From positions 32,001 to 96,000 of the forward strand of contig JBNGDF010000007.1 in the NCBI GenBank assembly GCA_049975265.1: a DNA stretch of 64,000 bases, written 5' to 3'. Position numbers and translations under genes: made by a program. The stretch is from Fidelibacterota bacterium (lineage in GTDB: Bacteria > Fidelibacterota > UBA2242). How positions within the stretch are numbered: position 1 is the first letter of the stretch; each line of letters opens with the position of its first letter. The notes beneath the pieces were generated by a model. The model made no database searches, was not told where the DNA came from, and saw only the letters and a list, made by a program, of their open reading frames with translations. Shown piece after piece: positions 1 through 64,000 of the stretch.

Positions 1-611
1 TTGGGCACTGCCTGCAGCGTCCCTTCCAGTATTGCGATGCCGGCGGCTTCCAGCGCCACTTTGACATCCTCAAAGACTGCCGGATCCATGCTCAATTCGT
101 AATATTCAGCCTCCTCGGTCAGGTCATCGGCACCGGCTTCGCTGGCGATCTGCAGCAGCTGATCTTCATCGGCACTGCTTTTGTCCACCGTAATGATCCC
201 GCGCTTCTCAAACATCCAGGCGACACTCCCGTTCGTCGCCAGGTTGCCGCCGGCGCGGCTCAGAAGATGCCGGATTTCCGAAACGGTACGGTTTTTATTG
301 TCGGTCAGGGCTTCCATAAAGATGGCTACGCCGCCGGGACCGTACGCCTCGTAGGTAACCTCTTCATAATTGACCCCCTCCAGTTCGCCGGTGCCCTTTT
401 TAATCGCCTTTTCCACATTGGTCAGAGGCATATTCGCGGCTTTGGCAGCCTGAATCGCCGAGCGCAGGCGGGGATTGGCAACCTCATCGCTGCCCCCCAG
501 CTTCGCCGCCACCTGAATTTCCCGGATTAATTTGGTAAAAATCTTTCCCCGCCGGGCGTCCTGTACACCCTTTTTACGTTTAATGGTGCTCCATTTTGAA
601 TGACCGGACAT
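1..611 (-). CDS. yebC: YebC/PmpR family protein (partial, runs off window start)
   Basis: Manual translation from ATG at 611 gives MSGHSKWSTIKRKKGVQDARRGKIFTK, the YebC N-terminus; YEAYGPGG and WMFE motifs follow. Not in the ORF track. Confidence 0.93.
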   Translation of the reverse strand, partial: MSGHSKWSTIKRKKGVQDARRGKIFTKLIREIQVAAKLGGSDEVANPRLRSAIQAAKAANMPLTNVEKAIKKGTGELEGVNYEEVTYEAYGPGGVAIFMEALTDNKNRTVSEIRHLLSRAGGNLATNGSVAWMFEKRGIITVDKSSADEDQLLQIASEAGADDLTEEAEYYELSMDPAVFEDVKVALEAAGIAILEGTLQAVP

Positions 612-627
612 AGTGACCTCAATCTTA

Positions 628-1119
628 TTATTGGGAATAAAACAGCAGACGCTCTTCCACCTTAATCGCCGTCCGGATGATCCAGGCATCCCGATAATGC
701 AATTCCAGCGCCTGTTTCAGCAGCTCTTCGGCGGACTGGCGGTTGACACAATTGCCGACCCGAATTTTGTAGTAGGGCGAATTGAACACTTTGACCACCT
801 CCTGATCGATAAAATCCTCGACCGCCTTCAGGTAAACGCTATCGGCTTCATAAAAATCCACCGTGGAAAAAAGCTGCACCTTCCAGCCCATTTTCTCTAC
901 CACCCGGGCGGAGTCGCGCATCTCCCGATCTGCCGGTGCAGGCTCTCTGATATCGGTAATAATCTCATATATCAGCGAGCCATCCAGAATCGGCAGCGAC
1001 GGTTCATAGAGGTTCAGCGGGTCAAAACTTTCATCCTGTTCCACCGCCCCTTCCTGTGCCAGCAGGGGCAACCAGAGGACAAGGAATATGATTTGGTAAA
1101 ATCGCTTGTTTATCATCAT
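628..1119 (-). CDS. SPOR-domain secreted protein
   Basis: Signal peptide; C-terminal GWKVQLFS...PYYKIRVG...YRDAWI is SPOR-like. Confidence 0.8.
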   Translation of the reverse strand: MMINKRFYQIIFLVLWLPLLAQEGAVEQDESFDPLNLYEPSLPILDGSLIYEIITDIREPAPADREMRDSARVVEKMGWKVQLFSTVDFYEADSVYLKAVEDFIDQEVVKVFNSPYYKIRVGNCVNRQSAEELLKQALELHYRDAWIIRTAIKVEERLLFYSQ

Positions 1120-1185
1120 CCTAATCAGCTGACCGAAATATACAAAATTATCTTCATTATTAAAAAGGTTGCAGGGACCCCGGAT

Positions 1186-1956
1186 TTAAATCGTTTCCAG
1201 GGTAATTGTCGGGAGCCAACCCTGTTTGCCATCAATCAATTCGATCTTGCGCCAGTCGCCGTCCTGATCCAGCAATTGGACTTTGGTTCCCTCGTGCACC
1301 ATAAACAGTTCCGTACTACCCTCCTGGGGTGCCGCAAGACATTTGACACTGCTCTTGGTAATGATACCGTAATGTTGCCGATAACTCATGTCATACCGTT
1401 GTACCAAAAAGAGCAGCGCCACCAGAGCCAGAATGAAGAACAGCCGCTGTCCCTGTCGGCAGAGCCGGCAGAGCCGCCGTTGAGTGAGCAGCTGACGCAG
1501 AGCGAACAGCAGGCTGCCCAGAAAGAACAGCAGACCCAGAAGCCAGGCCCAGAGTCGCAGCGACAGCGCCGTAACCAGCGCCCGGTTCCAGCGAAAAAAC
1601 AGAAACTCCGGTGGTTTTTCAATGCGGTCTCTGACCTGGAGATTCGCCAGACGCAGATTAAAGGCGATATTCCGGTCCTTGGGCTTCAATTTCTGTGCCC
1701 GTTCATAATTCAGAATCGCCCGGCCCAGGTGACCGAGTTTGTAGTAACTGTTCCCCAGATTGTAGTAGAGCTCGGCACTTTCCAGCTCGTTGCGCAAAAC
1801 CGTTTCGTACTCCTGAACAGCGCGCTCATAATCCTCCGCCAGATAATACTCATTCCCCTTTTCAAAATGATAATCAGCCGTCTGCTGAGCCGGAGCGGCG
1901 ATGGTCAAAAAGAACACGCACAGGATGAAATTACAGACTCGGGGACACGGCATCAT
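1186..1956 (-). CDS. batE: BatE-like TPR + SH3 protein
   Basis: TPR (YYNLGNSYYKLG..GRAILNYERA), two TM helices, C-terminal SH3-like HEGTKV...W..I.L.DGKQGWL; last gene of the Bat cluster. Confidence 0.85.
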   Translation of the reverse strand: MMPCPRVCNFILCVFFLTIAAPAQQTADYHFEKGNEYYLAEDYERAVQEYETVLRNELESAELYYNLGNSYYKLGHLGRAILNYERAQKLKPKDRNIAFNLRLANLQVRDRIEKPPEFLFFRWNRALVTALSLRLWAWLLGLLFFLGSLLFALRQLLTQRRLCRLCRQGQRLFFILALVALLFLVQRYDMSYRQHYGIITKSSVKCLAAPQEGSTELFMVHEGTKVQLLDQDGDWRKIELIDGKQGWLPTITLETI

Positions 1957-3801
1957 TCAGATTACCTTTCGAAGTTTTTGGAGAATTCCTGTTACCTGTT
2001 CGTAAAGCGCCCGGGCATCTTTTTGATTGAAACCTGACGGGAGAAAACGCAGTCGTTCCAATTCCTCCAGCAATCGCAGTGTCTCCGCCGTGATTTCGGA
2101 AACCACCTGATGATTTTCCAAAGCTGTTTTATAATCTCGCGGTCCGAGTCCCGAAGCCGCCAGACCCAGCCGATCCGCTATAAATCCGCCAAGTGCACGA
2201 CTCAGGTGACCGATTACGGCTTCCCTGTCATCATCATCCAACGCCCTGGCGGCGGACTGTAAATGCTCTTGTGCCCGGGGTAGTGCCCTGCGGCGCCGGG
2301 CATAAAGACTGTCGCCTGCCATCTTATCCAGCCGGCGGCGATAAGCAATGCTGCCGATAATGATACTCAGGGAGAGCAGGTTCAGCAACCAAAACCAAAC
2401 ATTCCCGAAAACCGTGCTGTCCGTCCGGCGCCAGCGTGGCGTCGCCCGCATAATAAAACGTATATCGCTGCCCAGCAGAGAAATCTCCTCTTTGTGAAAA
2501 CCGGCTCTGTCGGCAACCTGTCTCTGGTCCGGCGTTCGTACCTCCACCTCATAGCCACGGGCAGTGCTGACATGATAGCGTTCTCGCTCCGGGTCAAAAT
2601 AGCAAAAATTCAGAGTCGGTATGTGCAGACGACCACTGCTGCGCGGGATTAGGATATACTCGTAATGCACCGCACCGCGGATCGATTTACCCTGATTATT
2701 GATGACACGCTCAATCTGCGGTTCAAAGATTTCAACGCTGGCAGGCAGCTCCAGCGCCGGCAGTTTGACCGCATTGATATTGCCGCTGCCCCGGATTGTG
2801 TAGCGCAGCGTCAGCGCCTGATTCTGATAGGTCTCCAGCGTATCGATGCGGCTTTCGATGACAAAACTGCCGACCGCTCCGCTAAAATTTTGCGGTCGAC
2901 CGGCTTGGGGCAGCTCCTGCACCCGGATTTTCACCGGTTCCGACTGAACCGGCACCGTCACCGTACGCCCGAAGAAGGGATCGTTAAAAAAGGAATCATC
3001 GAAAAAGTCATCAAATACTGAGCGCCGCCGCTGACTCGGTGCCGGCATCTCACAGGTAATCTGCAGAGGATCGATCACCAGCTCTCCCGTGGTAGTAGGA
3101 AAAAGCGCCAGGCGCCGCAGGGTCGCCTTTTTATACGCAACGCCATCCAGAACCACGTTGCTGATCGGCGGATTGCGCTTCTCAGGAAACTGCTCCATCC
3201 AGAAACCTTTGGCATCGGGCAGCTTCTGCTGAGTGTAGCTTTTGGGACTGGTTTTAAAATAGAGATTAAACGCCACCAGCAGTTCTTCGCCTTTATAGAC
3301 AGTGGTCTTGCTGACATCGGCTACGAGAAACAGATCGCCCCGTTCTGCCGCGGGTTGCGTCCGGGTTTTTGCTTTTGGCTGTGAGCCGCCAGGGGACGGC
3401 GCCTTTTGAGCATTGCCGGGAGCCTCGTTCACGGTCACCTCGATTGGCTCGGTACGGTATGTTTTTCTTCCGACTTTGATTTTCACAGACGGAATCGTCA
3501 GCTGCCCGGCGCGGATCGGTACCATGCGCCACTGCACCGTTTTCGAGGATGATACCTGACCATTAATAATCTGAAAACTACTGGACTGGGAAGGACCGGA
3601 AATGATAACAAATCCATCACTCTGGGGCGGATTTACTTCGGGAAAATCCCGCATCCCTTCCATCCGAATCGTATAGGTAACAACATCATCAAGGTCGATA
3701 CGATTGTGATCCACCGTCGCATTAATGCTGATATCGTCTGCCAGGAGAATCCCCGTGAGCATCATTAAAACCAGCGGTATCGGGATCAATATCCTTCGCA
3801 T
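1957..3801 (-). CDS. batD: BatD family protein
   Basis: GPSQSSSFQIING, FSGAVGSF, G.GNI and YFDP motifs with a C-terminal TM; position in the Bat cluster. Confidence 0.88.
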   Translation of the reverse strand: MRRILIPIPLVLMMLTGILLADDISINATVDHNRIDLDDVVTYTIRMEGMRDFPEVNPPQSDGFVIISGPSQSSSFQIINGQVSSSKTVQWRMVPIRAGQLTIPSVKIKVGRKTYRTEPIEVTVNEAPGNAQKAPSPGGSQPKAKTRTQPAAERGDLFLVADVSKTTVYKGEELLVAFNLYFKTSPKSYTQQKLPDAKGFWMEQFPEKRNPPISNVVLDGVAYKKATLRRLALFPTTTGELVIDPLQITCEMPAPSQRRRSVFDDFFDDSFFNDPFFGRTVTVPVQSEPVKIRVQELPQAGRPQNFSGAVGSFVIESRIDTLETYQNQALTLRYTIRGSGNINAVKLPALELPASVEIFEPQIERVINNQGKSIRGAVHYEYILIPRSSGRLHIPTLNFCYFDPERERYHVSTARGYEVEVRTPDQRQVADRAGFHKEEISLLGSDIRFIMRATPRWRRTDSTVFGNVWFWLLNLLSLSIIIGSIAYRRRLDKMAGDSLYARRRRALPRAQEHLQSAARALDDDDREAVIGHLSRALGGFIADRLGLAASGLGPRDYKTALENHQVVSEITAETLRLLEELERLRFLPSGFNQKDARALYEQVTGILQKLRKVI

Positions 3802-3811
3802 CGCAATTAAT

Positions 3812-4492
3812 TTACCAATCTTTTTCCTTTTTTAAGCCGGAATATTTGGTTTTCATCCGTTCCTGCATCAATTTTTTCTCATCATCTTTCAGGGCATCCA
3901 GAACCTGAGCGGCTTCCTCCCGGCTCTTTTTCTCTTCACTCTGCTGGGGTTGCGGCGGCTGCTGGGCCTGGGAATCCCGCTCTGACTGTTCCTGTTGTTG
4001 CGGCTGTTCCGACTCTCCCGACTGGGGCTCTTCTTGCTGTTCGCCCTCCTCTTGTGCCTGATTCTGCTGAGACGGCGGAGGTTGCTCCTGCAGCATTTGA
4101 CGCACCAATTCAAAATTGTGCTTGGCGTCATAATCTTTCGGATTCAACTCCAATGCCCGTTTGTAAAATTGCAGGCTCTCCTCGAGTTTATTGGCTTTCA
4201 GAAAGGCATTCCCCATATTATAAAACACCGTCGCTTTGCGCCGCGGATCCGGGTCGGGAATCGCCCGCTCAAAAGCCTGTAAGGCTTCTTCATAACGTTC
4301 GGATTTATACAGTGCAGCGCCTCGTCCGAAGTGGGCTTCCTCCCAATCGGGATGCTGGCTGAGTATCTGTTCATAATGACGAATCGCCTGCTCGTACTCT
4401 CCGGCATCGAAGAGTCGCTGACCATCATCCTTCGCCTGGAGAGAACAGACCAGCGCAATCAGCATCAGACTTAGCAGAATTTCACTCTTCAT
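3812..4492 (-). CDS. batC: BatC-like TPR protein
   Basis: TPRs (YNMGNA...YKRALELNP.D.DAKHN), Q/E-rich linker and C-terminal EKDW. Confidence 0.85.
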   Translation of the reverse strand: MKSEILLSLMLIALVCSLQAKDDGQRLFDAGEYEQAIRHYEQILSQHPDWEEAHFGRGAALYKSERYEEALQAFERAIPDPDPRRKATVFYNMGNAFLKANKLEESLQFYKRALELNPKDYDAKHNFELVRQMLQEQPPPSQQNQAQEEGEQQEEPQSGESEQPQQQEQSERDSQAQQPPQPQQSEEKKSREEAAQVLDALKDDEKKLMQERMKTKYSGLKKEKDW

Positions 4493-5512
4493 TTATGCTG
4501 TCGTTCTCCTTTTGATCTTTTTTTCAGCCAGGAGCAGACTGATCAGCCAGATCAGAATGCCCGGGATTAAGACCAGCTGGTACCGTTCCTGATAGTCGCT
4601 GTATTCGTGGGAACGGATATCCTTCTGCTCCATTTGCATTATATCGGTATAAATTTTTGTAAAAATATCGGCGTCATATCCCAGACGGTAGTAACGTCCG
4701 CCGGTCTGACTGGCGATCTCCCGGAGGCTGCCCTCTGCCAGCGCCGTGGTCACGACCCGTTCGGCGCGGTCACGTTTAAATTCCATCTCGCCGGTTTTGG
4801 TATTGACCACAGGGATCGGTGCACCCGCCAGACTGCCGACACCTACAGAGTGGACAACCACACCCTCTTTTTTCAGACGTTCGATGACCGCTTTCAGACG
4901 ACCTTCATGATCCTCTCCGTCGGAAATGAGAATGATCGCCTTGTGCTTTTTCTCCGCTGAAGGAAAGGCTTCCAGGGCGGTCTCCAGCGCATCGGCAATG
5001 GCAGTGCCCTGGGTGCCTATGACACCGGTGTCAATCACATCCAAAAAGAGTTTTGCAGCGCTGTAATCCAAGGTCAACGGACACTGCAAATAGCTGATTC
5101 CGGCAAACGCCACCAAACCGATGCGGTCACCGCGCAGCTGATGAATAAACCTGCCCGCTTCGTACTTAGCCCGCAACAGCCGATTGGGTTTAACATCTTC
5201 CGCATTCATGCTGATAGAGGTGTCAAACGCGATGATAATGTCGACACCTTTGCGTTTGACCTCGGTCAGTTTCTGTCCGATTTGCGGTCCAATCAGAGCC
5301 AGACCGATCAGACAGAGCGCCAGGAGCTGCAGATTCTGTTTGCGGTGAATCCGGCTCAGACGAGTTTCCTCCAGGAGCCGAGTGTGCAACTTTGGTCCGG
5401 CAAATTCCCGCAACGCCCGTCGCTGCAGACGCCGGTAGCGCCACTGGATCAGAGCCAGCAGCGGAATGAAACCCAAAAACCAGATTAACCCGGGAAAAGC
5501 GAATTTAACCAT
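4493..5512 (-). CDS. batB: BatB-like VWA domain membrane protein
   Basis: MIDAS DTSISM, DRIGLVAFAG, CPLTLDY and LISDGEDH. Confidence 0.88.
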   Translation of the reverse strand: MVKFAFPGLIWFLGFIPLLALIQWRYRRLQRRALREFAGPKLHTRLLEETRLSRIHRKQNLQLLALCLIGLALIGPQIGQKLTEVKRKGVDIIIAFDTSISMNAEDVKPNRLLRAKYEAGRFIHQLRGDRIGLVAFAGISYLQCPLTLDYSAAKLFLDVIDTGVIGTQGTAIADALETALEAFPSAEKKHKAIILISDGEDHEGRLKAVIERLKKEGVVVHSVGVGSLAGAPIPVVNTKTGEMEFKRDRAERVVTTALAEGSLREIASQTGGRYYRLGYDADIFTKIYTDIMQMEQKDIRSHEYSDYQERYQLVLIPGILIWLISLLLAEKKIKRRTTA

Positions 5513-6504
5513 CAGGGCAGACGCCTCCAGATTCCCTGTTCCAGAATGATCGCCAAACCGATCAGAAGAAAGGCAGGCAGCAGAAAAACAGGATAGAGGT
5601 CACGGTACTGCAGATACTCCTTGACCCGGACTTCCGTTTTTTCCATACGGCTGATCTCTTCATAAATCGAAGCCAGATGAGTCTCGTCAGTCGCCCGGAA
5701 ATAGCGTCCGCCGGTATTTTGGGCGATACCCTGCAGAACGGCTTCATCAATCTCGACATCCACCAGCCGGTACTGGACCCGACCGCCGCCCATCTGGACC
5801 GGATAGGGCGCCTGACCCAGCTTACCGGCACCGATGGTATAAATTTTTATATCAAAAGCCTTTGCCATATCGGCTGCCGTCTCCGGATCCAGTTCCCCGG
5901 CATTGTTCCGACCATCAGACAGCAGAATGATGATCTTACTCTTGGCGGCACTCTCCCGTAACCGGTTGACACCGTTGGCGATCGCCATCCCGATTGCCGT
6001 ACCGTCGTATTTCTCTTCGATAATGTCGACCTGATCCAGCAGCTGCTTGAGAACGTCATAGTCGATGGTCAGCGGACATTGCAAAAAACTCTCTGCGGCA
6101 AAGACCACCAGACCGATCCGGTCCGACTGACGCCCTTCGATAAACTGACGGGCAACAGTCTTGGCAGCCTCCAGCCGATTCGGCTGAAAATCCACCGCCC
6201 GCATGGAGCTGGAAATATCCAGCACCAGCATAATATCAATCCCTTCCGTCTGGAATTCCTTTACACTTTCACCCTGCTGCGGCCTCGCCAATGCCAGAAT
6301 CAGCAGCGCCAATGCCAGCAGTCTCAATCCATAGAGCATCCCGGCTCTGCGGCTTGCCCGCTGCACCGGCAGGTCCCGGATACCGCGCAGTGAGGCATAA
6401 CGTAACGTGCCTTCCCGCCGGCGTCCGTAGCGTCGATACCAGAACCAGAGTCCCAGGATCAGTAAGAGTAAAAACAGATAACCCCAATCAGCAAAATAGA
6501 GCAC
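5512..6504 (-). CDS. batA: BatA-like VWA domain membrane protein
   Basis: LARPQ, EGIDIMLVLDISSSM, DGTAIG, LSDGRNN and TGGRYFRA. Confidence 0.9.
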   Translation of the reverse strand: MLYFADWGYLFLLLLILGLWFWYRRYGRRREGTLRYASLRGIRDLPVQRASRRAGMLYGLRLLALALLILALARPQQGESVKEFQTEGIDIMLVLDISSSMRAVDFQPNRLEAAKTVARQFIEGRQSDRIGLVVFAAESFLQCPLTIDYDVLKQLLDQVDIIEEKYDGTAIGMAIANGVNRLRESAAKSKIIILLSDGRNNAGELDPETAADMAKAFDIKIYTIGAGKLGQAPYPVQMGGGRVQYRLVDVEIDEAVLQGIAQNTGGRYFRATDETHLASIYEEISRMEKTEVRVKEYLQYRDLYPVFLLPAFLLIGLAIILEQGIWRRLP

Positions 6505-6525
6505 TCGAATCCCTATGTTTCGATC

Positions 6526-6665
6526 TTCAAAAATGGCGTTTTATCTAATGACCAAGCCGAAAAATTGTTTCCCGGCTGAACCGCAACGGATTGGCCACCC
6601 GTTTCGCCGCATTCCGCTTACCCTGTGGTATTCGGAATCAGGCGAGAATTTCAGAATTTTTTGAA
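6526..6665 (-). ncRNA. Candidate structured RNA in the tatA-batA intergenic region (unassigned family; strand inferred from flanking genes and G-U pairs)
   Basis: Nested inverted repeats: TTCAAAAA/TTTTTGAA ends, a long interrupted hairpin (TCGCC/GGCGA, ATTCCG/CGGAAT, TACC/GGTA), and a stem enclosing two small hairpins. Confidence 0.4.
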
Positions 6666-6674
6666 CCACCGCGC

Positions 6675-6899
6675 TTAGCCGGCTGGCTGATCCTTGCTGT
6701 TCTTCTTGCGGGGCGGCGTTTCATCTGTGGAAGAATTAGCCGCGTCCTCGATTTCGTCACTTATTTCGCGGGTCGCTTTTTTAAATTCCCGCAAACTTTT
6801 CCCCAGACTCTTGGCAAAATCCGGCAGACGCTTGGCTCCGAAGAGCAGCAGAAAGACCACCAGAATAAGGATGATTTCACCCGCACCAAGGCTACCCAT
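6675..6899 (-). CDS. tatA: Twin-arginine translocase TatA/TatE
   Basis: MGSLGAGEIILIL..LLLFGAKRLP..AKSLGKSLREFKKA; AAGGAG Shine-Dalgarno. Confidence 0.95.
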   Translation of the reverse strand: MGSLGAGEIILILVVFLLLFGAKRLPDFAKSLGKSLREFKKATREISDEIEDAANSSTDETPPRKKNSKDQPAG

Positions 6900-6925
6900 A
6901 ATGACTCCTTTATAGTTTTATTTGA

Positions 6926-7201
6926 TTAGCGCCAGAAACGCAGTACATAATAAGCCCCAATCAAGCCTAAAATACCGATTAAATTCAGGCTTATTGAAAA
7001 GCCGATGGTAATGGAAAACATTAACAGATCCAGGACCCCCGGACCGACATTCAAATTAACAGAACGCAAAAAAACCTCTTTCACCACCCCGTCGGGCAGT
7101 GCCAGTTTCAGGACTTCGCCGACCAGAGAACCCATCATAGCACCCAGAATCAGCACGCCGATTACCATGATCAATGAACGATTTTTAGTCACTCGATCCA
7201 T
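6926..7201 (-). CDS. Small membrane protein (DUF4321-like)
   Basis: 91 aa from ATG 7201: GAMMGSLVGE...LDLLMFSITIGFSISLNLIGILG; starts immediately after the purQ stop. Confidence 0.7.
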   Translation of the reverse strand: MDRVTKNRSLIMVIGVLILGAMMGSLVGEVLKLALPDGVVKEVFLRSVNLNVGPGVLDLLMFSITIGFSISLNLIGILGLIGAYYVLRFWR

Positions 7202-7202
7202 A

Positions 7203-7889
7203 TTAATTTCTCTCCAGCAATGATTGAAAAATTCCCAGCCCATCAACAGAGCCCAAAATTTCTTCCGCCGCACGCTCGGGATGGGGCATCATTCCCAGCA
7301 CATTTTTACCGTCATTATAAATTCCGGCGATATTCAGTTTGGAACCGTTGGGATTGGCTGCCGGTAACGCTTCTCCGTTACGATCACAATATTGAAAGGC
7401 GATGCGATCCTGGTCTTGCAGGCGTTTCAAAGTATCGTCATCGGCAAAATAGTTGCCGCTGTAATGGGCAATGGGCATGCGCAGGACCTGCCCTTTTGTG
7501 AGGCTCCGGACAAAGGGGCTCTCCTCGGTCGTCACCTTCAGATAGACATCCTGACAAAGGAAACGCATATTTGCGTTGGGAATGAGGGCACCCGGCAACA
7601 GCCCGCTCTCCAGCAAAATCTGGAATCCGTTGCAGATACCCAGCACCCGTCCGCCCGCTCTGACGTAGTCCATAATCGCCGGCATAATCGGTGCAAAACG
7701 CGCCACAGCTCCGGCACGCAGATAATCGCCATAACTGAATCCACCGGGCAGTATGATCACATCAAAAAGCCGCAGCGTCTGCTCCTTGTGCCAGATATAG
7801 AAAACCTCGGCACCCAGCACCCGCCTGACCACATGGTAGCTGTCGTGATCGCAGTTGGATCCCGGAAAAACAACGATCCCGAACTTCAT
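7203..7889 (-). CDS. purQ: Phosphoribosylformylglycinamidine synthase subunit PurQ
   Basis: FPGSNCD, PGGFSYGDYLR, GICNGFQIL and GMMPHPER. Confidence 0.97.
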   Translation of the reverse strand: MKFGIVVFPGSNCDHDSYHVVRRVLGAEVFYIWHKEQTLRLFDVIILPGGFSYGDYLRAGAVARFAPIMPAIMDYVRAGGRVLGICNGFQILLESGLLPGALIPNANMRFLCQDVYLKVTTEESPFVRSLTKGQVLRMPIAHYSGNYFADDDTLKRLQDQDRIAFQYCDRNGEALPAANPNGSKLNIAGIYNDGKNVLGMMPHPERAAEEILGSVDGLGIFQSLLERN

Positions 7890-8143
7890 ACGGAAACCTC
7901 ATGCAGCTCATAATGAAATTTTTGGATCACGGGATTGGACAGGACCTTTTCGCAAATCTCTTTGACCTGGGCATCCGCTTCCCCCTTCTGCAGTTGTCCG
8001 TCCAGAGTAAGTTCGAAGAAACGACCTGCTGTTAAATCTTCAATATGCGCATATCCCAGACTGCCCAGCGCGTGTTGAATGGTCTTCGCCTCCGGGTCCA
8101 GTATACCGGTCTTATAGGTCACAATAATGGTTGCCTTCCACAT
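7886..8143 (-). CDS. purS: FGAM synthase subunit PurS
   Basis: ILDPE..TI..AL..LG and LSNPVI motifs; overlaps the purQ start. Confidence 0.93.
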   Translation of the reverse strand: MWKATIIVTYKTGILDPEAKTIQHALGSLGYAHIEDLTAGRFFELTLDGQLQKGEADAQVKEICEKVLSNPVIQKFHYELHEVSV

Positions 8144-8877
8144 TAGAGTTTATCCTTTCTTCTGACAAAAAAATAGCCCCGCGGTTCCTCATAACCGACA
8201 ATCCAGTTCAGCAGATGGGTTGCGATATAGATGACCATTATCGGAAAAATGACATAGCCCTGGAACAGCAGGATCACTATTCCGGCAACCAGAATACCGC
8301 TGCTTCGTAATACACCCATGCGTCTGCGGTGAAAATCCAGATGAAAATTGGAACCGAAACGGATGTTGCTGACCATTAAGAAAGAAAGAACAATAACCAG
8401 CGGCAGCGCCACACGGGGATTACCGTAATGCCCGAAAACGGTCTTATTGAACCAGATAAAAGAGCCGATACAGCTGGCCATCGCCGGAACCGGCAAGCCG
8501 GTGAAATAGCGTTTTTTATAGGAGGTCGCTGTGATATTGAACCGAGCCAGGCGAATCCCGCCAAACAGCAGCGGAAAAAAACTGATTAGAGCGCCCAGGA
8601 AACCCAGATCGGCTACATAGAGCGAATACACCAGCAGGGTCGGTGTGACACAGAAGGAGACCAGATCGGCAAGCGAATCAAATTCGATTCCGAAATCCGA
8701 CTGCTGCTGCAGCCAGCGGGCAATCTGCCCGTCCAGCGTATCGAAGATCATCGCCGCCAGAATCAGCATAACCGCCGTGATGTAGCGCCCCTGCAAAATT
8801 TCCAGAATTGCCAGAAAACCGGCGAACATATTAAAAATCGTAAAAATATTCGGAATAAATGAACGTTTTAGTTTCAT
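8143..8877 (-). CDS. pssA: CDP-diacylglycerol--serine O-phosphatidyltransferase
   Basis: PNIFT, D.LDG.IAR....SDFGIEFDSLAD.VSF, RLARFN and FTGLP.P. Confidence 0.92.
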   Translation of the reverse strand: MKLKRSFIPNIFTIFNMFAGFLAILEILQGRYITAVMLILAAMIFDTLDGQIARWLQQQSDFGIEFDSLADLVSFCVTPTLLVYSLYVADLGFLGALISFFPLLFGGIRLARFNITATSYKKRYFTGLPVPAMASCIGSFIWFNKTVFGHYGNPRVALPLVIVLSFLMVSNIRFGSNFHLDFHRRRMGVLRSSGILVAGIVILLFQGYVIFPIMVIYIATHLLNWIVGYEEPRGYFFVRRKDKL

Positions 8878-9512
8878 TCGAACTCTCCAATCACCGTTTT
8901 ACCGGCTTTTACCCGGTCACCGATCCGGACCTGCAATTTTACCGTTTCAGGAAGGGTCATATCAACGCGTGAGCCAAATTTAATCATGCCAAAGCGCTCA
9001 CCCGCCTGTACCGACTGACCAACCTGTAAGCGACAAACAATTCGCCGGGCTAGCATGCCTGCCACCTGAGCAAATTTAAGGCGAGTCTGCTCATTTTCAA
9101 GGGTTATTTCCGTATTTTCATTCTCGAAGCTCGCCGCCGGCTGCATCGCCGGTCGAAAACGACCCGGTCGATGCGTTATTGCACGAACCGTTCCCGAAAG
9201 AGGAATGCGATTGACATGGACATCCAAAATAGACATAAAAATCGACACCCGTTTGGCGCGTCCGACAAAATCATCTTCCAACTCCCCGATCGCCACAACG
9301 CGACCATCGGCGGGACTGAGGATCAGGTGATCTCCGTCGGGAATCTGGCGTTCCGGATCCCGGAAAAACCAGAGTGCAAAAAGAAAAAACAGAAACACTG
9401 CCCAGAAGATAATCAGGATCCAGTTCTGCCGGGCTAAAATCTCCATCATCAGCAATCCAAACGCCAGCAAAAAGCTGACCACCAGAATCCTCATTCCATC
9501 CCGCGCCGGCAT
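8874..9512 (-). CDS. psd: Phosphatidylserine decarboxylase proenzyme
   Basis: FFRDPER, SPADG, IFMS..DVHVNR and the KFGSRVD self-cleavage site. Confidence 0.94.
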   Translation of the reverse strand: MPARDGMRILVVSFLLAFGLLMMEILARQNWILIIFWAVFLFFLFALWFFRDPERQIPDGDHLILSPADGRVVAIGELEDDFVGRAKRVSIFMSILDVHVNRIPLSGTVRAITHRPGRFRPAMQPAASFENENTEITLENEQTRLKFAQVAGMLARRIVCRLQVGQSVQAGERFGMIKFGSRVDMTLPETVKLQVRIGDRVKAGKTVIGEFE

Positions 9513-10225
9513 CAGACCTGCTCCGTGATCCGCTGCAGCATCCCCTGATAGGTCTTTTCCACATCCCCGAGATCGTGTCTGAAGCGGTCTTTGTCCAGCT
9601 TACGGTGACTCTCCTTCTCCCAGAAGCGGCAGGTATCCGGGGAAATCTCATCCGCCAACAAGAGCTGACCATGGTAACGCCCGAATTCCAGCTTGAAATC
9701 CACCAGCCGGATTCCGAGCTTATCGAAAAACTCTTTTAAAATGGTATTAACCTGCAGCGCCTGACTCTTCATGCGATCCAGTTCGTCCCGGGTAGCAAGT
9801 TTCAGTGCCAGCACGTGGTCGTCATTCATCAGGGGATCATGCAGCGCATCGTCTTTATAATAGAGCTCCACAATCGGTTGGTCGAGAACGATTCCCTCCT
9901 GCATTCCATAACGGCGGCAAAGACTGCCGGTGGAGATATTGCGCACCACCACCTCGACGGGTACGATGGCGACCCGCTTCACCAGCATCTCATTATCTGC
10001 CAGCTGTCGCACAAAATGGGAATCGATACCGTGCTCCCTGAGCAGCGTAAAGAGCCGGGCGCTGATGCGGTTGTTAACCAATCCCTTTCCGCTGATACTG
10101 CCCTTCTTCAGCCCGTCGAAAGCGGTGGCGTCGTCTTTAAAAACCTGGCGGAGCAGATCGGGATCTTCAGTCTGGTATAGAATCTTGGCTTTGCCTTCAT
10201 ACGATTTGGTTTCCGCAGATGTCAT
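9512..10225 (-). CDS. purC: SAICAR synthase
   Basis: YEGKAK, FKDDATAF, LVDFKLEFG, LADEISPDTCRFW and LDKDRFR. Confidence 0.97.
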   Translation of the reverse strand: MTSAETKSYEGKAKILYQTEDPDLLRQVFKDDATAFDGLKKGSISGKGLVNNRISARLFTLLREHGIDSHFVRQLADNEMLVKRVAIVPVEVVVRNISTGSLCRRYGMQEGIVLDQPIVELYYKDDALHDPLMNDDHVLALKLATRDELDRMKSQALQVNTILKEFFDKLGIRLVDFKLEFGRYHGQLLLADEISPDTCRFWEKESHRKLDKDRFRHDLGDVEKTYQGMLQRITEQV

Positions 10226-10226
10226 A

Positions 10227-11519
10227 TTATTCTCCTAATTTTTTATAAATCGCATCAATCCGATGATACAGTTTCGTGACGTCGAACAGGGCTTCGATCT
10301 CCCCATATTCCAGACAGGCGCCAATATCCGGATCCGCCAGAATCAACCCCTTGAAATCTTTCGCACTGTTCCAGGCTGCCATGGCATTTTTCTGCACCAG
10401 GGCATACGCCTGCTCCCGGGTCAGCCCCCTGGCTAACAGTGCCAGCAGCAGCTCCTGGGAGAAGATCAGACCACCGGTCAGTTCCAGATTGCGGCGCATG
10501 TTTTCAGGATAAACGATCAGATTTCTCAGTACTTTGATACTCTCCGCCAGCATAAAATCCAGAACTATACAGCTGTCCGGCAGGATAACCCGCTCGGTGG
10601 AGGAGTGGGAAATATCCCGTTCGTGCCAGAGTGTCACATTTTCCATAGCAGTCAGCGCATACCCGCGCAGCAGACGCGCCATTCCACAAATCCGTTCACT
10701 CAGAATGGGATTGCGTTTGTGGGGCATCGCCGAGGAGCCCTTCTGTCCTTTCGTAAAAGACTCCTCCACTTCCAGTACTTCGGTCCGCTGCAGATGGCGG
10801 ATTTCCGTGGCGATCTTCTCGAGACTCGCCCCTGTCAGCGCCAATGTGCTCAGCCAGAAGGCGTGCCGGTCGCGCTGCACGATCTGATTGCTGATTGGCG
10901 CTGCTGTCAGACCGAGATGGTGACAGACCCGCTGTTCCACTTCCGGATCGATGTGCTGATAGGTGCCCACGGCGCCGGATATCTTTCCCACCCTGACATC
11001 CTCCAATGCCTGCTGCAAACGTGTCTCGTGGCGGCGCAGCTCCTCACGCCAGAGCAGGAACTTCAGCCCGAAGCTGATGGGTTCGGCGTGAACACCATGC
11101 GTGCGCCCGACCATTAACTGGTGCCGGTATTGCCGCGCTTTGTCGGATAAAACTTCGATTATTTCGACCAGCTGCTGCTGCAGCAGTTCACCGGCGGCAC
11201 TCAGTTGCAGCGCCAGTGCGGTATCCAGCAGGTCCGAAGAGGTCATGCCGCGGTGAATGTGACGGGCGGCGGGACCGACCTGTTCCGCCACAGCGGTCAG
11301 GAAGGCGATTACATCATGCTTGACCTCGGTTTCGATGGCATGGATACGCTCCACCGTAAAGCCCGCCTTCTGTTCAATTGCTTCCCAGTCCTCAGGCGGA
11401 ATCAGACCCCGTTCATACTGAACGCGGCAGACCTCCCGCTCCACCTTCCACCAGCATTTATACTTATATTCTTCGGACCAAAGCCGCCCCATTTCCGGGC
11501 GGGTATAGCGTTCAATCAT
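10227..11519 (-). CDS. purB: Adenylosuccinate lyase
   Basis: MIERY, HDVIAF, GRTHGVHAEP and the GSSAMPHKRNP signature. Confidence 0.97.
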   Translation of the reverse strand: MIERYTRPEMGRLWSEEYKYKCWWKVEREVCRVQYERGLIPPEDWEAIEQKAGFTVERIHAIETEVKHDVIAFLTAVAEQVGPAARHIHRGMTSSDLLDTALALQLSAAGELLQQQLVEIIEVLSDKARQYRHQLMVGRTHGVHAEPISFGLKFLLWREELRRHETRLQQALEDVRVGKISGAVGTYQHIDPEVEQRVCHHLGLTAAPISNQIVQRDRHAFWLSTLALTGASLEKIATEIRHLQRTEVLEVEESFTKGQKGSSAMPHKRNPILSERICGMARLLRGYALTAMENVTLWHERDISHSSTERVILPDSCIVLDFMLAESIKVLRNLIVYPENMRRNLELTGGLIFSQELLLALLARGLTREQAYALVQKNAMAAWNSAKDFKGLILADPDIGACLEYGEIEALFDVTKLYHRIDAIYKKLGE

Positions 11520-12634
11520 TATTTCTCCAAGGTCAGTTGTACATCCACTACCTGATTGCCACGCTGAATCTGTAAGCTGATCACGTCACCGGCTTTCAGG
11601 AAATTTTCCTGAATTTCCCGGATGATGTCCTGATCGGAACGGATTGATTTGCCGTTCACGGCGGTGATCACATCCCCCACCCGGATACCGGCTTTATCCG
11701 CCGCACTGCCCCGCTCCACCTCCGTCACGATGACGCCGTTGGTGGAGTTGAGATTCAGATAGCGCGCCAGAAAATGGTCAATATTCTGAACCGAAAGACC
11801 GGTGCGGAAGGTGCGGTCAATCTTCCCGTAGCGCTGGAGTTCCGTGACAATCGTCTTTACCCGGTTAATCGGAATGGCAAAACCCACTCCGATGGAACCT
11901 TCACTGTAGGCACTCCCGGTATAGATAAAGGTATTGATACCAATCACCTCGCCGGCGGCATTGACCAGGGGACCACCGCTGTTGCCCGTGTTTATGGAAG
12001 CATCGGTCTGAATCATGTTCTGATATACCCGACCACTCCGCTGCCGTCCAAAGTTCAAATCCCGACCCGAGACGATCCCCACCGTGGCGGTGGGTTTGTT
12101 ATTGACATCAAAAAGCCCGAAAGGATTTCCCAAAGCGACAACCCACTCGCCGATAATCACCTCATCAGAATTGCCCAGGCGGGCACAGGGCAGATCTTTG
12201 CCCCTGATCTTCAGCAGGGCGATATCGGACATATCATCCACCCCGACCAGTTTGGCGTCATATTTTTGACCACCGCTCAGGGTAATTTTAATCTTTTCGG
12301 CTCCCTCCACAACGTGGGAATTGGTCACAACATAGCCGTCGTCGCTGATGACAACCCCGGACCCGAGACTCTTGACCCGCCGGCGGTGGATTTGCTCCGG
12401 AAAGAGCATGCTCCAGAGAGGATCGTTGAAAAAGGGCGACGTCACATATTCCTGAATGGCGGTGACCTTGATCCCGACAACCGCCGGGCTCACCTGTGCC
12501 ACCGCCCGGGTGATGGTATTTTCCCGGGAAACGGCAATGTCCGTCTGAACCGTTCCGGGCTCAGCCAACAGTCCGCCGATGGTTAATACACCGACCACCA
12601 GAAAAGCCTTTTTCATTCGCAAATTCATCGGCAT
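11519..12634 (-). CDS. HtrA/DegP-family serine protease with one PDZ domain
   Basis: GSGV..TNSHVV, DIALLK, IQTDASINTGNSGGPL and a C-terminal PDZ domain. Confidence 0.92.
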   Translation of the reverse strand: MPMNLRMKKAFLVVGVLTIGGLLAEPGTVQTDIAVSRENTITRAVAQVSPAVVGIKVTAIQEYVTSPFFNDPLWSMLFPEQIHRRRVKSLGSGVVISDDGYVVTNSHVVEGAEKIKITLSGGQKYDAKLVGVDDMSDIALLKIRGKDLPCARLGNSDEVIIGEWVVALGNPFGLFDVNNKPTATVGIVSGRDLNFGRQRSGRVYQNMIQTDASINTGNSGGPLVNAAGEVIGINTFIYTGSAYSEGSIGVGFAIPINRVKTIVTELQRYGKIDRTFRTGLSVQNIDHFLARYLNLNSTNGVIVTEVERGSAADKAGIRVGDVITAVNGKSIRSDQDIIREIQENFLKAGDVISLQIQRGNQVVDVQLTLEK

Positions 12635-12643
12635 CCTATTATC

Positions 12644-13381
12644 CTACTGCTCATATTCCACCCCCATCAGGGTCAGTCCCTGCGGTGGCGCTTTAAAAAT
12701 CTTCAGATGACTGGGACGGTTAGCGACCAGATCCTGAAAATCAGGCACGCTGCCTTTCCCCCGGGCTACCATTATCATCGTTCCCACCAAAATCCGCACC
12801 ATACTATGTAAAAAGCGGTTCCCGGTAATCATGTAATTTACGAAATTCTCATTCTGAATCCATTGGGAATCGTAAATCCGGCAGATTTTTGAGTCCCGCT
12901 CCTGAGCCTGTCGGCTGAGTCGGCTGAAATCGTGTTCTCCCAATACATAATCTGCACACTCCTGAAGAATTGCAAAATGAAAATCCCGCTCCGTCTGCCA
13001 GCTGCTGCGCCGCTCCAGAACCGCCCGCTGTCGGCAAATCCGGTAGCGATAGCAGCGGCGGCGGGCGCTGTACCGGGCATGAAAATCCGGCGCCACCGGG
13101 ACACACTCCCGAATGTGGATATCGGCAGCGGTTTTGGCATTCAGCGCCCGGCATATTTCGGTCGTTGTCAACCGTGTCTCCAGATCAAAATGCGCCACCT
13201 GCCCCAAGGCATGCACCCCGGCATCGGTGCGCCCGGCTCCGATCACCGTAACGGGTACATCGTGATTCAGCGCCGTCAGGGCATCCTCGATCTCCTGCTG
13301 CACCGTCCTTTTGGAGCGCTGACGCTGCCAGCCGTGAAAATCGGTACCGTCATATTCAAGGATGATTTTAAAACGCTGCAG
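12644..13381 (-). CDS. truA: tRNA pseudouridine(38-40) synthase; probable CTG start at 13381
   Basis: GAGRTDAGVHA.GQ, FHAR and FLHSMVR. The frame extends upstream of the track ORF to (L)QRFKIILEYDGTDFHGWQRQ, bounded by in-frame TGA TAA. Confidence 0.93.
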   Translation of the reverse strand: MQRFKIILEYDGTDFHGWQRQRSKRTVQQEIEDALTALNHDVPVTVIGAGRTDAGVHALGQVAHFDLETRLTTTEICRALNAKTAADIHIRECVPVAPDFHARYSARRRCYRYRICRQRAVLERRSSWQTERDFHFAILQECADYVLGEHDFSRLSRQAQERDSKICRIYDSQWIQNENFVNYMITGNRFLHSMVRILVGTMIMVARGKGSVPDFQDLVANRPSHLKIFKAPPQGLTLMGVEYEQ

Positions 13382-13387
13382 TGTTTA

Positions 13388-14125
13388 TCATCTCCATAAA
13401 ATTACAACAAACAATCCTGCCAGCATCAAAGCGGCACTCAACCAATCACCCGTACGCCATTGCAGCATGCGATAGTAGCTTCGCTCTGTGCGGGTCTGGT
13501 AGCCACGCACTGTCATCGCATCCGCCAGCGTTTCGGCTTTCTGAAAGCTGAAAATCATCAGCGGAATGATTGACTGACGTGCCTGTCGCAGTCGCGCCCG
13601 CAGCGTTTTTCCCGGTGTTCCGGAGATTATCTGCCAGCCCTCATCCAGCCGACGATACTCATCCCGCAGAATCGGAAAAAATCGTACGGCAATAAAAACA
13701 ACCTGAAATAAATTATCGCTCCGCCAGCCCAGACGCCGGAGCGGTTTCAGCAGATAATAGAGCGCATCCAGAAAATCCATCGCCGGAAGCCACCTCAGTA
13801 ATAATCCCATCCAGAGTATCAGATTTGCCAGTCGTAGACTGAGCAGAAGCGGCTGTTCGACCAGAGCCCTATGGAAGCGGGTTTCCCCGCTCAGCCACTG
13901 CCAGCCATCACCGATGAAAAGAAAATGAATAAAAAATGTCAGAATCAGGAAAACCCAGAGATAGTGCAAAGCCGCTAAAATTTGACCCAGTCGCAGCTTT
14001 TGCAACCGTCCAAACAGAACCAGCAGAACCAGAAAAATCAGCTGCCCTCCGCTGCTCCCGATGAAAAACAGGACGACCATCCCGGTCAACGCGCCCAACA
14101 GTTTTACACGGGGATCCAGACCCAT
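13388..14125 (-). CDS. ecfT: ECF transporter transmembrane component T (CbiQ/EcfT)
   Basis: LDPRVKL N-terminus, multiple TMs, IAVRFFP, AETLADAMTVRGY and RSYYR. Confidence 0.82.
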   Translation of the reverse strand: MGLDPRVKLLGALTGMVVLFFIGSSGGQLIFLVLLVLFGRLQKLRLGQILAALHYLWVFLILTFFIHFLFIGDGWQWLSGETRFHRALVEQPLLLSLRLANLILWMGLLLRWLPAMDFLDALYYLLKPLRRLGWRSDNLFQVVFIAVRFFPILRDEYRRLDEGWQIISGTPGKTLRARLRQARQSIIPLMIFSFQKAETLADAMTVRGYQTRTERSYYRMLQWRTGDWLSAALMLAGLFVVILWR

Positions 14126-14790
14126 CAGCGGAATCCAAAATTGAACGTAAAGGTCACTGCGTCGCGTTGCGGATAGACCAGCGCCTGAACGCTGTTTTCC
14201 ACCGGCTCCAGACGCTCCTTTGTCAAGGCGATAATATCTATGACACTGATGATCCGATTCACCACCAGCCCACCAATGGCAAAGCTGGCAATATGCAGAA
14301 TCTGCTGGCTGTTATAGCGCAGACGATCAAATTTGCGGCGTGAAGCCTCGCTATCCCACGCCCAAAAATACTCGGAACTTTCCGGGTAGAGGTTGGCGTA
14401 CTGGCGATAGCGCATTTTTTGTTCGTTATATTCATATATGTTGGCATAATTGCCGATATCCGTGAAGTAATAAATATCTTTACCGACGGGATTGATACCG
14501 GCATGCCGGGCGGCATAGGCTTGCATATCCTGTTCGGCGGAATTCCCCAGATAGCTCAGTGTCGCAAAGCCAACCCAAAGCAGCAGTTCGCTGCTGTTAA
14601 ACGCAAAGCCGCGCCGATGGTAATTCAGACTGTGTTCTCCCCAGCCGGGTAAAACCAGACTCTGCAACAGCAGGCGCCGGGCGGTTTTCTGTGACAGCAA
14701 TGAATCGCCTGCTTCCGCCACCTGTGCCTCACTTACAAACGATATCGCCTGCAACAGCATCAGTATCATTGCCCAATATTTTTTCCGCAT
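14125..14790 (-). CDS. Hypothetical secreted/membrane protein (SLVLPGWGE motif)
   Basis: Signal peptide and SL.LPGWGE motif; coupled to both neighbours. Confidence 0.65.
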   Translation of the reverse strand: MRKKYWAMILMLLQAISFVSEAQVAEAGDSLLSQKTARRLLLQSLVLPGWGEHSLNYHRRGFAFNSSELLLWVGFATLSYLGNSAEQDMQAYAARHAGINPVGKDIYYFTDIGNYANIYEYNEQKMRYRQYANLYPESSEYFWAWDSEASRRKFDRLRYNSQQILHIASFAIGGLVVNRIISVIDIIALTKERLEPVENSVQALVYPQRDAVTFTFNFGFR

Positions 14791-14792
14791 GG

Positions 14793-16370
14793 TTATTTTC
14801 TCCTGATTAAGCACGCCGTCAGCAGCGCCGTTAAAGCGATAACGTTTAAAACCCCGAACCAGTTCCCGAAACGGGCATAAATTGTATTCCCGCTGCCCTG
14901 GCTGATCTCGGCGGACAGCCAGCCCCGCCGTCCAAATTTGATCTGTTTCAGAATTCGCCCCCGGGCATCACAGATACAGGAGACCCCGGTATTGGCGGAG
15001 CGAACCACCGGTACCCGGTTTTCAATGGCACGGAAACGGGCGATCTCCATATGCAGGTAGGGCGCGGAATTGTTGCCATACCAGGCATCATTGCTGACCA
15101 CGATCAGCAACTCGGCACCTTTTCGGATTCCCGCACGTACCACCGCGGGAAAGGTGGATTCATAGCAGATCACACTACTGAAAGCCAGAGTACTATCGGC
15201 ATCCCGCTGCCGGTCCACCCGCAACGGAATCTGAAACAGCGTGGCGCTGTCGCCCGGATGAAAAAGACCCTGTCCCAGATTCAGATCGTTGAGCCCGGGA
15301 AAGAGTTCCGCCAAGGGAATATATTCACCAAAGGGAACCAGCTGCATCTTGCGGTAAGAATTGATCGTTTGCCGGTAAGGATCCAGCAGAAAGGTGGCGT
15401 TATAAACCCGATACTGATTTTCGCCGATAAACTCATAATCGGGAACACCGGTCAGGAGATAACAATCCAGTTTTCGAAAATGACGATAGATGCGGTGCAG
15501 GGCGCCACCCCGATTTTTCCGCAAATAGGTCGGCGTAGCGGTCTCCGGCCAGACAAGGAGATCGCAGGGCTGTTCTGCCGCAGCCGAATCGCTGAGATCG
15601 TGCAACAGTTGCATCACTTCAACAAAGGAACCCTGCGCCCATTTTTCGTTGGGGTCCACATTCGGCTGAATCAGAGCAACATGGACTTTCCGGTCGGTCG
15701 CCCGCTCGCTTTCCCGGCGTAATGCCAGAGCACCAAAAAATTCCAGGAAGACAAACAGGATTACGATTGCCAATATCGGGCGCATAATCCGGCTCCGCTC
15801 CCGCCCGGATTGCAACCAGGCGTGAACCAGCAGCACATTTACCAGAACAATAAAAAAACTTATCCCGTTGGCACCAACAACCGATACAATCTGAATCAGC
15901 TGCGTCGCCCGACTCTGTGAATAGGCGAGATTGTTCCAGGTAAAACCCAATTTTCCGAAAGAGCGCAAATACTCCACCGCAACCCAGACCACCGGCCAGG
16001 ACCAGAGACCTGCCAGGCGTCCCCAGCGCCGCCCGATCCAGCCTACCAGAATACCGATCAATCCGTAATTCAGCGCCAGAAAGAGTACCGCCGCAATCAT
16101 GGACAGAGTAGCCCAGTACCACTGGGTTCCCTTGTTCAGTGCCAGCCAGTACATGATTCCCAGGTTCAGCAGCAGCCCGAAAAGAAAGCCCTTTTCAAAT
16201 CCCAGGTGATAATCTTCTTTGATAAAAAGCAGCATCAAGGGAATCAGTCCCAGATAGGCTAAAAATCCCAGCGGGAGTGGCGGAAAGGCACTTACCGTCA
16301 GGATTCCCGAGCTGAGAATCAACAGCCAGTCAGGAACAGGCTGGAGACGCTGGATCGGCGTTTGGTTCAC
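14793..16370 (-). CDS. lnt: Apolipoprotein N-acyltransferase
   Basis: TMs plus nitrilase-fold motifs QPN, WPETA, K..LVPFGEY, ICYES, NDAWY and RSANTGVS. Confidence 0.95.
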   Translation of the reverse strand: MNQTPIQRLQPVPDWLLILSSGILTVSAFPPLPLGFLAYLGLIPLMLLFIKEDYHLGFEKGFLFGLLLNLGIMYWLALNKGTQWYWATLSMIAAVLFLALNYGLIGILVGWIGRRWGRLAGLWSWPVVWVAVEYLRSFGKLGFTWNNLAYSQSRATQLIQIVSVVGANGISFFIVLVNVLLVHAWLQSGRERSRIMRPILAIVILFVFLEFFGALALRRESERATDRKVHVALIQPNVDPNEKWAQGSFVEVMQLLHDLSDSAAAEQPCDLLVWPETATPTYLRKNRGGALHRIYRHFRKLDCYLLTGVPDYEFIGENQYRVYNATFLLDPYRQTINSYRKMQLVPFGEYIPLAELFPGLNDLNLGQGLFHPGDSATLFQIPLRVDRQRDADSTLAFSSVICYESTFPAVVRAGIRKGAELLIVVSNDAWYGNNSAPYLHMEIARFRAIENRVPVVRSANTGVSCICDARGRILKQIKFGRRGWLSAEISQGSGNTIYARFGNWFGVLNVIALTALLTACLIRRK

Positions 16371-16413
16371 ACGGCTCCGTAGGCGTGATAGGACTTAATA
16401 ACTGACAAGAACG

Positions 16414-16716
16414 CTATTTTTTCAGAGCGGCTTTGATCAGTTTGCCGGGTTTGAAATGGGTCTTTTTACGGGGCGGAACATAAACAACCTCATTGGTGCG
16501 TGGATTCCGGGCTTTTGGCTTAGCCTTGGTAGGCTTTACTTCGAAAACACCAAAGCCGCGAATCTCAATCCGCAGGCTGGGAGTCTTTTCACTAAGCATT
16601 TCCCGCAGTGTGACAAAGACACCGTCCACGATATCCTCAGTGTCGGTGACTTTCAAATCCAAACGATCCGCGGTAGCCTTTACAATGTCCCGTTTTGTAT
16701 AGGTTCGGGTTCGCAT
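16414..16716 (-). CDS. HU/IHF family DNA-binding protein
   Basis: IEIRGFGVFEV...ARNPRT.E.V.VP....FKPGK. Confidence 0.92.
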   Translation of the reverse strand: MRTRTYTKRDIVKATADRLDLKVTDTEDIVDGVFVTLREMLSEKTPSLRIEIRGFGVFEVKPTKAKPKARNPRTNEVVYVPPRKKTHFKPGKLIKAALKK

Positions 16717-16728
16717 GCAATTCCTCCT

Positions 16729-18915
16729 TTATTTGCGTTCAACCGATATAATTCCCTGGATACTCTGGATCTTGCCGATAATACGCTCCAGATGGTTCAG
16801 ATTACCAACCTGAAGTACCAGAGAAACATGAATAATGGTATCATCAACGTTTCCGTCAATGCTGACAATGTTCGTATTGGTGGACGAGATACTATCGATG
16901 ACATCTCTCAGAAAATGTTTGCGCTCCTGCGCCATGATCTTGAGCTGCGCCAGAAACTGCTGGTTCCTATCCACATCCCAATCGACATCCAACAGCCGCT
17001 CGTTCTCTTTCAGAAGTGCCGGGATGTTGCTGCAATCGCTTTTATGGATAATGATGCCGCGCCCGCGGCTGACAAAACCGATGATCGGATCACCGGGAAT
17101 TGGATTGCAGCATTTGGCAAAATTTACCATCATATTCACGATGCCGTGGACCTTGACCCCTTTGATATTGCGGCGTGCCTTCTCAATAAACAGGGCGTCC
17201 AGGTCTTTCTGTTCCCGTTCTGACGACGGACTGTCCTGGGGGAAGAGTTTGGAATAGATCGCCGGAACGGTGATCAGCCCGCTGCCGACAGCGGCATAAA
17301 ATTTGTCCAAATCCTCATGCCCGAACTCCCGAAATCTCTTCTGCACCGTTTTGGCAAAGCCCAGACGCCGGTTCTTCTGTTTCTCCTTCTCGATGATCTC
17401 TTTACCCAAGCGCACACTCTCATCGAACTGGGTTTTACGGATAAAGCGCTTGATCGCCCCCATTGCTTTCGAGGTTTTAACAAATTTCAGCCAGGCGTAG
17501 CTGGGTCGCTGATTTTCGGAAGTAATAATTTCTACGGTTTCACCGCTCTTCAGTTCGGTATTCAGCGGCACCATTTTCCCGTCTACTTTGGCGCCGATAC
17601 AGTGATAACCGATCACCGTATGAACCTCAAACGCAAAATCCACCGGCGTGGCACCTTTGGGCAAACGGATCAGGTCACCCATCGGCGTAAAAACAAAAAT
17701 TTCATCCTTGAAGAGATCGATCTTCAGGGTATCCATAAAGTCTTTCGGGTCACTGGATTCGGTCTGCAGCACATCGATCAGATCGCGCAGCCAGGCGACA
17801 TATTTATCCACCTCATCGCTCCGGGTCCGCCCCTCTTTATAACGCCAGTGTGCTGCGATACCCTCCTCAGCAATTCGGTCCATTTCAGCCGTGCGAATCT
17901 GGATCTCCACCATGCGACCGGCTTCTCCGTAGACCGTCGTGTGGATCGATTGATAGTAATTTGCTTTATGATTGGCAATATAGTCCTTGAAGCGGTCCAT
18001 TACCGGTGTAAACAGGTCATGGACAACTCCCAGAACCGAATAGCACTCGTCCTTGGTGGAGACAATGACCCGGATGGCAAGCAGATCGTAAATCTCCTCA
18101 AAGGGCTTGTTGCGGGTCTTCATTTTTTTATAGATGGAATAAAAATTTTTTGGTCGTCCAAAAATACGCGCCTTAATACCCAGCTTCCCCAAGGCTCCCT
18201 GCAGCGGTTCAACGAAGGTGCTGATATATTTTTCCCGTTCGATCTGCTTCTCCCGGACCTTTTTCGCCAGGAATTTATACGCTTCGGGGTCCAGGATTTT
18301 CAGTACGAGGTCTTCCAGAGTGGATTTCACCTGATACATTCCCAGACGGTGCGCCAGCGGGGCATAGACATCCCGGGTCTCGATTGCAATCCGGCGACGT
18401 TTGACCGGCGGGAGCGAATCCAGCGTGCGCATATTGTGGGTTCGGTCAGCCAGCTTGATGATCAGGACCCGGATATCCTCCGCCACGCTGAGCAGCATTT
18501 TGCGGAAATTGTCCGCCTGCTGCTCCTGACGGTTGCGAAAACTGATCCCGCTGATTTTCGTAACCCCTTCCACCAATTTCGCGATTTCTGTACCAAAGCG
18601 AACCTGTAAATCTTCGTAGCGAATACCGGTATCTTCGATGACATCGTGCAGCAGACCACAGGCGATGGTGATGGGATCCATGTTCATTTCCGCCAGAATT
18701 TTCGCCGTCTGATAGGGGTGTTCGAAATAGGGTTCGCCGGACTTGCGGAGCTGACCGCGGTGGGCATCTCTGGCATAGCGATAGACCTCCCAGAGCAGGT
18801 CTTCATCGGCTTTGCTAAAAGAGGGTCCCCGCCCGGACGAATTCACCAGGGCGTAAAACTTTTGGGGTCGCCGTTCGCGGCGGGTCCGTACCTTTGCCAG
18901 CAGCGGTTTAACCAT
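16729..18915 (-). CDS. rel: Bifunctional (p)ppGpp synthetase/hydrolase Rel (RelA/SpoT family)
   Basis: HD domain (PYFEHP, LHDVIEDT), synthetase (RFKD, YQSIHT, EIQIRT, AAHWRYK), and TGS, ZFD (AKCCNPIPGD) and ACT domains. Confidence 0.96.
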   Translation of the reverse strand: MVKPLLAKVRTRRERRPQKFYALVNSSGRGPSFSKADEDLLWEVYRYARDAHRGQLRKSGEPYFEHPYQTAKILAEMNMDPITIACGLLHDVIEDTGIRYEDLQVRFGTEIAKLVEGVTKISGISFRNRQEQQADNFRKMLLSVAEDIRVLIIKLADRTHNMRTLDSLPPVKRRRIAIETRDVYAPLAHRLGMYQVKSTLEDLVLKILDPEAYKFLAKKVREKQIEREKYISTFVEPLQGALGKLGIKARIFGRPKNFYSIYKKMKTRNKPFEEIYDLLAIRVIVSTKDECYSVLGVVHDLFTPVMDRFKDYIANHKANYYQSIHTTVYGEAGRMVEIQIRTAEMDRIAEEGIAAHWRYKEGRTRSDEVDKYVAWLRDLIDVLQTESSDPKDFMDTLKIDLFKDEIFVFTPMGDLIRLPKGATPVDFAFEVHTVIGYHCIGAKVDGKMVPLNTELKSGETVEIITSENQRPSYAWLKFVKTSKAMGAIKRFIRKTQFDESVRLGKEIIEKEKQKNRRLGFAKTVQKRFREFGHEDLDKFYAAVGSGLITVPAIYSKLFPQDSPSSEREQKDLDALFIEKARRNIKGVKVHGIVNMMVNFAKCCNPIPGDPIIGFVSRGRGIIIHKSDCSNIPALLKENERLLDVDWDVDRNQQFLAQLKIMAQERKHFLRDVIDSISSTNTNIVSIDGNVDDTIIHVSLVLQVGNLNHLERIIGKIQSIQGIISVERK

Positions 18916-20297
18916 TAAAAGGGTACCCCTGTCAGGTCTTCGCGGCGTGGTGCCAGATTTTCAAAACGGGCATATTTGTCGATAAATACCAGATGGACGG
19001 TATCGGTAGGTCCGTTGCGCTGTTTCGCCACAATGATCTCCGCCTTACGCTCATCTTCCAGGGTCATCTCTTCGTCCATGCGGCGTTTGTAAACCACCGG
19101 TCGATAGATAAACATTACCACATCGGCATCCTGTTCAATTGCTCCCGATTCCCGTAAATCCGAGAGCTGCGGACGGTGATCTCCAGCCCGGTTTTCCACG
19201 GCGCGGGAGAGCTGCGACAACGCCAGCACCGGAATGCTCAGCTCCTTCGCCAGCGCCTTCAGACTGCGTGAAATTTCGGTAATCTCCTGCTGCCGGCTTT
19301 CCGCCTTGTGCCCCTTAATCAGCTGCAGATAATCCACCACCACCATCTGCACGTTGTGTTCGGCTTTCAGGCGCCGCGCCTTGGCTCGAATCTCCATCAT
19401 CGACAGCGCTGGTGAATCGTCGATAAAAATCGGCGCTTTCGCCAGCCGTCCGGTCTTTTCGCTCAGCCGCCGCCATTGATCCTGAGGTAATTTTCCCGTC
19501 CGGACCAGATGGCTGTCGACTTCGGCTTCGGCACAGAGCAGGCGCATCGCCAGCTGGTAATCCGCCATTTCCAAACTGAAAAATCCTACGGGAACATTGT
19601 ACACCACCGCCGAATTCCGGACAATAGAGAGCGCCAGCGCCGTTTTGCCCATACTCGGGCGACCCGCCAGAATCACCAGGTCCCCGTTCTGAAAACCGGA
19701 GGTCAGATCATCCAGTTCAATAATGCCGGTGGGCACACCGGTGGTGTGAAATTTCTTCTGATGAATGCTGTCGATGTGTTCGAAAGTCTGGGTCAGAACA
19801 CTGCTGAAGCTTTTGAAACCGGCTTTCAGGCGGCTCTCAGAAAGGGCAAAAATCCGCTGTTCGGCGCTGTCCAGAATATCAAAAGCCGCCTCCTTGGCTT
19901 CGTACGCTTCGCTCTGAATCTCCGTGGCGGAAATAATCAGCTTGCGCAGGATGGATTTTTCCAATACAATTTTGGCGTAATGTTCCACATTGGCGGAAGT
20001 GGGCGTCGCCTCCACCAGTCCGGTGATGTAATAGGCACCGCCGGCTTTGTCCAGCTGTTTCATCCGCTTCAACCGATCGATCACACTCACCTGGTCAATC
20101 GGTTCGCCCTCTTCAAAGAGTTCCATCATCGCCCGAAATATCAGCTGGTGAGCATCTTTGTAAAAGGCGGTATAATCGAGATGCTGGAGGGCTTTACTCA
20201 CCGCCTCCTTATCCAGCATCATCGCTCCCAGAACCGATTCTTCCGCCTCATCAGCATGGGGTGGAACACGTAAATAGCTGGCCTCTTGTTCCGGCAC
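18915..20297 (-). CDS. dnaB: Replicative DNA helicase
   Basis: AGRPSMGKT, VDYLQL, LSQLSR, DLRESGAIEQDAD and KQRNGP; no intein. Confidence 0.97.
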   Translation of the reverse strand: MPEQEASYLRVPPHADEAEESVLGAMMLDKEAVSKALQHLDYTAFYKDAHQLIFRAMMELFEEGEPIDQVSVIDRLKRMKQLDKAGGAYYITGLVEATPTSANVEHYAKIVLEKSILRKLIISATEIQSEAYEAKEAAFDILDSAEQRIFALSESRLKAGFKSFSSVLTQTFEHIDSIHQKKFHTTGVPTGIIELDDLTSGFQNGDLVILAGRPSMGKTALALSIVRNSAVVYNVPVGFFSLEMADYQLAMRLLCAEAEVDSHLVRTGKLPQDQWRRLSEKTGRLAKAPIFIDDSPALSMMEIRAKARRLKAEHNVQMVVVDYLQLIKGHKAESRQQEITEISRSLKALAKELSIPVLALSQLSRAVENRAGDHRPQLSDLRESGAIEQDADVVMFIYRPVVYKRRMDEEMTLEDERKAEIIVAKQRNGPTDTVHLVFIDKYARFENLAPRREDLTGVPF

Positions 20298-21016
20298 TAT
20301 TGACTCCCACGTTTGGCATTAAATAAATTTCGGATTTTCTTAAAATCTTCCCAGGCAAATTTCTTCAGACCTTCGTTGCGCAAGAGTGCCGCCGGATGAT
20401 AGGTTACCATCAGGTCCACACCATGATAATTATACACATTTCCCCGCATATCCCGCAGATTTGTTTCGACCCGCAACAGGGTGCGGGCAGCCGTCAGTCC
20501 CAGACAGACAATCAGAGCCGGACGAATCAACTCAATCTGCTGCTGCAGGTAGGGTTCGCAATTTTCAATCTCGGAGCTGCTGGGCGTCCGATTGCCCGGC
20601 GGTCGGCATTTTAAAATATTGGCAATGAAGACCTCTTGGCGCTCGAGGTGGATCGCCGCCAGAATTTTATCCAGCAGCTGCCCGGCGCGACCGACAAAGG
20701 GTTTCCCCTGTAAATCCTCCTGCTGTCCCGGCGCTTCACCGACAAACAGCAGATCGGCATTCCGGTTACCGGCACCGAACACCACCTTGGTCCGCGTTTT
20801 GGCTAAATCACACTTTTGACAATTCAATACCCGGTTTTCCAGTTCCTCCCAATCCATTGGCTCCAGCGACGCAAGGTCTGACGTCTGTGTCCCGCTGGCA
20901 ACCTGCCGAGTCTCCGGTTTTACATAAAACTCATCGGTAAAGAGCTCTGCCTGTTGCAGAAAAAAATCTCTGACCGGATTATCCGAGCTGCGCATCATGC
21001 TTCCTTCCGATGCCAT
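20297..21016 (-). CDS. Family 4 uracil-DNA glycosylase
   Basis: C..C.L...R, GEAPG..ED..G.PFVG, KCRPPGNR.P and TYHPAALLR; true start may be ATG ~20998. Confidence 0.93.
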   Translation of the reverse strand: MASEGSMMRSSDNPVRDFFLQQAELFTDEFYVKPETRQVASGTQTSDLASLEPMDWEELENRVLNCQKCDLAKTRTKVVFGAGNRNADLLFVGEAPGQQEDLQGKPFVGRAGQLLDKILAAIHLERQEVFIANILKCRPPGNRTPSSSEIENCEPYLQQQIELIRPALIVCLGLTAARTLLRVETNLRDMRGNVYNYHGVDLMVTYHPAALLRNEGLKKFAWEDFKKIRNLFNAKRGSQ

Positions 21017-22197
21017 AAAATCTGTTCAATCAACTGGTCTGCGATCGTGCGTTTCGACGCCAGCGGAAAGTGCCACTCCTGCCCATCGGCGGCAATCAGC
21101 AGAACCGCATTGGTGTCGGTGCCAAAAGCGCTGCCCGGCTCGGCGGGATTGTTCCAGACGATATAATCGGCTCCCTTGGTCCGCAGCTTTTCCAGCGAAC
21201 GCTGGCGCCCATCCTCCATCTCAACGCTGAATGCCACAATGCAGCAATCGGGATTCGACCGGCGATACCCTGTCACCAAATCGGGCGACCGGGTAATGGC
21301 AATGGAATCCGGCAGCGCCCCTTTTTTGAGCTTGGTCGGCTGGGGTTTGGCGGGTACAATATCCTCCACCGCCGCCGCCATGAAAAGGAAATCGGCATTC
21401 TTGCCCTGCTCAATCATCGCCTGATGCATCTCGTCAGCGCTTTCCACATTGATAACCTGAACCTCCGGTGGCGCAATCTCGTGACTGGGTCCACTGATCA
21501 GAATCACATCGGCGCCCCGACGCCGGGCTTCTGCTGCCAGGGCATAGCCCATTTTACCAGTGGAACGATTGCTGATAAAGCGCACCGGGTCCAAATACTC
21601 CCGGGTAGGTCCGGCAGTCACGACGACCCGTTTGCCACGCAGCTGATCACATATTCCAAGGCGCTGGCGCACGACTTCCAGAATGCGATTTTCATCCGCC
21701 AGCCGTCCCGGTCCGTCATCATTACAGGCGAGCGCGCCACTCTCCGGGTGGATAAATCCATAGCCCAGCTCTTCCAGTCTGCCGATATTCGCCTGAGTGA
21801 CGGGATTCAGATACATGTGACTGTTCATTGCCGGAGCAAAAACCGTTTTGGGACCGGCGGCTAAAATGACCGTGCTGAGCATATCGTCCGCGATACCGTG
21901 GGCGGCTTTGGCGATAATGTTAGCGGTTGCCGGACAGACAAGTACCAGATCGGCATCACAGCCCAGATCAATATGCCGGGTCGCAACCCGCTCCCTGGTA
22001 AACATTCCGGTCACCACCGCTTTCCCGCTGAAGGTCTCAAAAATTCGGGGCGACATAAACTGCTGTGCGGCGTCTGTCATGATCACGCTGACATCCAGTT
22101 CCAGCTCATTTACCAGCCGGCGCAGCAGCCCGGCGGATTTATAGATGGCAATGCCCCCCGTCAATCCGAGGGTAATCCGTTTACTCTTCCAGTTCAC
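20995..22197 (-). CDS. coaBC: Phosphopantothenoylcysteine decarboxylase/ligase
   Basis: GGIAIYK, PATAN, PAMN..M, LAC and TAGPTRE.LDPVRFISNRSTGKMG; GTG 22197 taken as likely start. Confidence 0.95.
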   Translation of the reverse strand: MNWKSKRITLGLTGGIAIYKSAGLLRRLVNELELDVSVIMTDAAQQFMSPRIFETFSGKAVVTGMFTRERVATRHIDLGCDADLVLVCPATANIIAKAAHGIADDMLSTVILAAGPKTVFAPAMNSHMYLNPVTQANIGRLEELGYGFIHPESGALACNDDGPGRLADENRILEVVRQRLGICDQLRGKRVVVTAGPTREYLDPVRFISNRSTGKMGYALAAEARRRGADVILISGPSHEIAPPEVQVINVESADEMHQAMIEQGKNADFLFMAAAVEDIVPAKPQPTKLKKGALPDSIAITRSPDLVTGYRRSNPDCCIVAFSVEMEDGRQRSLEKLRTKGADYIVWNNPAEPGSAFGTDTNAVLLIAADGQEWHFPLASKRTIADQLIEQILWHRKEA

Positions 22198-22504
22198 CTT
22201 CAATGTCTTCCGGATATTCGTCCTCTTTCTGACTGACCGATGCATAGCGATATTCCAGCTTGTCCGCCAACAGCTCGTTCAGCGCGGTGGTCACCGGTTT
22301 ATCGACACTGTCCCAGTCGCGCTCATCCACCTCTTCCGGTGATACCTCAAAGGTCTCCTCTTCGCCCTCTGTCATTGTCGGCAGAGGGTCACGGGCGATG
22401 CGCAGAGCCGCAATCTGGCGGGCACGTTTGGAAGCCGCCACAACCAGCTCGAAGATATCGTCGGACTTTTTTGTCAATTTCGAAAAATCAAGAGTCGTTG
22501 TCAT
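22181..22504 (-). CDS. rpoZ: RNA polymerase omega subunit
   Basis: FELVVAASKRARQI and KPVTTAL.E; gmk-rpoZ-coaBC synteny. Confidence 0.88.
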   Translation of the reverse strand: MTTTLDFSKLTKKSDDIFELVVAASKRARQIAALRIARDPLPTMTEGEEETFEVSPEEVDERDWDSVDKPVTTALNELLADKLEYRYASVSQKEDEYPEDIEGELEE

Positions 22505-23070
22505 GTCTGAGTATGCTCCTCTATTTTTTTTAATATGGTCTCAACAGTGCAATCCAGCTGATCATTTACAATTTGATAGTCAAATTGTTCACCCAGTCGC
22601 AATTCATCGGGAATACGGGCTTTGCGCCGGGAAATGGACTGCTCGTCATCGGTCCCGCGACCTTTCAGCCGTCGCAGCAGTTCGCTTTGACTGGGGGGTC
22701 GCAAAAAAATCGCCACGGTCTGATCGGGGTAGCCCCGTTTAATCGCCAGCGCTCCCTTGACGTCAATATCCAGCAGTAAAATGTTACCCGCGGTGATGGC
22801 GGAGTCGATCGTACTCCGCAATGTGCCGTAGTAATTACCAAAAACCTCCTCGTATTCCGCCAACTTCCCGGCGCGGATGTACTGCTGGAATTCAGACCGG
22901 GATACAAAATAGTAATCCACACCGTTCCGCTCTGTCCGGCGTGGTGGTCGGGTAGTCACCGATACCGAAAAGACAAAGCGCCGATCGGAAGCCAGCAGCC
23001 GGCGACAGATGGTGGTCTTCCCCGTTCCCGAGGGTGCGGCAATGGGCAGTAATAGTCCTTTAGCACTCAT
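22501..23070 (-). CDS. gmk: Guanylate kinase
   Basis: APSGTGKTT, SVS.TTR.PR..E..GVDYYF, NYYGT and DIDVKGA. Confidence 0.96.
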   Translation of the reverse strand: MSAKGLLLPIAAPSGTGKTTICRRLLASDRRFVFSVSVTTRPPRRTERNGVDYYFVSRSEFQQYIRAGKLAEYEEVFGNYYGTLRSTIDSAITAGNILLLDIDVKGALAIKRGYPDQTVAIFLRPPSQSELLRRLKGRGTDDEQSISRRKARIPDELRLGEQFDYQIVNDQLDCTVETILKKIEEHTQT

Positions 23071-23945
23071 AAAATATTCTGAGCCTGTTCCCGAATTTTT
23101 TCCAGTTCGTTTTTCACCTCCACAGCCCGATAGGAGATTTCGGCATCTTCTGACTTGGCTCCGATGGTGCTGATTTCCCGGTTCATCTCCTGAATCAAAA
23201 AGGTCATGCGTTTACCCACCGGTTCCATCAGATTAAAATAGCCACGGAACTGCTGAATATGACTGTTCAGGCGGACACACTCTTCACTGATATCGATTCG
23301 TTTCACATAGAGCGCCGCCTCCTGCAAGATGCGGTTGTCGTCCACCTCCAGATCATTCACCAGGAGCCGCAATTTCTCTTTGAATTTTTCCAAATAATTC
23401 TCTTTATTGCGGGCAGATATTGCGTGAATCTGCGCCACCAGTTTCTCAATCAGGTCCAGCCGTTTCCGAATCTCCAGTGCCAGATTCTCCCCTTCGCAAA
23501 CCTGCATCTTCCGGACCTCCGCCACCACTTCATCCAGAGCCTGAAAGAGCGCCGGCTGCAAGATATCGGCATCATTTGCGGGTACTTTGACTTCAAAAAT
23601 ATCCGCAAAATTCAGCAGCTGATCCAGAGTCACATCCTCGGAAGCACCCAGCACTTCATTGGCTTCACGCAGCAGGCAATGGTACCGTTCAAAAAGTTCC
23701 CGGTTCAACTGCATGTTCTTCTTATCCGCAGCGGAACCGTTCAGTGTAATGGCAATCTTTATGCGCCCCCGTACCAGCTGATTACTGAAACGGCGTTTGA
23801 TCTCCTCTTCCAGCGGCTCCAGCATTTCGGGAATCCGCATCGAAATATCAAGGTACCTGCTGTTTTCCGAACGTACCTCGATAGCCAGAGAACCCTGATC
23901 CAACTCACGCTCCACTTTTCCAAATCCGGTCATACTTCGCAACAT
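23067..23945 (-). CDS. yicC: YicC/YloC family endoribonuclease
   Basis: MLRSMTGFG N-terminus; DISEE..RL.SH, GK...FL.QEMNRE..TIGAK and EKIREQ.QNI. Confidence 0.93.
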   Translation of the reverse strand: MLRSMTGFGKVERELDQGSLAIEVRSENSRYLDISMRIPEMLEPLEEEIKRRFSNQLVRGRIKIAITLNGSAADKKNMQLNRELFERYHCLLREANEVLGASEDVTLDQLLNFADIFEVKVPANDADILQPALFQALDEVVAEVRKMQVCEGENLALEIRKRLDLIEKLVAQIHAISARNKENYLEKFKEKLRLLVNDLEVDDNRILQEAALYVKRIDISEECVRLNSHIQQFRGYFNLMEPVGKRMTFLIQEMNREISTIGAKSEDAEISYRAVEVKNELEKIREQAQNIL

Positions 23946-23969
23946 GCCTGCTCCTGATAATTGCTGAAT

Positions 23970-23998
23970 AAGTTACTCAGATTCCGGCTAACTGTCAA
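23970..23998 (-). promoter_or_regulatory. Sigma70-type promoter heading the long yicC run
   Basis: Minus strand TTGACA-17 nt-TAACTT about 25 nt upstream of the yicC ATG. Confidence 0.55.
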
Positions 23999-24152
23999 AC
24001 TGAAATATACAGTATTTCTTGTTAATTTTTAATTACTTATAAAAATATTTTACTCCTCGGTTTATATTTTTTCCGGTGCGATCCCAATTGGATAAAAGAA
24101 AAAATTACCGTAAACTTGGTGGGAGCTCAAAGACAATTTATAAAGGAGTACA

Positions 24153-25673
24153 ATGATCAGGACAACGCCCGGATTCGATAGTGAAAAATATCTTGCGGAA
24201 CAGAGCCAGGCGATTCTGAAGCGCATCAACGGTCAGTTCAATAAACTGTATCTGGAATTTGGCGGCAAACTGATCTACGATTACCATGCTGCCAGGGTAC
24301 TGCCGGGTTTCGATCCCAATGTCAAACTGCGCCTGCTGCAGCAATTGAAAGACAAAATCGACGTCATTCTCTGCATCTATGCCGGCGATATCGAACGGAG
24401 TAAAATCCGGGCGGATTTCGGTATCAGCTATGACAACGCTACCCTGAAAACCATTGACGATCTAAAAAATGTCGGTATTACTGTCAGCGCCGTCGTCATC
24501 ACCCGCTTTGACTCCCAGTCCGCGGCGATTACTTTTAAAAACCGGCTGGAGCGACGAGGAATCCGGGTCTTTACCCACGGTTATACCCGGGGCTATCCCA
24601 CCGATCTGGACCTGATCGTCAGCGCAGAAGGCTACGGCGCCAACCGCTACATTGAGACCGAAAAACCGATCGTCGTGGTCTCCGGTCCCGGTCCCAACAG
24701 CGGCAAACTGGCAACCTGTCTTTCACAACTTTATCACGATTACCGCCGCGGTGTTTCCGCCAGTTATGCAAAATTCGAGACTTTTCCCATCTGGAATCTG
24801 CCATTGAAACACCCCGTCAATATGGCGTACGAGTCCGCCACAGCGGACCTTCGGGATGTGAACATGGTCGATCACTTTCATCTGGAAGCATATGGGACAA
24901 CCGCCATCAATTACAACCGTGACATGGAAGCCTTTCCCCTGCTGAAACGGATTCTGGAGCGGATTACCAGACAGCCCTCAATTTATCGATCGCCCACCGA
25001 TATGGGTGTCAATCGCGCCGGATTCGGCATCATTGACGATGAGATTGTCCGGGAAGCCGCCAAACAGGAGATCATTCGTCGCTACTTTCAATACAATGTT
25101 GAGTACGCTTTGGGGCAGACCGACCGCGAAACCGTCGATCGGGCAGAGCTGATTATGAAGGAGCTGAATCTGCTACCAGAGGACCGCCGGGTCGTTACGC
25201 CAGCCCGGGACGCCGCCCGTACCGCCCGAAAACGGCAGGACAATCCCGAAGGTATCTTCTGCGGCGCTGCCATCGAGTTGCCCGACGGCACTATCATCAC
25301 AGGAAAAAATTCGCCCCTGATGCACTCCTGCGCCAGTATGATGCTGAACGCCATTAAACATCTGGCAAAAATTCCCGATACCATGCACCTCCTGCCACCA
25401 AATATCATTCAGTCCCTGACATTCCTGAAAAAAGATATCCTGAAAGGCCAGAAACTCAGCCTTGATCTGGACGAAATTCTGATTGCCCTCGGACTTTCCG
25501 CCGCCAGCAATCCGGCTGCCCAGACGGCGATGCAACAATTGAAGCAGCTACGCAATTGCGAAGTCCATAATAGCCACATCCCCAGCCCCGGTGATGCTGC
25601 CGGTCTGCGCAAACTGGGTGTTCATTACACCAGCGACGCCAAATATCCGTCTCCGGAACTATACCTGGATTAA
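24153..25673 (+). CDS. DUF1846 (UPF0371) family protein
   Basis: GFD.EKY..EQ, KLYLEFGGKL..DYHAARVLPGFDP, P-loop-like GPGPNSGKLATCLSQLY and KFETFPIWNLPLKHPVN. Confidence 0.88.
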   Translation: MIRTTPGFDSEKYLAEQSQAILKRINGQFNKLYLEFGGKLIYDYHAARVLPGFDPNVKLRLLQQLKDKIDVILCIYAGDIERSKIRADFGISYDNATLKTIDDLKNVGITVSAVVITRFDSQSAAITFKNRLERRGIRVFTHGYTRGYPTDLDLIVSAEGYGANRYIETEKPIVVVSGPGPNSGKLATCLSQLYHDYRRGVSASYAKFETFPIWNLPLKHPVNMAYESATADLRDVNMVDHFHLEAYGTTAINYNRDMEAFPLLKRILERITRQPSIYRSPTDMGVNRAGFGIIDDEIVREAAKQEIIRRYFQYNVEYALGQTDRETVDRAELIMKELNLLPEDRRVVTPARDAARTARKRQDNPEGIFCGAAIELPDGTIITGKNSPLMHSCASMMLNAIKHLAKIPDTMHLLPPNIIQSLTFLKKDILKGQKLSLDLDEILIALGLSAASNPAAQTAMQQLKQLRNCEVHNSHIPSPGDAAGLRKLGVHYTSDAKYPSPELYLD

Positions 25674-25689
25674 ATCGAAGGAGCATTTC

Positions 25690-25767
25690 ATGACCGCTAT
25701 TTGCGTGCCACATAACCCCGAACGGGTAGCAATCGAAGCCGTTGAAAAGCATTATCAATTGGGATAG
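25690..25767 (+). CDS. Candidate 25-aa small protein MTAICVPHNPERVAIEAVEKHYQLG
   Basis: AAGGAG Shine-Dalgarno before the ATG; fills the gap between two co-oriented genes. Confidence 0.35.
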   Translation: MTAICVPHNPERVAIEAVEKHYQLG

Positions 25768-25773
25768 GATTTC

Positions 25774-26421
25774 ATGAAACAGGTAACCCTGTCCCTGCCA
25801 ATCCGGGCGGGCGTCATTGAAGTAAACAATCTTACCGTTTCAGAAAATAGCGATGCGTATCAACAACTCATCGTGTGCGGCAACGGCTATCGCGAGAAAT
25901 ATGCCGGAATGCCCATCAGCGAAATTCCCGGTATCCAGAATGCCCGCCGGCTGTTTCGCGCCCTGGGCATCGAACCGACCAAATACCGCCCCGCTTCGGA
26001 AGCCATGCTGCGCCGCTTCCTCAAAGACAAAGCCGTATATTCCGTCAACAACCTGGTGGATGTCAGCAACTGGTGTGCAGTGGATTTTCTGCTGCCCAAC
26101 GGCGTCTACGACCGCGCAAAAATTGTCGGCGATATCGAATTGCGCCGGGGATTGCCAGACGAATCCTATCCGGGACTAAACAATCTGGAACTTCACATGG
26201 AAGGGCGTTATGTTCTGGCGGATGCACGGGGTCCGTTCGGTTCACCCAAAACCGATTCACAGCGGACCTGCGTCGATCTGAACACCACCGAAATCATCAC
26301 CATTATCTACGCGCCGGAAGATTACGATCCCTCGATTCTGCAGAGGCAATGTAATACATACGCCCAACGGATCGTGGAATATTGCGGCGGAGTTATTGAG
26401 CGATCTGTTATAATTACATAA
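25774..26421 (+). CDS. Stand-alone B3/4-domain protein (PheRS-beta editing-like)
   Basis: GIEPTKYRPASEAMLRR, NNLVD..N, YD..KI.G and DARGPFGSP..DS.RT. Confidence 0.85.
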   Translation: MKQVTLSLPIRAGVIEVNNLTVSENSDAYQQLIVCGNGYREKYAGMPISEIPGIQNARRLFRALGIEPTKYRPASEAMLRRFLKDKAVYSVNNLVDVSNWCAVDFLLPNGVYDRAKIVGDIELRRGLPDESYPGLNNLELHMEGRYVLADARGPFGSPKTDSQRTCVDLNTTEIITIIYAPEDYDPSILQRQCNTYAQRIVEYCGGVIERSVIIT

Positions 26422-27114
26422 CTAAAATTCCCACTTCAATCCGAGCGTCGGCATGAATTTCCAAGCAGCCCCGGCAGCGTAGATAAAATTCCGGCTGATC
26501 TCCACTTCGCCACCCAGCGCCAGATGTTTGGTGACATTGAACCAGAGCTGCGGCTCGGACAAAAGGACCAGCTGTTTGTCGGTGGAATCGGTATCGCCGT
26601 CGAAATTCTCCTGCCCCCAGAGATCCATAAAACCGCTAAATACCAGTTTATCGTTGCAAAATGTTTTTACCCATACCAGCGTCAGCTGGAAACTGCCCGG
26701 CTGTTTCTCGGCATGGCGGTAGAGCAGATCGGTGTTCAGGGTGATAATATTTAAATTCACAGGGTAGCTGAAACCGCCCAGCCAGACACTGCCGAAACCG
26801 CCGAGAGTAGTCAGACCATCGTTGTACTGGACAGTTGCGGTAAGCCTGTTCAGCGAGGGACTGTTTTTCAGAAACGGAAGCGCCACATAGCGGGCGATCT
26901 CCCAATATGCCAGCGAGGCGCTGCTGGTGCCGGAACCGTCATCATAGTCGATATCAACGAACCAAAAGGTTGCGCCAAAATCGTCTGGTCTAAACATCTC
27001 CAGCGTCGATGTGAGATAACCACGGTTTTCACCAAAATCATAATGCAACTGCAAATTTTGACCGGATAACCCGATCCAGATCAGCAGACTGCAGAGAACA
27101 AATCTTTTTTTCAC
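26422..27114 (-). CDS. DUF5020-like outer-membrane beta-barrel (Tsx/OmpK-like)
   Basis: QNLQLHYDFG, TLEMFRPD..G.TF.FVD.D, AYWEIAR, SEPQ.W and terminal LKWEF. Confidence 0.78.
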   Translation of the reverse strand: MKKRFVLCSLLIWIGLSGQNLQLHYDFGENRGYLTSTLEMFRPDDFGATFWFVDIDYDDGSGTSSASLAYWEIARYVALPFLKNSPSLNRLTATVQYNDGLTTLGGFGSVWLGGFSYPVNLNIITLNTDLLYRHAEKQPGSFQLTLVWVKTFCNDKLVFSGFMDLWGQENFDGDTDSTDKQLVLLSEPQLWFNVTKHLALGGEVEISRNFIYAAGAAWKFMPTLGLKWEF

Positions 27115-27238
27115 TGTAAGTACCTCTTTTCTTCAGATAACCCCGTAATTTACAGTCTTTTGTAATTCTGCCTACTAAAAATTCATTCCTAATTTCCCGG
27201 GTAACCTTTATATTCAAGCTGTTAAAGGGGAGGTTGCC

Positions 27239-27937
27239 ATGCCACACGCACCACGCTCAAAACTTTATCATCTTTGGGTTGGACTGTTACTGATTATCCT
27301 TGGAGTGCTTTTTCTCAGCGACTCGTTTCATCTCATCAACTTCGGACACCTGATATCCCGCTGGTGGCCGCTGATTCTCATCACTGTCGGTATTGTCCAG
27401 CTAAACGGTCGTGATCGCAGCGGCGGTCTTTTTCTGCTGATTATCGGCATACTGTTTCTGCTCACACAACTGCATGTCTTCAGCTGGGGACAGATCTGGC
27501 GTTTCTGGCCGGTCATCCTCATCGTGATCGGGGTAGGTATGCTGCTGAAGCATGCACCGCCAAAAATAAGTGACCGCGGTTTCGATTACTCTGCTGATAC
27601 CGATTCCGATGCGGACAGAATCAAGCTGGGTTCCGTTTTCAGCAATACCGAACGCCAGATCACCTCCCGGCAGCTGCGCAGCGGCGAACTCGACGCCGTC
27701 TTCGGAAGCCTGCGGGTGGATCTGCGCCAGGCTAAGATTGCTCCGGAGGGTTGTACACTGACAACCGATGCCGTCTTCGGCACCATCGATCTCTTTCTCC
27801 CGCAGGATATCAATATCAATTTTCAGGTCTCCCAATTCCTGGGACATGCCGAAAACCGGGCGGTCAGTACCAGCAGTGGACCGATCCTCACCATCCGGGG
27901 CGATGCTGTTTTCGGCAATATCCGCGTCACCAACTGA
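27239..27937 (+). CDS. LiaF-like membrane protein
   Basis: Two WP.ILI TM hairpins plus C-terminal repeats AVFGS...DL and AVFG.I. Confidence 0.78.
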   Translation: MPHAPRSKLYHLWVGLLLIILGVLFLSDSFHLINFGHLISRWWPLILITVGIVQLNGRDRSGGLFLLIIGILFLLTQLHVFSWGQIWRFWPVILIVIGVGMLLKHAPPKISDRGFDYSADTDSDADRIKLGSVFSNTERQITSRQLRSGELDAVFGSLRVDLRQAKIAPEGCTLTTDAVFGTIDLFLPQDININFQVSQFLGHAENRAVSTSSGPILTIRGDAVFGNIRVTN

Positions 27938-28011
27938 ATCCTGGAATCATCCGATCAGGGCGATTTTTCATCTCCAGTATAATCAGTCCTGATTTTTTTC
28001 ATTAAATACAA

Positions 28012-28040
28012 TTGCATTAAGAAAAAACTCTGTGTAATTT
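28012..28040 (+). promoter_or_regulatory. Sigma70-type promoter
   Basis: TTGCAT-17 nt-TAATTT in an AT-rich gap. Confidence 0.5.
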
Positions 28041-28140
28041 ATTTTCAGCGTTTAAGTGGTATTCCTATTGTTGCGAGAAGTTGCGGGCTTTGCCGTTCCG
28101 ATTGAACAACCATTAATACTCACTTGGCAGGCTCCCGAAG

Positions 28141-28170
28141 GACCTTCGCATCGCAGAAGGTCTTTCTTTT
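28141..28170 (+). terminator. Intrinsic terminator upstream of the NFACT gene (sRNA end or attenuator)
   Basis: GACCTTC/GAAGGTC stem followed by TTTCTTTT. Confidence 0.6.
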
Positions 28171-28197
28171 CAGGGCTTTCTTACGTATTTTTCCGGC

Positions 28198-29853
28198 ATG
28201 TACAACAGCTGGTTTCATATCCGCGCCATCGCCCAATACCTGCAGTCTGGACTGCCCGATGCGGTCATCAGCGACTGTTATACGTATCAAAAAGACGAAC
28301 TGGTCATTCGTTTCGCCGACAGCGACCCGTTGCAAGGCATCCAGCTGGCGTTCCACCCTCCTCTACCGGGTTTGCAGCCGGAAACAGAGCTCGCCCTGCC
28401 CAAACAACGCGTTGTGCTGTTCAAAGAGCTGACCGGAGAGCGAATTCATTCGGTCAAATGGCACCGTTCCGACCGGCAAATTCTGATCTCTCTGAAAAAC
28501 GATCCGAATTTTCTCCTGCTGCAACTGTTTGGGATCAACGGAAATGTGTTCCTGCTGGATCGGGATTTCAGAATTCTCGATTCCTTCCGCAAAAGCCGGA
28601 AGGAGATAACGGTGCAGGCTGCCGACTTTACAGCCCGGGATTCGCTCCATGTTCCGGAACCGGCATTCAAGCAGATTCTGGCGGACCATCCCGATCTGAA
28701 CATCATCCAGATTGTCTCCCGTCTGCCCATTCCGATTTTCGGAACGACTCTGACCGAAGAACTCTGCTATCGCAGCGGTCTGAGCGACAAAACGCTGGTT
28801 ACGAATTTATCAAATGAGCAGATCGGTAATTTTTTTCACCATTACAACCACATATTAGCGGAAATCGAACAAAACCGCACCTTCGTTTATGAATCAGAGG
28901 CTCCGCTGTTTTCACTATTGGCTCTGAAAATCCAATTATCGGTCCCCTGCGAATCCTTTACCGACCTCACCGCCGCCAGCCGGCATTATGTTGCGCTGTT
29001 TTATCAAACCTATAACCGGGAACAGCTGCGTAAATTATCAGCCGATCGCCTGACCCTCGCCCTGCAACAGTTTCAGCGCAGGCTCCGCCGTCAGGAACAG
29101 GAGCTGCAGAATTTACCCACCGCCACCGAATACCGTGAATGGGCAGATACCCTGCTGGCAAACATCCACCACCTTCAAAATTACACCGACACTATTAAGC
29201 TGCCGAAACTGACAAATCCAGGACAGACACTGCGGATTCTCCTGAATCCGAAACTCACCATTGCAGAAAACGCCAACAAATTTTACGAAAAAAGCCGCCA
29301 GATCGAAAATTCCCGCAAGGAGCTCCAGGATTCCATTCGGAATGCCCGGGAAGCGATTCAGACAATCAGCGCCCTGCTGGAAAGAGTTCGGGAGTGTCGT
29401 GATCTGAAAATGCTACAGCAGATTCAGCGCCAGATTCCGGTGCATCTTATTCAACAGCGCCCACACCCGGAGCCCGCCGAACGGGAACCCTTTTACCGCT
29501 TTTATCTGCAAAACCGGGAAATCCTGGTGGGAAAAAGCGCCCGGGACAATGACCTGCTCAGCTTCAAACACGCCCGCCCCGATGACTTCTGGTTCCATGC
29601 CGAGCACGGTCCCGGTTCCCACGTCGTCGTCCGGAATCCAGGGAAACAGGCGTCGCTGCCACCCGACATCATTGAGTACGCTGCCGGAGTCGCCGCTTTT
29701 TACAGCAAAGCCAAACATTCCGGATTAGTTCCGGTGATTTACACCAAGAAAAAGTACATCTGGAAACGCAAAAATATGCCGCCGGGAAAAGTATTTACGA
29801 AATTCACGAAGAGTGTGATTGTGAAGCCGCTGGATCCCCGCAAGTTATCATGA
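28198..29853 (+). CDS. rqcH: NFACT family ribosome quality-control protein (RqcH/FbpA)
   Basis: DR.I and GN..LLD in NFACT-N; ENAN.FYEK; NFACT-R VGKSARDND.L....A...D.WFH....PGSHVV. Confidence 0.85.
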   Translation: MYNSWFHIRAIAQYLQSGLPDAVISDCYTYQKDELVIRFADSDPLQGIQLAFHPPLPGLQPETELALPKQRVVLFKELTGERIHSVKWHRSDRQILISLKNDPNFLLLQLFGINGNVFLLDRDFRILDSFRKSRKEITVQAADFTARDSLHVPEPAFKQILADHPDLNIIQIVSRLPIPIFGTTLTEELCYRSGLSDKTLVTNLSNEQIGNFFHHYNHILAEIEQNRTFVYESEAPLFSLLALKIQLSVPCESFTDLTAASRHYVALFYQTYNREQLRKLSADRLTLALQQFQRRLRRQEQELQNLPTATEYREWADTLLANIHHLQNYTDTIKLPKLTNPGQTLRILLNPKLTIAENANKFYEKSRQIENSRKELQDSIRNAREAIQTISALLERVRECRDLKMLQQIQRQIPVHLIQQRPHPEPAEREPFYRFYLQNREILVGKSARDNDLLSFKHARPDDFWFHAEHGPGSHVVVRNPGKQASLPPDIIEYAAGVAAFYSKAKHSGLVPVIYTKKKYIWKRKNMPPGKVFTKFTKSVIVKPLDPRKLS

Positions 29854-29872
29854 ATACCTTTACCACTGGTTA

Positions 29873-29994
29873 CGGCGTTCCCACGCCGGAACCCAAATGA
29901 CCGATCCAGAGGAAAATCTGCGTCAAATCTGCGTCACGTCGCAGGAGCAACGTGACGAGTAGGGATTCAGGTGTAAGCGATGTGACGAGTGGGG
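29873..29994. repeat. Cluster of short REP-like palindromes and tandem repeats
   Basis: CGGCGT-tccc-ACGCCG hairpin; AATCTGCGTCA twice in tandem (29915-29936); CGTCACGT/ACGTGACG hairpin; GTGACGAGT twice. Confidence 0.5.
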
Positions 29995-30003
29995 GAAGTG
30001 AAT

Positions 30004-30054
30004 AGAAAAGCGCCCGGAATTTGAAGTCTCGGGCGCTCGATTAATGATAAATGT
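30004..30054 (-). repeat. 51-bp direct repeat, copy 1 (terminator-like hairpin)
   Basis: Ungapped 43/51 match to 31984-32034; minus strand reads AGCGCCCG..CGGGCGCT then TTTCT, just after the pseudogene stop. Confidence 0.8.
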
Positions 30055-30059
30055 AGATA

Positions 30060-31729
30060 TTAAGGTTTATTTGACAAAACAATATTCTGCAGATTTGTCT
30101 GGTTGCCGGATTGCAGCCGAACGATATAGACGCCGGTGCTCAAGTTCTGTGGCTGCCATACAAAGTCGTAAGTGCCCTTAAGTTTATACGTATTTTCAAG
30201 TACTTCTACTAACTGTCCGCGCATATTGTAAATCTGTAATGTCGTCTCGGCATCTTTCGTCAGGTTGTAACGCAGTGTCACTGCCGGGTTGAAGGGATTG
30301 GGATAGGCTTTCTGCAGACCGAACTCTGCCGGAACCGCAGCATCTTCGACCGGGATGGTGATCTCCACCGCATCGTGCCAGGCAACACTGCCGCTGAAAT
30401 CCACATCGCCCAGGCGGTATGCGTAACTCGCTCCCGGCTGAACCTGTGTATCGGTGTACCCGTAATCATGACGTTGGGTAGTGGAACCGTGACCTTCCAA
30501 TGCTGGATCGCTCAGATAGCTGACTACCTGATTCCAGTTTCCTGTCTCCTGTTTCCTCTGAATGATAAAGCCCAGGTTTTCGACCTCCGACTCCGTGGTC
30601 CATTCCAGGAGCACACCCCCATTCCGGCACTCCGCCGTGAAAGCGGTCAGTTCAACCGGCAGGGAGACATCCTCCCCATTTTCCCAACTGAGGAATGGAT
30701 AACCATCGTTTGTTGATCCGGAATTGTCCATATCCCAGTAATCGTTATCTTCGTTATCGTCATTCGGGTTTGTCTCAAAATCCCAGGCCGTTGTTAAACC
30801 GACAGTTGTTTCGTCAATAAAAGTTGCTACGTCTTTCATCTGCGTAGTGCTTTTGCCGGTTGTACCGAAATTATCATCTCCTGAACTATTTCCATCAATC
30901 TCATCAGTTTCCACATCCCAAAAGGAATTACTAATAGTGGAAGAAGAATTATCTCCCACGAGACCGCCGACATCTGTATTGCTGGTAACACTGCCTGTGC
31001 TGTAGGATTTTGAAATTTCATTATTATTTTGCCCCACCAATCCGCCAACATTATTATCACCAGCTACATTTCCAGTACTATAACAATTGCTAATTGGAGT
31101 TGTACTATAACCAACCGAGCCGCCAATATACAAGCTGGAACCCGTGACTGCGCAACTGCTATAACATTCGGAAATCGAATATGCGACTGAGATGCCGATT
31201 AGTCAACCCACATCGCTATATCCTGTTATTTGTCCGGTACTATAGCAATTTGATACACTGGAGGTTGCATCGCCAATTAATGCTCCTACATCATCATCAC
31301 CGGTAATGTCAACATTAATTAGCCCCAGATTATTAATTGTGTTCATCTCTGCATAGCCAAATAATCCAATATTATTCGTTGATGGGCGGTTAATATATAA
31401 ATCGTTAATGGTATAATTTTGACCATCATAATTACCAGTGAAATAAGTGTCACTGTTCCCAATCGGCGAAAAACCGCTGGTTCCACTACCGTCAGCGCTA
31501 CCATCGCCATCCCAGTCCACCTGGGTTTCATCGGTATTGAAAGAAATATCGGCTGTTTGAATGAAATAAGCACTCCAATCGCCGGAAGTGTTTGATAATT
31601 CAATTAAATCACTGGTTGTAGCAATCTGATACTCATCGTTACTCGTCCCAGAACCCCACTATAGGTTCCCGCAAAAGACAGAGTACAGCAGACAATCAAA
31701 CCACTCATTAATAAGATCTTAATTCGCAT
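30060..31729 (-). pseudogene. Disrupted secreted GLUG-repeat protein with T9SS/FlgD-Ig-like C-terminal tail
   Basis: SD + ATG 31729 with signal peptide; frameshift in the C4 run at 31654-31657; in-frame TGA at 31203-31205 within VG*LIG; GLUG motifs (VGGLVG, SNCYSTG); tail LPVELTAF...YPNPFNP...GVYIVRL. Confidence 0.82.
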
Positions 31730-31983
31730 GATAAGCTCCTTTAATAAATATCAAGACGATGTGATTACATAACCGAATCCTGTTTGGTGGTTACCTAAAC
31801 AGAAGACCGTCCGAATTTGTTACTAACAGTATACTTCTAATTATTATACATATTTAATAAACTAAGGATTTATTATTTGAATGTCAAATCACCTGGTGAT
31901 TTATATTTTTGCATATCTGGGAAGTGTGCTTAGTCTTTTCTGCAGCATCTTAGTTGAATATTAAAATGGAAAGATTTGAAACG

Positions 31984-32034
31984 AGAAAAGCGCCCGGGAT
32001 ATGGGGTCTCGGGCGCTGGTTTATTGATAAACGT
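31984..32034 (-). repeat. 51-bp direct repeat, copy 2 (terminator-like hairpin)
   Basis: Matches 30004-30054 at an offset of 1980 nt. Confidence 0.8.
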
Positions 32035-32077
32035 CAATTGACATTTATTAATCACACAACTGTCATTGCTAATATTT

Positions 32078-32460
32078 TTATATCAGGCTGCAGAGCAAAC
32101 CTCCGAAAACCCATTTTAAACCAAGTCTAAACACTATTTTCTGATCCTTGATACTGTTGACCAGGGTGCCATATATATCGGTGTAATATTTCAGACAAAA
32201 CCGAAATCCCGGTTCAAAGGATTCGGGCTTTAAGCCGTAGTAATCCCTTTTGTGGCAATATTTTTTAATCGACACATTCACCATAATATCGTTCCGGTTT
32301 TTATCCTTTTTATCCCGTTTGGGAGATGTATTGACCACCGTGCTAAAACCCTGTGGAGTCGGTCCCCAGGCAAGGGTGATATATTGGGGTCGATCGACGC
32401 CAGGAAAATGATTCGGAATGATAACACATTTCCTTTTTTTCAGTTTTTTTCTCTTTGGAA
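32078..32460 (-). pseudogene. Possible eroded REP-associated tyrosine (HUH/Y1) transposase remnant
   Basis: Open frame reads CVIIPNHFPG...GPTPQGFSTVV...HKRDYY, resembling RAYT VIMPNHxHG...LS.II...WQRxYY; weak. Confidence 0.25.
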
Positions 32461-32495
32461 AGAGTGTTGTCCAGCTTTACCTTTCTGTCAGACAG

Positions 32496-33560
32496 CTACA
32501 GATGTTCCCGCATAAATCGCCCCAATTCACCAAAGTGCAGCGTCAGTCCGATGCGGTGCGATTGTCCCAGTTCGGCATAGGACCCTCCCATCGCCAGGCT
32601 GTAATTGATACTTCCTACGCGAGTGTCCAGTCCGAGACCGATATGGGCGCTGCCCAGATTATCCCGTCCCAGACGCATTAGAATATGCTCCCTGATCTGT
32701 ATTTCCATACCCAGCCGGAATCCGCTGCTGATAAATCCCAGATTCCAGTCCGACTGGTTGGTCTCACCCTCCAGCAGCATATCCATTCCGATAAAGGGTC
32801 GTAATACCACCGGCACAAATTGCGGTGCAATTTGATAGGCAGTTCCCAGTTGAACAGATGGTACAATTAACTCGTTGTCCCCGTCAGGATAGTATAAAAA
32901 CGTGGTGGTGGCATCCCGTACGATTATTCCGATATAGAGATTCTTGAATGCCCGATACTGAACCGCCAGGTCAAAGCCGATCCCAAAAGCCGCTGTGGTG
33001 CCCAGATTTTTATACAGCGCTTTGACCGTCCCACCGATATTCAGGGCGGGTTTCAGTTGGCGCCCCAGCGCAAAGAACAGAGCGTTTTCACTGGCGCCAA
33101 AGGTTCCGATCTTCCCGAAATCCAGACGTTCGCCGGCGTCCAGTTGCCCGTTGCCATTTTCATCAACCAGCGCCGAGCGGGTATCGGGAATCCCGTCCAC
33201 GCCCGACCGAAAAAAGCTCAATCCGTAGGACCATTCGCCGGAGCCGGGCAGAACCAGCGATATATAGTCCAGATTCAGCACTCCGGCGAACTCCTCGGTA
33301 TGCATGAATTCAGCAGAAATCCGCCGGCTGTCCACCAGTGTCGCCGGATTCCAGTAGACCGCCGCCGTACTCTGCGGTGCCGCCAGTGACGCTCCGCCGA
33401 GACTCATCTCCCGGACGCCCATGCCGATCTTCAGAAACTCGCCGGCATATTTATCGCCCAGCGCCTGCACCGGCGAGCTCGCCACAATAAGGACCATTCC
33501 CAGGATCAGAATCGAAGAAATGCGCTGCCTGTCTGTTTTTAAAATCGGAACAATGATCAT
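32496..33560 (-). CDS. PorV/FadL-like outer-membrane beta-barrel (UPF0164-like)
   Basis: Signal peptide; AGEFLKIG.G.R..SLGGA, A.YWNPA.L, GIGFDL and LGQSHRIGL. Confidence 0.78.
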   Translation of the reverse strand: MIIVPILKTDRQRISSILILGMVLIVASSPVQALGDKYAGEFLKIGMGVREMSLGGASLAAPQSTAAVYWNPATLVDSRRISAEFMHTEEFAGVLNLDYISLVLPGSGEWSYGLSFFRSGVDGIPDTRSALVDENGNGQLDAGERLDFGKIGTFGASENALFFALGRQLKPALNIGGTVKALYKNLGTTAAFGIGFDLAVQYRAFKNLYIGIIVRDATTTFLYYPDGDNELIVPSVQLGTAYQIAPQFVPVVLRPFIGMDMLLEGETNQSDWNLGFISSGFRLGMEIQIREHILMRLGRDNLGSAHIGLGLDTRVGSINYSLAMGGSYAELGQSHRIGLTLHFGELGRFMREHL

Positions 33561-33603
33561 GATTTGGATTTAACCGGAGCGCTATCGGGAATGTTCCCTG
33601 ACA

Positions 33604-36222
33604 TCAACTGCTGAACTCCTTTTTCAGCTGATTCAATTTTTCCAGCGCCTCAAGAGGTGTCATGGTATCAATATCCACCTCATTGAGTCGTTTGCGCAGT
33701 TCGCTCTCCCGCTGGTCAAATAGTCCCAGCTGATTGCGGTCCGGCTCCGGCATCTTTTTATATTTAATGCGGTCGGTGGGTAACACCCGCTCATCGCTGC
33801 TCAGATTCACCATGATCTCATTCGCCCGGTGAATAACCTCCGCCGGAATTCCCGCCATCTGGGCGACATGGATACCGTAACTCTTGTCGCAGCCGCCGGG
33901 AATGATCTTGCGCAGGAAAACCACCCGGTCGCCATATTCCTTGACCGCCACATTGAGATTGCGCACCCGCTTCAGATATTTTTCCAGTTCCGTTAACTCA
34001 TGATAATGGGTCGCAAAGAGGGTTTTCGCAGCGACCTCCTTATGCTGGTGCAGATATTCCGTCACCGCCCAGGCAATCGCCATACCGTCGTAAGTGGATG
34101 TGCCGCGTCCGATCTCGTCCAGCAGAATCAGCGACTGCGGGGTGACATTATTCAGGATATTGGCGGTTTCATTCATCTCCATCAGAAAAGTGGATTCACC
34201 CGCCGCCAGATTGTCGCTGGCACCGACCCGGGTAAAAATTTTATCCACGACCCCAATTGACGCCTCGGCTGCCGGAATAAAACTGCCCATCTGCGCCAGC
34301 AGCACAATCAAGCCTACCTGCCGGAGATAGGTGGATTTGCCCGCCATATTGGGACCGGTGATGATCAGAATCTGATTTTCGCGATTGTCCACGTCGGTGT
34401 CATTGGGAATAAACTTCTCTCCCGGCGGCAGCAGCGATTCCACGACAGGATGCCGTCCGTCTTTTATATAAATCCGGCTTTTGGTGGTCACCTCCGGACG
34501 GTGGTAATCGTTCCGGTCGGCGATTTCAGCCAGAGCGCTGAGTACATCCAGCTCGGCAATGACGGCGGCATTCCGCTGAATCGCCGTAATGTTTTTCAAA
34601 ACCGTTGCCCGGATTTCCTGAAAGAGTTCATATTCCAAAGCCGCAATCTTCTCCTCCGCCGTCAGTAATTTCTCCTCGTATTCTTTCAATTCCGGCGTAA
34701 TGAAGCGCTCCGAATTAACCAGGGTTTGCTTGCGGATATAGGTCTCGGGAACCTTATCCACATGGGGTTTGGTAATGTCAATATAGTAACCGAAAACACG
34801 GTTATAGCCCACCTTCAGCGTGGGGATACCCAGCTTTTCCCGCTCGCTGGTTTGCAGGCGCATGATCCACTCTTTACCGTGCTTGATAATATAGCGATAG
34901 TCGTCCAGCTCTTTGGAATAACCGTCGCGGATAAAACCCCCTTCGCGAATGGACAGCGGCAGGTCCTGCTCTTTAATCGCCCTCTCCAGCAGCTGCACCA
35001 GAGCCTGTAGCGGTTTTAATGTCTCTGCCGACGTTTGAAACACCGGAGCTTCATTGACAATCTCCCGTATTTCCGGGATCAACTCCAGGGTAGTCTGCAA
35101 ATTACGCAGCTCCCGGGCACCGGCGCGGTTGGTGGTCAGGCGCGACAGCAGTCGCTCCAGATCGCTGGTTTCTCTCAGAAGTTTGCGCAGACGGCGGCGC
35201 TTGTCGTGTCCCTTATAAAAAAATTCCACCCGGTCATGCCGCTGCCTGATCTGCTCAATATTCCGCAGGGGCGACCGAATCCACTTCACCAGTAAGCGAC
35301 TGCCCGCCGGGGTCACCGTGTCATTAATGACGCTGAACAGCGTTCCCTGGTCGTCACCGGACTGCATACTGCGAAAGAGTTCCAGATTGCGCTGGGTAAA
35401 TTCATCAATGAGGACATAATCTTTATCAATTTGCAGACGAAGGCTGGAAATGTGTCCCAGATTAGTCTGATGATTTTGTCGCAGGTAGCTGATAATCGGT
35501 CCGGCAGCCATAATGCCGTATGCCGCCTTCTCGCAGCCGAAACCTTTCAGGTTTTTCGTCCGAAAATGATTGGTCAGCGTCTCATATGCCATTTCCCGGG
35601 TATAGAAAAAGTCCTCCATCGGCGTAATCCGCAGCACCTGCCGACCGAAGAGTGCATTGACCTCTTCGGAGAGTCTTTCCGGGCAGAGAATCTCCGAGGG
35701 CTGCAGTGCCATGACGGCTTCTTTCAGCCGGTCAGGCGTCGTTTCGCTGAGATAAAACTCGCCGGTGGAGACATCAATGGTGGCGATCCCGGCAATGGAT
35801 TCATCAAATATGAGCGAGATCAGGTAGTTATTTTTATCCTTTTCGAGATAATTATCGGTAATCGCCGTACCCGGCGTCACCAGTTCCACCACCTCCCGCT
35901 TGACAATGCCCTTCGCCAGCTTTGGGTCTTCCACCTGCTCGCAGATGGCGACTTTCAAACCCGCCCGGATCAGCTTATGCAGGTAATTATCCAGAGCGTG
36001 ATAGGGAAATCCCGCCAGCGGGACGGCGGCGGCTTTGCCGTTGGCGCGCCTGGTGAGGGTAATGTTCAGAATCCTGGCGGCGGTCCGGGCATCCTCCCGG
36101 AAAGTTTCATAAAAATCTCCCATGCGGAACAGCAGCAGCGCGTCGGGATATTTGGACTTGATCGCGCTGAATTGGCGCATCACCGGTGTGGATTCGTCAA
36201 TATGTTCGCTCTTTTTCGCCAT
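33604..36222 (-). CDS. mutS: DNA mismatch repair protein MutS
   Basis: TP.MRQF, FRMGDFYE.F, TGPNMAGKSTYLRQ, GESTF, LDEIGRGTST, FATHYHEL and SYGIHVA. Confidence 0.98.
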   Translation of the reverse strand: MAKKSEHIDESTPVMRQFSAIKSKYPDALLLFRMGDFYETFREDARTAARILNITLTRRANGKAAAVPLAGFPYHALDNYLHKLIRAGLKVAICEQVEDPKLAKGIVKREVVELVTPGTAITDNYLEKDKNNYLISLIFDESIAGIATIDVSTGEFYLSETTPDRLKEAVMALQPSEILCPERLSEEVNALFGRQVLRITPMEDFFYTREMAYETLTNHFRTKNLKGFGCEKAAYGIMAAGPIISYLRQNHQTNLGHISSLRLQIDKDYVLIDEFTQRNLELFRSMQSGDDQGTLFSVINDTVTPAGSRLLVKWIRSPLRNIEQIRQRHDRVEFFYKGHDKRRRLRKLLRETSDLERLLSRLTTNRAGARELRNLQTTLELIPEIREIVNEAPVFQTSAETLKPLQALVQLLERAIKEQDLPLSIREGGFIRDGYSKELDDYRYIIKHGKEWIMRLQTSEREKLGIPTLKVGYNRVFGYYIDITKPHVDKVPETYIRKQTLVNSERFITPELKEYEEKLLTAEEKIAALEYELFQEIRATVLKNITAIQRNAAVIAELDVLSALAEIADRNDYHRPEVTTKSRIYIKDGRHPVVESLLPPGEKFIPNDTDVDNRENQILIITGPNMAGKSTYLRQVGLIVLLAQMGSFIPAAEASIGVVDKIFTRVGASDNLAAGESTFLMEMNETANILNNVTPQSLILLDEIGRGTSTYDGMAIAWAVTEYLHQHKEVAAKTLFATHYHELTELEKYLKRVRNLNVAVKEYGDRVVFLRKIIPGGCDKSYGIHVAQMAGIPAEVIHRANEIMVNLSSDERVLPTDRIKYKKMPEPDRNQLGLFDQRESELRKRLNEVDIDTMTPLEALEKLNQLKKEFSS

Positions 36223-36260
36223 CTTAATTCGGCTTTAAATATACAGAATCACCGAGAAGA

Positions 36261-38162
36261 TTAAAACACGATATCACAATCTGCATTCAATCCTCGCTGA
36301 TCACCATTCCGGTAAGTTAATCCTATTCGGTCGAAATAATTTAAAACCGGCACCGCCCATTTGCGGCTGGTATGCAGGACCTCTTTCAGTTCGCTGACCG
36401 TCGCCAGCTGGTGCTGCCGGAGGTACTCTTTGATTCGCTTTCCGCCCTCTTGCAGCGTTTCGATATGAATGTACATTCCCCGCTCCAGCTGCACGATCCG
36501 CTGAGTTTCCACAAGGTACGCGATGATCTGCTGAAACTCCCTTTCCGAATAATTCCCGGGAAAGTCCGCCTGACGGACCTTCGGCGGTTCAAAACCTCCT
36601 GCCCGCAGCGCTTCTTCAATTTTACCGATCAACTGCTCCTGCCCGGCGGAAAATTCGATTCGGAAGTCGGCAGCCGCCACACGTTCGCCGGTCAGCCTGA
36701 TTGCCCCAGTTTCGGCAAGTGTCGTCAATAAATAATTCAACAATTCCACCGGAATTTTCTGTATCTCCCGCAATTCCGGGCGCAACATTCCCGGCAAAAG
36801 CGGCTGGCGTTTGTGATAATCTGTCAAAACCCGGAGAATTTTCTGCTTTAATGTCTCCAGCGGAGCGCTGACCGTCCAAAATTTATCCACCGCCACAAGT
36901 CTGTTGGTCACCGTCAATTCATGAATAACACTGCTGACCTTTTCGGCAGATAATGAAAACCGCTGAGCCAGATCGTGCTCACTGAAAATCTCAGGAAAAT
37001 TATCCTGCAGATAGAATTCAATCAGCTCGGCTCCCTCTTTTTCCATCAGGGACCGCTGCGATTCGGCGGCGGCAATCGATTTTTTACGCAGTGCTCGGGC
37101 AGCTGGCTCCAGCACGATTCCACCACCGATGGTCTGCATAGGTGAATAGCGCCGGATGACGAAACGATCCCGGAAACCGGCACAGAGGGGCTTTTCAAAA
37201 AGCAACTGCCCAATCGCTTCCTCGCCGGGCAGGAGGCGATCCTGCCCAATCAGGCGCACCCGCGCCAGATATTCCCCCGTCCCCAGATGCACCCGCACCA
37301 CCGCATTGTATTTCAGTGGATCGACAGCGGGCAACATTTCCAGCCAAACGGTCAGTACCCGACCGTTCCGAAAAGTACCCGGAGTCGTCAGGACAGCGCC
37401 CCGTTGGATATCGCGGTAATCGATCCCCTGAATATTGATCGCCGCCCGGTGCCCGGCACTAATCGACTCCAGCATGCGATTATGGGACTGAATTCCGCGA
37501 ACCTTTACCACAACGTCTCGCGGCTGGAGATCCAGCTTATCGCCCAGTTGAACCCGACCGCCGATGACCGTTCCCGTTACTACGGTGCCGTATCCTTTGA
37601 CACTGAACACCCGGTCCACCGGCAGTCGGAAGAGCCTGGTCTCCGGCGATTCGTCGATCTGTTTTTCAGGCAATGTCAACAGATAATCCCTGAGTTCGGT
37701 AATTCCGCTCTCTTTAACGGCAGACACACGAAAGAGCTGGGCGTTTTCCAGGAAACTACTCTTAACAAAATCGCGGATATCCGCCTCCACCAGCTCCAGC
37801 CAGTCCGAATCCACCAGGTCCGTTTTGGTAATCACGATAATACCCTCCCGGACATTGAGCAGCCGTAAAATCTCGAAATGTTCCCGCGTCTGCGGCATAA
37901 TCCCGTCATCCGCCGCAATTACCAGCATTCCGACACCGATGGTGCTGGCGCCGGTAACCATATTCTTGATGAATTTTTCATGCCCGGGAACATCAATAAA
38001 GGCGATATTCTCATTGAGAAAGGCAAAACCGATGTCAATGGTCATGCCCCGCTCTTTTTCTTCGATCAGACGGTCGGGATCGGTCCCGGTCAGCGCCCGG
38101 ATCAGGGTTGATTTACCGTGATCAATATGCCCGGCGGTACCGATCAGAACGGGATGCGCCAT
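36261..38162 (-). CDS. selB: Selenocysteine-specific elongation factor
   Basis: [35 protein letters not shown] and C-terminal winged-helix SRK.AVP.L.YFD. Confidence 0.96.
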
Positions 38163-39580
38163 TATTTACCCTGTCCCGACGCAATGGATGTCGCCACCCG
38201 GTTTATTGCGCTCACAATAAAAGGCAACTCCTTGTCTGCCACGGCTTTCAGGTCCAGAAAAAATTGTCCTTCCCGGATGTAGCCGACCACCGGCGGGTCC
38301 TGCTTCCGGAAAAGCGCCGCCAGTTTTGTCTCAGAAATTTTGGTACAGTTCATCCGCAATGCCACGCTGGGAATCGTCTCCGTGGGCATCGAGCCGCTAC
38401 CGGCTTCGGCGACCGAATCGCAGATTTCAACCTGGAAAATACTTTTTGCCCCATCATCCAGGCCGGCAAGAACGGTCTTCGCCATTTTGCGCAGAGCCGT
38501 ACGACGGCGCGTCAGAAAGCGATAGGTCTTGATATCCGGTTGCCCGCCTGCGATCATATAGCGACTTAGGATGAAAGCCAGCATGCTCAGGATCAATTTA
38601 TCACACCGCACCGCCCGCATCAGCGGATTTTTCCGGAGCTTGCCCAGATATTCACGCTTGCCGACCACAATACCCGCCTGCGCAGCGCCCAACAGTTTAT
38701 CGCCGCTGAAGCTGACCAGGTCAAATCCCCGGGCAACAGCGTCGGCGACCACCGTTTCATGCGGTAAACCGAAGGTTTCCATGGCAATCAGTGCACCACT
38801 GCCGAGGTCCAGCATGACAGGTAGATTATGGTGGTGCGCCAATTCAATAATGTCGGATTCCGCCGGCTTGCTGGTAAAGCCCTGAATCCGGTAGTTGGAG
38901 GTATGTGCCAGCAGGACCGCTGCAGTACCGGGAGTAATGGCATTCTCGTAATCCGCCAGATGCGTCCGGTTGGTGGTACCGATCTCCACCATTTTGGCAC
39001 CGCTCTTTTTCATCACGTCGGGCAGACGGAACGAGCCACCAATTTCGATCAGCTCACCCCGGGACACTATCACCTCCCTGCGGTTAGCCAGACTGTTCAG
39101 CATCAACAGAACGGCAGCGGCGTTATTGTTGACGACCACCGCCTGCTGAGCGCCGGTCAGGAGTGTCAGATAATCCTCCAGTAAATCCAGCCGCTCACCC
39201 CGTCTGCCACTCTCCAGGTCTATTTCGAGATTCACATATCCGCTAGCGATATTTTGCAGATACTGAAGAGCATGCTCGCCCAGCGGCGCCCGTCCCAGAC
39301 CGGTGTGCAGCACCACACCGGTGGCGTTGACCACCCGTTGCAGGGGCGTCTCCAAAAGCAGCTTGAGGCAGGCATTCACACTGGATGTCACCATTTTCTG
39401 TGCTGCATCTCTCGATGTCAGCGTCATCCGACCGGCTGATAACTGGTGGCGTAAGCGTTCCAGCTCCCGACGAATGACCTCCGTCAGCACCTCTGTTTTG
39501 ATATTACTGCACTTAAACTGAGCAACCATCTCGTTGACAGAGGGCAGATATTGAAAACCGGTAGTCTGTTTTTGATTCAT
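38162..39580 (-). CDS. selA: L-seryl-tRNA(Sec) selenium transferase
   Basis: VNATGVVLHT.LGRAPL, VNNNAAAV, SRGELIEIGGSFR, DLGSG and FSGDKLLG. Confidence 0.96.
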   Translation of the reverse strand: MNQKQTTGFQYLPSVNEMVAQFKCSNIKTEVLTEVIRRELERLRHQLSAGRMTLTSRDAAQKMVTSSVNACLKLLLETPLQRVVNATGVVLHTGLGRAPLGEHALQYLQNIASGYVNLEIDLESGRRGERLDLLEDYLTLLTGAQQAVVVNNNAAAVLLMLNSLANRREVIVSRGELIEIGGSFRLPDVMKKSGAKMVEIGTTNRTHLADYENAITPGTAAVLLAHTSNYRIQGFTSKPAESDIIELAHHHNLPVMLDLGSGALIAMETFGLPHETVVADAVARGFDLVSFSGDKLLGAAQAGIVVGKREYLGKLRKNPLMRAVRCDKLILSMLAFILSRYMIAGGQPDIKTYRFLTRRRTALRKMAKTVLAGLDDGAKSIFQVEICDSVAEAGSGSMPTETIPSVALRMNCTKISETKLAALFRKQDPPVVGYIREGQFFLDLKAVADKELPFIVSAINRVATSIASGQGK

Positions 39581-39587
39581 GAAGTTC

Positions 39588-40229
39588 TCATTTGTTCTTG
39601 TAAAGCATTTGATTAATGCGCACCGCCGAAACTTCTCCTTCCCGCAGAATCTCCCAGCGCTCGGTGTACAGTTTCAGCAATGTAGAACCGGGACTGGTTG
39701 CTGCTTTACCGTTATCAATGACAACCTTAATCTGATCCGGAAAGTAGCTTCGGATTTCTGCTACGGAACATGCCGGTTTGGCGCCGGCGGGATTGACACT
39801 GGTCGTGGAAATCGGGTGAGGGTATCCCGCCAAAAGACGATTTAGCGCCGGCAGATCAACCACCCGCACTCCAATGTAGCCGTTACTGACAAAGGGCGCC
39901 GGAAACTGATTCGGCGATTTTACCGGCAGTAGCAGCGTTACCCGACCGGGCAGCAGCCGATTTACAACCCGCAACTGAAAATCATTTAAATGGTCAAAAT
40001 CCGCCAGGAGGCTTTTGCAATTGGGATAGAGGATACTGAACGGTTTGTCGGACAGGCGCCCCTTCAGCGCCAGCAGGCGCTCCACGCCCAGGGGTTGATA
40101 TATATCCACGCCCAAACCATAGAGTGTATCTGTCGGATAGGCGATGATCTCTCCTTTTTCCAGCGTTCGAAACAGTTCCTGTCGCTGTGTGTCCGTATAA
40201 TCATTCAGGCGAATAATGCGAAGGGTCAT
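39588..40229 (-). CDS. tsaC: L-threonylcarbamoyladenylate synthase (TsaC/YrdC)
   Basis: YPTDTLYGLG, KGR..DKP, PG..T, TSVN and ILREG. Confidence 0.9.
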   Translation of the reverse strand: MTLRIIRLNDYTDTQRQELFRTLEKGEIIAYPTDTLYGLGVDIYQPLGVERLLALKGRLSDKPFSILYPNCKSLLADFDHLNDFQLRVVNRLLPGRVTLLLPVKSPNQFPAPFVSNGYIGVRVVDLPALNRLLAGYPHPISTTSVNPAGAKPACSVAEIRSYFPDQIKVVIDNGKAATSPGSTLLKLYTERWEILREGEVSAVRINQMLYKNK

Positions 40230-41158
40230 GTTCTGTGATCCTTTTCAATCAATACACTCGGTGGGCGGGTCTTCCAGCGACGGTGAATCCAGTAATACTG
40301 CTCTGGGTATTGTACAATCAGCGTTTCGAAGTAGCGGGTATACATCTGAATCAGGTGATTGATACTGGATTTTTCATCCATTGATTCCGGTGTTTCCGGA
40401 GTAAATTTTTGAAACCGAATCTGGTAGCGTCCCCGCTCATTCAGCAGGCAACTGCCCAGCAGAACCGGACACTTTTTCCGCAGGGCAAATAGAATCGGAC
40501 CCCGGAAGCTGGAGGTCCACTGGTCGAAGAACTTGACCCACTCACCCTTTCTTCCGGCGTTCTGATCGGCGATCAGATAAAGCAGTCGGTCATCCCGGAT
40601 ATGGCGCATAGTTGGCAGCGTATAACGGCGACCTTTGGGAAATATCTTCATACCGTTCCTCGTCCGAATTTCTGTCACCAGCCGGTCCACCAGTGGATTT
40701 TTCAGACGGGCAGCAACCGCCGCTATCTGATAGCCCCGGCGAGCCAGCCAGTCGGCAATCAGTTCCCAGTTGCCCAAATGAAACAGGATAATGACCACAC
40801 CCCTTTTTTCGCAAATGGCTTTTTCCAAAGCCGCTGCTTCCACCCGTTCAATCATTTGAAAAAAACGCTCATCCCGCAGCTGATAGCCGGCGAATATGTC
40901 AAAATAGACAGTGGCGAGATGTACATAGACCCGCCGAATCACGCTCCGGTGCCATCCTGCCGATTGATCAGGAAAAGCCCGGCTCAGATTACCGGCTATT
41001 ATGCGCTTACGATAGGGAAAAACGTAAGCGAAAATTAAGCCAATCATTTTCGCCAATTGCCGCCGGTCCCGATGGGATAAGCGCGGCAGGAGCCGGTTTG
41101 ACCAGAAAAGAAACCAATATTCGATATTTTGTTGAAACCTAATCGCAGGAACGCTCAT
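40226..41158 (-). CDS. Lipid A late acyltransferase family (LpxL/HtrB-like)
   Basis: NL.RAFP, HLGNWE, ADQ, V.FF and PEQY.W.HRRWKT. Confidence 0.88.
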   Translation of the reverse strand: MSVPAIRFQQNIEYWFLFWSNRLLPRLSHRDRRQLAKMIGLIFAYVFPYRKRIIAGNLSRAFPDQSAGWHRSVIRRVYVHLATVYFDIFAGYQLRDERFFQMIERVEAAALEKAICEKRGVVIILFHLGNWELIADWLARRGYQIAAVAARLKNPLVDRLVTEIRTRNGMKIFPKGRRYTLPTMRHIRDDRLLYLIADQNAGRKGEWVKFFDQWTSSFRGPILFALRKKCPVLLGSCLLNERGRYQIRFQKFTPETPESMDEKSSINHLIQMYTRYFETLIVQYPEQYYWIHRRWKTRPPSVLIEKDHRT

Positions 41159-41191
41159 GTGCAGCCATTCACCTGTTTTTCCTGACGCCGG

Positions 41192-41656
41192 CTATTCCGG
41201 GTAGGTTCGCCGATAGACATCGTGCATGGTTTCAGAGCCGGTCTGCAATTTCCGGTAGGCATAGCGCAGCGCTTCGTGAAAACTCTCTTTGTGATTATGC
41301 TCATGCTGATAAAAGGTATCAATCCAGTCGATCAGGTCATTTTTACCGCTTTCATCCAGATTCCGAAAAATAGCAAAGATGGGTTCGGCGATTTCAGCAT
41401 GGTACCGCGGTGTAACGGACTTCAATTTGCGGCTGGCTTGCAGCTCCATTTCAATCTCATGGGTCCGATACAGATAGGCATGCAGAAAAACCTTTTTCTC
41501 TTCTTGGGTCAGCGCCTTCCAGTAAATCATCTGACCATAGGCAGTATAGTCGATATTTTTTCCCCGGGCAGGTTCCTGGGCTCGCACCGGAAAACCGAGA
41601 GCACCAATAAGAACAACCACAAAAATATGTCTCCACATTCTTTTATTCTCCTTCAA
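41192..41656 (-). CDS. Hypothetical secreted protein
   Basis: Signal peptide; overlaps the ispG stop; W..L..EEK..FL.AY pattern. Confidence 0.65.
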   Translation of the reverse strand: MKENKRMWRHIFVVVLIGALGFPVRAQEPARGKNIDYTAYGQMIYWKALTQEEKKVFLHAYLYRTHEIEMELQASRKLKSVTPRYHAEIAEPIFAIFRNLDESGKNDLIDWIDTFYQHEHNHKESFHEALRYAYRKLQTGSETMHDVYRRTYPE

Positions 41657-42717
41657 TTCGGAAATTTTTCGATCTCTTCCATGAGTCGGTTGATGACCTG
41701 GAATTCGGGAATCTTTGCCACGACGGATCCTTTTTTAAACAGTAAAAAATTCTGTTTACCGCCCGCCACTCCCAGATCAGCCTCCCGGGCTTCGCCGGGT
41801 CCGTTGACGGCACATCCCATTACAGCAACGGTCAGCGATTTGGAAATCGGTTTTACCCGGGCTTCCAGCTCTTTGACAATTCCGATGACATCTACATCGG
41901 CTCTCCCGCAGGTGGGACAGGAGATGATCGTCACCCCTCTTTGAATCAATTCCAGAGACTTTACTATTTCAAAACCTGCCCGCACTTCCTGAACCGGATC
42001 ATCCGTCAGAGAAACCCGGATGGTGTCACCGATGCCCTCCGCCAGCAGAGTTCCAATACCGATCGCCGATTTGATCGTGCCCTGCCAGGGCGGACCGGCT
42101 TCGGTGACTCCCAGATGGAGCGGATAATCGAAGCGCTCGGCAAACAGACGATTGGCGGCGATCATCAGCGGCACACTGCTGGCTTTCAAGGCAACAATGA
42201 TATCCTCAAAACCGACATCTTCACAAATCCGGATATGCCGGGCTGCGCTTTCTACCATGGCTTCCGCCGTAGGGTGACCATATTGCTGAAGCAGCTCCTG
42301 CTCCAGAGAACCGGAATTGACCCCGATGCGGATCGGCACATTCGCCGCCTGCGCCGCCCTGAGGACCGCTTTGACCCGCTCGCTGCTGCCGATATTCCCG
42401 GGATTGATTCGGATTTTGTCGGCGCCGGCATCAATAGCCCGTAATGCCAGTTGGTAGTTGAAATGAATATCGGCAATCAGTGGAACCGTCATCGCCTTCT
42501 TGATCTCTGCCAAAGCAGCAGCGGCTGTTTCATCGGGTACAGTTACGCGGATCAGCTGACAACCCGCCGCCTCCAGTTCTTTTACTTGACGGACGACAGC
42601 AGCGACATTTGCCGTATGCGGCGTGGTCATGGATTGCACACTCACCGGAAACCCACCGCCCACCGGCAGCTTACCCACCGTCACAATTCTGCTTATACGG
42701 CGTTGTATATCAGTCAT
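41653..42717 (-). CDS. ispG: HMBPP synthase
   Basis: VQSMT, ADIHF, RINPGNIG, IRIGVN.GSL, HLGVTEAG, SCPTCGR and MGC.VNGPGEA. Confidence 0.97.
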   Translation of the reverse strand: MTDIQRRISRIVTVGKLPVGGGFPVSVQSMTTPHTANVAAVVRQVKELEAAGCQLIRVTVPDETAAAALAEIKKAMTVPLIADIHFNYQLALRAIDAGADKIRINPGNIGSSERVKAVLRAAQAANVPIRIGVNSGSLEQELLQQYGHPTAEAMVESAARHIRICEDVGFEDIIVALKASSVPLMIAANRLFAERFDYPLHLGVTEAGPPWQGTIKSAIGIGTLLAEGIGDTIRVSLTDDPVQEVRAGFEIVKSLELIQRGVTIISCPTCGRADVDVIGIVKELEARVKPISKSLTVAVMGCAVNGPGEAREADLGVAGGKQNFLLFKKGSVVAKIPEFQVINRLMEEIEKFPN

Positions 42718-42768
42718 AGTTACAAATTAATATCACCGGGTATTCTTCACAATAAAAATCCCCGGCAA

Positions 42769-43902
42769 TTACCCGGCATAAGGCTCCGCCAGATATCGCC
42801 TGGCTTCCTCCATAGCACTGCTGCGATTGTCCAGTGAAGCAGCCTTTTGATATAGTTCAAGAGCAGCCTGCCGTTTGCCCTGCAGATCATAGATTTTACC
42901 CAGACGCACATAGGCATTGCCCAGATCGAAATCCATCTCTGAGTCGTAAGCCGCAATATATTCGGACAGCAACCGCGCCGCCAGTTCCAGATCACCTTCG
43001 AGAAACGCCCGGCTGCCGTGAAAAAGCTTCAGACGCTGCTTATATTCCTTATGAAAAAAGGGCTCCATACCGGGCAGACGCTTTTCGATTCTCTTCAGGT
43101 TTTCGGTTACGTCCGGGTTGCCGGTCTGAATTTTCATCTCCGCGTACATGTAATTGAAATAGGGGTTGTCGGGGAACTCTTCCAGTAGCATATCCAGCCA
43201 GCGTTGCGCCTCGCCGTAATTGGCTTCGAAGTAAATATTGAGATAGGCTAAAAGGCTGCGCGCTTCATAACGGCTATAGTTCCCCTGCAGGGCAGCAGTT
43301 TCAATTTGCTGCAAGCCCTCTTCCTTGGAGCCGGAAATTTGCAGAATCCAGGAGGCAATTTTCATGAACTTTGACGAGAGCCCGACATAATAATTAAAAA
43401 CACCGAAAGCAATGATAATATCGGGATTGTCGGGATTTATTTTCAGCGCCGATTTAAAGTTGCGAATAATGCGATAACCACTGATTAACACTCCCAGATA
43501 ATCCTTTTCCGCCAGCAGGACCCGTGCCCGGAGTCCGTTCGCCAGCCCCATATAGTAGATAATTTCCGAGTTATCCGGGTCCAGCACCAGCTGCCGGCGA
43601 TAATCGAGCAGTACATCTTCAATATCCGCCAACAATTCCCGATTCCCGGCGGCATGCCCGTAATTGCCCTGATTGTAAATCCATTCGTTGGCGACCGCGC
43701 CGAGCGGACCGAGCGGATGATAGGGTTCATTCCCCGCAACCTCTAAAAAAATATCCCGCGCCTGTTTATGCTCCATCCGGTTCATGGCTTTCAGTGCTTC
43801 CTGCAGGCGCGCCTCCTGCATTTCAGCGGTCTGCGCTCCGAGCGGGAGAGCCATCGGGAGCGAAAAACAAATATTCAGCAGAATGATCTGGAAATATTTC
43901 AT
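42769..43902 (-). CDS. Secreted TPR protein
   Basis: Signal peptide from ATG 43902; several TPR-like helix pairs; G.FNYY...G..EEG motif. Confidence 0.75.
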   Translation of the reverse strand: MKYFQIILLNICFSLPMALPLGAQTAEMQEARLQEALKAMNRMEHKQARDIFLEVAGNEPYHPLGPLGAVANEWIYNQGNYGHAAGNRELLADIEDVLLDYRRQLVLDPDNSEIIYYMGLANGLRARVLLAEKDYLGVLISGYRIIRNFKSALKINPDNPDIIIAFGVFNYYVGLSSKFMKIASWILQISGSKEEGLQQIETAALQGNYSRYEARSLLAYLNIYFEANYGEAQRWLDMLLEEFPDNPYFNYMYAEMKIQTGNPDVTENLKRIEKRLPGMEPFFHKEYKQRLKLFHGSRAFLEGDLELAARLLSEYIAAYDSEMDFDLGNAYVRLGKIYDLQGKRQAALELYQKAASLDNRSSAMEEARRYLAEPYAG

Positions 43903-43989
43903 TAAATCCCGTCTTTTTACCGGACGTTTAGGAAAATGCCCCAATTACTCGGGGCATTTCGATTATCATCACGCAAGCGTTCAATCGGA

Positions 43990-44922
43990 TTATTCAATAA
44001 AGTCGGCTTCCATGAAATCTTCCAGGCGAAATCGCCCTTCCTTTTCCAGTTCGCGGACCTTTTCGACAATCAGTTTCTGTGCCGCTTCCACTTTGCGGCG
44101 CGGCTGCGGACCCTCCAGCAGTTCCATCTCATCTTCCAGAATAATCTGGGTCCGCTGCGGCAGTGAATTAATAAAGAGTTCCTTTATCTCTTCACTCTGC
44201 CCCTTGAGAGCATAGGCAATTTCCGAGGCTTCCACGGATTTCAGGACATCGGAAAGAATGTCGTGCGGCAGCTTCGGCAGGTCCTCAAAACTGAAGTAGT
44301 GGCGTTTGACCTCCTGGACGATGTCGGGCGCCTCTTTCTCCAAGTGCTCCAGGAAACGTTTTTCGTCCTTGGGACGCATCTGACTAAGAATGCCGGCGAG
44401 ATTTTGACCGCCGCCCCGTTTGAATTCCGAAGCCCGGGGAATAAAAGCCGATTTCTCCTTTAAATCATTGGCAATACTAACAACCCCTTCGAGAGGAATG
44501 TCGTCCAGATGACCGATTTCGGTCACTACTTTGGGCTGAACCGTCGGGTCCAGCGCCTGCAGCACATTCACTTGCCGTTCCACGGGTAGCTGGGCAATCG
44601 TCAGCGCCATAATCCGCGGCGATTCTGTGCCGATCAGATAGACAACCTGTTCGTCGGTAAGGTTGCTTAAAAACTCAAAAGGCTTTTTAGTCTCCTCGGT
44701 AGCCGGTGTGAATTTCTCCGAGACAAAACTGAAATAAAACTCCTCCAGAATCTCCTTTTTAACCTGGAAAGGAATATTATTAATCGTCGCCATCCGCTGA
44801 CGCACCTTCTGAATCTGCTCCTTGCTCATACCTTTGAAAAGCTGCAGCGCCAGATTATTTCCCAATGTTTTAAACAGGATGGCTACTTTATCTAAACCGT
44901 CGAGATTTTTAAAATCCACCAT
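43990..44922 (-). CDS. fliG: FliG-like rotor protein
   Basis: LDGLDKVAILF..LG (FliG-N), PFEFL and GG linker, YFSFEDL (MFxF equivalent), C-terminal R....LEDE..L.GP....VEAAQ..IV..VR.LE.EG; strong AAGGAGG SD. Confidence 0.9.
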   Translation of the reverse strand: MVDFKNLDGLDKVAILFKTLGNNLALQLFKGMSKEQIQKVRQRMATINNIPFQVKKEILEEFYFSFVSEKFTPATEETKKPFEFLSNLTDEQVVYLIGTESPRIMALTIAQLPVERQVNVLQALDPTVQPKVVTEIGHLDDIPLEGVVSIANDLKEKSAFIPRASEFKRGGGQNLAGILSQMRPKDEKRFLEHLEKEAPDIVQEVKRHYFSFEDLPKLPHDILSDVLKSVEASEIAYALKGQSEEIKELFINSLPQRTQIILEDEMELLEGPQPRRKVEAAQKLIVEKVRELEKEGRFRLEDFMEADFIE

Positions 44923-44936
44923 TTTTTCCTTCCTCC

Positions 44937-46370
44937 TTAGAATTCTGATTCGCTCTCTTCGGCTTGTTTCTGCTGGCTCAACCACTCATTGATCACGCGG
45001 GAAGCCGTCTCGGGCTGACCGACGCTCATGGAGATGACCGACTGTTTGATACCCTTCATCTCCTCTTTGGCAGCACCGATATCATAGGATGCTTCCTGCT
45101 TGGGTGTTTCGGCTGCCGGTGCACTTGGTGGTGCCTGCTCCGGCGGCGCAGCGGGTGTCGAAGGCTGGACCGGCTGGGTCGGTTGAGTAGGCGTCGTCTG
45201 CGACGGACGCGGTCCCATGGGTACTTTCGTCCCATAACCCCATTCCAATTCCTGGCGTTTCTGATGATTGCGCCGATTAACCAGCAGTATAATCACCAGT
45301 ACTATCAGCGCGACGGCAAAGAGTCCCAAAATGATATAGAAAACCCGATTGTCCATCTTTGCGAATCCGGGCGGGGTTGTCTCCAGGGCACCCATCTCCA
45401 ATTCCTGCAGCCTGCGATTGCTTTCCCGCAGCTGCTCCTTGAGATTGTATAATTCCGTCTCACGGGCATCGGCAAGGGCGCGGGTCTGTTGCCGCTGATC
45501 ATCGGAAATCTGCGGCGATTCCAGCTGATTTTTCAGGTCTGAAATCTGTCTGCGCAGCTCCTGAATCCGCAGCGAATCCCGAATGACTGCCTGGCGTTCA
45601 AGTTGCTTCTGCTGTTCAATTTGGGATAGTCTTTCGGCTTCCTGCTGACGGCGCTCGAGATTATCAATCTTTTCAGCGATGTTTTTCAGGATAATGGCTT
45701 CCGCGGCGTCCTGATCTTCCCGCTTTTTAAAGGAGGCTGTCATAACGCTGATAACATCACCCCGGGAGCGGTCGTAATGGGAGGCGACGGCAACTACCTG
45801 ACGGACATTTTCGATAATTTCAGGAGTAACCCCATCCTCCATAATGATATTGACCTGCTGCCTCTTAATTACCGGAATCGCCGGACCTGTTGAGCGGGTC
45901 GTCTTTGCAGATTTTTTTGTAGGAGTCTGAGCGGATTCTCGGGTAACTTCCTCCGGCGGTCCTTCCCGCAGGGTGGCTGTCGCTGCTTCCTGTTCCGCCC
46001 GAACGATCTCCTCCGGTGTCTCGAAGCCGGGTAAAGGCAATCCCAAATCCGAGCTGGGTCTGACCGGGCGTTGCTCCTCCGCCTCTGCCGGTGCCGTTTT
46101 AACTTGTGTTTGGGCGGTCTCTCCGATTGCCATCTCCGTATCTTTCGCCGCCTGAAACTCCAGTTCAACCACCACATCAACTACAAACTTGATATCATCC
46201 AGCAGTTTGTCCAGCGCTTCGGTAATCCGCTCACGGAGATTGTTCTCCAGCATCAGCTTCTGTGAAAGATAGGACAGTTGATTGTCTTGTGATGGTGTCC
46301 AGATCACTGTGATAATCAAAATGATCCCAATCAGCATCCATTTATTGAATCTTGTCCGACTCTTGAGCAT
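44937..46370 (-). CDS. Reduced FliF-like ring protein (RBM3/S-ring + coiled coil + TM + FliG-binding tail)
   Basis: LENNLRERI..L......V.V..EL.F and IKRQQV.I.......V..VVA.A...D.SRGD.ISV....F match the two halves of FliF RBM3; C-terminal PETASRVINEWL; directly upstream of fliG. Confidence 0.72.
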   Translation of the reverse strand: MLKSRTRFNKWMLIGIILIITVIWTPSQDNQLSYLSQKLMLENNLRERITEALDKLLDDIKFVVDVVVELEFQAAKDTEMAIGETAQTQVKTAPAEAEEQRPVRPSSDLGLPLPGFETPEEIVRAEQEAATATLREGPPEEVTRESAQTPTKKSAKTTRSTGPAIPVIKRQQVNIIMEDGVTPEIIENVRQVVAVASHYDRSRGDVISVMTASFKKREDQDAAEAIILKNIAEKIDNLERRQQEAERLSQIEQQKQLERQAVIRDSLRIQELRRQISDLKNQLESPQISDDQRQQTRALADARETELYNLKEQLRESNRRLQELEMGALETTPPGFAKMDNRVFYIILGLFAVALIVLVIILLVNRRNHQKRQELEWGYGTKVPMGPRPSQTTPTQPTQPVQPSTPAAPPEQAPPSAPAAETPKQEASYDIGAAKEEMKGIKQSVISMSVGQPETASRVINEWLSQQKQAEESESEF

Positions 46371-46385
46371 CGTCCTTCTCCTAAT

Positions 46386-47069
46386 TTATAAAATTGTCAA
46401 AAAGAATATTTCAACACGCCGATTCATCGCCATACGCTCGGGGGTAGTATTGGCTTCTGCGATCGTTGCTCCGGGAGCCCGGGGACGTGTGTCCGCATAG
46501 CCAATCGCCTGAAACCGCTCGGGCGAAATGCCCCGTGCAATGTAGTAACGCACCACCTGCGCCGCCCGCGCCGCCGAGAGCTCCCAATTGGAGGGAAACA
46601 TCGCCGACCGAATCGGTACATTATCGGTATGTCCCTCGATGGCAATCGGATAATTGGATTTTTTCATCATATCTTCGAATTTATTTAAAATCGGGTAGAT
46701 ACGGGGATTCAGATCGGCACTGCCGATTCCAAAGGATATTTCACTGGGAATCTTGATGGCGACACCACGCTCGCTGGTCTCCACCTGAATCTGCTCCTGT
46801 AAATTTTCCTCCTCAATGACCTTGACTACATCGGAATAGATTTCCGCCAAGGAATATTTTTTGGTTTTCGCCTTCTTACCCAGCGCCTGTCCGACGGAAT
46901 CACTGAACTGCTCCAGCTTGACGGGATCAATTGTAGACATGGAAAAGAGCAGCACGAAAAAGGTCATCAGCAGCGTCATCATATCGCCGTAGGTCACCAG
47001 CCACGGTTCTTGATCACCCCTGGACTCTTCGAATATATTTTTCTTTTTACGTTTGCCTTCCTCTGCCAT
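46386..47069 (-). CDS. motB: Stator B subunit (MotB/PomB/MotS family)
   Basis: WLVTYGDMMTLLMTFFVLLFSMS TM with the conserved Asp; OmpA-like IEGHTDN.P, SNWELS.ARA and NRRVEI. Confidence 0.95.
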   Translation of the reverse strand: MAEEGKRKKKNIFEESRGDQEPWLVTYGDMMTLLMTFFVLLFSMSTIDPVKLEQFSDSVGQALGKKAKTKKYSLAEIYSDVVKVIEEENLQEQIQVETSERGVAIKIPSEISFGIGSADLNPRIYPILNKFEDMMKKSNYPIAIEGHTDNVPIRSAMFPSNWELSAARAAQVVRYYIARGISPERFQAIGYADTRPRAPGATIAEANTTPERMAMNRRVEIFFLTIL

Positions 47070-47075
47070 CTGACC

Positions 47076-47864
47076 TTATTCCTCGGGTTTTTTCCAGTCA
47101 CGCGGTCTCAGATAGGAATTCAGTTTTTCACGTACGATCAGAGGATGCTTGCGGGCATGTATCAGTAAAACTCCCTCAATCAGCATCTGCTGCATCATTG
47201 TCTGATTCTTAATCCGGATTTCGAACTTTTCCGCCATGGGATTAAAAAACATGTTCGCCAGAATTGTCCCGTAAAACGTCGTGATCAAGGCAGCGCCCAT
47301 TCCGGCACCCAAAACTGCCATCGGATCGTCACCGCCGCCAGCCATGTCAGCCATTCCGTACAGCATCACCACCAAACCGATCAGTGTTCCGATCATTCCA
47401 AAAGCCGGCGAATATTTGCCCATCGTCCGCAGCACATTGGCTTCGCCCTTTTCCCGTAATATCCGGTTTTCGATGCGGGTTTCCAGAATTTCCCGAATTT
47501 CATCGGGATTATAGCCGTCAATCACCATCTGGAGACCATCACGAAGAAAGAAATTTTTGACACTGCCCAAAGATTTTTCCAGTTCCTGCATACTCTTTCG
47601 GGCAATCGGTGCCAACTCCACAATAGCATCCACTTCGCTAGGCAGATCAATCTTCTGCTTTTTGAACACCGCAAAGGTGGAGCGCAGCAAACCGAACACA
47701 TCCCGCATGGAAAAGCTCAGCAGCGTTGCGGCAAAGGAGCCGCCTGCCACAATCAGAAAGCTGGACAAGCTTACGAAAACAATAAAATTCGGGGTCAACT
47801 GGTAGATTCCCAGTACAATCAGTCCAATTCCGGCAAAGATCCCCAATAGACTCGCTATATCCAT
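47076..47864 (-). CDS. motA: Stator A subunit (MotA/PomA/MotP family)
   Basis: MD.ASLLG, IV.GGS.AA, FL..GLQMVIDG, PAFGMIGTLIGLV.ML, ALITTFYG...AN....P and I.EKL.SYL. Confidence 0.95.
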   Translation of the reverse strand: MDIASLLGIFAGIGLIVLGIYQLTPNFIVFVSLSSFLIVAGGSFAATLLSFSMRDVFGLLRSTFAVFKKQKIDLPSEVDAIVELAPIARKSMQELEKSLGSVKNFFLRDGLQMVIDGYNPDEIREILETRIENRILREKGEANVLRTMGKYSPAFGMIGTLIGLVVMLYGMADMAGGGDDPMAVLGAGMGAALITTFYGTILANMFFNPMAEKFEIRIKNQTMMQQMLIEGVLLIHARKHPLIVREKLNSYLRPRDWKKPEE

Positions 47865-47879
47865 ACAGTACTTCCCTCT

Positions 47880-49223
47880 TTATTCCTTTCGCGTTGATCC
47901 CGTGCTTCTCAGACGATTTTCATTCAGAGCCCGTAAAATATTGCGTACATCATCATATTCCGGGTCGATACGCAGCGCCAGATTCCAGTTGATCGTCGCC
48001 CGGTCAATATCACCTAGTTTATAGTAAATGGAACCGCGGCGGGCGTATGCCAGCGCCAGGTTGGGATTCAGATCGATAGCCGCTTCGACCTCCTGCAGCG
48101 CTTCCCGATACTCACCGGCATAGAAATAGCGCAGGGACCGGGAGAGATGTTTCAGGGCTAAATTGATATTCTGTTCCAGGGCATGTTTCGCCAGTTTGGC
48201 GGAACGCACGGAATCTTCCAGAACCGCCGTCTTCTGCCGCAGCTGGGCGATCTCACTGGTCAAATACTTTATTTCTGACTCGAATATTTTCAGGGAATCT
48301 CTCAATTTGGCAATCTCATAATCCGCCGCCTTTAACGTCGAATCCAGCTGAATGGCAAACTGTTCTTCCATATCCAGAATTAATTGAGTCTCTTCGTCCA
48401 CCATCCCCTCAAGCCGACGGCGGCGTGCGCTTTCCGGTTTGACTCTGGGAATCCGAAAATCCAAACCAATATTCAGACTGGGGTAATTCTTGGTGGCACC
48501 GAGGTTAAAATCTTCCGCTCCAAAATTGTACAATTTGACCAGATTGTTTACGCCAAGCATCAGGTTATAGTCCTTGGTAAAGGGAATCCGCACACCGGCA
48601 TTGATCCCGCCGCCGTCGAATTCGCCGATAAATTCTACCCCGCCCCGCTCCGCCATGATGCTGGTATGGAGCAGAATTCCCGCAAATACTCCGGCACTGG
48701 TGGTGGAGTCGCTGCCAAATCCGGTCGCCAGCCCTCCGGTCCCAAAACCCATATAGGTACAGAGATTGCTGGATTCAAACTGCTTTTCGTTGCTGATCAC
48801 ACCGAAAATAGACAGGGTTTTTGTGTCGATGTTGAGCTCCTTGTCACCCTGCTTCAACACCAGGTCATGTATCCCGGCGGAAAAACTGATATCTCCGTAG
48901 ACAAACAGACGCTTCTGAAAATGCAGCCCGAATTCCACCGGCGGACCGGAACCGACACCCTGGATAGAGGTCACCCCGATTTTGAAGGTATTGGACAGAT
49001 CAGTTTCGAAAAACACTCCTCTCGTAATCAGTGTATCGGCAAACCCATAGATGTCGGTACAAATTCCTGTCCGGAACACATAGGGGGTCCGATAGATACT
49101 GCTGGTGGGAATTTTCATCATGTAGCCGGGCTTCGTAAATGCAACCCGGGTTATCTGGCCGGAGAGCGAGACGGTCAGGATTATGCTTGTCAAAATTTGG
49201 ATATAACCACGTTTTATCATCAA
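47880..49223 (-). CDS. Secreted protein: beta-strand-rich N-terminal domain (possible OM barrel) + coiled coil + TPR
   Basis: Signal peptide; amphipathic Gly/aromatic strands (EFGLHFQ, EFDGGGINAGVR, NIGLDF); heptad region; TPRs (AYARRGSIYYKLG). Confidence 0.7.
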   Translation of the reverse strand: MMIKRGYIQILTSIILTVSLSGQITRVAFTKPGYMMKIPTSSIYRTPYVFRTGICTDIYGFADTLITRGVFFETDLSNTFKIGVTSIQGVGSGPPVEFGLHFQKRLFVYGDISFSAGIHDLVLKQGDKELNIDTKTLSIFGVISNEKQFESSNLCTYMGFGTGGLATGFGSDSTTSAGVFAGILLHTSIMAERGGVEFIGEFDGGGINAGVRIPFTKDYNLMLGVNNLVKLYNFGAEDFNLGATKNYPSLNIGLDFRIPRVKPESARRRRLEGMVDEETQLILDMEEQFAIQLDSTLKAADYEIAKLRDSLKIFESEIKYLTSEIAQLRQKTAVLEDSVRSAKLAKHALEQNINLALKHLSRSLRYFYAGEYREALQEVEAAIDLNPNLALAYARRGSIYYKLGDIDRATINWNLALRIDPEYDDVRNILRALNENRLRSTGSTRKE

Positions 49224-49242
49224 TTCCTACTCCCCTTTGGTC

Positions 49243-49995
49243 TCAATCCATGGCGCCCAATCGTTTCAGTTCCAGGTCTGCCAGCTTGGCCATCTGACCC
49301 TCCGGAAATCGCCTGAGAAGCCGTCTAAAAAATATTTCCGCCATCCTTTTATCCCCCAGTTTGCGGTAGGTCACTGCCGTCAGAAACAGGGCATCATCGA
49401 GATTTTCGCACAGCGGATATTCTACGACTTTTTTCAGATATTCTAAAGCAAGATATTCGTCTTTCAGATAAATATAACAGTTACCAATCCAGAAATAGGC
49501 ATCGCCGATCATAGCGCCGGGCAGGTCACTTTCAATGCTTTTCTGAAAGTAATCCACGGCAACAGGATAATTTCTTGTCAGATAAGCCGCCTGCCCCTTC
49601 TCAAAAAAACGCTCACCCTCTTTCTTGGTATAACGGATACGGGGATTACCCAGATTGGCATGGGGGGACTGAAAAACGAGATGTTTCAGCCGCTGATTCT
49701 CGATTACCAGTGAATCGACCAAGTTTCGGATTTCCGTTAACTGCTGTTCGACTTGTGCATGACCGTGGGAAAGGGCCAAAGAGAGGGAGTCTATTTGGTT
49801 CTGCAATTGAACCATCATTGGGTTCGCAACGCCAATGCCGTGAAGGGGGGCAGACTCCCTCGCTGGCTCTATGGTTATCCCTAAATCGTACATAAATCCC
49901 TGATCCGCCGTCCCCCGGCTGCTATCGGCTTTCTGGGCAAATATCGCGAGGGGCATAATCAACATCAGTGCCAATCGATTCACATTCCCATTCAA
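49243..49995 (-). CDS. CpoB/YbgF-like coiled-coil + TPR periplasmic protein
   Basis: Signal peptide, coiled coil, DAYFWIG.CY, DDALF..A and RRFPEG. Confidence 0.75.
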   Translation of the reverse strand: MNGNVNRLALMLIMPLAIFAQKADSSRGTADQGFMYDLGITIEPARESAPLHGIGVANPMMVQLQNQIDSLSLALSHGHAQVEQQLTEIRNLVDSLVIENQRLKHLVFQSPHANLGNPRIRYTKKEGERFFEKGQAAYLTRNYPVAVDYFQKSIESDLPGAMIGDAYFWIGNCYIYLKDEYLALEYLKKVVEYPLCENLDDALFLTAVTYRKLGDKRMAEIFFRRLLRRFPEGQMAKLADLELKRLGAMD

Positions 49996-50786
49996 AATTT
50001 TTCTTGGGTCGTTAAATATTTCCGGGCTTTTTCCACCAGTTCACTGTCTGGAAATTCCCGCTCCAGCCGCCGGAAGGCAGCCAGTGCATCCGGCTGATTG
50101 TTCATTTTCAGATAGCTCAGACCGATCTTGAACAGCGCCGCATCGGCTTTATTGCCATCGCCCAGAGGTTTCACTTTCTGAAACGCTTCCACGGCTTGTG
50201 GATATTTTTCCTGCGAATAGAGGTTTTCGCCAAGCCAGTACTGGCAGTTATCCGCCAACGGATGCTGTCGGCTCGTTTGCAGCAATATCTGAAAGCGCTT
50301 CATACTGGCTGAATAATCCCGGTCGAAATAGAGGTTCAACGCCTCATTGTATTGTGTCCGGTATTCCGAATCGTTCACCTCGTGAACCAGCGTATCGGCA
50401 TCCTCTGCCACCACGTTGTTGGATTTGATCGATTCCAGAATCTCTTCCGTCAGGGCTTTGTCCTCATCAAAGGTGTTCACAATGAGCTTGAAATTTTCCA
50501 CCTGATTCTGCTGCTCTTTGAGTGAATCCACTTCCGACTGTTTCGCCATCAGCGAGTCTCGCAGCTGCCTGTTATACTGTTTCAACCGCTGGATTTCTTC
50601 CCGAATTGCCTGGAGCTCGGCATCGTGAACGCTGATCTCGGACTGCAGCTCCAGTACCTCGACGTTTTTATCGCTGAGTTCGGCTTTTTTTTCAGAAATC
50701 TCGTTAACAGTGGAATCGGTCTGGGCTGCAATGACCATGATCATCCCTATGAGCAGTGCGAGAGCTTTGATCCGGAGAGCCGTCAT
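49992..50786 (-). CDS. CpoB/YbgF-like coiled-coil + TPR periplasmic protein
   Basis: Y..AL..Y....Y..S...F, LADNCQYWLGE, KADAALFKIG and FPDS; ATG overlaps the upstream TAA (TAATG). Confidence 0.8.
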   Translation of the reverse strand: MTALRIKALALLIGMIMVIAAQTDSTVNEISEKKAELSDKNVEVLELQSEISVHDAELQAIREEIQRLKQYNRQLRDSLMAKQSEVDSLKEQQNQVENFKLIVNTFDEDKALTEEILESIKSNNVVAEDADTLVHEVNDSEYRTQYNEALNLYFDRDYSASMKRFQILLQTSRQHPLADNCQYWLGENLYSQEKYPQAVEAFQKVKPLGDGNKADAALFKIGLSYLKMNNQPDALAAFRRLEREFPDSELVEKARKYLTTQEKF

Positions 50787-51745
50787 TACTGATACTGCTC
50801 CCATTCGATGGTGTAGGAATACCCGATAAAACTGCCAAAATCCTTCGGGATGATCAGTTCAAATTTTCCCGTCGCTCCGGGCAGAAGCGAATTATTGGTC
50901 GTGATACCCGAATCCTCAAAGGTGTAATAACTGCCCTCGACGAAAGCGGTGCGGGTTTTGGTGTCACCACTCCAGTTTTTACGAAAAATAAAATTAACTT
51001 TGACGAAATCCGCCCGCCGGGCACCGATATTCTTCACCTCACCGGAAAAGATGGTGTTCCCCGAACGGTCTTTCTGCTCACTGATATTACCCACCAGAAC
51101 ACAGTTGGGCGTCTTGGCGCTGCTTTCCGACAGCTGTGCCGGCTCGCTGGCTTGGGAAACATAACCGGGCTGTGGCACCGGCGGATAGGCGGCGCTTTTC
51201 TGGACATCGCTGACCAGCTCCTGGGGTATATATTTCTGGGCAGGTTCTTCCGGCACGTTGGTAATAACCCGGACAATCGAGGCTTTTTCCAGCACGAGAT
51301 ACCCGATCAGGGTCTCGACCTTGACGATCTTATCATCCTGGTAAATTATTTTTCCGTAAATGGATGTACCGTTATCGGTGATAATTTCCTTATCATAGAT
51401 TGCCAGCGGATTCATCCACATCTGACTGTTAGCTTGCAACTCTTCCAGTTGAGAACGCAGATGCTTGAGTTCGGCGGCGAGCTTTTTCACTTCAAAAGTC
51501 AGCTCATTTACCACATAATTCGCATCGGCGCTGCTGCTCCGTATGGGAGCCGCCGGCACGGTTTTTACCTCTGCCGGAGTCTCTCCAGTCGCTCCGGATG
51601 CTGTTTCTGTCCGGATTTCGCTCGTTGTCTGAGCGGTCTGAATCTGTTCCGTCTCACTCTTGTCTGCGGTCCTGCTGCCGAACAGGCTGCACCCCTGGAC
51701 AAGGGGAACTATGAGGAGGGCTGCAAAAAATATTTTGGCTTTCAT
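50786..51745 (-). CDS. Lipoprotein: coiled coil + small beta domain + FxLYD-like Ig domain
   Basis: Lipobox VQG-C; heptads; I.TDNGT.I.GKI; C-terminal GEVKN.G...A.FVKV...F and L.PG.TG.F. Confidence 0.7.
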   Translation of the reverse strand: MKAKIFFAALLIVPLVQGCSLFGSRTADKSETEQIQTAQTTSEIRTETASGATGETPAEVKTVPAAPIRSSSADANYVVNELTFEVKKLAAELKHLRSQLEELQANSQMWMNPLAIYDKEIITDNGTSIYGKIIYQDDKIVKVETLIGYLVLEKASIVRVITNVPEEPAQKYIPQELVSDVQKSAAYPPVPQPGYVSQASEPAQLSESSAKTPNCVLVGNISEQKDRSGNTIFSGEVKNIGARRADFVKVNFIFRKNWSGDTKTRTAFVEGSYYTFEDSGITTNNSLLPGATGKFELIIPKDFGSFIGYSYTIEWEQYQ

Positions 51746-51814
51746 AATCCCACACCTTCACGTATAGAGTGTCTAAAAAGTTACAGTTGACACTATGGCG
51801 TTGCATTCAGAAAA

Positions 51815-51844
51815 AATATAGTCTTCATATCGGGTGAATGTCAA
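51815..51844 (-). promoter_or_regulatory. Sigma70-type promoter of the motor-like operon
   Basis: Minus strand TTGACA-18 nt-TATATT about 70 nt upstream of ATG 51745. Confidence 0.55.
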
Positions 51845-51967
51845 GGAAAAAATAATGAAAATAGGCGAGTTAGCCAGATGACTTAAATTGTTAATTGAAG
51901 TGTTGCCCCCATCTCATTTACTTTTCACCACCGTTTCCTGTAATAAGTAGCCCGGAATCAGTTCCCC

Positions 51968-53104
51968 TCACTTGAACGGAAAACGTAACAGGGCTGCCAT
52001 ATGTCCATATTTTTCCATCGGCAGCTGGATATATTGCACGTTCACCCCCTGTTGCAGAGCCAAATGCAGGATATGTTCATTGATGTTCTGGGTACGTTCC
52101 AAAGGACCGCCGTGTTTAGGACATTCCGCCTCCGGTGAAAGGTCCAGATAGTTACAGTGCCGGCAAAAGACCCCTTTGCGCTGATAACTGTTGTTCAGTA
52201 AAATCGTATCGATCCATTTATCCCGCAGTTTTGGCAGAATAGCGTCGATTCCTTCCATTGTCTGACCGGCTTTCTTCTGATTTTCAAACTGTTGTAGCAG
52301 CTCCTTCTCAAATTTCAAGCGGGATTCCCGGCTGGCTTTCTGCACCTTTTCAAAGACATCGTTCAGCGGCGCATGGGGTTCGATGTCGATTACGGCGGTG
52401 ACCTTCCCATCGACGTAATCGTGCAGATACTTGCGAAATTCTCCGATGGACTCCCGCCGTCCGCCGAGAACGACCCAGTTAAAATCGTGGGACTTATTCA
52501 GCACAAACATTTTTTGCGCTACCTCTTTGTAATGCTGAATAATGCCCTGATGGATATTTCGCTCCACCTTCCGCTCCTGGCGTCCCTGATAGCCTCCTAC
52601 CTTCACCGATTCCGGCGCATTATCGGTGACTTTAAACAACTCTTTAAAATCACCCAAGGATTGTTCAAATATGCGCGCCTTGGATTTGTCAATCAACAGT
52701 ACGCCGTACCGACGGTATTCGCTGAACAGCTGCGACAGCTGATAGATATATGGTTTTGGTTGTATGACCAACTCATTCTGCAGGGGAATTTTCAGGTTTA
52801 TGACCTTCCAAAATCCGCTTTTGCTCTGACAAAAGCAGATCGAGCTGACATATTTCGATGTATCCAGTTCCACCTCAAACCAGTTGACAATACGATCAAA
52901 GTCATCGAGAACGGAGTTTTTCTCTACCTCGGTCAACTGCTTGAAGTAGGTGGTATTTTTTTTATACCGGATCATCTTTTTCAATTCGACAAGGTGAGTC
53001 TTATGGTTTCCGTTTTTAATATTCGCCGTAAAATAGGCACTGGTTACCGGATAATCATTTTGGGTAAAGTGTGCCAACTCCCTGACAACATCATTTTTGA
53101 TCAT
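51968..53104 (-). CDS. Bacterial aeRF1-superfamily release-factor-like protein (baeRF)
   Basis: PV.S.Y, PYI..L......Y, LIDK.KARIF, GG.Q...ER, VVLGG and a C-terminal CxxC...CPxH Zn-ribbon with ALLRF. Confidence 0.78.
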   Translation of the reverse strand: MIKNDVVRELAHFTQNDYPVTSAYFTANIKNGNHKTHLVELKKMIRYKKNTTYFKQLTEVEKNSVLDDFDRIVNWFEVELDTSKYVSSICFCQSKSGFWKVINLKIPLQNELVIQPKPYIYQLSQLFSEYRRYGVLLIDKSKARIFEQSLGDFKELFKVTDNAPESVKVGGYQGRQERKVERNIHQGIIQHYKEVAQKMFVLNKSHDFNWVVLGGRRESIGEFRKYLHDYVDGKVTAVIDIEPHAPLNDVFEKVQKASRESRLKFEKELLQQFENQKKAGQTMEGIDAILPKLRDKWIDTILLNNSYQRKGVFCRHCNYLDLSPEAECPKHGGPLERTQNINEHILHLALQQGVNVQYIQLPMEKYGHMAALLRFPFK

Positions 53105-53359
53105 AACTACTCCTAGGTTATGGATGTTAGGTGCTGCAAAACATGAAATATAAAAACAGTCCCGGGAGACTGATATCCCTACAGGGATTTCGTTCTCGCC
53201 TTTGGTTCGTCATATTGATATGGATTTAAAAATGGCGTTTCCCGAAATAAGTCTGGATATACCACAACTATTAGATAAGGAAATTTTTCATAATTATCAA
53301 CAGCTATTTTCGATCACCACCAATTATCCGGAGCCGATATCTGAATTGGCTGAAAATTC

Positions 53360-54604
53360 CTATTCCCCTGCCTCAGCCCCGAGCCATCGAACCTGCTGTG
53401 AAAGGTCCAGAATCGCCGCATAAGGGTCGTTTTGATTCAGATTAACCATCGGCAACACCAGGCAGCGGGAGGTTTTCCCGGGATCCAGGCTGCCAACCTC
53501 TTTATGAAATCCAATGGCATAAGCACCGTTCAGGGTAGCAAACTTCATTGCCGTATCCGCACTGATGCCCGCCTGAACGCACTGGGCAATCTCTTTGCGC
53601 GGGTCCAGATCGCCGGACAGGGCTTTGCTTTCGGTTCCCATGCATATATTTACGCCCCGATCAAGGATTTGTTTCACCGGAGTTGGGCGCCACTGTAAAT
53701 TGAAAGCGGTGCGCGGACAGATACAGACATTCACTTTTGCCACGGTCTCTCTGATTAAATCGATGTCCTTTTCGGTCAGCTCATTCATATGGATCAGGAT
53801 ATTGTGCCGGGCGGCAAAGTGGTTAGTGAAAAAATATTGAACCGGCGTCATACGCGGGGCGCGCCAGCCATAATCAAAATCCATGCGCGAAAGCAGATAT
53901 TGTTGAACGGAGCCAGTGCCGCTGTTGAAAAACTCAATTTCATCTTCCGTCATCGCCATATGGATGGCAATGTGCCGTTCATAAATACTGATCTCCCTCA
54001 GTAAATCCGCCGAGATTTCCCAGGGTGAAGACATGCCCAGATGATTGGTGATCTGTTTCATCGGAGCAATCTGACCAAGTTTTTCACGAATCTCTTTGAA
54101 AATGGTCGCCGCCTCGTACCCTTTGAAGCCCCGTACCTCGTGAAACACCCGGGCAAATAGATTTTCCTCCTGCAATATCCTGGCTGAAAGCCCATCGCTG
54201 GAAAAATCTCCCAAGGCAATGGTTCCAAACCGTTTACATTCCTGGACGTTGGTACGGATAATTTCGGAACGCTCCTTATCGCTCTGGCATTCCAGCAGGG
54301 CGGCATTTTGATTCAGATAGTCAAAAAAGCGCCGTATCGGCTCCGGCAAAGTGTCCTGCTCCAGATGGGTATGAACATTGACAAACGCCGGAAAAATGAC
54401 CGCTTCACCCAGGTCGATCAGCGGTTCCGGTATCCGTCCGGACAGGTCCTCGTATGTCCCGACAGCGCGGATTTGATTTTCATCAACAATCAGAATGCCG
54501 TTTTCAATCGGCGGTGCCGATACGGGCAGCAACCATTGCGCCCGGTAAGCGCGCAGCGGAACAGATTCGTGATTGGTATTCAAACCGACTCCTATTTGTT
54601 TCAA
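53360..54604 (-). CDS. Amidohydrolase family protein (deaminase-like) with divergent site
   Basis: P.FVNVHTHLE, CPR, ATLNGA.A.G and GSL.PGK. Confidence 0.82.
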   Translation of the reverse strand: MKQIGVGLNTNHESVPLRAYRAQWLLPVSAPPIENGILIVDENQIRAVGTYEDLSGRIPEPLIDLGEAVIFPAFVNVHTHLEQDTLPEPIRRFFDYLNQNAALLECQSDKERSEIIRTNVQECKRFGTIALGDFSSDGLSARILQEENLFARVFHEVRGFKGYEAATIFKEIREKLGQIAPMKQITNHLGMSSPWEISADLLREISIYERHIAIHMAMTEDEIEFFNSGTGSVQQYLLSRMDFDYGWRAPRMTPVQYFFTNHFAARHNILIHMNELTEKDIDLIRETVAKVNVCICPRTAFNLQWRPTPVKQILDRGVNICMGTESKALSGDLDPRKEIAQCVQAGISADTAMKFATLNGAYAIGFHKEVGSLDPGKTSRCLVLPMVNLNQNDPYAAILDLSQQVRWLGAEAGE

Positions 54605-54787
54605 TATTTGCTTCCATCATCCTGGAAAAAATAGAGGATGTCTATTAATTAAACAAGAAAATATAGTTGCATTATTGATCCATCTTCCGTAAAATTGGCG
54701 CTAATTTTGTAACATTGTGATATAATTCACCTCTAAACTCACAAGTCTGTCTTAATTTCGGCTTGTCATTTTTGAACAGGATATACC

Positions 54788-55741
54788 ATGAACCTGAAAT
54801 TTTGGAAAAGCTATTCATTGCGGAATTTTATCCTCATCACAGCCAGTCTGACACTGCTTCTGTCTGCCTGTCTGAAGGATTTTGTCAAGCCCGCTTTGAA
54901 TCACGAACCGTCCACCTCTGCCACCGATCCGTATTCTCATCTGTTCAGCTACCTGGAACAGGCCGGCTTTCAGGCTGTGGATATTGAGAAACTGTTTCGC
55001 GATCCGCGGATCGATTATTACCATGACATTGCGATCAATCTCTATCGCCCCCCGCAGATGGAGCCTTATAACAGTACCTTCTTTTTCAGCGAAAATGAAT
55101 CCTACGAAATCGACGAATTCATCGCCCGCTATGCAGAAGAGCTTACCCAGGCTGAAATGCGCTTTAACGTCCCCCGGGAAGCGATTGTAGCGGTGCTTTT
55201 TGTGGAAACAAAAATCGGTAAAATTGTGGGCGATCACTCAGTCTTTAATATCCTCAGTTCACTCTCACTGGCAGACAGTCCTCTGTCGTTGAGGCAAATC
55301 GAAAATCACATTAATGAGCGGTATCACTACCTCGATTATGACAAACGCCAGGAGCTGATTCGGTATTATCAAGACCGTGCTACCCGCAAGGCTGTCCAGG
55401 CCCGGGCAGAATTTATCAGTCTGCTGCACCTGCACTTTGACCGCCAACTGGATATTCTGGAGCTGCCCGGCTCTTATGCCGGCGCTTTCGGTTATCCGCA
55501 GTTTATGCCTTCAAATGTAGAGCGCTATGGGGTTGATGGCAACGAAGACGGAACCATTGATCTGTACAATTTCAGCGACGCCATTATGAGTGTCGGCAAT
55601 TTCCTCAACAAAAAGGGCTGGACGGAAGATAGTCGCCAACAGTACCGGGCTCTGCTACGATACAATAACAGTCACCGTTACGTTGAAAACGTACTGGAAA
55701 CCGCCAGCTCCATTCGCGCCGATCACGACTTTATCGACTAA
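54788..55741 (+). CDS. mltB: MltB-family lytic murein transglycosylase lipoprotein
   Basis: Lipobox LSA-C; VET..G, GSYAGAFG.PQFMPS, DGN.DG.IDL, S.GNFL...GW and YN.S..Y. Confidence 0.9.
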   Translation: MNLKFWKSYSLRNFILITASLTLLLSACLKDFVKPALNHEPSTSATDPYSHLFSYLEQAGFQAVDIEKLFRDPRIDYYHDIAINLYRPPQMEPYNSTFFFSENESYEIDEFIARYAEELTQAEMRFNVPREAIVAVLFVETKIGKIVGDHSVFNILSSLSLADSPLSLRQIENHINERYHYLDYDKRQELIRYYQDRATRKAVQARAEFISLLHLHFDRQLDILELPGSYAGAFGYPQFMPSNVERYGVDGNEDGTIDLYNFSDAIMSVGNFLNKKGWTEDSRQQYRALLRYNNSHRYVENVLETASSIRADHDFID

Positions 55742-57350
55742 ATCTATTTCGAATGATGTAATTCTCAGGAATAAATCCCACTCCGATGGGACCGGGATCG
55801 AAGTGCACCAGAAACTCCTCGTTCCCGGTCCTGAAATCGATCGACACCTCCGAATCCGTCGAACCATTAATCACCAACACATCCGGATTCTCCGGCTGCG
55901 GTTCCGTCCAAACCGAGACACAGTTGTCACCGAAGTGCAGACGCCGAATGCCATGCCGGTCCTTGCGTCGAATATTCCAGTCCAGTCGGTCGGCGGGTGC
56001 ATTGACCGAAAATCCGAGTATATCCTCGATCAGCATCGAAATCGGTCCGTGACCGGAGAAGCAGATATGATCCTTGCGACAGTAGTTTTTTGCATCCCAG
56101 CGGGTGCCGGGCGCAGCCTCTTCCGGGGCATACATTTCCCAGATCCGATACCGAAGAGTTTCATCAAAGTATACGCTGTCGATGTCAATTTTAATATCGA
56201 ATCCCTGATATACTTTCTGCATATTGTTCAAATGATTCCGGGCGGCTTCCCGGGCAAAATCCTGCTCACCGTAGCGCTGTAAACCAGCTATGATCATGTA
56301 GTTGGTCACTCCCCAGACACCACCGCGCCAGTAAAAACCGAGCGGGTTGTATTCCGGTGCCCGGATGGAAACGCTGGGAAACATATGCTCCAGATGAAAC
56401 GCTGAGTAGTCCTTTAAATGGTCAATCAGGCGCATTGCTCGGGAGTGACTGGGAATTCCGGCCAGCAGCGGCCAGAAACCGGCGATGTTGTATATCCGGG
56501 AGGGTTCGCCTTCGCGGGTCATATCAAAATAAAAGGTGGAGTCGGGATTCCAGAGTTTCGCCTGGATCGCGGCGGCGATGTCGCGATATTTCCGCTGGTA
56601 GTAAGCCGTTTTCTTAGAATCCTTCAAAATGTCAGCAATCTGCCGCAGCTGTTCGGCAAAGAGAGCCATCTGTGCCGATAAATCGATCCAGCCGCCGAAT
56701 TCTATATTGCCCCTTGGTAAATTCAGCATGCCCGATGCGATCTGGTTTGAGTAGTACAGCTCTGCCGCAGCATATTTGCCCCGGCAGTTCCGGTCAATCC
56801 AGTGAAAATATTTTTCCAGAACAGGGAATACACGTCGCAGTCGCAGTGTATCGCCCGACAGATAAAAATATCTCAGTTCCACCCAGGCAAAGAGTGGCGG
56901 ATGAATCATCGGATCAGCCTGGCTGGGTAGATGCAACGGCTCACCCGATTGGGTGATATAGCTGCGGGCGATGAAACCGTCGCCGCGCTGTTTTCGGTAA
57001 AACAGATCCAGGGTTTCCATAACCGGATACCTTGTATAGCCGTACATGGCAAACAGTGCCGTCGACAAAACCGACCACTGATCGATTACGTCTCTATCAT
57101 CGGGATTCAGATATTTTTCCGGAAAATCGTTGTCGTCATTACCTCGCTTTTCCAATTGGTCGATCAGCATCCAGCTCTTCCGGTACAGGTCCAGCCATCC
57201 GGCGTCGTCCGTCAAAACAGGCTCCGGCAGGCAGCTTTTATTCACTCCCTCACCGCAATCCGTCAGCATCAGGCAGACGATTAACAGACCCGGTAAAAGC
57301 ATTACGGGGATTTTACCGCCGGCTCTTTCAAATTCTCTTCTTCCGACCAT
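55731..57350 (-). CDS. Glycoside hydrolase of GH63/trehalase-like (alpha/alpha)6 type
   Basis: Q..DGFI.R, PPLFAW.E, SGM.N.PR, LW.....FYFD, YWRG.VW...NYM and IWE.Y.PE. Confidence 0.78.
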   Translation of the reverse strand: MVGRREFERAGGKIPVMLLPGLLIVCLMLTDCGEGVNKSCLPEPVLTDDAGWLDLYRKSWMLIDQLEKRGNDDNDFPEKYLNPDDRDVIDQWSVLSTALFAMYGYTRYPVMETLDLFYRKQRGDGFIARSYITQSGEPLHLPSQADPMIHPPLFAWVELRYFYLSGDTLRLRRVFPVLEKYFHWIDRNCRGKYAAAELYYSNQIASGMLNLPRGNIEFGGWIDLSAQMALFAEQLRQIADILKDSKKTAYYQRKYRDIAAAIQAKLWNPDSTFYFDMTREGEPSRIYNIAGFWPLLAGIPSHSRAMRLIDHLKDYSAFHLEHMFPSVSIRAPEYNPLGFYWRGGVWGVTNYMIIAGLQRYGEQDFAREAARNHLNNMQKVYQGFDIKIDIDSVYFDETLRYRIWEMYAPEEAAPGTRWDAKNYCRKDHICFSGHGPISMLIEDILGFSVNAPADRLDWNIRRKDRHGIRRLHFGDNCVSVWTEPQPENPDVLVINGSTDSEVSIDFRTGNEEFLVHFDPGPIGVGFIPENYIIRNRFSR

Positions 57351-58585
57351 AAATTATCAACCGATTCATGTAAAAAATTCTGGTAGGTTGCCCGGGCTTT
57401 ATCGATCAGACCGGCACCGGCGTAGGCGTTTGCCAGAATCAGGCGGTAGCGCTGGACCTGCGGGCTCAGTGAAACTGCCCTTTCCAGATACTCAACGGCT
57501 TCCGGAAACCGCTCCATCTCATATAAAAGTTTCCCGTGATAATAGAGAGGCTGGGGATGCTCGGGAAGCAGCTCCATCTGTTTCTGCGAATACTGTAGTG
57601 CTTTGTCCAATTTACCGGATTTGCGACTGCTCTCCGCCAGGATAAAATAGGCGTCCGTCAGACCGCGATCCAGCTGCAATGCCGCTTTGCTGTAATAAAC
57701 GGCTTTCGCCGGATCATTCAGGTGAAAATGATAAATCTGCGCCAAGGTAATCAGACTCCCCGGACAATAATTGTGATTCAGTGCCTTAGTGTAGTGGATT
57801 GCGGCATTTTCATAATGCCCCTGCCGATATTCCAGATGCCCCCAGGCCTCGTAGGTGTCCGCCGATCGCCCTGCTATCCGGCTCAATTTTTCACAGACCT
57901 GCGCCGCTTCCAGAAAACAGCCGTTATTGGCAAGAATATGCTCCAACATCCGCAAATGAAAGGGGTTTTCCGTCGATTGAATCGCCTGTTTTGCCAGAGC
58001 GACGGCAACGGAATCGGCACCGAGATTACTCTGTAAGATGGCGTGATACACGGTGATATTGCCGTTGTCGGGAAATTCCGCGCCCAGCGTTCGAAAGAAG
58101 CGAATCGCCTCTTCCCGATTCGGTGACTCGCGGTATTTATCGAGTATAATTGTCAGAGGCAAATCATCCGGCTGAATCCGGTAGAGGGCCGTCGCTACTC
58201 GTCGAAACATGTCCCAGGGAACAGCGGTCTCTTTTGCCAGGTCCGTATAATCCATTAAAAAATCATAGACCGTCGAATCCTTTGCAAACGCCTTAAAATA
58301 GAGCGCCCGGGCATTCGTATAATTACCCAGTGCCCATTCTGACCGACCGTAGCTCCAGAAGAGATAGAATTCGGGATAGGATTTGACTAACCTGTCGAAT
58401 ATTTTTCGAGCCTGGGTTGCCTGCGCTTTTTTCAGATAGCCGAGAGCCTGCTTCATGTCAGCCCGGTATTCATTGGGGATCTCTTTTTTGATTGCTTTAA
58501 ACCGCAACCCTTCCGGCAATCCAGCCCCGCCGGCAGCCACCAGCAACAGCATTAGGATTAAGAGCAGAACAGCCCGCTTCTTCAT
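57302..58585 (-). CDS. Secreted multi-TPR protein
   Basis: Signal peptide MKKRAVLLL; many TPR repeats. Confidence 0.78.
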   Translation of the reverse strand: MKKRAVLLLILMLLLVAAGGAGLPEGLRFKAIKKEIPNEYRADMKQALGYLKKAQATQARKIFDRLVKSYPEFYLFWSYGRSEWALGNYTNARALYFKAFAKDSTVYDFLMDYTDLAKETAVPWDMFRRVATALYRIQPDDLPLTIILDKYRESPNREEAIRFFRTLGAEFPDNGNITVYHAILQSNLGADSVAVALAKQAIQSTENPFHLRMLEHILANNGCFLEAAQVCEKLSRIAGRSADTYEAWGHLEYRQGHYENAAIHYTKALNHNYCPGSLITLAQIYHFHLNDPAKAVYYSKAALQLDRGLTDAYFILAESSRKSGKLDKALQYSQKQMELLPEHPQPLYYHGKLLYEMERFPEAVEYLERAVSLSPQVQRYRLILANAYAGAGLIDKARATYQNFLHESVDNLWSEEENLKEPAVKSP

Positions 58586-58763
58586 GTTGCTGAATATGGC
58601 TAATTTCGGTCGATATTTCAAGTGTTTTCAGCATAATGCCGGAAGGAAAAACAACCCTTTGGCCGATAGGATTGAACCGGTTGTTCTTTTAATTATCCAT
58701 TCCTGTTGAGATATGCTTTTAAAAATGCTCTTAAAATTGTAATTTCTGCATGAAAAAACTGAG

Positions 58764-59744
58764 GTGTTTATGCAGCAAATTGACGACATACTTGCTCATC
58801 TGGACCGGGAAAATATCTCACTTCTGCCGACGCCTTTTTACCGTTTGAATACCCTGTCGGAGTTGCTGGAACGGGATATCTATATCAAGCGGGATGACCT
58901 GACCGGTTTTGCGTTCGGCGGCAACAAAACCCGCAAATTTGATTTTTTAATGGCGGATGCTCTGGAAAAAGGGTGTGATACGATCATCGGCATCGGCGCC
59001 AACCAGTCAAACTTTTGCCGGATTCTCAGCGGTGTCGGTGCCAAGTACGGACTCGCAGTACATCTGATCCTGAACGGCACCGAACCGAAAATTGCGACGG
59101 GCAACCTGCTGCTTGATCATCTGTTCGGGGCAACGATCCACCATATCGATACCACCGATCCCGAAGAGCGCTTTCAGAAAGCCGTCGAAGTCCGCAAGCA
59201 GCTGGAATATGCCGGTCGGCGCGTCTATTTCCTGCCACCGGGCGGCTCAACCACTCGGGGTGCAATGGGATACATCGCCGGTTGGGGCGAATTAATGGAT
59301 GACTTTGAACATCATCACTTACAGGTAACGAAAATCTTCCACGCCTCCTCATCGGCAGGAACGCAAGCCGGGCTCGTCACCGGACAGGCGATCAGCGGCT
59401 GGCAGGGACAGATCATCGGGATCAGTGTAGACGCTCCGAAAGCAGATCTCGAAAAAAATGTGTACAATCTGGCGCAATCCGCCGGTGATTTTTTAAATGT
59501 CCATATCACCCGCGATCTGGTCACCGCTGATGACCGGTATGTCGGCAGCGGCTACGGCAAACAGACCGACCAGGCGGAAGAAGCGATTGAGCTCTTCGCC
59601 CGCAGAGAAGGGGTGTTGCTGGACCATGTCTATACGGGTAAAGCCGCCGCCGGACTGATTGACTACTGCCGCAGCGGTAAAGTTGCACCGGAGGAAACCA
59701 TCGTCTTTCTGCATACCGGCGGCAATATCCAACTTTTTGAATGA
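58764..59744 (+). CDS. D-cysteine desulfhydrase/ACC deaminase family PLP enzyme
   Basis: IKRDDLTG...GGNKTRK, QSN, GN.LLD.L.GA, S.GTQAGL, LD.VYTGKA and FLHTGG. Confidence 0.92.
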   Translation: MFMQQIDDILAHLDRENISLLPTPFYRLNTLSELLERDIYIKRDDLTGFAFGGNKTRKFDFLMADALEKGCDTIIGIGANQSNFCRILSGVGAKYGLAVHLILNGTEPKIATGNLLLDHLFGATIHHIDTTDPEERFQKAVEVRKQLEYAGRRVYFLPPGGSTTRGAMGYIAGWGELMDDFEHHHLQVTKIFHASSSAGTQAGLVTGQAISGWQGQIIGISVDAPKADLEKNVYNLAQSAGDFLNVHITRDLVTADDRYVGSGYGKQTDQAEEAIELFARREGVLLDHVYTGKAAAGLIDYCRSGKVAPEETIVFLHTGGNIQLFE

Positions 59745-59754
59745 TGGCAAATCA

Positions 59755-60336
59755 ATGTCGATATTAACCGCACATCCCTGGATTACCACCTGGATCATCA
59801 TTCCTTTTCTGATCTTTTTAGCCCGTGTCACCGATGTGTCCATCGGTACATTTCGGATTATTCTGGTCTCCAAAGGCAGGAAGGCAATCTCCGCCTTCCT
59901 GGGATTTATCGAGGTATCCATCTGGCTGCTGGCGATCTCGCAGGTCTTTCAGCATGTCACCAATATCGCCTGTTTCCTGGCTTACGGTTTTGGTTTCGCA
60001 ATGGGAAACTACGTCGGCATTTCCATCGAGGAAAAGATCGCCATGGGACAGCAGGCAATCCGCATAATTACCCGCAATACAATGGAGGTCCTGCCGATGG
60101 CGTTGCGGGATGCCGGATACGGCGCTACCGTCATTAAAGCCAATGGCGCCAAGGGAGAGGTTAATATAATTTTCAGTATTGTGCCCCGGCGACAGGTCAA
60201 GGAGGTGGTTGCGCTGGCTCAGGAGATTGATCCCAATATTTTCATTTCGCTGCAGGATGTCCGGTCGGTCAACGCCGGTTTCATACCCCTGCGGGCACCC
60301 CTTTTCGGCTGGCGACGCCTCACCAAGAAAAAATAG
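59755..60336 (+). CDS. UPF0316/DUF2179 family membrane protein
   Basis: IFLARV.DVSIGT.R, GF.EV.IW, GFA.GNYVG..IEEK.A.G and LR..GYG.T...A.G. Confidence 0.85.
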   Translation: MSILTAHPWITTWIIIPFLIFLARVTDVSIGTFRIILVSKGRKAISAFLGFIEVSIWLLAISQVFQHVTNIACFLAYGFGFAMGNYVGISIEEKIAMGQQAIRIITRNTMEVLPMALRDAGYGATVIKANGAKGEVNIIFSIVPRRQVKEVVALAQEIDPNIFISLQDVRSVNAGFIPLRAPLFGWRRLTKKK

Positions 60337-60346
60337 TATATTCGGA

Positions 60347-61357
60347 ATGATGAATCACCATCCACCATCATTATGGTTCCTGCTCTTTTTTCTGCTTGTC
60401 AGTACCCCCTTTGCCTGCTTTCAGCGAAGAGAGCAGGCAGACTATCAGGCTATCCAGACCATTGATTCGCCGACTTCCCAACTGGAAGCGATTTGTCAAT
60501 TCATTACCGATTACCCGAAAAGTGACAACCTGCTGCCGGCAATCCGACAGGCGATTATGCTGCTGGAAGCCGATAATCAGCATGACTCTCTGCTGCAATT
60601 TCTCATCGATCAGCGCGTAATCCGGTCCAATCCGGAAATCACCGCCTATCTGGACAGCCAACTGGTGGCACAATTGCCGCCAGACTCGCTTCAACGGCAG
60701 CAGTATCGCACTTCGCTTGATCACTATGTCAGAGAGTATCCGCAGCCCCTTGCATTTGCTTTGGCGAGCATTCCTCATATCCGGAGCTGCTTTCAAAATG
60801 ACAGTTTGCGCTGCCGGGCTGTCCGTCAGCTGAGTGACGTCATTCTGTCTTCCGATTATGATGATATCGGCAATTTCATCAAAATTTCCAGGCAACTATC
60901 CGCAGCGGGTGATTCCCTGCTGCTTCCACATGCCAATCGGTTCCTCATCGCCGCGATTCAGCACTGCACACCGCCCACTATTCAAAAACACCACCCGGAG
61001 CTGAATCAACCCGATTCCCTGTTGAATCAGTATTACTACTCCTGTTTTACGGAGCTGGCTTGGAACGTTTACCGGCAGCGGCGCTTTGAGTACGCCCTGC
61101 ATCTGATCTCTCAGGCAAGCAAATTCGGCGATCTGGCAGCCAATAACGGCTATATAATTCTCGGAGCGGTACAGGCGGAATGCGGCGAACTCAACCCGGG
61201 CTGGACACATCTCCTGACCGGTCTGGTCCTGAATCCGGCGGCTGAAGAGAAGTCCCCCGAGATCCGGAAAATCTATACCCGACTATTCGCCCGGATTCGC
61301 GGCTCCCGGGAAGATCCGTTCCGGTTTTTGAATCAATATCGCCGCTCCCATTACTAA
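60347..61357 (+). CDS. Hypothetical helical lipoprotein/secreted protein
   Basis: Hydrophobic N-terminus ending FA-C; FI.DYPKS TPR-like; co-oriented between neighbours. Confidence 0.6.
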   Translation: MMNHHPPSLWFLLFFLLVSTPFACFQRREQADYQAIQTIDSPTSQLEAICQFITDYPKSDNLLPAIRQAIMLLEADNQHDSLLQFLIDQRVIRSNPEITAYLDSQLVAQLPPDSLQRQQYRTSLDHYVREYPQPLAFALASIPHIRSCFQNDSLRCRAVRQLSDVILSSDYDDIGNFIKISRQLSAAGDSLLLPHANRFLIAAIQHCTPPTIQKHHPELNQPDSLLNQYYYSCFTELAWNVYRQRRFEYALHLISQASKFGDLAANNGYIILGAVQAECGELNPGWTHLLTGLVLNPAAEEKSPEIRKIYTRLFARIRGSREDPFRFLNQYRRSHY

Positions 61358-61387
61358 TTCAAATTCAAATGAGGTGCCATCCCGACT

Positions 61388-61936
61388 ATGAAATCTGAAA
61401 CCATCAGAATCTTCCGTTCCATCGGCATCGGTATTGCGCTGCTGTTGCTGGACTTCCTGATTAAGTACCTTGCCAATCTAAAGCTACCGTTTCAAAAGGT
61501 TCAGCAAACCTTTCTTCCCTTCCTGCTGCTTTACCGGACTCATAATACCGGCTATCATTATCTGTTCGGTCCGATTGAGAACCATTTTATCTGGGCGCTG
61601 GCGGGCATGGTATTTGTTTTCGTGCTGATGGCATCACTGATCCACACGCTGGTGAAAGAGCAACTCGACCATTTTAACAACACGATGTACTCACTGATTC
61701 TCACCCTGACCATCGGCGCCTCCGGCAACGTGCTGGAGATCCTGCTGTTTGGACACGCCACCGATTATTTTATCTTTAAACCTTTTCCCTGGCCCAGTAA
61801 CCTCTGCGATCAGTATATCAACGGGATACTTTATATTGCCTTACCCGTAATTATTATTAAGGCAATCATTGATCACAGACGCGGAAAAAAGATTCCCTCC
61901 GCGACGAATCATGATCAGGTTATACACGAAGATTAA
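61388..61936 (+). CDS. lspA: Divergent signal peptidase II
   Basis: D...K, N.G, GA.GN, G.ATDYF and N..D motifs with four TMs. Confidence 0.72.
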   Translation: MKSETIRIFRSIGIGIALLLLDFLIKYLANLKLPFQKVQQTFLPFLLLYRTHNTGYHYLFGPIENHFIWALAGMVFVFVLMASLIHTLVKEQLDHFNNTMYSLILTLTIGASGNVLEILLFGHATDYFIFKPFPWPSNLCDQYINGILYIALPVIIIKAIIDHRRGKKIPSATNHDQVIHED

Positions 61937-63714
61937 CGTTTTTTCTGTTTACGCAACCGCTCGTACTGCTCCGGATACAGTTTTTTCATGCAGTCGTCGC
62001 AGAGACCGTGGCTGAATTCCGCGGCGGAATGTTTGGAGATATAGGATTCCACATCGTTCCAGTAACCCTTGTCATCCCGGATTCGCTTGCAATTGGCGCA
62101 AATCGGGATCAAACCGCTCAGGGTATTAACTTTATCGAGTGCTTTTTGGAGTTCACGAATGATCCGCTCCCGCTCTTCTTCGGCTTTCTTTCGCTCTGTA
62201 ATATCGTGTCCGATACCCACCAGCCCGGTCACCTGACCGGCAGCGTTTTTCAGGGGAATTTTAGAGGTTATCTGCCAGCCGATGCTGCCGTCCGGTCTGG
62301 TCACCTTTTCTTCCCGGTCGAGGATAGCTTCTCCGTTCTGAATGACTTTTTTATCATCCGCATCAAAGGCAGCCGCCAGCTCCGGTGGAAAGAAATCAAA
62401 ATCGGTTTTACCGAGTACTTCGGATTCCGATTCCGCACCCATGTTATGGAAATCTGCCGGATTTGAGAGAGTTTTCTGGCGGGCGGTATTCTTCACATAA
62501 ATTGCATTGGGAAGATGGTCTATCATCGTACGCATGAGATTACGCTCCGCAGACAGGGCTTCTTCAAACCGTTTGCGTTCGGTAATATCTCTGTAAATTG
62601 CCAGTGCACCGATATGTTCACCATCAATGCTAATCGGCGCCCCGCTGACCGAGACGTCAATATACGAGCCGTCCTTCCGGCGCCGCCGACGGTCCAGATT
62701 GGCAATTCCACCTGCCTGAACGCTTTTGGTGATATCGGCGGCATCATGATAATCCTCTTTATCAACGATGATCCGATCTAGATTGCGCCCCTGGATTTCT
62801 GCCTGGGTATAGCCGAACAATTTTTCAAAAGAGGGATTGACATTGACCACATTCCCATGCAAATCCAAGGAGACAATCGCGTCGGAAGCGCTGTCGAATA
62901 TGGCTTGAAAATACTGTTTCTGTCGCTGAATCTCCCTTTCAGCCTTTTTGCGCTCGGTGATATCGCGAATGACCGCGAATGTCGCCGTATTGCCCTGATA
63001 ATTGATGATCGTCACATTGGCTTCGACATCGATCTCGGAACCGTCTTTGCGCTTAAAGACGGTTTCATACTGAGACGGCACCTGCTCACCCCGTTCCCGG
63101 CGGCGGCTGCGTTCATAGAGAATCGCCAGCCCCCGCTCGTTGTATACGTCGCGATAATCCCGCATCAGCAGTTCATCGACTGTATAGCCCAACATGGTGG
63201 CGAACTGCCGGTTGAAAAAGATGAACTTATCGGATTGGCTGATGACAATCCCATCCTTGATATTTTCCACCAGGAGCCGGTACTTTTCTTCTTTACTTAA
63301 AATCTGTGATTCCGTTATTTCGGTAATGTACCCTTCCAGATAACGTGGCTTTCCATCGTCAGAATAGACACCAATCCCCTGCTCCCAGACCCATTTGACC
63401 TTTCCCGACGCCGTGTGGACACGATACTCCAGAATAAAGGATCTGTGATGTTTCAGCGCCTTCTGCACGGTCGCAGACACCATTTTCCGGTCGTTGGGCT
63501 CAATCAGATCGCCAAAACTGACGACATTGTTCCCGATCAGATCTTCCGGTTGATATTCCAGCAGGTCAACGCAACCGGCACTGATCTCCAGCATCGTCCA
63601 GTTGCGATCGTTGACACAGCGATAAACAACACCTGGCAAATTCTGGAGCAGTCGAACTTTATCGATATCCCCGCCCTTTTTCACTCCGGAACGTTTATAT
63701 CTTTTTGCCTGCAT
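61933..63714 (-). CDS. Multi-PAS sensor with Cys-rich C-terminal domain, no kinase
   Basis: Four PAS/PAC repeats ending (D/E)ITE; tail L.GLIPICANCKRIRDDKGYW..VE.YI......FSHGLC..C. Confidence 0.88.
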   Translation of the reverse strand: MQAKRYKRSGVKKGGDIDKVRLLQNLPGVVYRCVNDRNWTMLEISAGCVDLLEYQPEDLIGNNVVSFGDLIEPNDRKMVSATVQKALKHHRSFILEYRVHTASGKVKWVWEQGIGVYSDDGKPRYLEGYITEITESQILSKEEKYRLLVENIKDGIVISQSDKFIFFNRQFATMLGYTVDELLMRDYRDVYNERGLAILYERSRRRERGEQVPSQYETVFKRKDGSEIDVEANVTIINYQGNTATFAVIRDITERKKAEREIQRQKQYFQAIFDSASDAIVSLDLHGNVVNVNPSFEKLFGYTQAEIQGRNLDRIIVDKEDYHDAADITKSVQAGGIANLDRRRRRKDGSYIDVSVSGAPISIDGEHIGALAIYRDITERKRFEEALSAERNLMRTMIDHLPNAIYVKNTARQKTLSNPADFHNMGAESESEVLGKTDFDFFPPELAAAFDADDKKVIQNGEAILDREEKVTRPDGSIGWQITSKIPLKNAAGQVTGLVGIGHDITERKKAEEERERIIRELQKALDKVNTLSGLIPICANCKRIRDDKGYWNDVESYISKHSAAEFSHGLCDDCMKKLYPEQYERLRKQKKR

Positions 63715-63772
63715 GAATTCCCTCTGTCCGCTTTAATTTCAATTTATGGAAAAAATACTAATCTCTCAATTG

Positions 63773-63808
63773 AAAAAAAAGCCGTCCGGAAGTCTCTCCC
63801 GGAAAGCT
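63773..63808 (-). terminator. Intrinsic terminator after argF
   Basis: Minus strand AGC..TCCGG/CCGGA..GCT hairpin followed by a T8 run. Confidence 0.6.
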
Positions 63809-63830
63809 TTCGGTGTCTTTTTGTCCGGCA

Positions 63831-64000
<170 letters not shown>

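Follow-up and report, generated by a model that had tools for sequence, protein, structure and literature searches.

An operon found in the phylum Marinisomatota (SAR406) encodes MotA, MotB, FliG and a FliF-like ring protein side by side with exported envelope proteins, and likely represents a type of rotary motor that is undescribed so far. In the window (the whole 64,000-nt stretch of DNA that was analysed), it comprises eight minus-strand open reading frames at 43990–51745, with gaps or overlaps of 4–19 nt; the sequence-only reading had described eight co-oriented, tightly packed genes, and the same open reading frames were found again in the same order. A sigma-70-like site on the minus strand (TTGACA-18-TATATT, 51815–51844), 70 nt upstream of the operon's first gene, matches the consensus at 11 of 12 positions (the best match in 8.8 kb) and is the predicted operon promoter, as judged from the consensus match only.

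The arrangement is not due to chance, since the order of the core genes is kept in 20/20 distant loci, in 11 of 12 further loci (the twelfth is incomplete) and in 23 of the 24 metagenome loci that extend 7 kb or more downstream. The conserved core consists of genes encoding an exported protein (core gene 1), a barrel-stalk-TPR protein (core gene 2), MotA, MotB, the FliF-like protein and FliG. The remaining two genes encode variable, accessory CpoB/YbgF-like proteins, one with a coiled coil and TPR (49992–50804, minus strand; TIGR02795, 3e-19) and a second TPR protein (49243–49995, minus strand; TIGR02795, 9e-10), both matches being below the cut-off. Among the 20 distant loci, two copies are present in 6, one copy in 12 and none in 2. 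The CpoB-like genes vary in number (0, 1 or 2), so the core is six genes, not eight, and the eight-gene synteny for which a test had been suggested holds for the core only. It had also been suggested that a lack of envelope genes beside motAB-fliG in relatives would speak against a dedicated motor; this neighbourhood is kept phylum-wide. Both marker genes are present in 189/301 sampled genomes (about two thirds of the phylum sample), and the operon has been lost en bloc in relatives (loci L154, L063 and L064), which fits a lifestyle function.

The CpoB-like neighbours recall Tol-Pal, and the operon might encode an envelope machine of that kind, in which ion flow is used, as the cell grows or divides, to pull on the outer membrane or peptidoglycan. 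The source genome has only three MotA/ExbB genes and no TolB_N match, as such a role would have it; however, it is the CpoB-like genes that the operon can do without, many lineages lack the operon altogether, and Tol motors need no FliG ring. Moreover, TolB_N gave weak hits only (7/25 operon-bearing and 2/25 operon-lacking genomes), with no anti-correlation between TolB and the operon across these 50 genomes, and a Tol-Pal-like role appears improbable.

It was proposed from the 64 kb that flagellar machinery is missing, and a genome-wide profile search bears this out. The source genome (95.3% complete) gave no match to the FlhA, FliP, FliMN_C, Flagellin_N, Flg_bbr_C and CheW models, i.e., to export, switch, rod/hook, flagellin or CheW proteins, whereas each of these models was matched in 4–8 of 14 control genomes (4/14 for FlhA and FliP). 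Nonetheless, the four motor genes all have flagellar homologues and FlhA is present in 67/301 relatives, so it could be argued that the operon belongs to an ordinary flagellum whose genes are scattered or decaying. Against this, the five flagellated genomes that were checked all encode a second FliG and MotB, of the flagellar kind and in a distinct cluster, which forms a complete second set; the operon is thus not a scattered piece of a flagellum, nor what is left of one in decay, and a flagellum that borrows this motor, which would have undermined the original proposal, is not what these genomes contain. In addition, FlhA is absent from 147 of the 189 genomes carrying both markers, and the operon is intact, conserved phylum-wide and has its own FliG clade. 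The flagellar explanation is largely refuted and retains only a very small probability, and the separate flagellar sets, together with the kept envelope neighbours, support a stand-alone motor operon.

The stator is of the flagellar type. MotA (47076–47864, minus strand; PF01618, 1e-27) is a PomA-type A subunit that scores 1e-54 and 4e-51 with MotP/PomA models vs. 8e-5 to 6e-4 with those of ExbB/TolQ. Its residues were mapped on PomA, with the roles of PomA and PomB residues taken from PMC10374538. R89, E96 and D116 of MotA are kept in 39, 38 and 36 of 39 aligned rows, respectively; in terms of the rotor-contact positions of PomA, R is found at R88 in 39/39 rows, K or R at K89 in 37/39, E at E96 in 38/39 and D at D114 in 36/39, whereas the contact site of PomA R232 is lost in 39/39. 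The sodium site, described in PMC10374538 as PomA T158/T185/T186 plus PomB T21, is kept at every threonine position (39/39 each): MotA T160, T195 and T196 are invariant (39/39), as are T26 and the essential aspartate D29 of MotB (39/39). On the basis of these residues, the stator is probably sodium-driven. MotB (46386–47069, minus strand) has a plug (2.7e-21), an OmpA-like peptidoglycan-binding domain and the essential aspartate, as in flagellar-type (FIT) stators.

In FliG (43990–44922, minus strand), the N, M and C domains each score above the Pfam cut-off, and the start is probably the ATG at 44922 (310 aa), in line with its relatives. The protein is about 27 residues shorter than flagellar FliG, the difference lying in the N-M linker (19–25 aa in 35 operon rows vs. 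47 in five flagellar rows). The histidine of the FliM-binding EHPQ motif is found in 0/35 operon FliGs vs. 5/5 flagellar FliGs. R/K257 is kept in 35/35 and the charge of R276 is also kept. All 35 have lost the arginine of GPVR, and 24/35 have a torque helix that is four residues shorter; the FliG of the source genome is one of those with the long helix. With FliG shortened and the torque helix trimmed in most members, the ring might be static, the FliF-like protein and FliG forming a fixed scaffold that places stators acting directly on periplasmic partners. However, the rotor-contact charges of MotA, both FliG charges and the wall anchor of MotB are all kept, which makes such a scaffold very unlikely. 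In the FliG tree, the operon type forms a separate clade on a long stem; this quick tree, with five outgroups and long branches, cannot place the clade, and the suggestion that the machine is of an ancestral type finds no support in it.

The ring protein (44937–46370, minus strand) has YscJ_FliF_C as its sole domain match (1.2e-7). Its layout consists of a likely cleaved signal peptide, an RBM3 domain, a PG loop at residues 110–117, a helical stalk with a predicted length of 130 residues, a transmembrane helix (346–364) and a FliG-binding tail. A structure model has one RBM with the RBM3 fold (pLDDT >90 in the domain core), and the best matches of its profile among solved structures are FliF RBM3 (2.9e-7), so that the model and the profile match together point to an RBM3 assignment. 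The PG motif and the C-terminal motif align to FliF, and P114, G115 and W463 are invariant (46/46). RBM1 and RBM2 were not found in this protein, whereas the flagellar FliF of a flagellated relative (G010) has both Pfam domains. According to PMC11739650, the S-ring is built from RBM3 by itself and the export gate sits within RBM2; with no RBM2, no export gate is to be expected here. It has also been reported that the beta-collar loops of FliF transmit torque to the rod (bioRxiv 10.64898/2025.12.04.692373).

Among the envelope partners, one of the eight proteins has no Pfam match and another has a C-terminal TPR match. Core gene 1 (50786–51745, minus strand) encodes an exported protein with a predicted layout of a linker, a helix (72–111), an Sm/Hfq-like domain (116–164) and an Ig-like domain (211–318). 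These domains resemble Hfq (VIA Z 7.8, rmsd 1.8 Å, 49 aligned) and Ig-like folds (VIA Z 7.8, rmsd 2.5 Å, 85 aligned), although Z values below about 8 may reflect merely common arrangements; Foldseek gave no match at E<=1e-3, with weak rows for SadB, FlaF/FlaG and Hfq. The protein had been called a lipoprotein, which is the prediction for this member (Cys19) but does not extend to the family, in which the lipobox cysteine is found in 22/40 aligned members; in a member from an ocean clade, the N-terminal domain is instead CarboxypepD_reg-like. From ESM features alone (0.93 to a YjbH cluster), core gene 2 (47880–49223, minus strand) is predicted to be an outer-membrane beta-barrel, followed by a stalk of about 94 residues (83–103 aa across 37 loci) and a highly conserved TPR tip at residues 350–437. 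No cysteine column is present in at least 40% of its 38 rows, i.e., there is none for an SprF-type disulfide. The stalk lengths of the FliF-like and barrel proteins do not co-vary (rho 0.01, 37 loci), and a complex prediction for core gene 1 (72–319), the barrel protein (290–447) and the FliF-like protein (26–220) scored 0.17 (mark 0.32), which counts neither way. A candidate barrel paralogue in the source genome (G000, C14) proved to be a generic TPR protein. In the same genome, a paralogue of core gene 1 adjoins a PilZ gene.

Flagellar stators report load, and it is conceivable that the operon encodes a load or surface sensor, whose stator and ring would register the drag that acts on a surface protein and feed c-di-GMP signalling while moving nothing. 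Such a role would agree with the lack of switch proteins or CheW (0/5), the PilZ-adjacent paralogue, the remodelled torque helix and the description of the phylum's cultured species as non-motile (PMC11652737). On the other hand, no signalling gene was seen in source-type operons among the loci read, an Rfam search of the window and four loci gave 0 matches, and a pure sensor appears rather unlikely.

A link to type IX secretion was also considered. The source genome encodes SprA and gives 80 type IX tail matches, and SprA is present in 292/301 genomes. The motor might be the energy chain of this pathway, replacing GldLM-GldKN in ejecting the carrier-cargo complex from SprA; ejection is the energy-requiring step of type IX secretion (PMC12635249), and GldM_1st was matched in 0/101 genomes, though the model also matched no control. 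However, lineages without the operon retain SprA (f12, 28/30; g22, 20/22; f29, 5/5), so the operon is not obligatory for type IX secretion, and this explanation is of low probability. For the same reason, strict co-occurrence of the operon with SprA was rejected. A related operon in two genomes of the phylum without an FlhA match (G034 and G062) contains, in this order, a FliF-FliG fusion gene, motA, motB, an FG-GAP/Ig gene and a barrel gene. The FG-GAP/Ig protein (1,120 aa) carries a type B (CHU_C) tail, as type IX cargo does, and type B cargo genes adjoin their carrier barrels (PMC9127263, PMC12635249). The barrel is weakly PorV/FadL-like, and its TPR matches that of the source operon (98.4%, 35% identity over 84 columns), a likeness that is partly generic. 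Since the fusion matches flagellar FliG (3e-14) better than it does the operon type (3e-10) and the two barrels do not align, the fused form may be a separate invention.

Taken as a whole, the preferred explanation, with a probability of somewhat less than one half (about 0.45), is a rotary motor, unidirectional and probably driven by sodium, which would pass torque to the predicted outer-membrane barrel and thereby move or pull surface proteins secreted by the type IX pathway. In its favour are the independence of the operon from flagella, the kept stator and FliF residues and, as a link to cargo, the SprA and tail matches of the source genome together with the cargo gene in the related operon of G034 and G062. 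The ion-path residues of PomAB and most rotor-contact charges are kept in MotA and MotB; by analogy with the flagellar motor, MotB would be anchored in peptidoglycan and MotA would turn a FliG ring. As FliM/N, CheW and the EHPQ motif are lacking, there would be no chemotactic switch. FliG is predicted to grip the conserved tail of the FliF-like protein, whose single transmembrane helix and stalk would raise the RBM3 ring into the periplasm. There, the PG loop may grip a substitute shaft, which is the weakest step of the model; this loop is invariant and aligns with the beta-collar loop region of FliF. The best candidate for this shaft is the stalk-TPR hanging from the barrel, for which core gene 1 and the CpoB-like proteins might provide a bushing or scaffold. 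The barrel would bear surface cargo, much as SprF does with SprB in Bacteroidota gliding. Counting against this motor are the absence of a cargo gene from the source operon, the description of the cultured species as non-motile, the loose co-occurrence with type IX secretion, the partial loss of rotor-stator charges, the possibly separate origin of the fused operon and the lack of an SprF-type cysteine.

With the flagellar motor core, the operon system shares a stator with plug and OmpA domain, a three-domain FliG, RBM3 and the FliG-binding tail of FliF, the sodium site and most rotor-contact residues. It differs from the flagellum in having no FliM/N, export gate, rod, hook or filament and in having exported partners of its own; its FliG has the shorter linker and no EHPQ, and its FliF-like protein, devoid of RBM1/RBM2, carries a signal peptide that is likely cleaved where flagellar FliF has TM1, as well as an added stalk ahead of the transmembrane helix. 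The proposed model resembles the type IX/gliding chain of Bacteroidota (GldLM, GldKN, SprF-SprB) in its inner-membrane ion motor, periplasmic ring and carrier barrel with a periplasmic tail; however, the motor is MotAB-FliG rather than GldLM, the barrel has no conserved cysteine, and no homology to Gld proteins was found. Flagellar-type ring parts are also reused outside the flagellum in the injectisome and the SpoIIIAG/AH rings, which keep or serve transport and are not known to have a MotAB-FliG pair. Compared with the injectisome, the operon system is the converse: the motor is kept and the exporter is absent. ExbBD, TolQR, AglRS and ZorAB (the GIT group and relatives, PMC12505986) are likewise ion-driven A/B motors outside the flagellum, but here MotA scores with flagellar stators, MotB has a plug and FliG is encoded alongside. 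The torque interface is described in PMC12505986 as a feature of flagellar stators.

The view that no characterised system has this composition agrees with literature searches on Marinimicrobia/Marinisomatota/Fidelibacter, Fibrobacter and Bdellovibrio with MotA/FliG, non-flagellar or fused, which found no description of the operon, few subscription papers being covered. The main texts of PMC13277936 and PMC12505986 do not mention the phylum, whereas their supplements may list such homologues. It is possible, though doubtful, that the operon represents a second lineage of flagellar engines, which drives a barrel instead of a rod and acquires an external adhesin or propeller via type IX rather than type III secretion; the split forms of Marinisomatota and the fused forms of Bdellovibrio relatives and G034/G062 would then belong to a single class of bacterial rotary machine, widespread and branching deeply, and would represent a minimal rotor-stator that occurs in nature.

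Flagellar-type stators paired with FliG are regarded as specific to the flagellum; here, a conserved, dedicated MotAB-FliG-FliF set occurs without exporter, rod or switch, and most of the genomes sampled from this abundant ocean phylum carry such a set. If the ring rotates, rotary motors would gain a use not described before, and the four proteins would provide a minimal motor from nature that lends itself to reconstitution. One could then test whether rotor and stator are able to function, and to evolve, independently of type III export. Rotation would also hint at a surface behaviour of SAR406 that has yet to be described.

All eight co-oriented genes proposed by the sequence-only reading were found as minus-strand open reading frames (43990-51745 of the window) that overlap or are spaced by 4-19 nt, and the start of the last, fliG, is probably at 44922. 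Pfam and NCBIfam searches returned a three-domain FliG, MotA, MotB with plug and OmpA domains, and a FliF-like protein whose sole match was the C-terminal FliF family; among the remaining products, two are CpoB-like TPR proteins (below the cut-off), one has a C-terminal TPR and one lacks any Pfam match. Fidelibacterota is the commonest source among the ESM Atlas clusters listed for gene 1, the exported first product. The lack of flagellar genes noticed in the 64 kb extends to the whole 95.3%-complete assembly, which spans 2.86 Mb in 66 contigs: FlhA, FliP, FliMN_C, Flagellin_N, Flg_bbr_C and CheW had no match there, and the same models gave matches in controls.

The expected eight-gene synteny held in part: the order gene 1, barrel-stalk-TPR, motA, motB, FliF-like, fliG is intact in 20/20 distant loci, picked from FliG matches on sufficiently long contigs, whereas the CpoB-like genes vary (two copies in 6, one in 12, none in 2). 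A second set of 12 loci comprised 11 complete ones and one cut short; L123 carries a split barrel gene. Gene order fits in 79/80 metagenome loci, and all six core genes are present in 23 of the 24 in which the downstream sequence extends for 7 kb or more. As exceptions, the usual flanking genes in L154 enclose only a gene-1 remnant, and L136 is without motA and most of motB; FliG fragments are present in L063 and L064. The kept order, the variable CpoB-like number and losses such as that in L154 define the unit as a six-gene core, which can be lost as a whole. Between fliG and ispG lies a 391-aa TPR gene (42769-43944), found there in close relatives only and retained where the operon is lost, which is probably not part of the machine. 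Directly upstream of the operon lies a baeRF10-family release-factor-like gene (51968-53104; possible ribosome hibernation), a position kept in family f1 and f8/f10 loci.

Among 301 draft genomes of the phylum (those listed are 57-100% complete), raw matches numbered 226 for the FliG query, 204 for the C-terminal part of gene 1 and 67 above the cut-off for FlhA, the flagellar marker. Once 28 FliG matches weaker than 1e-45 and 4 gene-1 matches weaker than 1e-12 had been dropped as below orthologue level, operon FliG remained in 198 genomes and gene 1 in 200. Both markers occur in 189/301 genomes (FlhA absent in 147, present in 42) and either in 209; of the other genomes, 22 have FlhA alone and 70 none of the three. 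These tallies are counts rather than a test, because kin are not independent.

Co-occurrence with flagella likewise bore out a separate system, as flagellated relatives own a second, flagellar FliG and a separate MotB (5/5). Their flagellar clusters have fliF-fliG and motAB arranged as usual, fliE/H/I and hook genes were identified there by eye, and the flagellar FliF of one such genome (G010) has both Pfam domains. Operon FliG groups as a single clade (SH-aLRT 100) in a quick FliG tree, where a long stem separates it from 10 flagellar rows; its origin is not placeable from this tree. Although the operon resembles the flagellar motor core in its working, four tests of flagellum membership came out negative; it very probably encodes some form of working non-flagellar stator-rotor assembly, and a flagellar remnant is highly improbable.

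The best solved relatives of MotA are MotA 8ucs/6ysf (3e-45) and PomA (6e-39). When PomA functional residues, taken from PMC10374538, were mapped by alignment onto 39 operon MotA, the rotor-contact residues were largely retained (R89 39/39, K/R90 37/39, E96 38/39, D116 36/39), as were the three sodium-site threonines and the Thr and Asp of MotB (each 39/39). The retained ion-path residues suggest sodium use. Counting against this retention, the R232 site is hydrophobic in 39/39. A new acid, E/D94, appears in 38/39 where 7 comparison MotA have Ala. A reading of the assembly as a static scaffold is improbable. The source genome also holds orphan stator genes on separate contigs, namely a second MotA (C21:2079-2927) and a divergent MotB (C5:135551-136234), which are possibly alternative stators for the operon's rotor. 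Divergent extra MotB genes occur in 18/25 operon-bearing and 2-3/25 operon-lacking genomes, some in motA-motB-motB sets (L216, L217). Elsewhere, away from the operon, motA-motB is followed by a small exported protein (L218:4339-6454, with a weak DUF4352 match; L219:4399-6511).

On the rotor side, operon FliG keeps R/K257 (35/35) and R276 (33/35), and has lost the GPVR arginine and EHPQ histidine (each 35/35). Its N-M linker spans 19-25 residues, versus 47 in the flagellar type, and 24/35 rows, a derived clade, have a torque helix shortened by four residues; the source genome has the long form. The FliF-like protein, whose profile best matches FliF RBM3 (2.9e-7), is predicted to comprise an N-terminal helix, one RBM3-type domain (26-212; disordered insertion 74-164), long helices (218-284, 290-330), a TM helix and two C-terminal helices; its stalk measures 45-212 residues (median 162). 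The last residue of the first hydrophobic stretch is A/G/S in 41/46 rows and the position after it is Gln in 42/46, a pattern that suggests a cleaved signal peptide. A PG motif and a tail Trp, both aligning with FliF, are invariant (46/46); we take the PG motif of FliF to sit in its beta-collar loops. Flagellar beta-collar loops pass torque to the rod, according to bioRxiv 10.64898/2025.12.04.692373.

Among the exported partners, gene 1 is predicted to contain a linker, a helix, and Sm/Hfq-like and Ig-like domains (middling fold matches, Z ~7.8); a lipobox Cys is present in 22/40 rows, and in an ocean-clade member a CarboxypepD_reg-like domain takes its place. The barrel-stalk-TPR protein resembles YjbH-type clusters in its N-terminal part (ESM features, 0.93) and has a stalk of 83-103 residues; its TPR tip is the most conserved segment of the operon. 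In the source genome, a gene-1 paralogue (27% identity; C11:42584-44778) is flanked by a HEAT-repeat gene on one side and a PilZ-domain gene on the other, a possible c-di-GMP link.

When longer sequences were searched with the operon-FliG profile, a single protein of 608 aa was retrieved, which belongs to an unannotated FliF-FliG-like fusion family of 22 members (P0121, with no Pfam match, and P0125-P0145; 570-650 aa), one a named Bdellovibrio protein. The family has a weak RBM3-like match at the N-terminus, aligns more fully with operon FliG (97.6%) than flagellar FliG (70.8%) and scores higher with the operon model in 22/22, a comparison that is biased because the operon-FliG profile itself selected the seed. 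Inside the phylum, five-gene variants of fused form in G034 (L214:6918-14590) and G062 (L215:4308-12010) encode a FliF-FliG fusion, MotA and MotB, followed by a type IX cargo protein that has FG-GAP/Ig repeats and a type B tail, and by a weakly PorV/FadL-like barrel-TPR; they lie near Wza/Wzc-type polysaccharide export genes and a probable response regulator. Their TPR matches that of the operon, their barrel does not align with the operon barrel, and the FliG part of the fusion is nearer flagellar FliG.

Taken together, a unidirectional, probably sodium-driven ring motor may connect, by way of its PG loops, with the stalk-TPR of the predicted barrel and would thereby move or pull type IX surface cargo; we give this reading a probability of roughly 0.45. 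SprF-SprB, the Bacteroidota carrier barrel and gliding cargo, would be its analogue (PMC12635249, PMC9127263). The source genome encodes SprA, and 80 matches to type IX tails were counted in it. Against a cargo motor, SprA occurs in 292/301 genomes with or without the operon, no cargo gene lies within the operon, and the cultured species of the phylum is described as non-motile (PMC11652737). An energiser of type IX secretion and a load sensor are both unlikely, to the same degree. SprA is near-universal in the phylum, including genomes of ~1 Mb, and GldM had no match in the 101 phylum genomes searched, a search in which no control gave a match either. Two open frames of the source genome with type IX tails, of 4,115 aa (C5, near 159154) and 2,540 aa (C33, near 9823), are candidate adhesin cargo.

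Compared with Gld, Tol and other non-flagellar motor families, the operon has no demonstrated membership in any, and a Tol-like machine is marginally less likely still than either of those two roles. No description of it was found in the literature searched or in the main text of flagellar-evolution papers. The operon is real and conserved, and apparently undescribed in that literature.
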